A DNA stretch of 64,000 bases. It comes from Basidiobolus meristosporus CBS 931.73 (taxonomy: Eukaryota; Fungi; Basidiobolomycota). Both the position numbers and the translations under genes were made by a program. The notes beneath the pieces were generated by a model that was given only the letters and a program-made list of their open reading frames with translations, ran no database searches and was not told where the DNA came from. Shown in pieces: positions 1 to 64,000 of the stretch (the stretch's first letter is position 1; each line of letters opens with the position of its first letter). The DNA lies in assembly GCA_002104905.1 (NCBI GenBank), contig MCFE01000110.1:62001-126000 (forward strand), given 5' to 3'.

Positions 1-1702
1 AATATCCCAGAAGTGATCATTCCAGTATCAAATGCCCAGAGATCCAATCGGACAAGAAATAGCCCAAATTACTATATCAATGAGGGTACAAACTTAGCCT
101 ATGCCTATTCAGTCCATATTGATGAACCCCAGACTGTAAAAGAGGCCCTAAATAGCCCTCAGATGAAGTTTTGGAGATCTGCAATGACTGAGGAATATCA
201 GGCCCTGATGGAAAATCAAACTTGGGACTTAGTCAAATTACCAATCAACCAAAAATCAATTGGATGCAGATGGGTCTTCAAGACAAAATACAAGGCTGAT
301 GGTACAATTGAAAGATACAAAGCAAGACTTGTAGCCAAAGGATACTCTCAAACAAAAGGACTTGACTATACTGAGATCTTTGCACTGGTAGCCAAGTTTA
401 ATTCCATCAGATTAATATTGGCTATTGCAGCCAAATATAAGTTTTTTATACATTAAATGCATGTAAAAGCAGCATTCCTGAATGGAGAACTTAATGAGGA
501 TGTGTATATGGACCAGACTGATGGGTTTGTTGACCAATATAACCCCTATTCTGTCTGCAAGCTTAAAAGTCTCTATATGGATTCAAACAATTACCAAGAG
601 CCTGGAATTGCAAAATAGATTCTTATTTGAAATTTTTGAGTTTCTAAACAAGTAATGCTGACTATAGTATATACTATAAGACAGATAGAACAAATCCAGT
701 TCAATTAGCTCTAGATGTGGATGGTCTAACTATGGCCACCAATAGCCTAGCAACATTGGAAGAGACTAAATCCAGCCTATCTAAAGAGCCCAAGATGTCC
801 AATCTACAAGAACTCAGTTACTACTTAGGGATGAAGTTCTCCATTGACAGAGGTACCCAGACTATCACCCTAAGCCAATCTAAGTACATTCAAGATATAT
901 TAAAGAATTACCAAATGGAAGACTGCAAATAGGCAGCTACCCCAATGGAGACAAACCTTAACTTGGTCAAAATTCAACCAAATCAAGAGAGGTTGGTACC
1001 TTCTGAAAGCCCTAACTTTCCTTATCAATCTATGGTTGGCAGTTTGATGTATATCATGCTTGGAACACGCCCAGATATCTCATATTCAGTGGGAGTTGTC
1101 AGCACGCATAATCAGAATTATGGATTTGATCATTTTGCAGCAGTTAAGTGGATTTTTAGATACCTAAAAGGAGCTGCTGATATCTGCTTAAGATCACTTA
1201 TAAGGATTCCAAACAGGATCTTGTGGGATACTCTGATGCCAATTGGGGATGAAATTTGGAAGACAGGCAATCTACCACAGGATACACCGTTCTTTACTGT
1301 AAAGGAGCAATTTCATGGATTCAAGGAAGCAACCGACCATAGCAATTTCCACAACCAAGGCAGAGTATATGGCAGCCTGTGATATTATAAAAGAAGCAAT
1401 GTGGTTAAGAAAGCTTTTTTCAGATTTAAGCCTATGTTATAAACTGCCTATTACTTTATTTCAACATAATCAAGGATGTATACAATTAGGTGGAAATCCA
1501 ACTTTTCTTGCTAGAACTAAGCACATAGATATTAGACATCATTCATATGTGGAGCTATAGAGAATAGCTTAGTTATCTTAGTTTACTGTCCTTTAGATGA
1601 AATGATTACAGACATATGTACCAAACCATTAGCTAGAGACAAGCTTGAATACCTTAGGTCAAAATTAGGACTTGTCAGTATGAACATTTTGCCAAGTGGG
1701 AG
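1..1702 (+). mobile_element. Degenerate Ty1/copia retrotransposon pol 3' part (reverse transcriptase + RNase H), ending in a polypurine tract
   Basis: Copia RT motifs WxxAMxEE, WVFKTK, YKARLVAKGYSQ, and H*MHVKAAFLNG (canonical HQMDVKTAFLNG, with a stop at 454-456). The catalytic YVDD is degraded to DVDG. RNase H motifs GYSDANW, STTKAEYMA and TKHIDIR are present. Multiple stops and frameshifts. PPT-like AAGTGGGAG lies just before the LTR. Confidence 0.95.
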
Positions 1703-2264
1703 TGCTGTAAAAATTTGTAATTCCACCTAAATATTCACCCAACTTAGTCACTTCAATCATTAGACTTGTTCCATTGTACCATAGATCATAGTGCCAGAGA
1801 GTGCTGTATATTTTGTTATTAATTTGATATTTTAGGGTCATATGCATGTCAATTTTTATCCCAAATTGGTACTGTATGGCACCATCTGGCACTCTGTGGC
1901 ATGAGCTGGCACCATCTGGCATGGTATGGCACTATTGGGCACTACAATCAGCTGGAATGATGGAGCAAGTCTATTGCCTTTAAATCCTAGGGAAAACTGA
2001 CCAAATTCCTTGTTGGAATTTACTTAGAACATTTTCACCAGAATACCAGGTACCCAGAACATGAAAATTCTCAAAGTTGTCTAATCAGCCCTAAACTTTG
2101 CACACATGTTCTTGGGACCTCCCTTAACTTATTCTACATGTTTGTAAAGCTAAGGCAATGTAAGATTATAAAACTACTTTTAAATTCAATAAACCATCAG
2201 GTGAAAATTGCATAATCTACTTGTACTTCAAGTCACTTCCAATATCTCTGAGACTCTGACAACA
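1703..2264 (+). repeat. Copia LTR copy A (TGCTG...CAACA)
   Basis: Follows the PPT and aligns by eye with 5205-5552 at both ends. It carries an extra internal segment of about 200 bp that copy B lacks. Confidence 0.8.
1868..1947 (+). repeat. 10-bp-period minisatellite inside LTR A (about 8 units, GGCACCATCT-like)
   Basis: Units read ggtactgtat/ggcaccatct/ggcactctgt/ggcatgagct/ggcaccatct/ggcatggtat/ggcactattg/ggcactacaa. Confidence 0.8.
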
Positions 2265-2344
2265 ATAAACACGTATATGTAGCACTATGTCCCCTTTGGT
2301 TTGACTCATTTTCATATATATATGCTGCCAAAAATAAAGCAAAG

Positions 2345-3244
2345 TTGTCTGCTTCCAAACCAAACCCCACCACTGACAGCAGCAGAAAAATAGTTGGACA
2401 ACAGCTTGCTTTGACATTCAATGCAACAAGCGGCACTACATCCAAAAATGGTCATGTTGACAGTGGGCCCACTGAGGGTAATAATGTGGACTCCTCAGGC
2501 TCTCAGTCAAGTAAGCAATTGAGAACCTCTGCAGAGCTGCAAGCTGACTATTATGCTCAGGCAGATGAGAATGTAGCAAACTCAGTACCTTTAGCTGAAG
2601 ACCAGCAAGTGGCCATCATAACATCCCCACTGCCCATATAAGCAAGTATGTTGTCAGCTCATACCAAAGCATTAATGAAGCAATTAGGTGCAGTGGCTGA
2701 TAGGATAGATGCAATGGCCCAGCAATATCAGGAAATAGTCCAGAAACAGGATGAGCAGATATATGGTGTAGAGCAATCAATATCCCAGGTAGAGAAAGCA
2801 GCATCTTTGCTGCAAAGAAGGAACTCAAGTAGCTCAATGTCACAGCCAAGAATTGTGCCATTTACCAATGTAACAGCAGAGGTACACTGTACAGTTGTTG
2901 AAGCACAACAGCAGTGCCCAGAGATAAAGCCCACAGAAAAATCCATTACAGCATGGGAGGGAGACAATATGGTGTTTATACCAAAGCCAAAAAATCAAAA
3001 GACATTGAAGATCTGTGAAGCTGTTGAGTGCAATAATGAAGAGTGGGCTAATATTCAACAGGCTGTCAGAAGACTAGCATGCCATCACCTTAAGGCTGGC
3101 ATATCATAGGACCATCAGGAACTCAAGGCCAAGCAGAATGAGCTTGACTTGTTCCATGAGGATTATCCTGAACTCAAACAGGCAAACAGATTTTGGGCCA
3201 GCACTGGTATGCTAAGAAAGTATCTTAAGAATAGCAGAAACTAG
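2345..3244 (+). pseudogene. Disrupted single-frame ORF of unknown function inside the TE block
   Basis: ORFs 2345-2641 and 2648-3109 and the read-through 3110-3244 are in one frame, separated only by TAA (2639) and TAG (3107). It has a coiled-coil-like middle and a C-terminal GIS*DHQ...YPELKQANRFWASTGMLRKYLKN motif. Confidence 0.55.
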
Positions 3245-3951
3245 CAAAGGCAGAAGAACCAGGGTGCTGTTGTGCATCAACATTTAAAACTTAGCCTATT
3301 TTACTCCGTTAGAAAATCTAGTACCCTAACTGATTTTCCCTAACCCAAACATAAGTAATCCCAGTTATGGTTTATTTGATCACTTCTCAGAAACTTTTTT
3401 TAGCTGTCACAACTGATCAATTTTTGTGTGATCATTACGTCCTCAACTGATGTGCTAAGCCTTTCCAAGTAATTAGTCCTCTGAGATCTATCAAACTACT
3501 TAGCAGTTGCCAAGACATCAGCTGATTAATGATGTACTTTCTCATTTATCTTATTCACCTATGAGCACCCCAACAGATTTCAATTAGTCCAGTCTCTTGG
3601 TGCTTACTTATTCAACTTGATCAGAAAAATATGAATAAAGTTTTTGAACCCTTTGGTTTAGTGTATGTCTCAACAGAATTAAGATTGTTCCTCAGCAAAA
3701 TTAAGAATTCAACAATGCTTTTCTAGTTTCCACCCAAGCCTAGCATATCTAGCATTCCCAAGAACACCAAGCCTAGCCTGTATAGCAAACCAACTCTGTT
3801 GCCTTTATAGCCCAACTCAACTATATACAAACCAATATTTGTCCAGAACTTCTCTGCTAATATTTCTGTCATCCTTAACAATTCTAAGATTCTGTGATTA
3901 ATTGTCTCTTAGGCTCAGTTAACTCATTCAAGAGTTTATCATGCTTTTCTC

Positions 3952-4798
3952 TTGGATGCAACAGGTGTCATTGCTAAATACCAGCAGCTTCCTCAAGAGC
4001 CTGTTATAAGCAGGGCCAAAAGCTCCAAACAAGCATCAAAGATACATCAGGTAGCTGGAAGAGTGCCAATTAGAGACAAGCAGGCAGACACAGATGCACC
4101 AGCACAACATTTATCAAGGAAAATGTGTAGTACCTCTCAAGAGACACTTAGTCAAAGTAGCAATGAAGGATTTGCCAGTGATAAAAACCAGCAGCTTTCT
4201 CAGGAGCCCATCACAACTATAGCTGAAACCAACAAGAAAATAGTTGTTTTCACAAGAGTTGGAAGCACAGGCAGTTGAGCTACACTCCAGCAAGGTGGAT
4301 GAGTTTGTAGAGAAAGGCAATTTGTCTACCACAGCCTCCATGTCCTCCATTGTTGCCAGAGTGGCAATCCCGCTGACAGACAAATTAACAATGTCAAGAA
4401 CTCAAACAACTATCACAATGCCTTCAGTGGAGTTTTGGAACATTAATAGGCACACCAAGAGGTTGCAGCACTTCTTCAAGAGCAGTGCTCAAGAAAATGC
4501 ACTTGAATTTTGCAAGGATTTATTGCAAAGACTGGCAGATGAGGTGCTAGACCTTGCAGTGCTGGCTGAAGACCAGGATGTCTGGGAACCAGTGGACAAA
4601 CAGTGGCATAAAGCTGTTGGGTTCCTGCTGAAGTCATGGAAACAGAGTGTTACAGCAGAAATACTGATTGGGTGGTGGATTTTAATGAAGTTACTTGTTG
4701 AGTGTGGGGTTAGGCTTAATGTTAGTGTAGGATATAGGGACTTGTATAGGTCAATAAAATTGGCAACTGAGGTACAGCTGAAGTTTGAATTGAAATAA
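3952..4798 (+). pseudogene. Overlapping unknown ORFs (108 aa + 184 aa) in the CpG-depleted block, possibly one frameshifted gene
   Basis: ORF track. Internal peptide repeat KYQQLPQEP / KNQQLSQEP. No recognisable domain. Confidence 0.3.
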
Positions 4799-5129
4799 AT
4801 CAATTTGTATGCATGAAAAGTAAGTGAAATAATTGAGTCAGGAAGTAAGGATTGTGAAAAAGAGGCAATAGCCAATCAATGTACACAAACATAGGAGGTA
4901 ATCAAGTGTCTAGGATCAGAAAGTGAGCAAATTGGCAGGGAACTAATTAAAAGCCATGTATATATTGTTGTAGTGAAAAATTTTGACAATGTTTTTGTGA
5001 AATCTGGGGTGCAATTATTTTTCAACAGTCTCTACATGATGTCCTGACAGGATCAATACCACTTAGTCACGGGACTTTAAATCTGTGATGGCCTGTTGCT
5101 GGGATCATCACAATAATTTCTCATAGGGT

Positions 5130-5552
5130 ACTAGCTAGAGACAAATTTGAATATCTTAGGTCAAAATTAGGACTAGTCAGGATATACATTTAGTTGAGTG
5201 GGAATGTTGTAAAAGTTTGGAATTCCACCTAAATATTCACCTAACTTAGTTACTTAGATCATTACCTACAAATCTCAGAGAATACTGACCAAATTACTTG
5301 TTGGGACTTATATAAAATATTTTCACCAAAACATCAGGTACCCAGAGCATGATAATTTGATAAGTTGTCCAAACAGCCCCAAACTTTGCACACATGTTTT
5401 TAGGACCTTCCTAAGCCTATTCTACATGTTTCTATGCCAAGACTATGTAAAAGCAGATATACTACTCTTACATTCCATAAATCATTGAGTGAAAGCCACA
5501 TAATTTACTTGTTCTCCCAATCACTTCCAATATCTCCAAGACTCTTACAACA
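5130..5552 (+). repeat. Copia 3' end copy B: RNase H tail + PPT + LTR (LTR 5205-5552, TGTTG...CAACA)
   Basis: tagctagagacaaatttgaatatcttaggtcaaaattaggact matches about 1630-1675. The LTR has perfect TGTTG/CAACA termini and matches LTR A. Confidence 0.85.
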
Positions 5553-5564
5553 AAATATGCATTA

Positions 5565-5755
5565 CTTAGGTCCCACCTAGGACTTGGTAATATCAGTATT
5601 TAGTTGAGTGGGAGTATCATAAATTTTAGAATTACACCCAAATACTCACCTGACTCATTTGCTTGGATCATTGTCCACAAATGCTCACATATTCTGGTCA
5701 AATTCCTTGCTGGGATTTACCTGGATTATATTCACTAAAACATCCAAAGAAAGAC
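5565..5755 (+). repeat. Copia 3' end copy C: PPT + truncated, more diverged LTR
   Basis: tttagttgagtgggag PPT, then aattacacccaaatactcacc and ggtcaaattccttgctgggattta, matching LTR A/B. Confidence 0.7.
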
Positions 5756-6851
5756 ACTTCTCCTACCAGAGCCACCACCTCCTCTGTTATAGAGAGAGCA
5801 GATATCCCACTGGTGAGCAAAGCAACAATGTCAAATGCCAGACATTTATCAAATGCCCATAGTAGAATTTTGGAGCAAAACATGACACACACGCACTTGA
5901 GACATACCTTGACATCACTTATATGCTTGTTTTCCCAGGACCTTATAAAAATATGTATTCAGCTTTTTCAATCAATCAAATATCAGATGAGGCTTAATCA
6001 AGTGGCTCTTTCAATCACTTTGATATCTTCAAAACCCCAGCAACATATATCGCCCAAATGAAGCTACCAAGCCGTACTGTATAGCTAGCAATTAACTAAA
6101 CACCAGGCCAATTGTTTGCAATACACTTGCCTCCAAGATATTGCTGTAGGACCATTGACTTGCAAAGTCAATGGGATATTAAATAATAGTGTACCAGATG
6201 GAAGGCGTATGATAATCGCAGAGCTATTTAAATGTGGTGACGGAATAGCTGTATTCCCACCACTGGAATCCTTATCACTCAACCCCTCAGAGCGAGGATA
6301 CGCAGGATTCTGGATTCACCCGCTGCCTCTGCCATTCCAGGGTTTTCTAGCAGTGTCCATTCCGCAGATCAATCGGGATCTCAATTAGTACCTTCCTGTC
6401 GCCCCATATCCATATCCAGCAATGGGTAAGCTGCTGTGGATACTACTACTGTAGCCTTGATTGGTAGAAATAGCAGTTTCTTCAGCGTAGCTTACCGTGC
6501 GAATGATCTGTGACTCCAAGTCAATCCTGTTCATTGGACTAATCAGGGATTTCTTCACAGCAAAAATCGTTCGATGCCGCCCATCTGTGATAGATAGAGT
6601 GACCCTACAACCGCAGTCAGCTGTGATTCGCCAGCAGCTTGTTGTTGCACGTAAACCTAACGCAATAACTACAACTAAACACATGATGATCAAATATTAG
6701 TCTTTTTTGTACAATATCAGTCAGATAGTGGTTAGCGACCAGTAGTCACTCTCCAGATTTTGAATATTGCCTTCTTATACCTTCAGGAAAATTCCCCATA
6801 ACAAACTATAGCCACTTCCATCAACCTTCACTATAATCCCGTCAAGCAAGC

Positions 6852-9323
6852 ATGAGTTGGTCGTTGAGTGGCAATGAATATACGGTTGACTCCTCTAGTG
6901 GTGAATCTGCAGTCAATTGGGAGGACAGCATCTGGGAATCCGATAGCATTGCTGCCGAGTATGTGGAAAGTGGCTACAGTCGAGAAGCCGCTACTCGGTC
7001 CAAGTCTGCCACCAAAAACAAGCTACTCAGTCGGATTTTCAAATCCTCAGGTATGGACTTATGACCCGCCTCCATTTTCCGTGGAAAACTCAACTTCGAT
7101 TCCTTTGGATCCTACACTTCTAGAACGTACGTCCAACTCGAATGGATTGCGCCGTGCTTTCAGCTATCCTCATAAGTTTATGATTGATTCCAAGCGCTTG
7201 GAGGAAAGCAAGCGACGTCAAGGCCGATTGCTTCTGGTTTCTCTGCTTGAGAACTTTTGTGCACTGTATGATCAATCGCCTCAACATAACCGGAAGCTTT
7301 TCTTCATGATATGCAAGACGTTGAGCGGGATGGGAGTGAGTACCTTTGGTTACTTGTTCGATCTCGGGAGCCCAAGCCTAATGTTCCTTCCTCACAGCTC
7401 ATCGACGAAGAGTATATTGACGAGATGGCTGGGGTTAGATCAGCCTACATGTCCACTTTCAAGCAACTGGTGATTCAGGCCATGGCTACCATGAAGGTAT
7501 ATTACTTGCTCAACGGCAATATTCTTGGCGAATCTTGCTAACGAGCTTTTTCACTTGATTTTCAGCAAGAGGTAGAACCAAAGCCATTACAAAGAATGAT
7601 GTCCATCGGTTATCGCAACGATAAAGGCAGCCCGGACAACAGTGACTACTTTAGCGGGAACCATGAGACGCACAACAGCTTGTATGTACGCTATTTCAAT
7701 CGCACAGAATCCTTCAGGAATAACGGATTTTGACCCTTCCTAGCGAGACCCCATCGGTAAAGAGAACCTACTCCAAGCTGTCCAAAATGAGCTTCACCGA
7801 CATATTGGAGCTGTACAACTCCCGGTACGAAACCGATTTTATAGAGGTGCGCAAGCTAGGCAGAGGTGGCTTTGGCTCCGTTTTCAAGGTAGGGAACATG
7901 TCCTCTGTGAGAGTGATGGGTACCCAGACGTACTGACTCACTCGGCGCGCTCTAGGTTCAAAATAAGTTGGACGGCTCAGAGTACGCCGTCAAGAAAATC
8001 CGCCTGAGATCTGAAAAGACCAGACACGAGAAGATCTTTAGAGAAATCAAATTTCTGTCAAAGCTCGATCATCCCAATGTGGTAAGGTACTATGGGTCGT
8101 GGCTTGAAAACGTCAAGCGATCCTTTGATGACGAGAGCGAGGAGGATCTCGACTACGAGTACGACCACGATGAGTTCTCCCAGGATCTGGTTGCCTCCCC
8201 TTTGCAAAGCCAAACATTTGACTCCGATCTCCAAGCGGTTCCCGACGACGCGAGTGAGTCCCTGACCAACTCCGAAGACAGCAACTCCATCGAGTTCGCC
8301 TTCGACGATCCAGACTCGGTTGCGGACTCTAAAGACGTGGCAAGCAGTCCATCCCAGAGCACGCTTATTCATCTGGGAAAGGAGACTCAGATCATGCCCT
8401 TCGATGATTTTTCGGCGTGTGAATCCCAGGATGCGCCTGTAAAGCCACCTGCTGGCATCGCCAACATGGAGCTGACCCTGTTCATTCAAATGCAATTGTG
8501 CCACAGCACGCTCTACGACTACCTTGATGCTCGTAATCGAGCCATCTCCAACCCACAAAACGGCATCCCGATTGCCATCGACTCCTCGGCGAATCTTCAG
8601 CTTTTCAGGGCAATCGTTCAAGGCGTTGCCTATATACACGACCAAGACATGATCCACCGAGACTTGAAGCCAATGAATATATTCTTGGACTGCAGCATAG
8701 CTTCAGACGACGATCCCGAATTTCTAATCCAAAACGTGGATGTGCTTGTTCCAAGAATCGGGGACTTCGGACTAGTCACTGGCATGGAAGACTTCATCAC
8801 ACCCAGCTCCCGCCCTGATTCGCGCAAGCAGAGCATTTGCAGTGGCTCGAGCTCCTCTCGCACCTCCAGAGTCGGCACAATCACGTATGCATCGCCCGAA
8901 CAGCTAGCTGATCCACCTCAGATGTATGATCAAAAGTCGGATATTTACAGCTTAGGCATCATCTTATTCGAACTGTATTGCCCGTTCTCGACACTGATGG
9001 AGCGGGCCCAACTCCTGCAAAACCTGCGCCATGGTGTGCTCCCAGATGGCTTCCTCGCCAAATGGCCCAAGGAGGCAACCCTGGTCCTTTGGTTGATGGC
9101 CGAAGACCCCACCAAGAGACCCACTGCACGCGAAATCCTGGAGTTCGATATGCTCATCCCTCCAACATATGGCTCCTCCCGCGATAACGACACTCAGTAT
9201 GCAGAGCTAGAGCGTAGAACAACTCAGCTGCAACAGGAAAACGAGGAGCTGCGTGCAAGATTGGCCGAACTAGAAACGCGCTTGAGTCGGTGCAGCTGTC
9301 AGCACACAGACTCACAAGACTGA
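6852..9323 (+). CDS. hri1: HRI-like (EIF2AK1/Hri) eIF2alpha kinase, multi-exon
   Basis: The N-terminal LLLVSLLENFC...RKLFFMICKTLSGMG block resembles the HRI N-domain. Kinase motifs: SRYETDF, LGRGGFGSV, YAVKKI, HPNVVRYY, long acidic insert, LFIQMQLC, IHRDLKPMNIF, IGDFGL, GTITYASPEQ. C-terminal coiled coil. The first intron (about 7050-7122) is phase-compatible. Confidence 0.88.
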
Positions 9324-9606
9324 GTTGTTGGGGTTGTAAATTCATTCCGTCTTCGCTCCGGCCAAATTTAGTAGAACTGCTTTGTCTATATTCTTTTAAT
9401 CCTTCAGCCTCCTTTCATCAGACCCCTTCCTTCCCTAATGTCACTCACTGAACCCATTGCACTAATGAGGACCTCCCTCCGATTCCAACGCATTCCCGAC
9501 TCCTCTCTATGTCAGCCATCATTTCTGTTCCATTGCAACATTCATATCAAAATATATACGTCGGTCGGAACACCTGCCCTTTTATTCAGCGCTGTCTGCC
9601 TAATAA

Positions 9607-10363
9607 CTAATATATAATCGAGGGAGCCTGCCTATGAAACTCATCGCTCTCGAGTTGGTTCAAGATGAAGTGAGCAACATCTGCGCGGGAGATTCGGTTC
9701 GACCCGAGATCAAACCCGGTACGGTATGTACCAGTCAGACCGGTATCGGTGAGTTGGCCTGGCCGAACAATAGTCCAGTCAAACTCGGGCAAATCCTCAC
9801 GTATCTGCTGCTCCTGTATCTCTTTGTCTGCCAAGGGCCTACCAAGTACTAACCAGAGAAGAAACCCGGTTATCCAACTCACCGAGTTCCAAGAGTCGCC
9901 AACGCCTAGAACAGACCCTCTGTTAGCCACAAATTGAGCAACCAAATCCATATTGCTTGTTACGGGTTACCAATCGAAGAGACCACTATCATCCGCCTGA
10001 CATTATACTTCTTGACACTGTGATTGATGAGCTTTTGTGCTTTTGAGCATATTTCCACGTCTGGACCGCGCAGGCCCCCTCCCAGGGAGACAATAACCGC
10101 GTCGTGGCCTATGGACTGGTCAGCCTGAAACAAGCAAAGAGTCTTACTTGCTGGAAGAAACGCCTACCTTGCACTACTTGATCCACCTTTGACTGCTCCA
10201 GGGCGTCTCCTTGCACAAGAGTCAACTCTGGGCTGGAGGGCAGCTTCTCTTTTGCCTTTTCAATATCGCGCACCAAGGCAGTGACGGTCAAACCTTTTTC
10301 CAAGGCCTGCTTAATAACCTCCACACCTGTACGCCCCGTACCACCCAGTATAGCTAGTTTCAT
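9607..10363 (-). CDS. NAD(P)H-binding flavin reductase / biliverdin reductase B-like protein, multi-exon
   Basis: MKLAILGGTGRTG Rossmann motif, VTALVRD, VQGDAL, DAVIVSLG, RRMIVVSSIG, DWTIVRPGQL, ISRADVAHF. Confidence 0.85.
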
Positions 10364-10700
10364 GTGAGTTTCGATGTCAAGGTGATAGAAAGGCTGGAAG
10401 AACGTACGGCTCGGTAAAAGCAAACTGGCAGGACCAGTGCACCAATCAACGAAGCCTCTGACTGTATTCAGGATCATGTTTGCGTATAGGATCCGATTCC
10501 GAGCCATCGTAGCAGTCTGAGATTCCCATGGGCCGTTTTACTCGATGGAGTCAACTTTATTAGAGCGCGATCGCTGAACACATCGATTTGTGGTATATGT
10601 GTGAACTGTTATACATGAACTCCCATTAATTAACGAACCGAAAAGATGCTGATTAGCCCTATCTACAAAAACGCAACCAAGTCTATAGGTTATCTCGAAT

Positions 10701-13700
10701 CTAAAATTCCGCCTCAAACTTATTAGACGCTTCGTCAAGAACCGCTTTGAGCTTCTGCTGCTGGTATATGAGTTCTTGGTCCAGCTCGATCTTCACTTCA
10801 TCTATCACCCACCGAGAGGTGCCGTATCCTTTCTTGTCGTAAGCCAGGGAGAAAGCCCGGATTTGTGAACGGCGGAAGAGACCGCCCACTGCAACATAGA
10901 ACGTATCCGTTTTCCCGCGCCCGAAGGATCGTCCGAGCAGAGAATCGAGGGGAAATTGGCGGACGTAGAAGCTTTTGGGTCGGAAATCGCCAATGGTCAG
11001 CGTGACAACCCCGTTCGCGCCTGTGCCTTCGAAGTGATACCAGGGCGATTCGGAATTTTTGGCCGTCTTGATCTGGATACGTATCAGGAGCGGGAATTCG
11101 GTATTGAACTGCCCTGGCATCAGTTCTTGGAGTAGGTTTATGTAGTTGAACATTCGGTGTCCGTTCCCGGCCTTTAACCTAACAATGGAAGTAACGTGTC
11201 TGTAGCCAAGGGTGAACATGTTCAATGCAGAGTTATGAAGGAAACTGAGGTCGCCATGGCAAATGGGATCCTTGGGGTCTTGGAAGTGGTATCCAGACAT
11301 TATGTTATGGAAAGACGTCCAGTGTTTACGAAACTCCATGTTACCAACCGGAGGGGCACCAAAGGTAATGCATTGAATGTAGTTGAAGCCTAGCGTGCCG
11401 TATGCGTTGGTGAAATGGTTGGCCATATCTACGGCGGCCAGAGTGGCCATAGCCCCGCCGAGGGAATGGCCGGTGATTAAGATATGCTCCACAGCCTTCG
11501 CTCCTCCCATCTGGGCAACAAGGGGATCAATCACATCCAGAATCTGCTGGCGAAGCGCGGAGTAGTAATTTAGGAACCCACGATGCACCTTGATTTCGCT
11601 CGATTGGTCTATATAGTAGTCGATCATGGCCAGATTAATATCAGTAAAGGCGTCCTTCATTGTGGAGGTCCCGCGGAAGGCCACAACGATGGTGCGTGTT
11701 TTCTCGTTGTAGCCGATGAACCCGGTGGCGTCCAGATTTGGGATCTGGGATTTGAGATGTTGGTATATCACGCATCCCATATTGGGGACCCGCACATTAA
11801 TGCTCTCCTCCACATCGTACACAATGGAGGACATATTCGCACACAGCAAGGCGTTGTACGAGAAATCCGAGTTGTCGCGGGAATCGTGGTCGTCGGCCTT
11901 TCTTCGCCAGATAGAGCCATCGCATCCAACGCCCCAGATATATCCCTCCGCACTGATGTGGACCTTTCGAAGCTTCCCTCCGGTGGAAACAAACCGATTA
12001 TCTACCCCCAGCCGATAAACGTCCATGAATCTATCCACCCCCCATACTGCGCCGTTGGCACCGACGCTGATATGTGAGAGAAGTATCCCCGAGACGGCCT
12101 TCCATCCGATTTGAGAGTTGTATTGATAGACCTGGCCATTGAGTGCGATTCCCCAGACATTCTGAGCATTGCCAGCTGCGATCATCTTCAGCGGACTCTT
12201 TGGTATCTTCCACTTGCTAACAGTCTTCTCTAGGATCAAACTTTTCGATTTTGCAATGGCCTTGAGTCTTTTCAGGGAAGACACTTTGGGCACTTCGGAA
12301 ATTAGCGCCCATTCCAGTTCCTCTCTTCTCCAAAGGTATCCATCCTTGTCCACTGCCCATAGCACCCCATCAGCTCCCACGCAGACACAGCAGTACCGCT
12401 CTGAATCGACATCCCTTTCCCACACATTCTCTTTGATTTGTCGGTAGACGTGGCCGATAGCATCAATGGCCCATGTGTTGCTCTTGGAGCCTACAGACAC
12501 ACCCACGAATGAGTTCTCCGTCGGTTTCCAACGGCTTATCCTTACCGGCCCACCATTACTCTTTTTCCACGTGTCCTGGGCTCTTCTAACCCCCATCACG
12601 GTGCCTTGATCACCTATGCTTATCTGCATCAAATCGCTCGGAGGCCCTGGAACCTGCTCCCAGTGGTATTCGGTATTGTAGGTGGACGACTTCTCAGGCA
12701 TAGGACTTGACCAATCCTTCACCCATTCTTGGGTTTTTGAGCCCAGAGGCCTGGCATAGAGCGTATTGAAGGAATCTGTTCCGACCAAGAACCACTCCTC
12801 CTGAACCTTAGTCAATGTAATATGAACCAATAGACAGGGCGGCATATTGGCAATCTTGGTCCAGTGGATATGGGAGCATGATGTCGAGTAGATCGCTGTA
12901 CCACCCTCCTCGGTCTCTTGGACGCTGAAGAATTCAGGGCGTTTGGTGGAGCAGCACAATGTCTGCATCAGCATTGGGGTCATTGCCCGGACCCCAACCT
13001 GGCTCCACTCACGCTGGACAATATTCAAGGCCCAAATCACCCCGTCGAAATCGATGGTATACAACTGACTCTGCGCGGTACCTAGTGGAGATTGCATCAT
13101 ATTAGCCCATGAGTGTAACATCGGGTGGATTTGTCAGAACTTACGCTCGGTGATAAAATTCTCCACGAATCCTTTGAACCGTCTTGTTGTGTTACCCGGC
13201 CAGTTCATCACCCATTTGCCTCTAGGGACCGAGCAGCCCCATAAGATCCCCGTCTCCGTGAGACCAAAGAGCTTATTTTTCTGCCCATAAATCACCTGGA
13301 AAGCAGTTGGAGCCTTTTGAGGCCAGTCCGCAATCCAATCATGTGCCTCAGGTAGATCTTTCCGAAGTTTGTATTTATTTGTCAACTGAAGGCACCACAA
13401 CTCACCACGTAGCGTCAATCCAAACAGGCATTCATTACACACTGTCAGGCATTTGAATCGCTGCGGGGGTTTCTTTGGAAAGTTCTTCAACCATTGCCCT
13501 GACTCGAGTCCCAGTAGCCACAGTTGATAGCGCTCGGTTAGAATCCACAAATTATCACCCCATGTGATAAGCATTGGCAAACGGCTGTGGTATTTCAAAA
13601 GGTCATCCATTGAACAACTTCAGACGATGCAGGAAACCAAACTTACGGTGGGAACACATGCTTGTTCTGTTCAGCACCAGTTTTCGGCAGAAGCTTGTGT

Positions 13701-14490
13701 TTCGGCCGTTTGCTAAACATCCCGCCAAAAGATAACGGTAAATGGAACGAATCTCGTCAAGGTGGCCATTATAAAGTTTACCGTACATATGGATCACGGA
13801 GTTGTGCTCGATTCCTTTCTTGACCGCCTTGAACATCAACTTGAAAGGCTTGGCGAGTCCCTTTTTCCATTTCTTGATGGAAGGCGGCGACCCGAACCTA
13901 TAAAATGCCGCCAGGTCGGTAGGCGAGTGCACGGAAGTACAATCGAACTCGACCTCCGAGCTCAGGTACTCCTCTTCCTCCTCCGTCGCTTGCGCCTGGA
14001 TCTTTTGGACTTTCGGTAGTGGGGTCTTGAAGGCCTTTATCCAGCTCACAAGCTCATCCTTGGTGTTGGTGTGAAACTGAAAGACCCGGCCGTCGACCTC
14101 CACACGAAAACTGTACTTCTCTCCTTCATTACTATTTTCTGGAGATATTCTTGATATAGAAGAGCAGTTTAGAATGACCGGGTCCCGCAGGTCCATAACA
14201 CTGCTGCATATGAACATGGTGCGCGAACCCGCTTCAAACGCCTGGTAAAAGCGATACAGCTGATTAAAATTCCCCGACAACGTATCAATGCCATGTCGCC
14301 TGAGTACTTGCTTAACCTCAGCCATTGTAGCGAAGCGCTCATACAGAACAAGATAGTACTCCTCCTCTCCCCTCTTGACTTTTCCATCGTTGAGAATGAG
14401 TGCTTTGATGTCGAAGAGTGTGGAGGAGTGTTGGCTGAGAACGGTGTCCGATTGTGGTGACGAGTATTCAGAATTTAGTATAAGGCTCAT
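10701..14490 (-). CDS. Multidomain protein of about 1196 aa: PH + beta-propeller repeats + tectonin repeats + class-3 lipase + PLAT/LH2
   Basis: Proposed exons 14490-13787, 13712-13647, 13584-13145 and 13081-10701 total 3591 nt. The GT-AG introns are 74, 62 and 63 nt and all phases are compatible. PH motif FRVEVDGRVFQFHTNTKDELVSWIKAF. Tectonin repeats such as VGADGVLWAVDKDGYLW. Lipase motifs IVVAFRGT, VHRGF, TGHSLGG, TFGAPPVGN. PLAT motifs EGTGANGVVTLTIG, FGRGKTDTFYV, WVIDEVKIE. Confidence 0.85.
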
Positions 14491-14990
14491 TTGGTCAGAA
14501 GTAGGAACATCGAATGTTTAGGATAACAAGGGAAAGAAAGCGTTGAAAATAAAAAGGAAGACCCTTTCGAGAGATAAGTATTTGACCATTTCTCTTCTAC
14601 AACCTTGCCTATTGACCCTGTGAGTGCAGCAAACGCTCCGGTCGGGTGAGTCTCCTTTGGTGCATATACATAGATTATACTTGGACTGGATGCCCATTGT
14701 CTATTTTCTAGTAAAATTTTCGCAGTCGTGTAACGTTTTGTATTCATGATGGCCGATGTACATTACTGCATACCTAGTGGTCGGAACATTAATACATCAT
14801 ATTAGGAACAGTTCATCATAATTTACCTATTCAAAACCGATCCCATATAGCTAATTGGCGAATCGCAATGGCCATTCGTGCCATGGCGTCATGAAACCAT
14901 CCAACAAATAGTAGCTGCTGGCTATCCAGATTTGTCCGATAGTACAAGCCAATGTAAGGAGCTATGCCCAAAGACCCAATGCCTGGCGGA

Positions 14991-14997
14991 TTAGTAA
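14991..14997 (+). promoter_or_regulatory. Putative Yap1/AP-1 response element (TTAGTAA) upstream of GST1
   Basis: Exact TTAGTAA 201 nt before the ATG. A TATA-like tatatataa lies at about 15137-15145. Confidence 0.45.
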
Positions 14998-15191
14998 TCA
15001 ATGCTCCAGCCAATTAAGACATGGGTCAGTAAAATGTTTTGATACATGGCCTTGCCGTCAAAACAGAGCAAGGATACCTTAAATCCAAACTCTAGTGGAA
15101 TCAAGTGGGAACTCACTTTGTGCAACCTGGAGTTTATATATATAAGGAGCCAACAGACCACTCAAGCTGCACAAGCCCAACATTCCTACCG

Positions 15192-16134
15192 ATGTCTGCC
15201 GAATACCGTATCCTGTACTTTCCCATCAGGTAAGAGGTCGTCTCGACTAGCCAAGACCCGCTGTTGTCATGCTTCATGTTGACCTGATCCTCTGTTCGAC
15301 AGAGGTCTTGCTGAAGAGCTCCGTCTTTTCCTTGAAGAAAAGAACATCTCATACACTGATGAGACTTTCGAGGACTGGATGGCTGTGAAGCCTACTTTGG
15401 TGCCTCTCCACCAAGTCCCAATTGTCTGGAACGGGGACATCAAGATGTCTCAGAGCAAGGCTATCTTGAGATACATGGCCAATAAGCATGGTAGGTGGTC
15501 GATGTGCTCCATGAAGTATGCCCTTCTCTCTTTGCTGAGCATGATCTGTGATAGGCGCCAATGGGAAGAATGCGAGAGAAGCTCTTCAGGCTGATATCGT
15601 TGCCGAAGCCACCGTAAGTATATCTGAATGCTTAGGGTTTGGCTGATTGGTAGGCAGCGTTCTGATCTAATATTCTCGAACCACATCGCTAGAATGATTG
15701 CCGTCGCAAGTTTGTTGCGCTAAGCTACAACCCTGATTTTGTAAGTTCACTACGTCACCACAGTTCACTCCGATCCTTTCCTAAATTAGTATGTTAATCA
15801 TGTACTTCAGAAAAATCTCAAGACCGCATACATCGAGGAGACCATCCCTTTCTACATGAAAGCATTTGAGTATTACTTGGAGGAGAATGGCAACACTGGC
15901 TACTTCGCTGGCAATGACTTCACCTATGCTGATGTCTGCGTGTTCGACATCACTGATAACAACCTCCTCTTGAACCCAGATGCTTTGAATAAGGAGCAAT
16001 ACCCCAAATTGCACAAGTTCTACCATGACTTCAAGAACCGCCCACGTATTGCTGCTTACTTGGAGAGCGAAAGAAGACCTAAATATGCTAATGGATATAT
16101 TGCTTATTTCCATGGAAATGAAAACACCATTTAA
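15192..16134 (+). CDS. Glutathione S-transferase GST1 (Tyr-type, Pi/Mu/Sigma-like), 5 exons
   Basis: MSAEYRILYFPIR|GLAEELRLFL, HQVP, SQSKAILRY, FTYADVCVFD, RPRIAAYL. Four GT-AG introns. Confidence 0.92.
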
Positions 16135-16577
16135 GTACCTTTACTATAGCAACGTGCTGGAAACCCCATGCAAATAGTAAAATAATAAAGTATTCTGAGT
16201 ATAACAAATCTACCTTGCAAGTTGTTAAATGTTGAATTCACATATATATATTGGCCCGTTGAAAGTACATTTAACTTTCGTTACAAGGGTCTTCCATAAT
16301 TTTATGTGAGTATCGATGTTATGGCTAAGTTGAAATATCTTGCAGCGTCCGTTACTTCTATTTTACTGGTTGGTTGGCATCTAGTGTAATAATATGATCT
16401 GTGTTACCAGGCTTCTACATTGGGCAAATAAAAAGGGTGGTAAACCTTCTTTCACAATCTATCTCCTGGATTATTAATACGAACAACGTGTTATGCGAAA
16501 TGGCGCCAATACTATCCCTTAATAAGGCTTTGTTTTCGAAATGCTTGATTACATCTGCAGTTCGAATCCGAGGTGTA

Positions 16578-16584
16578 TTAGTAA
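16578..16584 (+). promoter_or_regulatory. Putative Yap1/AP-1 response element upstream of GST2
   Basis: Exact TTAGTAA 221 nt before the ATG. Confidence 0.45.
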
Positions 16585-16798
16585 TCCATTTAGATCAATG
16601 TTACTGAATACCCAGACGAAAGAGCATAGTAGAAGCAATCCAAAGTCTAATGATTATGGGCATAGAGGTGCTAGGTTGAAACCTCACCTGTACAACCTCC
16701 TAACCTAATTGCAGATGCTTGTCAATTTTGTATATAACATCAACCAAGGCACATCATCACACCATCAACACACTCTCAAGTCTGAGATATCTTCACCC

Positions 16799-17742
16799 AT
16801 GCCCGCCGAATACCGCATCCTGTACTTTCCCATCAGGTAAGAGGTCGTCTCGACTAGCCAAGACCCGCTGTTGTCATGCTTCATGTTGACCTGATCCTCT
16901 GTTCGACAGAGGTCTTGCTGAAGAGCTCCGTCTTTTCCTTGAAGAAAAGAACATCTCATACACTGATGAGACTTTCGAGGACTGGGCCACCCTCAAACCT
17001 ACCTTGGCACCCCTCCATCAGTTACCTATTGTATGGAATGGGGACATCAAGATGTCTCAGAGCAAGGCTATCTTGAGATACATGGCCAATAAGCATGGTA
17101 GGTGGTCGATGTGCTCCGTGAAGTATGCCCTTCTCTCTTTGCTGAGTATGATCTGTGATAGGCGCCAATGGGAAGAATGCGAGAGAAGCTCTTCAGGCTG
17201 ATATCGTTGCCGAAGCCACCGTAAGTATATCTGAATGCTTAGGGTTTGGCTGATTGGTAGGCAGCGTTCTGATCTAATATTCTCGAACCACATCACTAGA
17301 ATGACTGGCGCCGCAAGTATACTGCACTTTGCTACAACCCCGAATTTGTAAGTACACTCGTCTTGCCTTGGAGCGCCCAGACTGTTCTCTGGAGCGGTGC
17401 GCTAACCAAATGCCTTAGGATAACCTCAAGACCGCATACGTCGAGGAGACCGTCCCCTTCTACCTGAAGGCATTTGAGTATTACTTGGAGGAGAATGGCA
17501 ACACTGGCTATTTCGCTGGCAGTGACTTCACCTATGCTGATGTCTGTGTGTTTGACAACATCGACAACAATTTACTCGTGAATGCTAGTACTTTGAATAA
17601 GGAGCAATACCCCAAATTGCACAAGTTCTACCATGACTTCAAGAGCCGTCCACGTATCGCTGCTTACTTGGAGAGTGAAAGAAGACCCAAATATATTAAT
17701 GGACACACTGCCCGTCTTGGTGGCTATCAGAATGATGCTTAG
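16799..17742 (+). CDS. Glutathione S-transferase GST2, 5 exons
   Basis: Paralog of GST1 with the same intron positions. C-terminus YINGHTARLGGYQNDA. Confidence 0.92.
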
Positions 17743-18317
17743 CATACCCATAATATCGCTATCACTGCCAATACTCGGCGAGCACTGAGTGTATCAGCAT
17801 AGATCAGTAGTAACTCACCATTAATAAATGATACGCTAGGGTTGAGCAATCTCAATATTGTTGGTACTAAAGATCATCCGACTTCCATTCACGTCAGGGA
17901 GTAATAATAGTAACTCATCCAGTATGTTCGATACATGTAGACCAAGGGAATCCAGCTGTACTAGAGAGTTGGCGGGGTTGCATGAATGAAGGTATTTGTT
18001 CGCTTTCCAATTATGGTATGGGGAAAATTGTGGCAACTTAATTCCTGATAAACTTTAAGCGAAGAATCAGGTTAAGCAGGGCATTTGAAGTTGATTGATG
18101 CACATGGTTGAGTACCGATTGTATGCAAGAAAAGCACATAATGGGAATGGTTGGCGTGACTGTTCAAGGTCAGCATATATTTCATTTTAGCAACTTACTA
18201 TTGGATTACGATTGCCTCCCGGAAGTAACGTCATCGAACAAGGCAAATCGCATCCAATATTGCAAACCCATTCGGTATTTGGGCTGCACCGTGACTAAGG
18301 GATATCTGCTTGGATAA

Positions 18318-18324
18318 TTAGTAA
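18318..18324 (+). promoter_or_regulatory. Putative Yap1/AP-1 response element upstream of GST3
   Basis: Exact TTAGTAA 238 nt before the ATG. Confidence 0.45.
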
Positions 18325-18555
18325 TGTATCTCCAGGCTAGCCAATTATTGATACAACGATGTGAAGTTGGGCCCACTTGGTACGGTACTCTACCGGGTAA
18401 TCAACATGTTTCTGGCTTGACACTGATTATCTGGGACTCCAGGATCGCTTCGTGTGACAACCTAATCTGATCGCTATTGATGGTTGTATGTATAAAACCA
18501 ACCTCTCTGGTGCATTCTGTGTCATCTCATTCAACGGCTAGTAGTTTACTCATTC

Positions 18556-19493
18556 ATGTCAACTGAATACCGCATCTTGTACTTTCCTATTAGGTAAGAA
18601 GTCGTCTCTTACCTCTAGGCTTACTGTTTTCTTACCTTTCGGATTGCTATTCCGATTTGTCAGAGGAGTTGCTGAAGTGATTCGTCTTTTCTTGGAAGAA
18701 AAAGGCCAGCCATATGTTTCTGAGACAGTGGAGTATTCTGATACATCATCCAAGGGATGGGCCGCCGTGAAGCCCACAATACACCCTTTGCAGCAAGTTC
18801 CCGTCTTCTGGGATGGTGATTTCAAACTACTGCAAAGTAATGCCATTCTAAGATATCTTGCCCGCAAACATGGTAAGTGTTCCATGCAACACACGAAGTC
18901 CTCAACTTGTCTCATAATCAACTGAAATAGATGCCTATGGCAGGGATAATAGAGAAGCTGCCCGGGCAGACCTTATCGCCGACGCAACCGTAAGCGTAGC
19001 CATTATGTACTGTTCAACCCCCGAGTTGTGTTCTGATGAGACGCATTGTGATTCCTTTAGAACGACTGGCGTCACAGGTTTGTTGCACTCAGCTTCAATA
19101 TTGATTTTGTAAGTTCCATCATATGCTCCATGATCCATTTCTTCGAATGCGAATTTAACGTGATCCCCCTAGGAAACCCTCAAGGTTGCATACATCAAGG
19201 ATACCATTCCCTTCTACTTGGGGGCATTCGAGCACTTCTTGGAGGAGAATGGCAATACCGGCTACTTCGCTGGTAGCGAGCTCTCATTCGCTGATGTCTG
19301 TGTATTTGACATCACTGACAACAACCTCCTGTTGAGCCCTAATGCGTTAACGAAGGAGAAATACCCAAAGCTGCACAAGTTCTATCATGACTTCAAGAGT
19401 CGCCCACGCATTGCGGATTACCTGGAGAGTGATAGAAGGCCCAAATACATTTTCGTTGATTTTGCCCAGTTTCAGGGCTACCAGCGTGATTAG
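18556..19493 (+). CDS. Glutathione S-transferase GST3 (most divergent paralog), 5 exons
   Basis: MSTEYRILYFPIR|GVAEVIRLFL, QQVPVFWDGDFKLLQSNAILRYLARKH, LSFADVCVFD. Confidence 0.92.
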
Positions 19494-20302
19494 TAGCTTC
19501 ACCATGTTGAAGATATTTGGAAAATACATCGTTTGAAACATGATTCATTAGTGTCTGGTTAGATAGATGGATCTACCCTGTGCTGTTCGTGCTGTCATAG
19601 CCTTCTCAACCTTATTTTTCAGCCTCCCATAAAATTTTGGCAACGGACAAATCAAGTGGGTTACTGATTTGAACCACGAGAACTGCGAACGTGATGCTGT
19701 CATAGGACCAGGCAAAGATCTATACAGCTAACAGAGATCTGATGGTGGGAGACTCTACTTCTACATGGCTCTCCTAGAGTGCATTATTTAGTTCATGTTT
19801 TCCTGTGCCTATATAACACATCGCACGCACACCGGGAATGGTATATGCTTGCTGGAGCCGTAATATTAGTGTACTTCCCGGATAATTTGGAGTAGCCTCT
19901 TGACAGCATCGATCGAGGTGGAGGTATCACTCGAATTCCCACAAGATGTAACCACTCTGCATAACAGTATTGCCGCGATACGCATGGCTCGCCCACCAAA
20001 TAAAACAGACTTGTCATAAAAATGAATAGAGGGATATTCTTGTTTTGAGCCGCATTAATCGATAATTTTTACTTGGTTTGTCCCTGTTTAGTAGAGCCAA
20101 AACCCTTATTACTCAATCGGAATACATGATATGATATAAATATTGTAATAATCCTATGGAAGCTAAGCCCATAGAATAGAGATGCCTCAATGCTGGAGGG
20201 GGTGGTTTTTACATGGCGGTTTTCACACGGAGCCGAAGGGTGGCTGATCCTTTACATTTGTGATCACCGCTACTGAACAGCTTGACGCGCTGCTCAGGTG
20301 AA

Positions 20303-21260
20303 TCATTTCGCTGGCAGATCTGGTCTGCCGTCCAGAAAAAAATTCAAGAACACTAAGCCATCGTTGCTACTCTTCTCGTGCTTGAACAATCGGATATTCA
20401 GAATGATCCCATCATTCGCACAAAAGATGGCTGCTCTGACCGGTAATGATTGGCGATATTGGGGGGATAAAAACGAGAACTGAAGCTGGGCGACCGCGTT
20501 GCTCACCTTGACATTTTCGAACTGCTCAGTGACAAAAAGTAGGTCGTCCGGATCAATATAGCTTAGAAAAGACAGTCCATTGCATTTCCTTGCGTCAATA
20601 CCAAGTAGAAATTCGCAGTTCTTTGTGGCGAATTCTATGGTCAAGTGGCGTGTGAATCGATTCAGTATCATGCACGCTGCCGGTTCTGGACTTGGAGGAG
20701 TTTTTATGATACTTGTAGCGTATTTGGGTGTGATATCCTACAGGTGAAGCATGAATAAGACAACATCGTTGCTAAGTAACATTGGCCGTCTCACGTACCT
20801 GTGTAGCCATAATTCCGCCATTTTTCCTCGTATACGTATGCTGTGAAGTTGCGTAGCAAGCTATCGAGGAGGTCACGAAGTAAAAGGTTTAACACCAGAG
20901 AAGTGGAAATATGCGAGGGTAGAAGTTACCTCGGAGACGAGGCTGGCCTTTATCTGCGCGCGTGATGACGGCTACTATGATATCGAAGCACCGACCAGAG
21001 ACGGATTCAATTGGGATTAAGCCTTCAGTTTTGTGCTTAATGCTGGTATACATTACTGTCGCCATGTTGTCCTCTTCTCGAACACGTGTGCCAGCAGCTT
21101 GCATTGCGCAGACGATTTCTGGATCGATCAGACAATACCCAGTTTTTCCCCTGAGCTCTTCCTGAGTGTACCCTGTGACATCAACCACACTTTCCGAAGA
21201 ATACAAAATGACCGCTTCATCCGAGACATCATATATTGTTATACAGTTCACCTCCTTCAT
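20303..21260 (-). CDS. Tandem PAS-domain protein with no recognisable output domain, multi-exon
   Basis: PAS1: ILYSSESVVDVTGYTQEELRGKTGYCLIDP. PAS2: ACMILNRFTRHLTIEFAT...FLSYIDPDD. Confidence 0.8.
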
Positions 21261-24200
21261 CTGCTTTGCGCGAATGTTTTAAACGGATTCTGGCGATAGC
21301 GCAAACAGAGTTTTGATAAGCCTTTAGCACGACAGAAATAAGATAGCCTGCTCTTGGTAATATACCTAAATGAAACTCTAATTGTGACATTTACCATAAT
21401 TTGGATTATAATGGCACTTGTTGACCTATAATATGACTTGACATCAAACCAATTTATCCATTTGCATCAGTTTTGGTTCATCATCATTCTGCTATTCTGC
21501 ATATGTATGGTTGCCTGCCATATGACGGCCCACTCTGGGCAATAGAGCTACTGACGACTGCGGGGCCGATAGGGGTAAACCAAAATTTTGTTTTATGAAG
21601 ATGGATGACCACATAACTGGGTAGGCTCGGCGAGCCTAGATCCAAATGCTGTTGACTCTTGCGTGTATACAGCTGAAGCGCCAACACAATGTAGTTAGCT
21701 ACGGGCCACCCTTTTACATTAAACAAGTGTTGTGCGTGCCGGTGCGCCTCGCTTTTTGTCTGTAGAAATGGATATTGGCCAGCGTCGACAAGCTCTTTGA
21801 CTGGGCATGTCCATGTTCAAGGCAGTGAGTTGGACTCTATACGGGATGTGCAAAAGAGAAGTCTAATCGAGACCAGTATAGTTAGTATATCTTATCCGAG
21901 CCGCACTAAACGGCTTCTTATTCAGCTTTACCTTTGATTATATTCGAGAAGCTTAACTGCCTAATCCGGTTTTAATCAATCGAGCGACCCATTCTTTTCA
22001 GGAGTGCATATAAGCATAAGCATGCCGGCGTAGCTCATGGACTTTGACTCTGAAATTAAAAGCAGTCCATGGTTGGATGATCTAGACACCATTGATGAAG
22101 ATGGGTAAACCTTTTTAGCAGCACAACCACGGGATTTATATTCGACTCATTCCCAGCATGCAGGGACATTTTTAGACTTGATGAGGGAATCGATTGCTTA
22201 GACCTGGTGTTGCCGCGCTTGCTGGATAGATTCGCTGATTCCTAGGCCCAAAAGTATACATGCGGTGCTATGGTCCAGTATATAAATAGACCTCGAATGC
22301 TAAACTTAGCTGAAGTGCAGTTCGGCTAAACCCTTGAAGCGCTAAACAACCTTATATTCGTATTGGTCCGTTTCACTGAACTATATACTCATTCACTGTG
22401 TAATAAAGTGATCATATTACGGGTAACAGATTGAATGAAACTGTTGATTAATGAGCAATTAGCTGTAAATCAGTTCAGACTGACTTGACTTGTTATTGCC
22501 AAGTCATGATAATCCGCCATTAGTTACATTTGATCAGTAAATCCAAGACCCTATGTCGTTGCAGTGGCAAGCGTACTGATTCATATGACAAAATCTCCTT
22601 TGTAGGCAAGAGGCAACTTGAATCCATCCAAGACACCTATGGCCATGCACATCTTTGCAAAATATACCAAAACGGTGACTAGCAATCCTGCTCATGTGAA
22701 ACACCAGGATATATCATTGCATCCACCGTTGGTTTGTGAGTAAACTGATCATGTCGGTCGCAGCTCACGGTCATTAGTACAACAATGGCTTGAATAAGAA
22801 TGCCCCAGCTATCAGAATGATAAAGGGGAAATTTTCACCCGAATCCCATGACTTCATGCCAACTTCAGGCCAATTAACACGGACATACTCCGCTCGGAAG
22901 ATGTCGCTTGACAAATCCAATGCCGAGCTGGTCAGTCGTGACATTGACAAAGGGATATTAAAAATCATCCGATTCTTCATTTATTTACCAGGTAAGTCGG
23001 CATCGTGTTATACTTTCCATAAGCATACCATCATTGCTACGGCTGAATACTCACTGGGAAATGTCCAAGCTGGACTGGCGGCCGATAGGTTGCTGACGCT
23101 CAGAAACAGGGTCACAAGAGTAAACTCCCATTTCGGCCGTCCGCTGTTTGGGTGCCTCGTAGCAAGGGTGCTGATTCTACTATTCCCTAGCATGTTTGAG
23201 TCTCTGGCATCAACGGCTGCCACGAAAATCCACTAGGTGAGACGGGTAATCCCCTTCACAAAGATCATAGATTCTCCCTCGCCCCTTCGGTTCCTCCACT
23301 AAAATGAGATGACAGGAGTGTCTTGTATTACCCAGAGTGACCGCATCCAAACTCATATCTGGGTTTCCTTATTAAAACTTCTGGCCAGGGAACCTGGTTG
23401 GCCTGACCAAGTCCAAATCTTTAGGATACAGTGAGGTATGATTTAGTTGGATGATAAACAATCTAATGAGAGTGCGTGTCGTTGGCTGTTCTATAGATAG
23501 CACGCAATCCATTTCCATTAATAGATGGATATAAGCTTACTGAATAGGTTGAGTAAAAATGTCACAGGGAGAGATTCCCTTTTTTGGGCCCCTAGCTCAT
23601 CTGGGCAGGGTGAATAGTTACGAGAGGTGTAAAAAAAATGGCGTGTAACAGTGTGAGGGGGATTTCATGTTATCACCAAAGAATGATGGGCCAATCCACA
23701 GTTGGCCTGCGATACGGGTTGAGGCCGCACTCAGCGCTTGAACTGGCAATTCCATTTAAGCCAGCAATGCAATGATGTATAATTATCTTTGTGCCACATT
23801 CCTTAGCCTACTTATTGGTTTTGGTTACCCAATCTCAAGCATAGTTGATTTTACACCATGGACAAATATCGTCTACTTTGGTAATCCTGCTCATATGATG
23901 GCAGAAACAGACATGGCCTAATAGGCGCTTTCGGGCCAAGGTTTCTTCCATGCTAGCAGTCGCAGATTCCAATGCTCGACCAAATTAAGCTCAGGGAATC
24001 ATCGCAAATTTTCGCCAAGAACTGCTGGTATAAAGTACCCACCCAATTCAATCCACCCATCTGGCTAATTGGAGAGGGGTTCCCATTGATTCTCGAGGAT
24101 TTTATTATTATCACTATAGAATACAAAGATTAATTTATCGATTTCTGCTGATAGTTTATTTGGTATCACTATTCTTAGATTGACTATTGGCAGTTTGCTG

Positions 24201-24484
24201 GTATGAAACATGAATTAAAAATTGAATTGACAGCAGCAGGTTGAATGATTTCACCATACCCGTTTTGATGATGGAGATACGGATTCAATTAGCTCCTATA
24301 TCTGTAGGTGCTCGCGCAAATATTTAAGAACCTGGCTTTCGCCCCTAAGCTGCAAACTATTATCGCCTTTTTCTCTTTAGCGTGTCTTTCCAAAAAGATC
24401 ACCTATCTTTCTCACATCATATCCAGTTTTCACTGCGTGTGCATTGGTATTTTAGCACTAGAAGTATTTCGAAGATTTTTTATT

Positions 24485-25378
24485 ATGGCTACAGCAATGG
24501 AGACTTATTATGGTTACGTTGAGAATGTTCACGATGCCCTTCTCATATTTGAGGCTTGTCGGCTAGGTCAGTTGCGTCGGGTTCAAAGACGCCTGAGCGA
24601 CAAGGAGCGTCGTAGCCTCCGCTCTGGATCTGTCTATGTTTGGGAGGAAGAGGAGGCCAGTATGAAGAGATGGACCGACGGCCGCACTTGGTCCCCCTCG
24701 CGGGTTCACGGCTGCTTCCTGACCTATCGTGAGTTGGAAAGCAAGCGCAAATCCGCCAAGGTCACTGAGTCACCCACACTTTATGGCTACTGCTCCGACC
24801 TTGAGCAGTCGTCAGATCATTTCCAATACAAATCCGACGGCCTGATCAAACAGTCGCTATGCTACACCACAGCCGATGGTCACCGCCTGCATCTTATTTC
24901 CTACCACAACAAGTACCACGTTGCCACCGGAAACCTCCGTAGCCCATCCAGAGAGCCACTATTCGCACACATCACGATCCCCAAGGGGCTCTATCCGGAT
25001 ATGACTCCAGAGTACGTCCCCAACGGCGGATATCCAATGCCTGTGGAAGATAGTTTTGCTCCACGCAACCTCCCAAGAAGGCCATCATACATGCGCATCC
25101 CTCATTCACAACCACAATATCCGACACAGACTCAGCTCAAGTCGCAATCTCGGTCTGTATCCTCAAGCGAAAAGCCACGGTCCCTAAGCCCACTTAGCTG
25201 CCCAAGCCCAACACTTCTCCGTGAATACGAGCTTCCCAGCTTGCGGTCCCCCAGCCCACCTCAGTGGGAACCATTGCCACCACTGGATATTCCCTGTCTC
25301 GATGTTCAAATCAGCCGGCCTCTCCACAGTGAAGATCGCCGTCAGCTTTCGGTGCTATCTGTCGCACTGACATTTTGA
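24485..25378 (+). CDS. pac2: Gti1/Pac2 (WOPR) family transcription factor, Pac2-like
   Basis: METYYGYVENVHDALLIFEACRLG, RRLSDKER, SGSVYVW, KRWTDGRTWSPSR, GLIKQSL, HLISY. C-terminal SEDRRQL. Confidence 0.92.
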   Translation: MATAMETYYGYVENVHDALLIFEACRLGQLRRVQRRLSDKERRSLRSGSVYVWEEEEASMKRWTDGRTWSPSRVHGCFLTYRELESKRKSAKVTESPTLYGYCSDLEQSSDHFQYKSDGLIKQSLCYTTADGHRLHLISYHNKYHVATGNLRSPSREPLFAHITIPKGLYPDMTPEYVPNGGYPMPVEDSFAPRNLPRRPSYMRIPHSQPQYPTQTQLKSQSRSVSSSEKPRSLSPLSCPSPTLLREYELPSLRSPSPPQWEPLPPLDIPCLDVQISRPLHSEDRRQLSVLSVALTF

Positions 25379-28007
25379 AATCTCTGGTTTTTCAATACGA
25401 CTTGTATAGATATCAATTTTTCGCATCCACCGTTGCATCCTGAGAGTCAATATTGTTTCAAGCTCAGCTTGCGATCACCCAAGCCAGGGCATAGGAGCCG
25501 ACATGACGACTAATGTTTACTGCGATGCCCAACCCATCCGTCCCGACCATAGTGTTCCATGTATATAGTGAATACCAGTTACCGTATTTCTCCTCTGTTA
25601 GTCTTTTCAGTTGTCACCTGGTTACTTCGATCTGCTTAATCCAAGGCATACTTGTCGGGCCTCTCTTTCTCACCGGTTTGGGGACTGGCTGGTTCAGTGC
25701 TCTGGCCATCATGAGCAAGAAATCCATTGAACTTTTCCATGCCAATATCCCTGTATAAGTTGCGCAACTGCGAAATTGACCCTCAACGGTCTCGGGCCTG
25801 GGCCACATACAATAAAAGGATTTTGTATATAAATTTGGGGCTACGTGGGGACTTCAAGGGACAGAAGCTGCGCTCCTAAACGAAGCATGCTAGAAGTATT
25901 TTTCGATGCTTAAACCAATATTGAAAGGAGCAGCCACTCAGCGCACCTCGTGAGGACCTCGCAATTGCTTATTTCGAAGAGATTGATGTCTGAAGACGCT
26001 CCTACCCAAAATGGCCATGATTAAGGTGATTCAAGTAAGTCCCTATTCTTTTTGATGATAATCAAGGTGAGCTTAATTGTACAACCATCAGCACCAATCT
26101 TCCCCCTCCATCCTACATCCCCCTATCACAGACCCCATCCATTTTAGGGAATTCAAGGCTTGTGATTCTCACTCGGCTAAAGATAAGGCACATTCTATTT
26201 CCGCAACGAGTAATAATAATCACACGTACAATATGGATATTAGCCAGTGGAGTCAAGGGACACATGACACCGTGGTGACCACGACAATTAAGGAGATCTC
26301 GTATTCATATACTTGACTCAAATTTATACAGAGATGTTTCGGAGGGGTTGATGCGATCGAGTAGTATGATTGCTTAGCCTTCCCAGGTGCTGTTTAGCAG
26401 ATGACTGGATTGACTCATTCCGCGCGTAAGAGCATATAAAGGAATCAAAGCTGTCATGATGATAGGCTGGGTATAACCCAGCGACTTCGACCATATATTA
26501 CGATCCAATGCCCTCGCTTTCACCGTAGCCGCTATGCCATAGGCTTTGGCGACGGGTCACACGGGTGAGGCTCCCGGAACAAATTTTAGCCAATGGATAG
26601 GTGATGTGAGAAAGCCTTCATGCGATTGTCAGCACAACTGGATAGATGAGTACAACTTAAGCTTAATTGGATCAAAGAAATGGCGGTGGGCAAGATTGGG
26701 GTCTCAGTGTGACACAAATGTGATAAAATGATCCGCTTCGGGGTTATCAGTCTGGGAAATTGATTGGGTGGCCGGTAGTTAAAGATTTAGGCTTGCCTTT
26801 CAGCATGCATATGTAGCAATTTCCATTTTTATCTCCCATAACTGTCAGCGTATGAAGCCATGCATGTGTAAATCAGGTTGTACAGTGAGTTGTATCGAGT
26901 TTGATTCCTTAGTTGGTACTCTAGACGAGACTGGGGAATGATTTATGCAAGTGGTCTTGAATCATCCGCCGTCATACGCACCCCTAGAATCACAGTGAAA
27001 ACACGGGGATCACCAAATCTAAAGCTCAACCATAGTGATGATTCATGTGAATCACAGCTATCAGCGTCGCTACCATTGAGCTTAGAAGGTTATTATTTAT
27101 TACAGGTTTGGTTTATGGGTTAGTCAATATTTTTAAAGTAGTTGTATTAGTGTCTCTTCCCAGTTTATGTGCGCTACCCATTGAGCATGTCTGGAACGGC
27201 CATGGTTTGTACACTAGCGATCGTGGTAGTGAGGGGTTGGGATGCTCTTACTGGAGCATGGCGCGGTCTACCAATGGCATCAAAATCTCAGTATGGAAAA
27301 GAGTCGCTCTTTGTTGCCAGGGCGATTTCGGGATGTGAGGTAGCTCAGCAGAAGCCTAATTGGCATGGGGCCATTGTCTAATGGTGTACATGGAGCACAA
27401 TCCACAGTTAGTGCGCCAAGTCCAGAATGTGTGAAACCATGAGCCAACCCAATTTTAACCATCTTATATCTATTTTTTCCAGCAACGTATTTTTCGTTTA
27501 GGCTTGCTTGGTGTACCACGATCTGAGGATTCCTTTGTACAGTGAGCATTGTGTTTTCACTCGATCGTCAGATGTCGTTCCAGTGTAGTAAGCAGTATTG
27601 CTCAATCACCTCTTATAAGTTTCGGATGGCAACATTTTTAAGAATGGTTAAATATTTGAATTTAGATATTTTCATCAGCGATTAGATCGTTTTCTATTGT
27701 TCTAACCTAATGCTTGTATCATACTACATGAGTAATGATCATTGGGTACAGAGGTTAACAGCTGGTGCTGACGAATTTATGATGATATCAGGCAATGTAG
27801 TGACAAATATATATTATGTTCCTCTGGAGAGCCTCTCTGGTATGCAATTACTGTCGCCATGAATGGGCTGCCATATCCCTTCCCATAAATATCCAGTACT
27901 GGATCCTACCTGATTTGAGCCCCCCCCGAAAGATATACTACCCCTTGCAACATGCAAACCTATAGTCTACACAACAGTATAGCGGACTGCTCTTTCACCA
28001 CATCATT

Positions 28008-28317
28008 ATGTCGGACAAGACTGAGCTGAATATTGAGCTGAAAACCATTGGTTTCGACGCTCGCTTTCCCAACCAAAACCAGACTAAGCATTGTTGGCAA
28101 AATTATGTAGATTACCATAAATGTATTACCGCTCGCGGCGAGAGCTTTCCTGCCTGCAGACAGTTCTACCGTGCCTATAGAAGCCTTTGTCCAGATGACT
28201 GGGTAATAATCGTCTTTCCGCATATTCTTTCTTCCTTATGTTAATGTTGGATTTTAGATTGATCGTTGGGATCAGCAGAGGGAGGCAGGAACGAATCCCT
28301 CAGACCTGAATCCCTAA
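28008..28317 (+). CDS. COX12: Cytochrome c oxidase subunit 6B, 2 exons (intron 28203-28257)
   Basis: [24 protein letters not shown]...[16 protein letters not shown]|[11 protein letters not shown]. Confidence 0.95.
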
Positions 28318-28579
28318 GGCTCCAGTAGGCCTTTCACCATCATCAGTTGGCATTTAATAAAGATATGAGTATGGAAATGTTCACCAGCTTTTGTCCCACT
28401 GTGGGGAGCAGGTTCATACTACGCTAACGCCATGACTTGTGTAGACTTCGTGGATAGTTTTTTACTGATTGTTTACAAGGGAATGAAAGTTACGAGAATA
28501 GCTGAGACGCATATGATTGTATGTCGCTAGACATGACTGAAATTACTACGAGTTTAGTCTATATATGATGGGGCTGGTC

Positions 28580-30878
28580 TTAGCGCCAGTTGCTACGGCT
28601 GCCATAGGGTGAAATCGATGAAGGAAATCTTGAATAAGCTTCCCGTATTTCGTTGATGAAACTATCACTATTATGAATGGTAGTTCCACCCAGAACCATT
28701 CTGACTCCTTGGATGGATGAGTTTAGTTGGGCTATCAGCTTGGCTTCTTCGTAAGTGGCGCCGCCAATCATAAAGATGATGATATCTTGAGGCCTGCAGA
28801 GAGATGTTGGGTTATACTTCAAGACACTAATCGGATGCTTGTTATACTCACTTATCACGAGTGGAACCATCTACGAACGGGTAGCTGGTTTCTTTGAGTC
28901 TACCCTTGACCAGCTGATCAATGGTATTGGCCATATGTGGGGTATGTTGAGTGTATACGTTTTCAACACCCTGCAGAAACATACGTGTCGGTTTGAGATT
29001 TGAAAAGCAGCTCAATATGACTCAACTAGATTCCGTACCTTCAAGCCCTTGAAGACGTTCTTTCCCCTTGAGAATATATTTTCGTTTTCGAACAAATCAT
29101 CCTGACGCTGATCCGCTCCAGCATATTGCATCACCGTACCAATAAGCTACCATGGTGAAGAGTTAGGTCGCAAACCAGTCACGCTACCCCTGGAATCGAA
29201 TTGGAGCCTACCTTGATGTCAAGCTCGCTGATACCGTTTCGATGGAGAAGCTCAATCAGAGTGGTGATTGCGTTGTTGGGGGATTTTTCATATCGAAGTG
29301 CGTACAAAAGAACTAGGCGAACTTTGGCTCGATCGGAGATTCTGCTATTTTCTATCATCTTCTGCAATGTCTAAACACCCCATCGTGTTTGTTAATCCGA
29401 TATCCTGTTACAAAGCAACCCGCCGTTGGGGGACGTCAAATACCTTAAGGTCGGAGGCGTGCGATTCATTGCAAGCAAGACTTTGCTCCAACTCACTAAC
29501 TTCAAGCAAATGAAGCTCGCCGACAAGACGGCTGAGTTCACCGACAAGAGTTACATGCTTGCTCACGTTGCCTGAAAGCTTTCTGAATTCTGGATACTCT
29601 TCGACGAACCGCTTCATATCTGACACTGACTCGATTTTGATGTTGGACTTTGTCTTGTTCTGGTACTCATCAACATACGATTTGATGTTGGCACCTAGAT
29701 CTCCGAAGTTCAGGAATTTGTTTTTCTTGTAAAAGAGGTCTTGGTCAACCGATAGTACGATTTCCTACAATTTCGGGTTACTCTAAGTTATGCTGGATCG
29801 TCCACCATGGGGAGCCTTACCTTGAGGTCCTTCTTGATGTCAGGAACTGAGGATAGATCCACACGCCCGTTATGGATTCCAAGCATTTCATGGACCATGG
29901 CTTGGTATGTCCACTGAGTAAGTAACGGCGTGACTGGATCATTCCTACGATCCAAGATTAGCAGGATGGGTGGCGTATCAGCGCGTCTAAATTCAAACAA
30001 TTGATTCTCTTGTTGGATTTGATACTAGATATAAGCCAATGCTCGAACGTTAGCTGCTGTAGAATTAGGAAATGCTGATTATGCACAGGCTGGACTAACA
30101 TGTATCTCTTGGGCCAATGTTTTAGCCATCGTACTCATTTTTTCGTAACGAATGAGTGGCTTCTTCTTTAATGCAAGAAGGGAAGCCATTACACCATCCA
30201 CAGCTCTTTGAAAGGCCCTCCCCTCCCATGCTTGCGGGGAATCCCCATAGATGGGCATATGCTTGGGGAGATTCAGCGAATACAGGTCGGGATTGATGGC
30301 ACTGAAATCGGCATACAACTCCTATTTCAATAAAGTTAGGAAACGGTGCAGGTGGGCCACCCAACCTATAGGTATACCTGGACTTCGCGGACTACTTCGT
30401 TTTCATCTACTTCAGCCAACCTTTCAATCACCGTTTTCTTCAAAATGTTGCTAAAGTCTGTAGGCTGCATAAGTCATAGAGAAAGGTACAGAAAAAACAA
30501 GATACTCACACAAATGATACTCTCCGTATTTAGGGTCTCTGAGTTCCTCGATCAGATGTTGCACTGATTCGTGGCTCGGTCGAAGAAAGCACACGCATTT
30601 CAAATGCTTCATTTTTTCGCGTCCTTTATTATCGATGCGATCGACCAGATAAGTCTCGTGTGCCAGTAGAAAGGATTGGGTGGCCACGACAGAAACGATG
30701 GGGGTCTATTTTAAGATTGGATTGACGTAAAGAGACTTTGGGTCAAACGAATGGTTAATTATTAGACATAAAAACACAGGTCACTTACGGTTTCAACATC
30801 TAAGAGGAGCACTTTCATCCCAGAAACGTTATCAACCATCTTGGTTATGTAGTTTTGTACCGTCTTGATGAGATCCAT
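28580..30878 (-). CDS. VPS45: Sec1/Munc18 family protein Vps45, multi-exon
   Basis: [78 protein letters not shown]. Confidence 0.93.
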
Positions 30879-31518
30879 GTTTGACTTCAAATGGCAGCGC
30901 TTTTCGCTAATACTCGAACTTGAAGGAAGAACTACGAAGGGAAGCAGGTAGGTCTGTTATTAGGGTATGAAGCCACCTTGGCAAGAGCTGCGTAAGATTA
31001 AATCCAAATTTAGTTTAACATAGTGGATTTAATGCGCTTTGCTAACCAACACATTTATGCATGGATTTCAGAACGCTATGATGTTGCTCACTAGCCGTAA
31101 TAATGGGCCTTAATGCGAATGGCCTATCCAATCCCAACCAAGTCAAATGTCATTCGTAAGAGACCTAGATAGATTATACTAGATCTGTCTTGACTCCGCA
31201 ATTACTTCAGTATCTCTCTGGAAAAGTTCGAAAAACCTCACTGCCGAATCTGATTGGTCGTAGGGAGAGGCTGGGTTCGCTGCAAATTTTGGCGTTTCTT
31301 CGTAATGCGGCTGATTTTCCTGACGTTAACACTTCTATAAGGCATACTCAAACTCACTTCGTCACCCAAATATTCCCTACCACCTTGAAATAATCTATAG
31401 CTCAAGGCGCGTCACACAGCACTTCGATAAGAGATAGTTAAAATTGGCAACCAGATCTATTCTCTACCCTAACCTCAGCTCACTCTCCCACAAACCCCCA
31501 GCGTACTCAATCTTGAAT

Positions 31519-33774
31519 ATGAGCGCATTTCTCAACCGCTCTTCTTCGAGCATGCGTCCTTTCTTGCGTACAAACAATATCTTCGCTAGACAGTCGCTGA
31601 AGCCCCTGAACTCGAAACTCCTGCAGGGCGAACTTCGCCTCCCCAACCTTCGCCAGAGACGTTTCAATTCAGACAAGCCCGGAAAAGAATCCAAGCCTGA
31701 GGAGCCCGGTTTCATACCTAAAGGATTCGAGGGGTTTTTTGGAAGATCCGGTAAACCGGTCGCTGAAAGCAAGCATGTTAAAGAGGGGGCTGACAAAGTA
31801 CCTAAAGGGGGCCCCAAGCCGCCAGAGGGTCCCCAGAATTTCTTCAACAACAGCAACCTGATTCCACTTGCGGTCTCTGCCTATCTGGTTTATTCCCTCA
31901 CTTCTCCTAAAGGGAATATCCAAGAAATCACTTGGCAAGACTTCCGGAATAACTACTTAGACAGAGGGCTTGTTGAAAAGCTAACTGTCATCAACAAGAA
32001 TCGCGTGCGCGTTCAACTTATTCACGACGGTAGTCAGATGAGGGGTGAGGGCGTTCGTCCCGGCGGTGTGATCATGTTTAACATTGGCTCAATCGATTCT
32101 TTCGAAAAGAAGCTGGACGATGCCCAGAAGGAGTTGGGCATTCCTTCTAATGAACGCATCCCCGTTGCTTACCATGACGAGGTCAATGTCCTTGGTACTG
32201 TTCTACACTTTGCACCTACTCTCCTTTTGATCGGTATGATTTATTACATGAGCCGCAGAGCCGGTGGTGCTGGAGGCGGTCCCCAAGGCATCTTCGGAAT
32301 TGGAAAATCGAAAGCGAAACTGTACAATCATGAGACCGACATCAAGGTGAAGTTTAAGGATGTTGCAGGTATGGACGAGGCCAAAGAAGAAATCATGGAG
32401 TTTGTTAAATTCCTCAAGGACCCCAAGGCTTACGAGAGACTGGGTGCCAAAATCCCGAAAGGTGCTATTCTTAGCGGCCCCCCTGGTACCGGTAAAACCC
32501 TTCTAGCTAAAGCGACAGCAGGAGAGGCTGGAGTGCCCTTCCTCAGTGTTTCCGGCTCCGAGTTTGTGGAAATGTTCGTTGGTGTAGGACCCTCCCGTGT
32601 CCGCGACCTCTTCGCCAATGCAAAGAAGAATGCACCTTGCATCATTTTCGTAGATGAAATCGATGCCATTGGTAAGGCACGTGGTAAAGGTGGACAGTTT
32701 GGTGGTAACGACGAGCGGGAAAGCACCCTCAACCAACTGCTAGTAGAGATGGACGGTTTCAACTCTCACGAGCACGTTGTGGTTCTCGCTGGTACCAACA
32801 GACCTGATGTTCTAGATCCCGCCTTAATGCGTCCTGGTCGTTTTGATCGGCATATCGCCATCGACAGACCTGATATCCAAGGACGTAGCGCCATCTTCAA
32901 GGTCCACCTAAAGCCTATCAAGACCACACTCGATCTCGAAAAACTCGCCAACAAAATGGCTGCACTTACCCCAGGCTTCTCCGGCGCAGATATCTCCAAT
33001 GTGTGCAACGAGGCAGCCTTGATTGCTGCCCGTCGCTTGAAATCCGAAGTCACTGAAGAGGATTTCGAGGCAGCCATCGAAAGAGTCATTGCTGGATTGG
33101 AGAAGAAATCCAGAGTCCTCTCCCCAGAAGAGAAGAAGACCGTGGCATACCATGAAGCTGGGCATGCGGTGGCCGGCTGGTTTTTGCAGCACGCAGATCC
33201 ATTGCTCAAAGTATCGATTATTCCTCGCGGTGTAGGCGCGCTTGGCTATGCACAATACTTGCCAAAGGATCAATACCTCTACTCCGTTGACCAGCTTCTT
33301 GATAGAATGTGTATGACTCTCGGTGGCCGTGTTTCAGAACAGATCTTCTTCAACACCATCACCACCGGAGCCCAGGACGATCTCCAAAAGGTAACCAAGA
33401 TGGCCTACGCGCAGATCACCACCTATGGCATGAACAACGTCGTTGGAAACATCAGCTTCCATTCACCCAACGACGAACAGCAATTCCAAAAACCATACTC
33501 TGAAGAGACTGGGCGTATCATTGACAATGAGGCTCGCAAGATGATTGGCAATGCGTACGACAGAACCCTAAAGCTGCTTACCGAGAAGAAGGATGCCGTC
33601 GAGAAAGTTGCCCAGCTGTTGTTGGAGAAGGAAGTTTTAAACCGTGAAGATATGGTTCGACTCTTGGGGAAGAGACCCTTCGCGGAAAAGATCCAATACG
33701 AAGAGTTTGTTATGCCCAATACTTCATCATCCACTGATACACCATCTCCCTCCAGCGATGTATCCTGCAAATAA
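31519..33774 (+). CDS. AFG3: Mitochondrial m-AAA protease subunit (AFG3/YTA12 family), intronless
   Basis: FtsH N-domain ITWQDF, Walker A GPPGTGKT, Walker [19 protein letters not shown], zinc motif HEAGH. Confidence 0.93.
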
Positions 33775-34899
33775 GTCCCAACACCAACTCACTAAAACTC
33801 ATCACAATTAAAATACAGAATTTGCATTCCATACCAGTATTGTGTTGTCCAAATGACTACCATCACCGGTAGACTAGAGCGCTAGTCGCGGTAAAAAACC
33901 CTCCCTCCCTTGGAACCCCCAATTAAACCGCCATTTCCTTGATTAATCATTAATATGTGTATGTTCATGTGTATGTTTGTTGTAATGTTGTCTGAAGCCA
34001 CCCCGATGGTCGTACCATAGAATACGACCATACGAATCTTCAGTTTCTCTTCCACGTTTAACCATTTACTCTTGAGATAGAAGAAAGCTCAAGGGAAAAA
34101 CTTGCCAACCAGGATCTTCATCGGGTGTTGATCAAGGCCGATTGGCGCCGTGGGTTCAAAGTTGGCTTTCCCCGCCTTCGTCGATGAGCATTTAAAGCTG
34201 GGTCGGCTTTGTGGGATTCAACTCAATGTAGGATCAGGAGGGATTTTTCAATAAGATCCATGTTGCATCCCTCTTAACATCCTCTTGCCTAATATGGGTA
34301 GTCCTACACTTGGCATCGATGTGACCTATCACAAGCTCCCTTCCACATGGCCGACTAGCCATACCATCATGCATACTACCAACATACGTAGGAAGCTCAG
34401 AATTCCATGATGACTGGCGTTGGGATCAGGAGATGGGCCATCCTTTAATGTACACATTGATTCTATTTTGTGCGGATACCACAGAGTAAGGGCCATTGGT
34501 TTTCACACCATTTCCATTTATGCGCGCTGATTATGGTGACTTTGCATTCGAATTTAGAAACTCTGGCAAACTCGCTGTTAGTTTGGATGAAGGCATTGTC
34601 GGAGCACGATTGGATGAAGAAGATCTATTGGCTGGGTCTAATCATGTTAAACAGGAGAGTTGTGCCAAGACTTGCACTAGCCTTAAGTTGCCATTGAGGA
34701 ACTCCGTAACTCTTGGCTTAAGTCCATCTGCTCATATATATACTTATGCATCGCGATAGCCTATTCCCCAATTGATTCCGTACATTCTCGATCTTCAAGG
34801 CTATTACCGAATCTCATTCCAGTACTTGACCATAGATCGCAGGGTCGTGTTTGTTTGCTACTTGTTTCCTCCCAATATTTTTGTTCCCTCGCTTCAAAT

Positions 34900-37011
34900 A
34901 TGGCAGAACTCACCTCCAGTGATTCCAGCTCCGCTGAATCCGAAGTATTCAACTGTTTGTGGAAGGGTTGCTCTATGACGTTTCCTGATCCTGAAATGCT
35001 ATATATTCACCTGACTGAATTTCACGTTGGTCGTAAATCCACAAACAACCTATGTCTAACTTGTCACTGGGATGACTGCACGGTTAAAACCATTAAAAGA
35101 GACCATATTACTTCTCATCTGCGGATACACATCCCCTTGAAGCCGTTTGTTTGTAAGGTAATGAACTTGCTTGCACCCGCCAAAATATCCTCGCTGACCT
35201 TGGCTCTGTAGAATTGTCTTAAAACATTCAAGCGTCGCCAGGACTTGAAAAAGCACGAAAAAATCCACGAGCCGCATTTTCGTAAACAATCCCACCTCAT
35301 TCCAACCACCATCTTTAGTTGTCACCGGACCGCCTGTGTTGTCCCTATCATGAGAGCTACTCCTGCAAGTGCGCCCATTTCGCCTCCCAATAACATCCCT
35401 GAATTTAGCGATGGTATTGTATTCCGGTGCTTTTTAATTCCCTGAAATCCTAGTCTAAAAGACCTTTCGGTAGCATTTTCGCCTGGTTCCGATTACTCCG
35501 ACAATTTCGATCTTACCACGCCCATAATGAACATAGCCTCCAATGATTTTGTAAATATCAGAGCACAGGATGGCGCCGTCCCCGGCAACTTTGTGTTTCA
35601 AGACCTTGACTTCCAAAGTAATTCGTACGGCTCTGCTGAAGAAGAGAATGTTTCCGTCGGGAAGAAGAGAAATCTCGCTGAGTATGATGTTCAAAGCTTC
35701 TTCAACGACATGAAGAAGCAAAAACTCCCTGCTGTATACAATTCTGGTAATTACTGCTACGTATAGCCCAGGATAGTCCGGATCACTGATCATCTGCTCA
35801 TAGGTATGGCAAGCATCCTGGACAACGTAGGAAAGTTCATCCTCGACGACAGCACAAATCTACTGGATCAACAAACTGAACAAGACAAAGAGCAATACCT
35901 TTCATTCTTTGAAGCGCTCAAAGAGCAAATCGACTTCGATATAACCGATACCTCGCTTGAAGGCCAACCTGACTTCGATGGTGGATACTCATTCGATTTC
36001 TCAAGTAACAATATTCCAGACGGTGATTTCAACTCGAACTCGTCCAACGCACCTGCAGCCCAGCCTATCCTTGATGATTTCACTTTCGGCGACTACGCCT
36101 TGGATTCGCAGTTTTCAGCTCCATTTACCAACGATACGCTGTATTCTCCATGTCCAGTCTTTCCACCCGAAGTGGAGTTAAGCCCGGATGAAAGTGCAGG
36201 GGTGGAGTTTGACATCATGCAGCTCCCAGATGACTCCGGGCTACCCAATGATATATTCCCTCACCTCGAAATAGCGCAACAACCGGAATTCGTGTTTGGT
36301 ATGGCTAGCGAAACTGCTGGAACCATTCCCGTTGACGACTCTTCCGATATCCTGTATCCATTCCTGGACCTAAATTCAGGCCAGCTGTTCGATGCTGCGA
36401 TTGAACCACCGCCTTCCGCCGTTGGCCAAATATACGCCAACCCACTTCGCAAGGGATCTCGTACCAATTTGTCCGCAGTCGAGGTTCAAGACGAATCCAG
36501 CACACCTGAACTGGATTTCAGCATCCCAGAATACACCTCCATCTCGCTGTTCTCGCAGATGAATGCACCCGGACAGACGCATAAAGCTTCCCCCGCTCCA
36601 AACAGCGTCGGTAGAGCTACCGGCTCGGATAGAAGGTCCAAAGATCAATACCGGAAGCGTCTACCCGCCAATCCTCCTATTCATAGGGCTAGGTCAGTGT
36701 CCCCCGCCAAATCCGAATCTCTCCAGGTCATCCAAACATTCGCCGCTCGTAGAAGATCACATAGTGCGATCAACGAGAGTACTAGAGATCTCCCCCTGCG
36801 CCATGAACACAGTTCCCAGAGCAGATCCGCAGCAAGCCATAAAAAGAAAGTTGCACATCTCAATCTGGTGGAGAGCATTATCCAGAAGTTGAGGACTTCT
36901 AACCCCAAGCCGGCAGCCAAGCAATCGGCTGATGAAGATGGCTCACCCGATCTAATGGAGAAACTACAGGCTCGTCTGGAAGCCATTCGACTTGGCGGCA
37001 AAGCTGCCTAA
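34900..37011 (+). CDS. pacC: PacC/Rim101 pH-response C2H2 transcription factor, multi-exon
   Basis: [48 protein letters not shown], and the downstream [14 protein letters not shown] motif. Confidence 0.88.
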
Positions 37012-37364
37012 TGTAACCATACTTGACTGAGGAGAGTGTAATTATAATTAACGCCATATTAACCTGTATTATGTAGTTGCCTGATTTATTTTGAATGGTT
37101 CTTGTATTTTGATTTCTCGGATAGAAATAGCACAAGAGATACCAACACCCTATATATATTGTTTATCCCATGAAATTTTAACCAAGGATTGAGCTCCAGT
37201 AGCTTTCGAGTTCATTCGCTTCCCAAACGTAGTGTACGAGTTCTCTCAAGATAAATGTACTCGCGTTGTCACCACCATGCGTATATTAAACTCCATTTAC
37301 TGTTTTAACAATCAAGTATGGGTGGCATACAGCCATTGATGCGAAGCAGCATTTGTTTAGGAGC

Positions 37365-38084
37365 CTACTCTACGGATGCTCGCCAGCCTAATTTTGTCTC
37401 CAATCGATCCTTCACGAAACTTCTCCATTCATGCTCCAAAATCGAGTAATTCCACGAATCCAACCAAGTCGTTGCATTTAACCGGATACTTTCTCTGCAC
37501 ACGCTCTCCACCTTGACACCGCATAGATTCTCCATCCACCCACGCATCCCCTTGTTATCCTCGGTGGTTTCTACAACCAGCCGGTGCAGATGTAACAACT
37601 CGAAACCATACCACAGCATCAGGTAGAGTGCCTCGGTAGCATAGCCCTTGCCCTGGAAAGGATGGTGGAGTATGATGCCCATACTGGTTTGCATATCTGC
37701 CCAATTGATATGATTCAGACCGCAAAAGCCTACAAGATTCTGATTTTCCTTCGTGTCCTCAAGATCTTCCGTCACTTTGAGTACCTTTGGCCCTTCCGGG
37801 TCTAAAGGGTTGACTTTGGGTTCAATAGGCGTACTCCGCTCCAGCATATGGAATGTCAGTCGCAATCCCTGGGACTGCTCTTCTTTATGCCCTGAGATGC
37901 GCTGACGTATCTCCTCCATGGTCCATCCAGTTGGCTCGTGTGCCATAAATCGAAGGTGTTTCATTGTGCGGATATCGGACATTATTTCGCGCGCTGCTTC
38001 TTCATCCTTCTGGATCGGTGAACGTAGCATCAAACGAGGCGTAGTCAACGTTACCTCCGCTGGGATTTTCGAATTGTTCTCCAT
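37365..38084 (-). CDS. GNAT acetyltransferase, RimJ/RimL-like, intronless
   Basis: TPRLMLR, LVGFCGL, MGIILHHPFQGKGYATEAL, GFELLHLHRL. Confidence 0.85.
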   Translation of the reverse strand: MENNSKIPAEVTLTTPRLMLRSPIQKDEEAAREIMSDIRTMKHLRFMAHEPTGWTMEEIRQRISGHKEEQSQGLRLTFHMLERSTPIEPKVNPLDPEGPKVLKVTEDLEDTKENQNLVGFCGLNHINWADMQTSMGIILHHPFQGKGYATEALYLMLWYGFELLHLHRLVVETTEDNKGMRGWMENLCGVKVESVCRESIRLNATTWLDSWNYSILEHEWRSFVKDRLETKLGWRASVE

Positions 38085-38833
38085 CAGGTTCCTTGAAAGA
38101 ATGCTATCTGTGGTTGATAAATATCGGCGGTACGGCGGACTATATAGGTGGTCGTTTCCCACGAACCTTTGCTGTCATAAGTGATCAACATTACATCTTA
38201 ACAATACCATTCATTCATGACCAATCAGGTGGCGAGTGATTGGCTCGTAAAATATATATAGCAATATCAAGCCACGGTATGTCCATATTACACTAATTAT
38301 GGTCGTTATATTGTTACTCATGGCCTTGAGGTTATGTATGTATTTGTGTATGTACATAGTCAGAAGTGTGAAAGACTCCTTGGGAGCTATATCATACGGG
38401 ACATGAATTTATACATATTAGAGAAGTGCTATCATACTACCATATATGTACTTCTCCAACTTGATGGTTGGGCGCTCCCTTGAGCCTTGGCGTCGTATAA
38501 CAATGTTCAGTACTGAGGCAGAAGATTTTTTGGATTGCATCGATCCAGTCATCTTTTAAGTTGGTGAAAACCGATTGGAGAGTAAATTGTCTGGATCTCT
38601 CGTTTGAATGATGGAGAAATGTACTTATTCCCCCTTTTTACACGAAACCAGTCATCAATTGTCATTCTCAATCTCTTGTAAACATCCCTAACTACTATTG
38701 AGTGGCACAGCTCCCTATCCCGACACGCTACTCTCTACACCCTCTACGTTCATATACACGACCGCGCAATCCCTTGTCATCTGCGGTCCACTTCTGCCCA
38801 CCCGATCGTCGCTTTCTGAACTACTCCGCCATC

Positions 38834-40048
38834 ATGTCGTACCGCGAGAGCTTTAGCCCCAGCGAGGCTGTATCTCGTATTTCAAAGCTCACCGTCGATC
38901 CTTTGAATCACTCTCAAGAACCTAGCTCGGACGCTACATCACTTTCCAATAGTCCGATATCTCGTTCTCTCTTCGAAAAACACCCTCCTTCCTATAATCC
39001 TACCGAAATTTCCAACTCAGCAACCTCACCCGAGAGCCCAAGCAATGAAGAAAACATTAAAGTGTCTGAATCACAACTTACTTTAAGAGCACTTGTATCT
39101 ACCAAAGAAGCCGGCGTAATTATTGGTAAAGCCGGTAAGAATGTGGCTGAATTAAGGGAAGTAACCGGTGTTAAAGCTGGGGTATCGAAGGTTGTCCAAG
39201 GCGTTCAAGACAGAGTTTTGTCGGTAACCGGCTCTCTTGATGGAGTTTCAAAAGCTTATTCTATGATTGGCCAAACCATGTTAGAGAATCCTATTGCTAG
39301 TCCTCCTACCACGCCACTTTCCCCAGTTCAGCCTGTTGCCTCCGGCATCGCCTCTATTCGCCTACTAATTTCTCATAATTTGATGGGAACTATTATTGGT
39401 CGCCAAGGGACCAAGATTAAACAGATACAAGATATCTCTGGAGCTCGTATGGTTGCTTCTAAAGAGATGCTTCCTCAAAGTACTGAAAGAATTGTCGAAG
39501 TTCAAGGAACTACGGAGGCGATAAAGGTTGCCATATGGGAGATTGGAAAATGCTTGATGGAAGATTGGGAAAGGGGAGTTGGAACTGTGCTGTATAATCC
39601 TAACGCTAGAATAAGTCCCAATTACCTACGTCATTCTGAGCATGGCTCCAGACGCGAAGCTACTAGAGCCACAAGTAACGACGGCGACTTTGGACGTATT
39701 ATTTCTCAAAATTATGCTGCCGATGATCTCCATTTGCCTGGTAATCAGGCTCCCTTTCTTAATAGTGCCAACATGACTACTCAGCAAATATCCATTCCGA
39801 GCGATATGGTTGGTTGTATTATTGGAAAAGGGGGATCTAAGATTTCGGAAATTCGACGACTCTCTGGTTCAAGAATCAGCATTGCTAAAGTTCCTCATAA
39901 CGAAACTGGCGAAAGAATGTTTACCATCATCGGTACACCCGATTCCAACGAAAAAGCTTTGTTTTTATTATATAGTCAATTAGAAGCTGAAAAAGAAAAA
40001 CGTATTAATGCTATTACCCCAAGTGGTGAGGAGGCCCCTGTCATATAA
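38834..40048 (+). CDS. HEK2: Triple-KH RNA-binding protein (Hek2/Khd1/Rnc1-like), intronless
   Basis: Three KH domains with GxxG loops: GVIIGKAGKN, GTIIGRQGTK, GCIIGKGGSK. Confidence 0.88.
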   Translation: MSYRESFSPSEAVSRISKLTVDPLNHSQEPSSDATSLSNSPISRSLFEKHPPSYNPTEISNSATSPESPSNEENIKVSESQLTLRALVSTKEAGVIIGKAGKNVAELREVTGVKAGVSKVVQGVQDRVLSVTGSLDGVSKAYSMIGQTMLENPIASPPTTPLSPVQPVASGIASIRLLISHNLMGTIIGRQGTKIKQIQDISGARMVASKEMLPQSTERIVEVQGTTEAIKVAIWEIGKCLMEDWERGVGTVLYNPNARISPNYLRHSEHGSRREATRATSNDGDFGRIISQNYAADDLHLPGNQAPFLNSANMTTQQISIPSDMVGCIIGKGGSKISEIRRLSGSRISIAKVPHNETGERMFTIIGTPDSNEKALFLLYSQLEAEKEKRINAITPSGEEAPVI

Positions 40049-40287
40049 ATCGACCTTTTACACCCACATTTAGACATGTCTTCAAATATCTAGCCGTTCT
40101 TAGCTTTTCGATGCTTGTATCCGATACTATCAATCTTCTCTTTATATATCACCCTTCTCTCATTAGCTCTCTCAATAAACACGAAAATCGATACCTCGCA
40201 TTAGCTAAAGAATCAGCTGTTCCCTATTTTGATGAGATTACACGATTTTATTTATTTTGTAAATCAACAGGAGAACGAAACGAAGAT

Positions 40288-43200
40288 TCATTGGTATCTA
40301 CTAAGAATTTCTCCATAAAGTTCATACATCTAACATGGTGAACCATGGTTAACATGCAAGCCAACATGTTTGTGTAGTGCTGAGACTAACCCTTTTCTCG
40401 TAACCTTCTTTATCGTTGAGATGTGATAGAAGAGAAACTGCCATTTCACTCCACTTCTTTGCTTTGTCAATATCCGAGCCTCTAGAATTCCATCAAGAAA
40501 TCTTCTCTCAAAACAAAGCATCCATATCTCCTTACCCATAAAACTCAATCCCTTTGTTCCAAGCTGTAACGGTCAGCCACTCAATCTCAGTTTGTGGATA
40601 GTCTCCCTATAAATAAATAAGTTAGATTTAATCATTCATCAAGAGCTATTAGTGACAAAACATTACTTTGTTGCACGATTTTAAAATATCTTGGATTTGA
40701 ATAAAAAACTGATACGCAGCCTCCGCATCATTCCTCATTGCAGTCATGACGATTATACGGAACCAATGACTGAATTTGACATAATCCACTAGTTCTTTCT
40801 TCAATATATTATCCAGGACTGCCTAAATGATTGCTTTAGTGCCATTCTTTGAGATTTAAGGAATTTAAATTGTTACTTGTGTTATCAAAAGCAACACTAA
40901 ATTTCCAGTTAGTAACCTGGTACATCATCAATACAGTATCTGATACTAACCAGTTAATGGGCACTCAGTCTCTTTCAAAATAATATCTACATAATGCATT
41001 GTCAGCCATTATTAACCGTATCACCTACGCGTGTCTCACATGGTACCTGCTATTCTCTCGAATACTTGTACATTTAGCTCTTCAGATATACTATCAGCAT
41101 GCTATGGATACATGAATATCTTCACGGTCTATTACATATCGGTCCTTTTACCTGTACAATACCATAGAGATCATCCCATAAGTGAAGTTTTGACTTGGCC
41201 TCGAACCGTAGCACAATCAGTTGCTCATTAATCTCCTTTCCTTCTTCGGAGTTCTTTCGTTTTGAAGGAATGTTCTTCGCTTTGTATGAATTGAGGTTAT
41301 GATATTCGTCAATGTTCTTCAATGCCTGAATTAACATTTCATTCTGAAATAGTGTAATTATTTACTTCGGAGAGGTGAAGATTTGAACAAAATTTACCCG
41401 TTGAGTCGTTTTGGATACGTTTCGAGCGAATAATATTTGTGAGGCGGAACACATGAACAAGCATATCTTTCTTTTCTCGAGGTTTTCTTGATCCTTCTCG
41501 AACATATTTAAAAACTATCAAGGTTTAGATATTGCGGCCTATAAAATATCAATATACTTACCACCAATGCGGCTTCAAAATATTGGTATGTGGGCTCCAA
41601 CTTCTGACTTCGTGCCAACTTTATACCGAGATTCCAACCTGAGTACGGAGCGTGTTTGAATTTCCTACGACACATTAATTCCTATGTTTATTACATACAT
41701 ATCTTGAAGAACCAGGTTATATCCGCCCGAAATTCAGATGCCGACAGACTTGGTGTTTCCCGAATTAACCTCAGTCCTGTATAACGAATATATAAGGGCA
41801 CTAAACCTTCATAACGTAGAATTATTGAAGATACCAACCTTTTTCTATATAAACCCATGCTGTATCTCTGTACGATATGGTAAGTCGCTAAACATATGTA
41901 AAATCTTTCGAATTCGTTACTCTGTTGACTCTTCAACATCATGTTGCTGGGATATATTTAAGCGAACCAGACACCTGCTTGAAGATTTATATGTTACATT
42001 CTTCAAAGCAATGGCTACTAACTAACCTTAGTATTCTTAATTGCTCCGATTCTGATTCAAAAGAATTGGTATGCTGCTTCCAATCATAAAGTAGATGAAG
42101 ACTCTCTCTAAGAATATCTTTGCTTTCGCTTTCATACGCCAAATTGACAACAATGTCAAGAAGGTCCACTGAAAAGTTGATACCATTGCACATTTTTTGG
42201 ATGTTCAGGATAGCTATACTCCAATATTACAACACAGCAACAATATAATAACTCATAATTGTAGTTTCCACCTGCTTGAACGTCATCTTTTTCCAATGCA
42301 AGCCTAAAATAGATAAAGAAATTCAAGGCAGAGTTGGGCTCATACTTCTGTGCTTTTTCCAGTGCTGCATAGGCTGTTTCGACATTTCTATTCTCAATAT
42401 GACACATTGCAATTTTACTAAGAAAATGTTTATCATCATTTGCAAATGATAGTCACAATATCGACACGTGAACTCTACCGTTGTAGCGTTGCTTTGTTCT
42501 TCATATCAGAATTTTCGGTCATGAATCGCTCACTGAACTCGTACCATTTGAGTGCATCGTGAAACTCTCTATCCTATTTGCAGACACATGTTATAAACTA
42601 ACTAACGATAATAAGCAATCAGATTAACGCATTACTCCATATTTATAGTCTCCAGCTTGCCAAAAGATCTTCCTCATTTTAGTATTTTTCGTTAACACTA
42701 GTATTTCTGTGCTTACCATCTGGCAAGTCATTCTTGTATCATCACTAAGGTTCGTATCATACTTCCTTTGATCTAAATTGGATTCATTAATATGGTCTAT
42801 TTAGAGTCATTTCTACACATACCAAATATTACTGATTTGATTTTCTCAATCGTCAATTCTGGACGAAGTTTGTTTTCGAAGGCACTGAGATGAATATACA
42901 CTACTATGAGCTTTTCAAAGCAGTTTGCCTCAACAATCTTCTGACTCATGTCAGCTAAGAATGTCTCCAGCCCCTTCAGCGCCATCTCTGCTCTAAAAGA
43001 AAGTCATTACTTTGCAATTTTCTAACTCTGAAATAATCTATTTACCCAATTAGCTCAGCAGACCGATGTACCATGTATAAATAACTAGAAAACATCATAA
43101 TTTTTAGATGAAAACGAGAATCATACAATAAATGAGACTTTTCACCTTGTCATGTTATCTTCTTTGATTTCACAGGATTTGAGTGCATGAAGGTATGCTA

Positions 43201-45267
43201 TACAACTGCGTTTAGCGTTAATGTTTGTGATATGTCAATTGCTCAAATAACCTTTCTCCATCACTACACGGTCCATGTTTTTTTTATTCATAATCTCGAT
43301 TCTTGAAAGGTATGCTTGCGGACTTGGCGATTCCTAGTTGTTAATATTGTATTAACTGTGACATTTTTGCTACAAAATTAGCTAATTATTGGCTTACCTC
43401 GATCAAAAGATCTGCAGCACTTTCAGCCAGACTAATGTAAGAGTCATCCAGAGTAAGATACACTTTCACTGTTGGTATATGGCTCATTTTAGATAGCATG
43501 TCAGTCACCAAATTTAATCCACACTGCCTACCTAGTGATTCTAAAGTTTGCACCTGTATATTGGTCAATATCCAAATCCTCCAATTTGTAATTAACTTGT
43601 CTTACCAAAACCTTTTTTGACCATACTTCATGCTTTTCATTTCTTCCACAGTCAAGTATACTCACAGCCTTTTTTAACCATTTTGCTGCCTCCATATTCT
43701 CACTTTCAGTATTTTTTTGCTTGCCAAACTCCCTACATGTATCAGCTAGCTCAGCTATCTATTTTCTATCCCAATTAGTAACTTATTAACTGTTGCGCCA
43801 CTTTCATATGCTAAACACCTGCCTCTCTATCGGAAATTTTCGATAGTATTGATGCATCTGAGAAATGTTAGCAAAAGTATACAGATCCAATTTACAGCAA
43901 AATAAATTTACCGGTAATTCTGTCGATCATATAATGTGCTACACCAGAATTGCCCAACTTCCATGCCTAGGCGCTTTAAGTATATTGCTATTTCCAGAAG
44001 GATCTCAAATACATACAATGCGGGCTCGACATAGATAAAATTGAAGCAGATTCTCCGACCGCAAACTTTCATTTGCATCTTTGGCATTTTCAGGGAAATC
44101 GTTAATTTTTTCTTGCAGCTTCGAATTTAGGTTATTACTGGCATTTAAAAGGGCAACAATTTGAAGTACATACTTCATTCAGTTGATTGCATATATCTTG
44201 CGCCTCAATGGTTTCTCCACACTCTGTTTCCTCAAGAGATAAATTAAACAATTCACCCATTTGACATATTATTCTATGCAACCTAGCATATATTTAGCTG
44301 CTTGTGTCCCCAAGTCAATCAGTCTCAGCAACACTTTCAAAATATTAATATCAGACGGGTTTCATGAGATTTTCGTGGAGTTTACTTTGTTCGCTCTCAA
44401 TAAATCCAGTTCCTGCTAATATAAGCAAAAACCCAGCTGTCTTGACTAGAAAAACAACTTTAGAAATGGATTTGACAAAATATGTTTGGTTTATAACTTT
44501 ACGTAGCGCTAGGACTTTTCTAGTGATGATGAAATCAGCTTGGCCATCTTCGGTTCTTTTCACTTTGATTCCAGTGTTCCATAGGTGAACTCCTAAATTA
44601 TTGATGATACATAAATGAAACTATGTAATTAAAGCGTTTTGCTTAGGTTTACCCAAATCTTCAAGTTCCATGGCAATTTCGGTCTGCAATGTCACCGATC
44701 CGGATTGTGATTGCTTAATATCATGTATAAGTTGCTCTAACAATAACTCAATCTGGTCAACATCCTCTCTTTTCTGAAGGTTTTCGGAGATTTCATTGGA
44801 TAACTCTAAAGGGGATAGGTATTTTTATCCCTCTTGGTGAATGGGATAATACGCTATTTGTAAAATACCTCGAAATCTTAAAAGTTTATCACTTGATATT
44901 CCTGGATCAGTAGATTTTTCTCTTGCCTGTTCAAGTTTAACAATGGGTTGGTTACTGGTGATCGTATTAGGTTACTTACTGCTTCTAAAGTTGTCTTCAG
45001 CATCTGGGCGAGAGAACACAAGAAAGATAATAATCAATGGATGACTAGCTCCATGAGCATGCATTTATATACAGGATCAGGATCTGCACTAGTATGATTT
45101 CCTGGAGATGCATACATACACCCTTGAGCATTCAATAACATGCACATACGTCGACTATTTTGCAAAATCTGTAGATAGGCCAAAGTGTTTAAGTTATTGA
45201 TTTGTCCGAAATCATTATAACCTCGGGCGCTTCTATGAGGTAATAACAAATGTACTTGGTCAGACAT
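40288..45267 (-). CDS. SPO22: Meiotic TPR protein Spo22/Zip4/TEX11, many introns (start position approximate)
   Basis: KATLQR...MCHIENRNVETAYAALEKAQKYEPNSALNFFIYFRLAL matches the TEX11 TPR region. C-terminal exon DYPQTEIEWLTVTAWNKGIEFY. Stop at 40288-40290. Confidence 0.78.
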
Positions 45268-46898
45268 ATATTCACAACATAGAGGTCAACTAACCAAGGC
45301 CTCAACCAGGGCACGGGATTTCACATTTGAGGAATATTCTAGCAAATAAAGTGGTTCGAGACAAACGAGTAACAAGATCCTGACTAGAGCTAAGATGTCC
45401 CAGCCACGTTCTGAAATCACAAGCACATAGCTACGAATACCCACCCTTTATCATGTATACAAAGCTTAGGACTGGTTTGTTTCAGACCCAGCTGTCACAT
45501 AATGTGTAGAAATGTCTACATACTACACCGGCAGCAACCTCAGTAGAGTTCTGGATTTAGGTGTTTGGTACCTAGAAAATTCCATAAACTATTAGTAATC
45601 GAATATACGGATGATAAGAATAGGTGAACTACAGTCTCATCAAGCTAGAACCATAAACCATTCAAAACAACATCGATATTACACGTGGGAAACTCCTCCC
45701 CCATCAAAATAGGAAGTGGCGTGATCAATACCTAGCAATCCCCTGAAGCCAATACACCTATGTGTGGGTATATCTGAACAGCAAGAAAAGGTGAATAGGT
45801 ATGATTCAGATTATCGACACAGAAAACCAAATCAGGAAAGAATAACCATTGGTAATTCATTCCTTAATATCGGATTTCGGAATAGACGTTGATATTGAAA
45901 TCCAGGTTACAGCAGCCTATCTAATCAGATATTGTCAAATTTATTCATTTGGTAACCTATCATGACCAATTATACTATAGGATTCTGTCGGCATATCGTA
46001 GCTCACCAATTCCAATTGTTGAACGAGGTTCTGGACTCGTAAAAGGCAGCTCAAAGATACCTATATACCCGATCATGGGCTATGTAATCATTCAATGCTT
46101 GGACAAATACGGGAATGTCTATGCTTGGTATCTTCTTTAATTGGAAGAGGCAGGCTGGCAGCATGAATGAAATTCGGTCGAGTCGGGTATATCCAAGGCC
46201 AAGTTTAATTCCTACACAAGTTGGATCAATCAACCATCGATGATGCTGGATTGGCGTCAGGATGCTTTGACTCATTCACCTGTATTTAACCAATCGGCCA
46301 GCAACAACAGGGCCCTTGGGAGATGCAGGTCGGTATTTCTAGACCTCTCTATATCCAAATGGGATTCGCAGCATATTGGTCAATTTCGTCACTTTGCCTC
46401 TATTTGACTTCAACGCTATTTTGATAGAGTCGATCTTTCTGAGCGATTCCCACTTCTTGTATTACAAAGGAGTGCGCTCCTGCACGTTAATAAAACTAGA
46501 TCCAGCTTTGTTCCAATCAACCATGGGCAGCTGGGAATCACTCAACCCCATTCATTTGGTGGATTTTCGCCTATTTCCTCATAAACTTAGTTTATTTTTC
46601 GCCTATACAGCCCTTATCTATTGCTGGATCTCTATAGATAAGATTGTCTTGTGACGAGGATATGTGGAAAATCCAACCCCAACAGAAAACAAATTTTTAT
46701 AGTCTACTCGGACCTCATGTATATAGACATGCTGTCAACAAAGTATTCTTTTGCACCTTCTCCTCTTGGTGAATTCTTTTTGTTGAGACTCCTTGCGTTT
46801 ATTAATTATATCATTTCTATTCTTATTTTTGCAATTTCTAATTATTCTTGATTGATCTTCTTACTTTACCAACCTACTTCCTTACTTTTACTGTTAAC

Positions 46899-47093
46899 AT
46901 GGATTTCATCATGGTCTAAATCGTTAATACGTGGAGCCCATATCTCAACAAATTAAATAGTCTCTTTTTATAAAAAATCAAGTAGTCCTAAAAAATGGTC
47001 TACCTTAGTACAACAACAACGCAACAATGCCTTCCCCGCCGCGCTAGCCCAGAATTCCTTCCGTGTGAAGAACCTCCCTCTTATCGAAGTTGA
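46899..47093 (+). promoter_or_regulatory. Upstream ORFs of the GCN4-like gene: 46899-46919 (MDFIMV), 46995-47093 (32 aa), 47027-47047 (MPSPPR)
   Basis: ATG-to-stop read directly from the sequence. The location is expected for GCN4/cpc-1/ATF4-type translational control. Confidence 0.6.
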
Positions 47094-47202
47094 ACCAGAA
47101 ATTACCAGCAATCCGTCAGATTTAGTTAATTCTTCTTCCAGCTAAACATTCAAACATCTCCCATTTTACCAAAAATACCACATTTACAGTCTTCCTTACA
47201 AT

Positions 47203-48051
47203 ATGTCGCTTTTTACTTTTCCTATCGAATCCGCTCTGTTAGATATCGCTGACGTTTCGTCATCCGACAGTTACGTGAACGCGTCCATGCTTGAAACTAG
47301 CCAATTACTACCTTCTCTTCAAGGGTTTAATACCAATCTGCCTACTCCCGAGGAGATCGAACACCTATCTTTTTTCGACGAGTGGCTTGCTAACGACTGC
47401 AATGGAGTATTGGCTACCCCTTCATCCGACAAATTCGTTACTCCTCTCGATGATTTCGAAATTACTCCCATCAACGATGTATTCGATACACCATCTTTCG
47501 ATCTTTACAACTCCGCTCTTATTGATGATTCCGTATTGAGCGCATTCCCTTCTCCAGAGTGTGTGTCTCACATGAGTTTCCTGTCTGAGTTATCTACAGA
47601 CTCTGCCCATGATCCTTATACAACCCTTAGCTATGTGAACTATAGTATGCCACAGGAATCTCCTGTGAATATTCAGCTCCCTTCTCCCGCCCAAACTCCA
47701 CGGACTAGCCCAATGTTTTCCAAGCTGAACTTGCGTGAGTCTTGCTCCACCGTTGCAACTGCTGTAACTTCCAACAAGCGTGCTTCGGACGAAGTTGACA
47801 GTGCCGTGATGAAGCGTCAGAAAAACACTGACGCCGCTCGTCGGTCCCGTCAGCGCAAGGTTGAAAGAATCAGCCAGTTGGACAAGCGCACTACTGAGCT
47901 TTTGGCGGAAAACACCAAGCTTAACACCAAGGTGGCCATTTTGGAAAGCGAGAAGAAACATCAGCGCCAGAAAGAGTTGGAGCTTCAAATTCGTATTCAA
48001 ACACTTGAGAACCAATTGGCCGAAGCTCATCGCATTCTCACCGATCGTTGA
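47203..48051 (+). CDS. GCN4: bZIP transcription factor, Gcn4/CpcA-like
   Basis: Basic region KRQKNTDAARRSRQRK followed by a leucine zipper. Acidic N-terminal activation-like region with WL/FD motifs. Confidence 0.85.
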   Translation: MSLFTFPIESALLDIADVSSSDSYVNASMLETSQLLPSLQGFNTNLPTPEEIEHLSFFDEWLANDCNGVLATPSSDKFVTPLDDFEITPINDVFDTPSFDLYNSALIDDSVLSAFPSPECVSHMSFLSELSTDSAHDPYTTLSYVNYSMPQESPVNIQLPSPAQTPRTSPMFSKLNLRESCSTVATAVTSNKRASDEVDSAVMKRQKNTDAARRSRQRKVERISQLDKRTTELLAENTKLNTKVAILESEKKHQRQKELELQIRIQTLENQLAEAHRILTDR

Positions 48052-48963
48052 ATCGGGCTGCCGGTTTATTTATAGTTTACACCCTCGGCTGCTTTTGGAT
48101 CATCCTGAGCCAAGTTGGCCTCTTCTACGGAGAGTCGCATAAGGATCTTGTTTATTTAGTTGGACGCGTTTGGCGAGCGTCAATTAGTTACAGGCTAACT
48201 AGTGGAATTTCGATTCAGTTTAGTAATGACCCCCATATTTTCCCTCTCTTCCCGGCCCCTTTTCTTTACTCTCGAACCTGTTTATTGGAAGAAATTCGCA
48301 TCCTGACGAATAATCGATACTTTTCTCTTTCATCCTTATCCATTTTTTGAATTTCAGTTACCTTTCATCAGTATTTACCATGATGAGTATTTTATGAGCA
48401 ATTTCTTTGACCACGCGATGTCTACTTTTACGAATCTATCTTGAATAAATTGAATTATATTACAGGGAGTGGGCATTGCTTTGGGGTAGGTGTTTCCAAG
48501 TCACATGGTAATTCAGCCAAGGCGGTTGTTCAAATACAAAATTGGAAAGGGTTGATGACCTGAAATTATATACATAAAGTGGAATAATGGAAATGTGAGA
48601 TGCTCACTGGGTAATGAGGCGATGAGCAGCGTAGTGCTAACAGAAGTTTATCCAAGAGCTTGTTACAAGACAGTTGATGAAGGGTGGGTTACGTGAGCCA
48701 GCATGTGCATCATTGGACAATGTTATCCGGGTTGACTTTTTGATTCAATCGATTTTTTCGAAAAAATACGAACTCTCATCAACCAAGTTGATGTATGAAA
48801 TGGTGTGGGATACATATGTGTGAGGTGGGTGTGTACAAGTACATGAATCTATTCTTTGACAAATACTTATATGATCAAGCGAGTTTGGCGGTTGAACTGA
48901 GGAAAAGATATCTAAGTGGTGTTACAATGGAGTCTTGCAAATGCATCGTCTAGAGCAGGTTCC

Positions 48964-49391
48964 TCATTTATGTACTTTCTTGTGGCGCGTGAGGGTAGAC
49001 AACTATGAACATAGGGATTGAGTGAGTGTCGAACGAAGCTCAAGAGAGGAATACTTACATCACCAAAAGCCTTTGTGCAGCCCAGAAAGTCACACGCAAA
49101 AGGTCGTTCACCAGTGTGCGTTCGATAGTGTATTGATAGGGCAGTGCTTTGCACAAAACTGCGAGTACACGAGCTCCAAGAGCATTTATATGGCTTTTCT
49201 CCGGTGTGGATACGTCGGTGTCGGCAAAGGTCCGAGCTTGTGGAAAAGGATTTATTGCAATACGTATACTTGCATCGGTATGTCTTCTTAAACGCTCTCT
49301 CATACGGCGGTGAGTCGTAGAAAAGCCCTCTACTTTTTAAGTGCTCGGTTGAGGGATTGAGAATGTAGCGCAAGCTCATCTGTTTCAGCAT
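48964..49391 (-). CDS. C2H2 zinc-finger protein A (3 fingers; intron 49058-49003)
   Basis: [31 protein letters not shown]...HTGERPFAC...FGD|[12 protein letters not shown]. Confidence 0.85.
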
Positions 49392-49971
49392 TTAGAACAA
49401 TATGCTCTTGACTGGGATTGTCAAGGAAAGTAAAGTCAAAGCAAGGGGTTTGGCGCGAATACGGAGAGCAGGCTTGTTTTATATAAATTTCTCTTTGAGA
49501 CAGCAAGTCGGATCTGGAAAATATTATTGAACACTAGAACACACATGCCGGATGTAACACGAAGTAGCTGAATGCCTAAGCACCAGTCCGTTCTATGCCA
49601 CCAGTTGGTGGAATTCCACTTGCCTAATAGTGATGGTGGAATTATTGTTCATATTGGTATTGATCGATCAAATGAACAAATCGGAATATTATTCCACGGT
49701 ATCTTTGGATGAGATACACTCAACGAATTTATCCGAAAAACTCAAAATGGTAAATGAAACAGATGAAATGGAAGCAAGGGTACCAAAGTATATCAGGCAG
49801 ATGGTGGCATGGAATGTGTCAAACCCTCTAGGTTGAATGATATGGGTGGAAAATGTAGGAACACTATAAAATTGGGAATAGTGCGAAGATTAAGTGCGTG
49901 GAAAGAATGTACAATCAGTTGATTAGAAACCAAGTTAAAGAATGATAACCCAGGCCCTGGCTCTAGGATCA

Positions 49972-50558
<587 letters not shown>

Positions 50559-51378
50559 TCAGGGGACAAATCTGCCATGAAATTATGTCGTTAAGATAAC
50601 AAGGATCTATGGTCTAAATCTATTATTCAGGAAAGATTCCCCATTTATATATACCCAGAAACCTCCACAGAGTAATATGGAGGGACATATATAGAGTCCA
50701 TATCGCTACTTCATCGCCGTGGATTCCACCAGTGGAATAATTAGCCTCACCGAAAACCAAACCACATAGAAATGCTACGCTACTTCCTATGCCGTACAAA
50801 TAATTCCACCCTAAACTCCCACTCCATATAATGTGTCCCGGAGGAGCCAAAAGTGAGTAAGATCGACGTGTTAAATTAGTGGAAGCCATTGAATAATGGT
50901 ACGTGAAAGTTAAGGTTGTCCATTACGAGGCCGGCTGAAAACTGAAACATGGCAAAAATCTTGACCAAATGTGGGCCACCATAACGATCGTTTAAACAAA
51001 TAGGTCATACAAGCTCCAGATGAGAAAAGGGAGGGTTCGGTATCCTTGGCCCAGGGCTAATCCCCAGCCGGGCACAGCCCGTTCTCCAGCGGATGGTTCC
51101 TGATTGATATGTATGCTCAGGTATTCCAGAGCAAAGTATAGAGGTATGCTTCATGAGACCCTGGAGGCGTAGCTTTGCCGAGTGAATGGTGCGCAGTCAC
51201 AGAATGGCTGATCAAATCTACAAACAGGCATATCAATAATTATAGCTTCTCGGATAGTTGGATCGAACAGCTAAGATAGCATTCAATTTACTGAGTACAA
51301 CTCAAGTCTACATCTACATAATATGGGGTGGAAATAAACAGCCTTTGGTTGATACGGGTGAAGTGAAGTACAAGCTGC

Positions 51379-52029
51379 TTAAATGGGGTAGTTGTGAACG
51401 CCACTACCACCAGTGAATGTACTGGAGGATCTGTCTTGCCCACGAAAGTGAGCAATACAATAAAAGATTATTGAGAATGTAAGGAATAAAGCGCCTAGAA
51501 AAAGGACGGTAAATCTTTGGGCAATGGAAGCCCAAATCACAATAGCAAACCTAGAGCTGATTGTAAATAACCTTACGAGCTCCGCAGAAACCACTTATCC
51601 ACTTACACTGCATATAGGATTGCACGCATGAGATTGCTGGAAAAAAAATCGGTCACAACGGAACTCTTCGGTATGATCATACCGCAGTATGGTATCTCGA
51701 GAATTAGTATCAATGCTGCGAATATACTGGGGTGAAGAGATAAGCATCGGTCATTAACCTATCAACAGGAGTCATACATACAATCCAAAGATGGCAAACA
51801 CAACAACTGAGGTAAACTTGATGATACCAAACACCACCAAACCTAACATAAAAATGAGTCAGGTTGTGCACTACTAGCGACAGAGCGACACGATTAACAT
51901 ACAAATGGCAGCGATGATAGCGGACCTTGGATAGATGTTAGAATGCGTGTCGAAAATAGATAGACAGCGTCCTTACCATTGGCCATAGATCGAGAAGTTG
52001 CCGGATCTGAATTCGGTGGAGATACTCAT
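51379..52029 (-). CDS. TVP18: Golgi membrane protein Tvp18, 5 exons (mostly missed by the ORF track)
   Basis: The spliced product MSISTEFRSGNFSIYGQW|SAIIAAI|CLVVFGIIKF...LILILEIPYC...LMRAILYAV|FAIVIWASI...GQDRSSSTFTGGSG matches the TVP18 signature FxSxNFSIYGQW. Confidence 0.85.
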
Positions 52030-52829
52030 GTTGGGTTCGTTGGTGAGTTTACTAGGTAGGTAAGCAAAGCAGAACCGAAGTTGCGAAGGGTGTGCTAGCT
52101 TTATAGCAAAATCCTACGTGCTGTGTACCAAATAAAGAATGCCATCTAACATGCAAGAATTTCAACCACAGCTCGTGATTGTCACCAAGCAGATCGAATA
52201 GAATTTTGATATTCACTGCTGATTGTGTATACAGGGAAAACATGACGAGTCGCGGTATGCAGATGATACCACTTTATTCTAAGTCTGAGCTACGTCATGT
52301 CGATTTACAGTTGTCAAATTGCGTTAGAGGATTACTATCCATTGATCCTCATTTGTTAATTACACCACAGTCACGGCGTCCAATTTGGACACAGGAAATG
52401 CGTTAGTATACCAGAAAACTGGCACATTTAGTGCATCAAATAAGCAGTGGCGTGCCTCCCGATGTTCGTTTCACAGCAACAATGAGAATCATGGGCTACT
52501 GTTTGTATCCTGTCATAGTAATACGGTCTGAGGATGGGATGAGCCAGCAGTGCAGGTCAAGCACCGTGCTTGACTGGGGTAGCTAGGCGGAAGAGACGAT
52601 AATCCAAGTTGCGAATTGGCGTACCAAACTTCGACACTCTATGTGCTTGTCAAAAGTGATACTGCCACCAGAAAATTGACCAATCCCATCAGGACTTCTC
52701 AAGCATCCTTATTCCAATTGCAACAACCATCTGAATATAGAGTCACCTATGGGCGTCACAGAAATAAATGTTTCTGTCATTAAATAGTTATATTTTTATT
52801 AGACCAACGTGATACTAGTGGGGAAGCAC

Positions 52830-53227
52830 TTAGTTCTTTCCAGCTTGAGACTTGATGACTTTCTTGACAATCTTTTGCTCTTCGATGAGGAAAGCGCGGA
52901 CAATACGTTCGCGAACGCAGTGGCCACAACGGCTACCACCATAAGCACGCTGAACGGTCTTTTGACGCTTGGAAATACGAGCATATTCACGAGGACGAAG
53001 GGCAGGTACCTAGTAGTTAAGTGGATTAGAATAGTCGCCGTATAGTAGGATATCTTATAGCCACATACACCAGCAAGAGCAGTTCCACAGTCGCCACAGC
53101 GAGGAGCGCTGCCAGGCTTCTTCTCGTGCAAGTATGTAAGTTTGCCACCGGGGGTCTTGACAATACGAACACGGTTCGACTTGGTGTTGTATGAGAGACG
53201 ACGACGGTAGGTGACACGTTGAGCCAT
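52830..53227 (-). CDS. RPL34: 60S ribosomal protein L34 (intron 53068-53010)
   Basis: [28 protein letters not shown]...CGDCG...|[14 protein letters not shown]...RAYGGSRC. Confidence 0.97.
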
Positions 53228-54247
53228 TTGTGACAGTTACTGTAATACGAATGGGATGGATGAACAATTAATATCGCCTGGATACTCGCATCAATTACAT
53301 AGGTTAAATCTAGATGGATGAAAAGACCCACCTCTATGAGTTGACGACTGGAAGCGTAGGCGAAAGAAAGAACAACTCGAGTTTTTACATACCTATTTGT
53401 ATGTCCACCGGGTTTTTCTGAAATTCCTGCACGCCAGGATTTAATTGGTGGATAGTCGGATCAATAGACTTGATTGTATCAAATTTTTGCTCCAGTCTTT
53501 ACTCGATCCCATTTGGCCAACAACCGAATCAATACATAACATTTATTAGGCCTCAAAGCATGACAACTAGCATAGGTACAATGGTTAATACATTAGCTCC
53601 CACATCAATACAACCATATCAATTGTGGGAAATACTACCGTAATATTGAGGTTACTCTACGTATACTGGACTCAAGATCAATTACCGTGCAACTGCTCGA
53701 TGATCACTTACGTTATTGCCAGGTTGAAATATCTTGTTCGACAATAGGGCAGATATAAAGTGGATCAACATCATTTTGCTTTGACACTGGGAGGTATGGG
53801 TATATTGGACGATTTGGTACGGAACGAATGTCAATACGTTAACAGCTATTATTAAGTGACCTAAGTCGTTAGACTGCTACCCAGCCTGTAGGCTACAAAG
53901 ATCCTAATGGAGCTACGAAGCAGCTCAGCTAATATAAATTCCTGGAGCTGGAATGCCTAGAAATATACGTTTTGCTTCAAGTGCATGCTTAGCCCTGAAC
54001 CCAACGCCGACATTATTAACAATTCCAAACAGCGAAGAATGTTCAGGCTAATGCCATTCAAATACCTGTTTTTCTCATTTTCCATTTGTGGATACGGAGG
54101 TTATACGGGGTCCAAATTGTTCAATGAAGTGGAAATATGATGACTACTTAAAATAAACAAATAAACAAACAAACGGGTAGTGTTTTTATATTTCACACGA
54201 CCACTGCTCTATTTGATAGTTTTTAAGCGTCGGCTTCGTAACAGAAC

Positions 54248-56532
54248 ATGTCAAACACCGGTACTGATTTAGAAGTTTGAAATTGAATTTCCGAAGTGTT
54301 TCACTCAATCTTTCTTTCACAAGTTGAATGTCCGATTTGCCAACGAAAAACCAAAGCGTCAATCATCAATGAGCATATTGACAATGGCTGCAAGGATCCC
54401 TACCTCAAACAAGAGAATAACATTGTAGCCGATGAAGCCTGTACGGACCAAACTCCAAAGGAAGTAGAGATAAAAATAACCTCCGACATGGTAAAATCCT
54501 CATACGTTAGACAGACACAAGTATTCATGGATGACTTCTTAATTGTTCACCTGTTTTTTTTCCATTTACAAGAAGTCACCATCCAGAAAGACCGCCGATA
54601 TATTCAGCTCTCGTAAACGAAAAATATCTACACCTATAACACCCAGCAGAAGTGAGGGTGCATCAACAAATCCGAAAGTGTCGGAGACCATTCTTGACTC
54701 TCCTACCCCTTTGGTGGATACGAAAAGAAATAAACATCAACCCACCCGCAGTGAACTTAAGTCGCGAAACCTGCCACTTGCTGAGAAGTCGCGTCCATCA
54801 ACGTTGAACGAGTTTGTAGGACAAATGGAAACCCTCAAAGTCATTCAACCGCTATTAAAGCATGACCTGATCCCGTAAGTATACTTGTAGTTACCGGCAT
54901 CCGAAACCCCGTGTTTTAATACTTCAAAGGTCAATGATATTCTGGGGACCGCCTGGTACCGGGAAAACCTCACTAGCTAGAGTGAGTTACTTGATTTTCT
55001 GATAGAGCCTCAACAGCGATCACCGGCGCCTAACAGTATACCTCCTACCTATAGATAATTGCTAAACAGTCCAACTTCAAGTTCCGTGAGATGAGTGGGT
55101 GTAGCCATGGTGTGGATGATCTAAAGTGAGGTGGTTCTCATTTCCTCACCTACAGAAGAGCAGAAATAACACCTGTCATTTAGAAAATGCTTCGAAGAGG
55201 CCAAAAACACACTATCTTTACTCAAACAGCGCACACTGGTTTTCTTAGACGAGATGTAAGTCTGGAAACCTATCGATAAGCGAGCTGAGCACTAAATTGC
55301 CTCTAGACATAGATTAAATAGAGCACAGCAGGATATATTTCTACCTTACGTGGAAAAGGGGCTTATCACGTTGATTGGTGCCACTACAGAGAATCCTTCG
55401 TTCAAAGTTAATGCGGCATTATTAAGCCGATGCCGTGTATTCACATTCCAGAAGCTTGCAGGAGCGGAAGTCGTAAAGTTGCTCGAGCATGCAGTGGAGC
55501 TGAAGAGGGCACATCTTAAAGAGAGCGGAAGCGAAATGTGGGATTTTCGGATAGACCACAAAGCGTTAGATTATTTAGCCGGGACCTGTGATGGCGATGG
55601 TAAATAGAGGCTTGCCATTTGAAAACCACTTCATCCGACCCCTTATTCACTTTACGCATTAAGCCAGGATTGCTATCAATGCGCTTGACAGTGCTTTAGA
55701 CTCCATTGCAAACCAAGGTATACAGCAACTTGGCCCAGATGAGATGCGAGAGATTGTCAAAAAATCCCATCTTCTATACGATCGGAAAGGGGACCAACAC
55801 TACGATACAATCTCTGCGTTTATCAAAAGTATGCGTGGAAGGTATGCAAGCAAGCCGCCGAAGTAGTATTTTGAATTTCGTTTCTAATTTTAATTGTGAT
55901 CCACACAGTAACGACAACGCCGCATTATATTGGCTTGGTCGAATGCTAGTTGCTGGAGAGGATCCTTTATTTATTGCTCGAAGATTAATCATTTTTGCTT
56001 CTGAAGATGTTGGACTCGCTGACAATCAAGCTCTTGGCCTGGTAACCTTCGTGTTAGAGATGTGTTTCGGAGGGGTTACTAACCAGTACTGAGCATTAGG
56101 CCACTTCTACTTATCAAGCTTGCCAGGTGATAGGAATGCCAGAATGCGAGATCAATCTTGCCCACTGCGTTACCTACATGGCTCGTGCTCCTAAAACCAT
56201 TGAAAGCCATCGTGCCTACAAACGTGTTAAAGAGGCGATTAACAACGAGTATGCCTGGCCAGTCCCCATCCACCTAAGAAATGCACCGACACGGTTAATG
56301 AAGGTAATAATACTTACCCCTCGAATATGCAGAGGTTGAAGTTGACGTGTGTTTTGCCACAGGAATTAGGTTATGGTAAGGAGTATCTATATCCTCCTGG
56401 TAAGCCTTGTCTCGGATTCTGTGCCGTCGGTTCTTTCATTAATCAAGTATCTTAGACCATAACGGAGCTTGTAGCCAAGAGTATTTGCCATCAGAGTTGT
56501 CTGTTCGCGAGTTCTATGATAGAAGACTCTAA
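54248..56532 (+). CDS. MGS1: Mgs1/WRNIP1 AAA+ ATPase with N-terminal UBZ finger, multi-exon
   Basis: VECPICQ...[69 protein letters not shown]. Confidence 0.93.
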
Positions 56533-57297
56533 GGCAAGTATATCTGCTCGGCTAAAGCACTAATACACCACAATGTAGTAAATCGAATATTATGAATTGA
56601 ATGTTGCTTTTGACTTCCGCTTTTTTCATAGTGGGCGGTGCTGCATCTATATAACCTCTATCCATGTTGAACTCACTGAATATTTGCAATGTACAATACA
56701 AATGAATGACTTAAATTGGACAACAATCACCCAACATCCACATCATGAGAAAAGTTCTTGGTGCTTAAAAATTAATGTACTGAAATTAAAAAACATGTCC
56801 CTGCAATTGATATGTCTGTCGCCTAGCAATTTATTAACTTTGGGAATCTATTCACAGCACAAGATACAAAGGCTAAGTTGCTTCCTTGCCAGTAGCAAGA
56901 GCTTTCGTCTCAACAAGTATAAATCTATATTACAGTATCAAATATCAACCTACGGATCCTATTGTATAAAAGCACCATGTAGGCTAGTATTGTGGATCAT
57001 TGGTTGTGTTGAAGGCGATGCAAGAGATTGCGGGTTTTACTTACTCCTGACCAATACTGATAATCAAGTTAATGACCCATCTCGGTCAGCCCTACCAGGT
57101 TTGTACAAATTATGTGTTGAATCCTTTCATTTCCTGCCATTCCCTAACATTTCGGACAAACCGTAAACACCGTAAGGAACTGAGGAATACGAAATTGCTG
57201 GAATACCCAATCTCATTGTGACAACTTCGATTGAGTATATGGATTTATTTTGAACGCTTTCAGAATTTACCATATACTAATATTGGTATTGGATTAA

Positions 57298-58241
57298 TTA
57301 AGCATCGTTCTTATAAGCACTAATATGAGCGCCTTGCCAATAAATGTATTTGGGTCTTCTTTCACTCTCCAAGTAAGCAGCTATGCGTGGACGGCTCTTG
57401 AAGTCATGGTAGAACTTGTGTAGCTTAGGGTATTGCTCTTTGTCCAAAGCATTGGGATCCGCTTGTAGATTGTTGTCGATGTTGTCAAACACACAGACAT
57501 CAGCATAGGTGAAGTCACTGCCAGCGAAGTAGCCAGTGTTGCCATTCTCCTCCAAGTAATACTCAAATGCCTTCAGGTAGAAGGGGATGGTCTCCTCGAT
57601 GTATGCGGTCTTGAGGTTATCCTAAGGCATTTGGTTAGCGCACCGCTCCAGAGAACAGTCTGGGCGCTCCAAGGCAAGACGAGTGTACTTACAAATTCGG
57701 GGTTGTAGCAAAGTACAGCATACTTGCGGCGCCAGTCATTCTAGTGATGTGGTTCGAGAATATTAGATCAGAACGCTGCCTAGCAATCAGCGAAACACCA
57801 AACACTCAGATATACTTACGGTGGCTTCGGCAACGATATCAGCCTGAAGAGCTTCTCTCGCATTCTTCCCATTGGCACCTATCACAGATCATGCTCAGCA
57901 AAGAGAGAAGGGCATACTTCACAGAGCACATCGACCACCTACCATGCTTGTTGGCCATGTATCTCAAGATAGCCTTGCTCTGAGACATCTTGATATCCCC
58001 ATGCCAAGCAATTGGGACTTGGTGGAGGGGCACCAGGGAAGGCTTCACAGCCATCCAATCGTCGAAAGTCTCATCAGTGTATGAGATGTTCTTTTCTTCA
58101 AGGAAAAGGCGGAGCTCTTCAGCAAAACCTCTACAAAACAGAGGATCTGGTCAGCATAAAGCACGACAACGCTGATCCGTGGCTAGTCGAGACGACTTCT
58201 TACCTGATGGGAAAGTACAGGATGCGGTATTCGGCGGGCAT
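57298..58241 (-). CDS. Glutathione S-transferase GST4, 5 exons
   Basis: Inverted paralog of GST1/GST2 with the same introns. C-terminus YIYWQGAHISAYKNDA. Confidence 0.92.
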
Positions 58242-58862
58242 GGATGAAGATATTTCAGACTTGAGAATGTGCTGATGATACGATAATGTGCCTTGGTCGA
58301 GGTTTTATTCGTAATTGCGAAGCATTCATGATCAGAGCACAACGTCGCACCAAGTGAATGATCAGCATACCACCTCATTCCGTAGTAGATATAGGAGCTA
58401 TTAGTAGTACCACCATACGAAATATAATTCATTACGAAGGCTGTGCTCTCATCCGCAGCAAGGAATATAAGCATGGCATCACTTGACGTAACGCTTTAAG
58501 GTTTGTACTGATAGAACTGTGAAATTATATGGTAAACAAGGTACCAAAACAATTCACCTTGAAAGACGTGGAGGTTCTCATTGTTATTGTGTATCAAGTA
58601 TACAATAAAGGTTTGGTTAGTGCCCCATCTAATCACACAAGTGATGTTGCTTTTTTAGTTATACCCAAAAAACGGTACTTCCAATTTCAAGAGTTCGAAA
58701 ACTTGCGAAAGCTCCATATAATCGAATACCAATGCCTCCGACAGCTCCGAAAACTACATTTAGAGTTCAAGCAACCAATGGATCACCTACTAGTTGCCAT
58801 TTGAATTTATCAAGCCGTTGTTTATTAGAACTTATATTCCGAAATCAGTATTACTACGATAA

Positions 58863-59806
58863 TTAGGCATCATTCTTATAGCCGCCAAGACGGGCAGTTT
58901 GTCCATTAATATATTTGGGTCTTCTTTCACTCTCCAAGTAAGCAGCTATGCGTGGACGGCTCTTGAAGTCATGGTAGAACTTGTGCAGTTTGGGGTATTG
59001 CTCCTTGGTCAAAGTACTAGCATTCACAAGTAGATTGTTGTCGATGTTGTCAAACACACAGACATCAGCATAGGTGAAGTCACTGCCAGCGAAGTAGCCA
59101 GTGTTGCCATTCTCCTCCAAGTAATACTCAAATGCCTTCAGGTAGAAGGGGATGGTCTCCTCGATGTATGCGGTCTTGAGGTTATCCTAAGGCATTTGGT
59201 TAGCGCACCGCTCCAGAGAACAGTCTGGGCGCTCCAAGGCAAGACGAGTGTACTTACAAATTCGGGGTTGTAGCAAAGTGCAGTATACTTGCGGCGCCAG
59301 TCATTCTAGTGATGTGGTTCGAGAATATTAGATCAGAACGCTGCCTAGCAATCAGCGAAACACCAAACACTCAGATATACTTACGGTGGCTTCGGCAACG
59401 ATATCAGCCTGAAGAGCTTCTCTCGCATTCTTCCCATTGGCACCTATCACAGATCATGCTCAGCAAAGAGAGAAGGGCATACTTCACAGAGCACATCGAC
59501 CACCTACCATGCTTGTTGGCCATGTATCTCAAGATAGCCTTGCTCTGAGACATCTTGATATCCCCATTCCATACAATAGGTAACTGATGGAGGGGTGCCA
59601 AGGTAGGTTTGAGGGTGGCCCAGTCCTCGAAAGTCTCATCAGTGTATGAGATGTTCTTTTCTTCAAGGAAAAGGCGGAGCTCTTCAGCCAGACCTCTATC
59701 GAACAGAGGATCTGGTCAGCATAAAGCACGATAACAGTGAGTCTTGGCTAGTCGAGACGACTTCTTACCTGATGGGAAAGTACAGGATGCGGTATTCGGC
59801 GGGCAT
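58863..59806 (-). CDS. Glutathione S-transferase GST5, 5 exons (closest to GST2)
   Basis: Near-identical to GST2 in exons, intron 4 and proximal promoter. C-terminus YINGQTARLGGYKNDA. Confidence 0.92.
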
Positions 59807-60721
59807 GGATGAAGATATTTTAGACTTGAGAGTGTGCTGATGATGCGATAATGCGCCTTGGTTAAGGTTATATACAAAATTGATAAGCATTTGTACTCGA
59901 TTCCATGGTTGCACATACTCTATCTTCATACAGTACGAGTTGATTGGACACTGGATTGCTTCTACACTATTCCTGCGCTTTGTAATTCAACAGCACTAGC
60001 CTAGCTGAATTATTAATACAACTTGTGATGGAGCTATTGGTACGGCAATACGGTTGAAATGGTATACGCCTCCCCTCTAGTGCTTCTACCTAATTAGGGC
60101 ATGCCATTGCGTGGCACCACCTTGCGTAACACCATGCAGGTCTATGTTAATAATCCAGAAAAAAGGAATCCGGTAGAATGTTTATTAAAGCAACTATCAA
60201 TCATGATGGACCACGAGATGAACTCCAAGAACTCAACTAGAGAATTGTCTCAAGCATGAGGTATTGATCTCCTCATCTTTGGTCAGTAATCAATCATTAA
60301 TTTCCTGATCAAATTAATGGAAGATGACTTTGAATAAACGTTGGGATTCTCCAGATGCCTGGTGATTTCCGTAACCTCTAGCCAGAGCTGGCGATGGTTT
60401 TCGGTAAGCTAAAGCCCCTTGACAGCTTCCATGAATACACAAACTTTAAAGCTGTAAACTCTTGTGGTGGTACGCAAAACTGTCTGCCAGATGATTCATG
60501 GCGATATGGAGTGGCAACCGCTGGATATCTGCCAACGATTCAAACAATCCCCAGTAGAATGTGAAGCCAAACTTGTATCAGGTATTTATTAAACTGCAAT
60601 ACAAATTTATGAAATATACATTGACTTGTGCCAACTATGAAACTAGGAAGGCTCTCAAGTTTTGATGATCAGTGAATGGGAATGTTGATTTAATGGGATG
60701 CGAGATGGGAGTTGTTGCCTG

Positions 60722-61927
60722 TTAATTTTTCGGCCACCAGTCGGGAATCACTGGGTACACGTTTAGGGGTTTCTCGTCGCTCCCCAACATCTGCAACTTG
60801 ATATCCGGTTTCTGCAAAGCTTCAAGGCGAACCAAAGCTAACCCGATGTTATGGATGCCACCGCAGAATTTAGCATTGTTTCTTGTGTTCTTTGCACCAT
60901 CAACAGCAATGTCCTGAGCAGGTGGTGGCAATTCTAGCTGAACGCTACGATCAATCTTGATTTGGGTAGGTGTGGGTGATAATGCTTCCGAGTCTGGGGT
61001 GATTTGAACGGGAAGGATACGTTTACGAGTGACTCCCGTGTGATACGTACGAATGGTAAGCTCCTGGCCCACGTAACAGCCTTTGCGAAAGTCGATTCCA
61101 TTCATATAATCAAAGTTGGACTCTAGTGGTAAAGATGTGCCGGTAAAGAAGTCAGAGCCTTCTGGTACGCCGTGAAGAATTCGGCGAATCGTGTATTCAC
61201 TGGAGGGAAGCTGCTTGAAGCTGTGAGGCAACGAGAGTTCTTTATCTGCAGGCAATACAACCCGATTTCCCAACCCGGGATATCTAGTATCTCGGCATCT
61301 AATGTCACCAATCTCTTTAAGTATCAAGCTTCCTTGCGGAACATTGCTCGATTTGCCGATCTCAAAGGAGTTGGCCTGAGGTCCCCATATGTTCCAAACA
61401 TTGTATTCCTCACTTACATCCTGTACCTTCACTTTTGAGCGAAGGATGTACTTCTTGATATGCTTCAGCAAGTCTTTGGTATTGTCGGAGGAACATTCAA
61501 TTAGGAACACAGGTGAGGGGAAGTTGAGCCCCTGGTTCTTCGGGTATATGAATGCGTCATAAAGAACACGGCCCTATAGACAATTACGTGTATCGGTTAT
61601 CCCTGTGCACACTGTGGTATCGAATCCTGTCAAATAACTTACATTGGGTGCCAAGAAAGCGGTAAAGAACCCATCCCCACCAGTGGCGATATGTGGCATA
61701 TGGTTTGTGATAATTCCCTGTAAAAACTTCACGCTGTCATCGCCATGCAGCTGAAGTAGGCCTCGGTTTGGAACCTTCAAAAAATTGTCCCCCTCATGCA
61801 GGGGATCCTTCTCGAAAGTAGGGGACAGTGGAGATATCGTAGTGAAAGTACGGCATGCGCGTTTCAAGAATGCTGAAGAGATCAGGTGTCGTGCGGTTGT
61901 CGAGGTCTTAATAACACCGGAAAACAT
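60722..61927 (-). CDS. IBA57: Iba57/Caf17 mitochondrial Fe-S assembly factor (GcvT family), multi-exon
   Basis: RGLLQLHGDDSVKFLQGIITN and the signature DFRKGCYVGQELTIRTYHTG. Confidence 0.92.
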
Positions 61928-62251
61928 CGCAAGAAGTGTACCAGTAAAATATTGCTTCAAGGAACAGTTGAGGATTAAAAGATTCCCAGTTGCTAATTAC
62001 GCTGAATTCAGATTGGCACAGCATCGTGGGATACATCCCGCGAGAGCCAATCAAAGTCAACATCCTAATATAAGAGTAACGATTGAGATTATCGATCAGG
62101 TGCGGTATCATTCGACTCCATCAATCAGAATTTTTCGCCCAGATGAGGAATACATATGGTTGGAATTGTTCAAGCTAGGTTTATTTAGGAGCTTCATGTA
62201 CATAGATTTCATGTTGGCAACACAGCGTCAAGGATGCACGGCAATGGTGGC

Positions 62252-62920
62252 TTAGGCGCGGGCTTTGTTATAACGCTCAGTGACATTGTTCCAGTTCACT
62301 ATTTTCCAAATCTCAGTCAGGTAATCTGGGCGAGCATTCTTGTATTGAAGATAATATGCATGCTCCCATACATCGACACCGAGAAGCGGGACCAAGTCAG
62401 TAAGAACGTCTTGGTTAGCGGTAGTTTGGATCTGTAAAGATTTCTTAGCCTTATTGTAGCCTAACCATCCCCAGCCTGAGCCCTGCACTGCGGTAGTCTG
62501 AGTGTTGAACTGCTTGATAAACTGCTCCAGAGAACCGAAATCACGCTTGATGGCTTCCAGTAGCTCACCCTTGGGAGGTTCGCCACCTCCCTCCTTAAGA
62601 GGGGCCAGGTTGGTCCAGAAAATACTATGATTAACGTGACCTCCACCGTTGAATTTCAATGCAGGCTGCAAGGAAATCTGGGTGGTAAGGTCATTTTTGC
62701 TGATTGCTTCGGAGTTTTTTTCTTCGGCGATATTCAGGTTGTTAACATATGTTTGATGATGTTTACTATGGTGAAGACGCATAATCTCGGTGCTAATGAT
62801 CGGCTCTAGGGCATCGTAGTCGTAAGGAAGGTCGGGAAGTGTGTGTTTTGAGCGAAGCGCCACCAGCGAAGGGGCAGCGAAATTCACTTTGGTGGTCGAT
62901 TTGGCAAGAGTACGCAACAT
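62252..62920 (-). CDS. SOD2: Mitochondrial manganese superoxide dismutase, intronless
   Basis: [54 protein letters not shown]. Confidence 0.96.
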
Positions 62921-63086
62921 GATTGATGAGGTGCCGCATGGAGCCATGGGTGGCTTTATATTTGATGTAGAGTGTCTATTCAAAGTACTCGGTAGTCATG
63001 CGTCATCCTTCATCGTGTGACTTGAGTTTTTAAAACGTCATTCATTACCTGGTAGGATAGTCATCACGCAACCCAATAGCAGGGCA

Positions 63087-63093
63087 TTACTAA
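63087..63093 (-). promoter_or_regulatory. Putative Yap1/AP-1 response element upstream of SOD2
   Basis: TTACTAA on + (TTAGTAA on the coding strand), about 170 nt before the ATG. Confidence 0.45.
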
Positions 63094-64000
63094 TACCTGG
63101 GAAACCAGAACCTGAATGTATAGATTGCTCGGCCATAGAGTAGAATTGCATTGCAGAAGCAACGGCCATTCTCAAAACCCGTGAAAGATTACTTTAGCAC
63201 GACCAAGACATCCTAACTGGCTTGGAGTACTCTTTAGCTCATTGTTCGCCTTCTGGCTAGATGCCGTCATCGATGATATTTCTCAAGTGCAACCGAAAAC
63301 GGACTGCCAGTCCACCCATGGCCAGTGTTGCTGAAACCACATGTCTCCCATCACTGGATATTGAGGGCACAGAGCTGGTACGATGCTAATCAATGGGCAC
63401 CCAGTGCGGATGAAGTAGATCATAACGTGTAGTTGCATGAGGAATAGTGATCTTTCTTTTCACCAAGCCATCCTATCACTCAAACAAATAATCCACAGTA
63501 AATTGGCTCGATATTTCTGTTGATCCGCCCATATGAGTTCAATATAAATAACTGGAAATGAATACGAGGGATGCGTTCAAATGCGTCAATTTCGCAGAAG
63601 ATACAAGCGGCGCTTTCAGGTGGGTTGTAGAACCTAACCGATTGCCCCAGAAGGGCTCAGGTACATGTCTGAGTATTTCGATGTTGCTGACGATTGTCCA
63701 TTCTACATCACGGGATGTGTAGGCACATATTTTCTGTCTATTGCCCACGTAGTATAATGGTGTTTTCATAAGACCAAAGTACTTGATGATGGCTTTCAGA
63801 TCAAATCAAGTGCCAACGGAGTTCTCACTGAAGGGTTAGAAACAGAGGCAGTCGGATTCTCCCTGATGAGTAGATTGGCAGGCACGTGAGCTTGGTGTGC
63901 AAAGCAAGTGAATGTGGTTCATCACATATATCAAAGGGGTTCTGATATGCAGCATTTCAACATGAACTAAGCGAGCTGGTCCCTCAAAAATAAAGAAAAC

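Follow-up and report, generated by a model that had tools for sequence, protein, structure and literature searches.

The minus strand of Basidiobolus meristosporus CBS 931.73 contig MCFE01000110.1 carries what is probably a single, intact, intron-containing gene for an active lipase targeted by lectin and PLAT domains. The gene occupies 10701..14490 of the window, the 64,000-nucleotide stretch of DNA analyzed here, to which all coordinates refer. Its predicted product of 1196 residues combines a PH fold, two β-propellers (the first of them probable), a class-3 lipase domain, and a PLAT fold. As a whole, this five-part combination is uncharacterized. We infer that the protein functions as a lectin-targeted, membrane-docked lipase.

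Gene structure

The gene comprises four exons separated by three short introns, as follows.

10701..14490, minus strand: whole gene; 4 exons, 3591-nt coding sequence, 1196 amino acids plus TAG
13787..14490, minus strand: exon 1; residues 1–234 plus 2 nt; JGI model P0031 agrees in its ATG and in intron 1
13713..13786, minus strand: intron 1; 74 nt, GTACGG..TTTAG; also removed in the GenBank protein P0031
13647..13712, minus strand: exon 2; 66 nt, basic linker
13585..13646, minus strand: intron 2; 62 nt, GTAAGT..CACAG
13145..13584, minus strand: exon 3; first blades of the probable N-terminal propeller
13082..13144, minus strand: intron 3; 63 nt, GTAAGT..ACTAG
10701..13081, minus strand: exon 4; residues 405–1196 plus stop

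All three introns run from GT to AG, two of them opening with GTAAGT, and once they are removed the exons contain no internal stop codon across 3591 nt. The frame is closed by a stop 8 codons before the ATG. The spliced model is collinear across all three junctions with two full-architecture relatives, K7432_004023 from B. ranarum (P0001) and K493DRAFT_314232 from the same genome (P0002), at 38% identity.

Intron positions are also shared with the genes of these relatives. Intron 2 falls in the same alignment column (261) in both, the counterparts of intron 3 are displaced by 1–2 columns, and those of intron 1 lie no more than 7 columns away. Both genes possess mini-exons of ∼17 amino acids equivalent to exon 2. 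The B. ranarum gene, which was annotated separately, has the same four-exon structure, with a last exon that is likewise uninterrupted, over 792 codons. The original prediction, that three separately listed open reading frames join through GT-AG introns into one frame of 3591 nt and 1196 residues, is thus borne out by the open frame, the collinear paralogs, and the matching intron positions.

Domain composition

The domains and predicted catalytic residues are arranged along the protein as follows, from the N terminus.

14011..14412, minus strand: PH-fold domain, residues 27–160; two-helix insert (56–86) between strands 2 and 3
Residues 161–257: low-confidence linker
12657..13583, minus strand: N-terminal repeat region, residues 258–545; spans intron 3; probable propeller of about six blades
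11892..12656, minus strand: tectonin propeller, six blades, residues 546–800; Pfam and Tectonin 2 profile match
11127..11864, minus strand: class-3 lipase domain, residues 810–1055; Pfam Lipase_3
11463..11465, minus strand: Ser943 codon, predicted GHSLG nucleophile; aligns to the Rhizopus lipase elbow
11268..11270, minus strand: Asp1008 codon, predicted catalytic acid; second Asp of DPKDP
11157..11159, minus strand: His1045 codon, predicted catalytic base; His of GHRMFNY
10704..11096, minus strand: PLAT-fold β sandwich, residues 1066–1196; eight strands

The lipase domain is matched by Pfam Lipase_3 (PF01764; 1.7e-25, 90 bits against a cut-off of 22), and among solved chains the lipases of Rhizopus (1lgy, 3.4e-15) and Rhizomucor come closest. 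Ser943 and Asp1008 occupy invariant columns of an eight-sequence alignment (A4) that includes distant relatives, and His1045 is found in all rows but that of P0002, where the gene model passes over this part of the sequence. The intact GHSLG elbow, the Asp in DPKDP, and the His in GHRMFNY, all pointed out previously, are therefore both present and conserved, and Ser943, Asp1008, and His1045 firmly constitute a full predicted catalytic triad of the Lipase_3 domain. The Rhizopus and Rhizomucor class-3 triacylglycerol lipases (1lgy, 1tgl) have the Lipase_3 fold and the GHSLGG elbow in common with this domain, but they are small, secreted, single-domain enzymes. In contrast, the present protein is predicted to be cytosolic and places targeting domains on both sides of the lipase. 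The cytosolic assignment agrees with the earlier reading of the N terminus as lacking a hydrophobic signal peptide: the Kyte-Doolittle mean over residues 1–30 is −0.13, the best 19-residue window of the whole protein reaches 1.26, and hydropathy gives neither a signal peptide nor a transmembrane segment anywhere in the 1196 residues.

Immediately N-terminal to the lipase, six blades are readable in residues 546–800. This propeller matches Pfam Tectonin (PF19193) at 8.7e-31, with 107.5 bits against a cut-off of 30, and the family profile aligns to Laccaria bicolor Tectonin 2 (5fsb) at 2.8e-47 and to fish-egg lectin (4ruq) at 5.2e-16. Tectonin 2 is a fungal defense lectin for O-methylated glycans. 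It resembles the present protein in its six-blade tectonin propeller, but is a lectin of 227 residues with no enzyme domain, whereas here the propeller lies inside an enzyme of 1196 residues. Tectonin 2 is a cytoplasmic fungal protein without a signal peptide (PMC13324453 and references therein).

Residues 258–545 have no Pfam match, and six W/F-rich repeats are visible in their sequence. Alignment of this region to the tectonin profile with hhalign is weak (E 4.8e-4, probability 32%), and its language-model look-alikes in the Atlas, found with the paralog's part and also with exon 3 alone, are Hyd_WA/Tectonin clusters at 0.92, mostly animal. The region is probably a second, divergent propeller of the tectonin/Hyd_WA type.

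For the two ends of the protein, phmmer searches against PDB sequences returned nothing meaningful and Pfam PLAT (PF01477) gave no match in the 1196 residues even at E 10, so that fold searches were needed. At the N terminus, Pfam PH (PF00169) reaches 1.3e-4 and 22.9 bits, below its cut-off of 25.1, and the match is confined to the profile's C-terminal half. The AF2 model of this region, built on an alignment of only 3 sequences, has a core pLDDT of 64–87 and superimposes on the PH domains of IRS-1 (VIA Z 10.8) and TAPP1 (10.5) with an rmsd of 2.2–2.4 Å over 93–97 residues. Its predicted strands and terminal helix follow the order of a seven-strand sandwich capped by a C-terminal helix. The top 50 Foldseek rows are all PH-superfold domains, and the Atlas look-alikes of the region belong to PH families only. 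The basic phosphoinositide motif is absent from strands 1–2: strand 2 opens with three Glu and two Tyr rather than K/R-x-R, and it is not basic in the paralogs either. Membrane docking by the PH domain, which had been expected from its fold class, is therefore not supported by the sequence.

At the C terminus, the AF2 model of residues 1066–1196, built on only 9 aligned sequences, has a mean pLDDT of 77. Its best Foldseek match is the C-terminal domain of clostridial α-toxin (1.3e-5, TM 0.64), followed by the PLAT domains of lipoxygenases, lipoprotein lipase, and pancreatic lipase; the 32 rows at E ≤ 1e-3 are all α-toxin or lipoxygenase chains, which carry PLAT. Pfam recognizes PLAT in the homologs P0013 (28.2 bits) and P0015 (31.5 bits), against a cut-off of 23, and weakly in P0002 (0.044) and P0090. 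As here, PLAT sits beside a catalytic domain that acts on lipids in α-toxin and in pancreatic and lipoprotein lipase (at the C terminus) and in lipoxygenases (at the N terminus). However, the catalytic domains of those proteins are unrelated (zinc phospholipase C, pancreatic-type lipase, and lipoxygenase) and they have no lectin propellers. The five-part architecture originally proposed thus stands on Pfam matches for Tectonin and Lipase_3 and on predicted folds for PH and PLAT, with the propeller at residues 258–545 graded as probable.

Relatives and distribution

When 1.84 billion representatives are searched exhaustively by profile, the whole architecture (PH, two propellers, lipase, and PLAT) appears in Basidiobolus only. 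Both full-architecture relatives, P0001 and P0002, are uncharacterized; they have the same domain order, introns at matching positions, and the catalytic residues, apart from the His stretch skipped in the P0002 model. Identity to the present protein is only 38%, and the two reside at a different locus where they are syntenic with each other, and therefore represent a paralogous lineage, in which P0001 is the B. ranarum ortholog of P0002.

The C-terminal part of the architecture recurs elsewhere. All the proteins concerned are uncharacterized. Tectonin is joined to Lipase_3 in four bacterial or metagenomic proteins (P0055, P0064, P0086, and P0097); P0011 contains tectonin, lipase, and PLAT together with a weak ricin-B match; and Lipase_3 is followed by PLAT in P0013, which lies in a bacterial gene neighborhood, and in P0015, P0066, and P0090. 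These proteins resemble the present one in the order of the C-terminal modules, in their invariant catalytic columns, and in having no signal peptide. They differ in having neither the PH fold nor the N-terminal propeller, in being intronless and encoded on contigs of 60%–69% GC, and in being only 22%–30% identical. Their gene neighborhoods offered no functional clue. Such independent recurrence suggests that lectin and lipase are functionally linked. The earlier view of the architecture as unknown holds in part. The fusion is not described in the literature searched, but it is already present in databases as the two uncharacterized Basidiobolus proteins, and its tectonin-lipase(-PLAT) core recurs in bacterial and metagenomic proteins.

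In a lipase-domain tree of 41 rows (quick IQ-TREE), the Basidiobolus proteins form a clade with support 99. This clade falls, with a weak support of 75, in the half that contains metagenomic and bacterial lectin/PLAT lipases, and plant and algal lipases occupy the other half. The deep nodes have no resolution, and the tree therefore does not demonstrate a bacterial origin.

Proposed role and alternatives

In the mechanism that we propose, the propellers would recognize a ligand on a target surface, which by analogy with Tectonin 2 may be a glycan such as an O-methylated sugar or lipopolysaccharide. PLAT, and perhaps the PH fold too, would keep the catalytic domain at the lipid surface, where the lipase would then cut acyl esters of membrane or storage lipids.

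Of the roles that such an enzyme could play, the most likely, which we put forward tentatively and at well short of even chances, is that of a lectin-enzyme defense effector (chimerolectin) stored in the cytoplasm and freed when hyphae are eaten or damaged. Fungal cytoplasmic defense lectins and the chimerolectins MOA and CCTX2 provide a precedent (PMC13324453). In MOA, PSL1a, and CCTX2, one or more lectin domains and an effector are joined in one cytoplasmic polypeptide with an AB-toxin-like logic (PMC13324453), as they are predicted to be here, where Tectonin and Lipase_3 lie in one open reading frame without a signal peptide. The known proteins differ in using β-trefoil lectins with a papain-like or novel effector, and have no tectonin propeller and no lipase.

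A lipase acting on internal membranes or organelles is nearly as likely as a defense effector. In its specific form, a housekeeping or stress lipase would be drawn by the PH fold, propellers, and PLAT to the cell's own damaged membranes, to autophagic structures, or to lipid droplets, with the lipase as executing enzyme rather than toxin. The model for such an arrangement is animal TECPR1, a cytosolic protein that combines tectonin-type β-propeller repeats and a PH domain with dysferlin domains, and has no lipase or PLAT. The present protein shares the PH and tectonin-type repeats, the Atlas look-alikes of its N-terminal repeat region are Hyd_WA/Tectonin clusters, mostly from animals, it is predicted to be cytosolic, and its gene is adjoined by ordinary housekeeping genes; plants, moreover, join a C2 membrane-targeting domain to Lipase_3. 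Orthology to TECPR1 itself is ruled out by the dysferlin domains, since none of the dysferlin families is among the Pfam matches at E ≤ 0.1, and no TECPR1-like protein is among the named matches. Other observations also make this TECPR1-like role doubtful. A core factor of cell biology would not usually be confined to one genus, as the whole architecture is to Basidiobolus among 1.84 billion representatives; the match of the C-terminal propeller to the defense lectin Tectonin 2 is very strong; and the bacterial relatives join the same lipase-PLAT unit to different lectin-like heads.

A further possibility is that the lipase domain is a non-catalytic scaffold, like that of plant EDS1/PAD4, and the protein a sensor or adaptor. 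EDS1-family chains do occur among the weak PDB matches of the lipase domain, and the protein is rich in interaction modules (the PH fold and propellers). This is nevertheless improbable, given that active lipases of Rhizopus and Rhizomucor head the PDB matches and that Ser, Asp, and His are kept both in the 38%-identity paralogs and in distant bacterial-type relatives at 23%–30% identity.

The public annotation would suggest a quite different locus. GenBank MCFE01000110.1 carries five fragment models here, of 235, 58, 182, 158, and 172 residues, which match our spliced model at 100% identity save for two extra in-frame splices. At intron 2 the GenBank model reads on into the intron and then meets a stop. 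That the locus consists of several small genes or a decaying pseudogene, as these five products imply and as two frame changes in the paralog's gene might encourage one to think, is very improbable, because the frame stays open after removal of three short canonical introns, all fragments follow the frame and order of the full-length paralogs, intron positions are conserved, the B. ranarum relative was independently annotated with four exons, and the catalytic and core residues are kept.

The two extra splices in GenBank (66 nt at 14307–14242 and 96 nt at 12293–12198) would, if used, change the insert of the PH fold and one blade of the tectonin propeller. They are unlikely to be true introns of the main isoform, as neither is present in the paralog models, and the 66-nt segment encodes residues common to both paralogs (RHGI, Y-FY). 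Both segments have an intron-like GC content of 43%–45%, so alternative splicing at these sites may occur. The practical outcome is a corrected gene model: in public databases the locus appears as five unrelated small proteins, and the architecture is therefore invisible to domain-architecture searches.

Returning to the reading of the protein as a defense effector, the fullest version that we consider possible, albeit with some reserve, is that of a first tectonin-based chimerolectin. In this AB-toxin-like protein, the tandem propellers would attach to glycans of microbes or invertebrates, after which the PLAT-docked lipase would destroy the membrane of the target. The Basidiobolus lineage would have assembled the protein by joining a PH fold and another propeller to a bacterial-type lectin-lipase-PLAT module, and the protein would then have given rise to a small paralogous family in a gut-dwelling fungus. 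Basidiobolus inhabits the guts of amphibians and reptiles, where bacteria and invertebrates are also present, and it is able to infect animals; a targeted lipase in such a fungus is therefore of ecological interest. If true, the pairing of a tectonin propeller with a lipase would represent a new effector chemistry in fungal innate defense, glycan-addressed lipolysis, and would provide a testable role for a combination of domains seen repeatedly in uncultured bacteria.

Gene structure and existing annotation

Three minus-strand open reading frames (14490-13603, 13610-13134 and 13121-10701) merge via three introns into a predicted four-exon gene. The original prediction had joined them through GT-AG introns into 3591 nt and 1196 amino acids without a stop, and this was reproduced when the exon boundaries were checked base by base and then spliced by script. 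The spliced sequence runs through 1196 codons to a TAG stop without an earlier stop and comprises:

14490-13787, minus strand, exon 1
13712-13647, minus strand, exon 2
13584-13145, minus strand, exon 3
13081-10701, minus strand, exon 4

The introns (74, 62 and 63 nt) all run from GT to AG, two of the three starting GTAAGT, and have a GC content of 40-43%, against 48-52% for the exons. An in-frame stop lies eight codons 5' of the ATG.

The nearest database relatives of the spliced protein are two uncharacterised proteins of the full architecture, P0001 (K7432_004023, Basidiobolus ranarum, 1170 aa) and P0002 (K493DRAFT_314232, B. meristosporus CBS 931.73, 1091 aa). Both align with it collinearly at 38% identity over ∼1100 columns, spanning all three junctions. 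Mapped back to their loci, they reveal the same gene layout as the window gene: a long exon 1, a mini-exon of ∼17 codons, an exon of ∼144 codons and a long final exon. Across the three genes, intron 2 occupies one and the same alignment column, intron 3 agrees to one or two columns, and intron 1 to seven, in a stretch that aligns poorly. The P0001 model comes from a separate assembly and annotation.

For window 10701-14490 (MCFE01000110.1; 6001-9790 of locus L001), GenBank/JGI lists five same-strand fragments of 235, 58, 182, 158 and 172 aa, ORX98627.1 and ORX98626.1 among them, rather than one 1196-aa product. An exhaustive profile search recovered four short proteins (P0031, P0008, P0009 and P0007), all encoded on MCFE01000110.1 of B. 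meristosporus CBS 931.73, which match our model exactly except for two spliced-out stretches. The 235-aa fragment uses the predicted ATG and intron 1, then runs on into intron 2 and terminates there; the 58-aa fragment takes an ATG within intron 2 as its start. Two of the five carry extra in-frame splices, of 66 nt (14307-14242) and 96 nt (12293-12198), used in neither the P0001 nor the P0002 gene model, and the 66-nt stretch codes for residues kept in both. We treat these splices as annotation choices or minor isoforms; the segments may be alternatively spliced. Judged from sequence, the locus is one gene, for which the predicted model is better than the public annotation, and a locus of more than one gene is scarcely credible.

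Domain composition of the predicted protein

In exon 4, Pfam Tectonin (8.7e-31, 107.5 bits) and Lipase_3 (1.7e-25, 90 bits) both score above their curated thresholds. In residues 546-800 six tectonin blades are discernible, and a profile built on the tectonin region finds Tectonin 2 of Laccaria bicolor (Tec2; 5fsb) at 2.8e-47. The lipase domain is closest to Rhizopus and Rhizomucor lipases (3.4e-15). When it is aligned with distant relatives at 24-33% identity, FRG, GHSLG (Ser943) and Asp1008 form invariant columns, and His1045 of H-x(3)-NY is present in every row covering that position. Column conservation thus bears out the proposed triad of Ser943, Asp1008 (the second Asp of DPKDP being the acid) and His1045. 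The protein carries a catalytically complete predicted class-3 lipase, and with these residues conserved a non-catalytic scaffold is quite improbable.

Pfam PLAT finds no match in the window protein; it scores above cut-off in P0013 and P0015, shorter bacterial or metagenomic homologues that align across the lipase and C terminus, and weakly in P0002 and in a further such relative, P0090. The model of residues 1048-1196 (pLDDT 77, eight strands) best matches the clostridial alpha-toxin C-terminal domain (1.3e-5, TM 0.64), with PLAT domains from lipoxygenases, lipoprotein lipase and pancreatic lipase ranking next. The predicted C-terminal PLAT domain is thereby confirmed, in the model, at fold level.

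The proposed PH domain is upheld as a fold, but its Pfam match spans just half the profile and, at 22.9 bits, stays below the 25.1 cut-off. In an AlphaFold2 model of exon 1, built from an alignment of 3 sequences, the PH core (residues 27-160, pLDDT 64-87) shows seven strands followed by a C-terminal helix; two additional helices (56-86) separate strands 2 and 3. All of the top 50 Foldseek rows are PH-superfold domains, at weak E-values (∼4e-3). VIA-align gives Z 10.8 against the IRS-1 PH and 10.5 against the TAPP1 PH (rmsd 2.2-2.4 Å, 93-97 residues), and the language-model look-alikes are PH families throughout. Residues 27-160 are, as modelled, a PH fold. Phosphoinositide-binding PH domains typically have K/R-x-R in the strand-1/strand-2 region; here acidic and aromatic residues replace it, so lipid binding is not implied.

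The predicted propeller repeats are visible in residues 258-545 as some six W/F-rich repeats, each 40-50 residues long, but Pfam matches no family there, and the profile of this part aligns with that of the tectonin region, blades in register, at E 4.8e-4 and a probability of 32%. Atlas features of the equivalent part of the paralogue, and of window exon 3 alone, point to Hyd_WA/Tectonin clusters at 0.92, with a low recognition score that makes them a lead only. This region is probably a second, divergent tectonin-type propeller.

A Kyte-Doolittle scan found no hydrophobic N terminus in the first 30 residues and a best 19-residue window of 1.26 in the whole protein, so we assign neither a signal peptide, in agreement with the original prediction, nor a transmembrane helix.

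Paralogues, distribution and origin

The P0001 and P0002 loci are mutually syntenic, while the window gene lies at another locus, with three GST genes on one side and an NmrA-like gene on the other; it is therefore a paralogue. Its neighbours are:

∼15192-19493, plus strand, a tandem array of three glutathione S-transferase genes (218, 218 and 224 aa) immediately upstream of the lipase gene, which is on the other strand
9607-10363, minus strand, NmrA-like NAD(P)-binding protein, downstream
6868-9323, plus strand, eIF2-alpha kinase of HRI/GCN2 type (HRI2_3H and Pkinase), downstream

Elsewhere the window holds Gti1/Pac2, m-AAA protease, KH-domain protein, GNAT and bZIP genes, and its 40001-46000 stretch combines strongly negative GC skew with a GC of 0.36-0.37, lower than the 0.43-0.50 of the rest.

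The last exon of the P0002 gene (L005, contig MCFE01000140.1) shifts reading frame twice, at 5047-5087 and 6051-6118. The JGI model spans these shifts by odd 41-nt and 68-nt "introns", and P0002 therefore lacks the stretch with the catalytic His and one stretch of tectonin blade, both still encoded close by in other frames. The shifts may be assembly error or real decay. A B. ranarum protein, P0010 (KAK9761488.1, 171 aa, 6.2-kb contig), is a PLAT-region fragment alone, close in sequence to P0001, and hints at either an additional copy or a fragmentary model in that species.

We searched 1.84 billion representative proteins with a family profile and sorted the best 150 by profile parts matched. 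Among these, all five parts occur in one protein in Basidiobolus only. Four shorter relatives (P0055, P0064, P0086 and P0097; 517-546 residues) have Tectonin and Lipase_3; in P0011 a weak ricin-B match precedes tectonin, lipase and PLAT; and P0013, P0015, P0066 and P0090 have lipase and PLAT. The contigs of P0055, P0011 and P0013 are intronless, with GC of 60-69%, and P0013 lies in a bacterial context of two-component and PspC genes. The genes for P0011 (L004 616-3501, Logan contig, 69% GC) and P0055 (L002 3526-5079, JGI metagenome, 60% GC) look bacterial and encode no signal peptide; a phage-tail-collar-domain gene adjoins P0055. In the lipase tree, the neighbours that carry a name come from bacteria (Microbulbifer, Cohnella). 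Because the tree does not resolve deep branching, we regard bacterial origin of the core module as a possibility, one that would agree with the signs of bacterial origin reported for 2-5% of Basidiobolus gene models (PMC7466969).

Full-text literature searches returned no paper connecting tectonin domains with lipases, and none on these Basidiobolus proteins. This is a real architecture, rare and uncharacterised, and in the literature searched it is undescribed, as predicted. It is not unique, since a paralogue (P0002) and that paralogue's orthologue (P0001) are in databases and the core recurs in bacteria.

Proposed mechanism and role

The gene encodes a cytosolic polypeptide with a PH fold, a probable second propeller, a bona fide tectonin propeller, a class-3 lipase and a PLAT sandwich. 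The propellers would select the target, which would be a glycan should they work as Tec2 does. PLAT is the membrane-docking module of alpha-toxin, lipoxygenases and pancreatic-type lipases, and here would place the enzyme on lipid, where the predicted lipase would cleave acyl esters. In bacteria the lipase-PLAT unit sits behind varied lectin-like heads, which argues that lectin and lipase act together.

The role we tentatively favor is that of a defence chimerolectin stored in the cytoplasm, by analogy with the fungal chimerolectins MOA and CCTX2 (PMC13324453). An internal lipase, directed to membranes or organelles, is a close second. The window protein, whose function we infer, is a form of protein classes already known, the lectin-enzyme chimeras and the PLAT-assisted lipid hydrolases.
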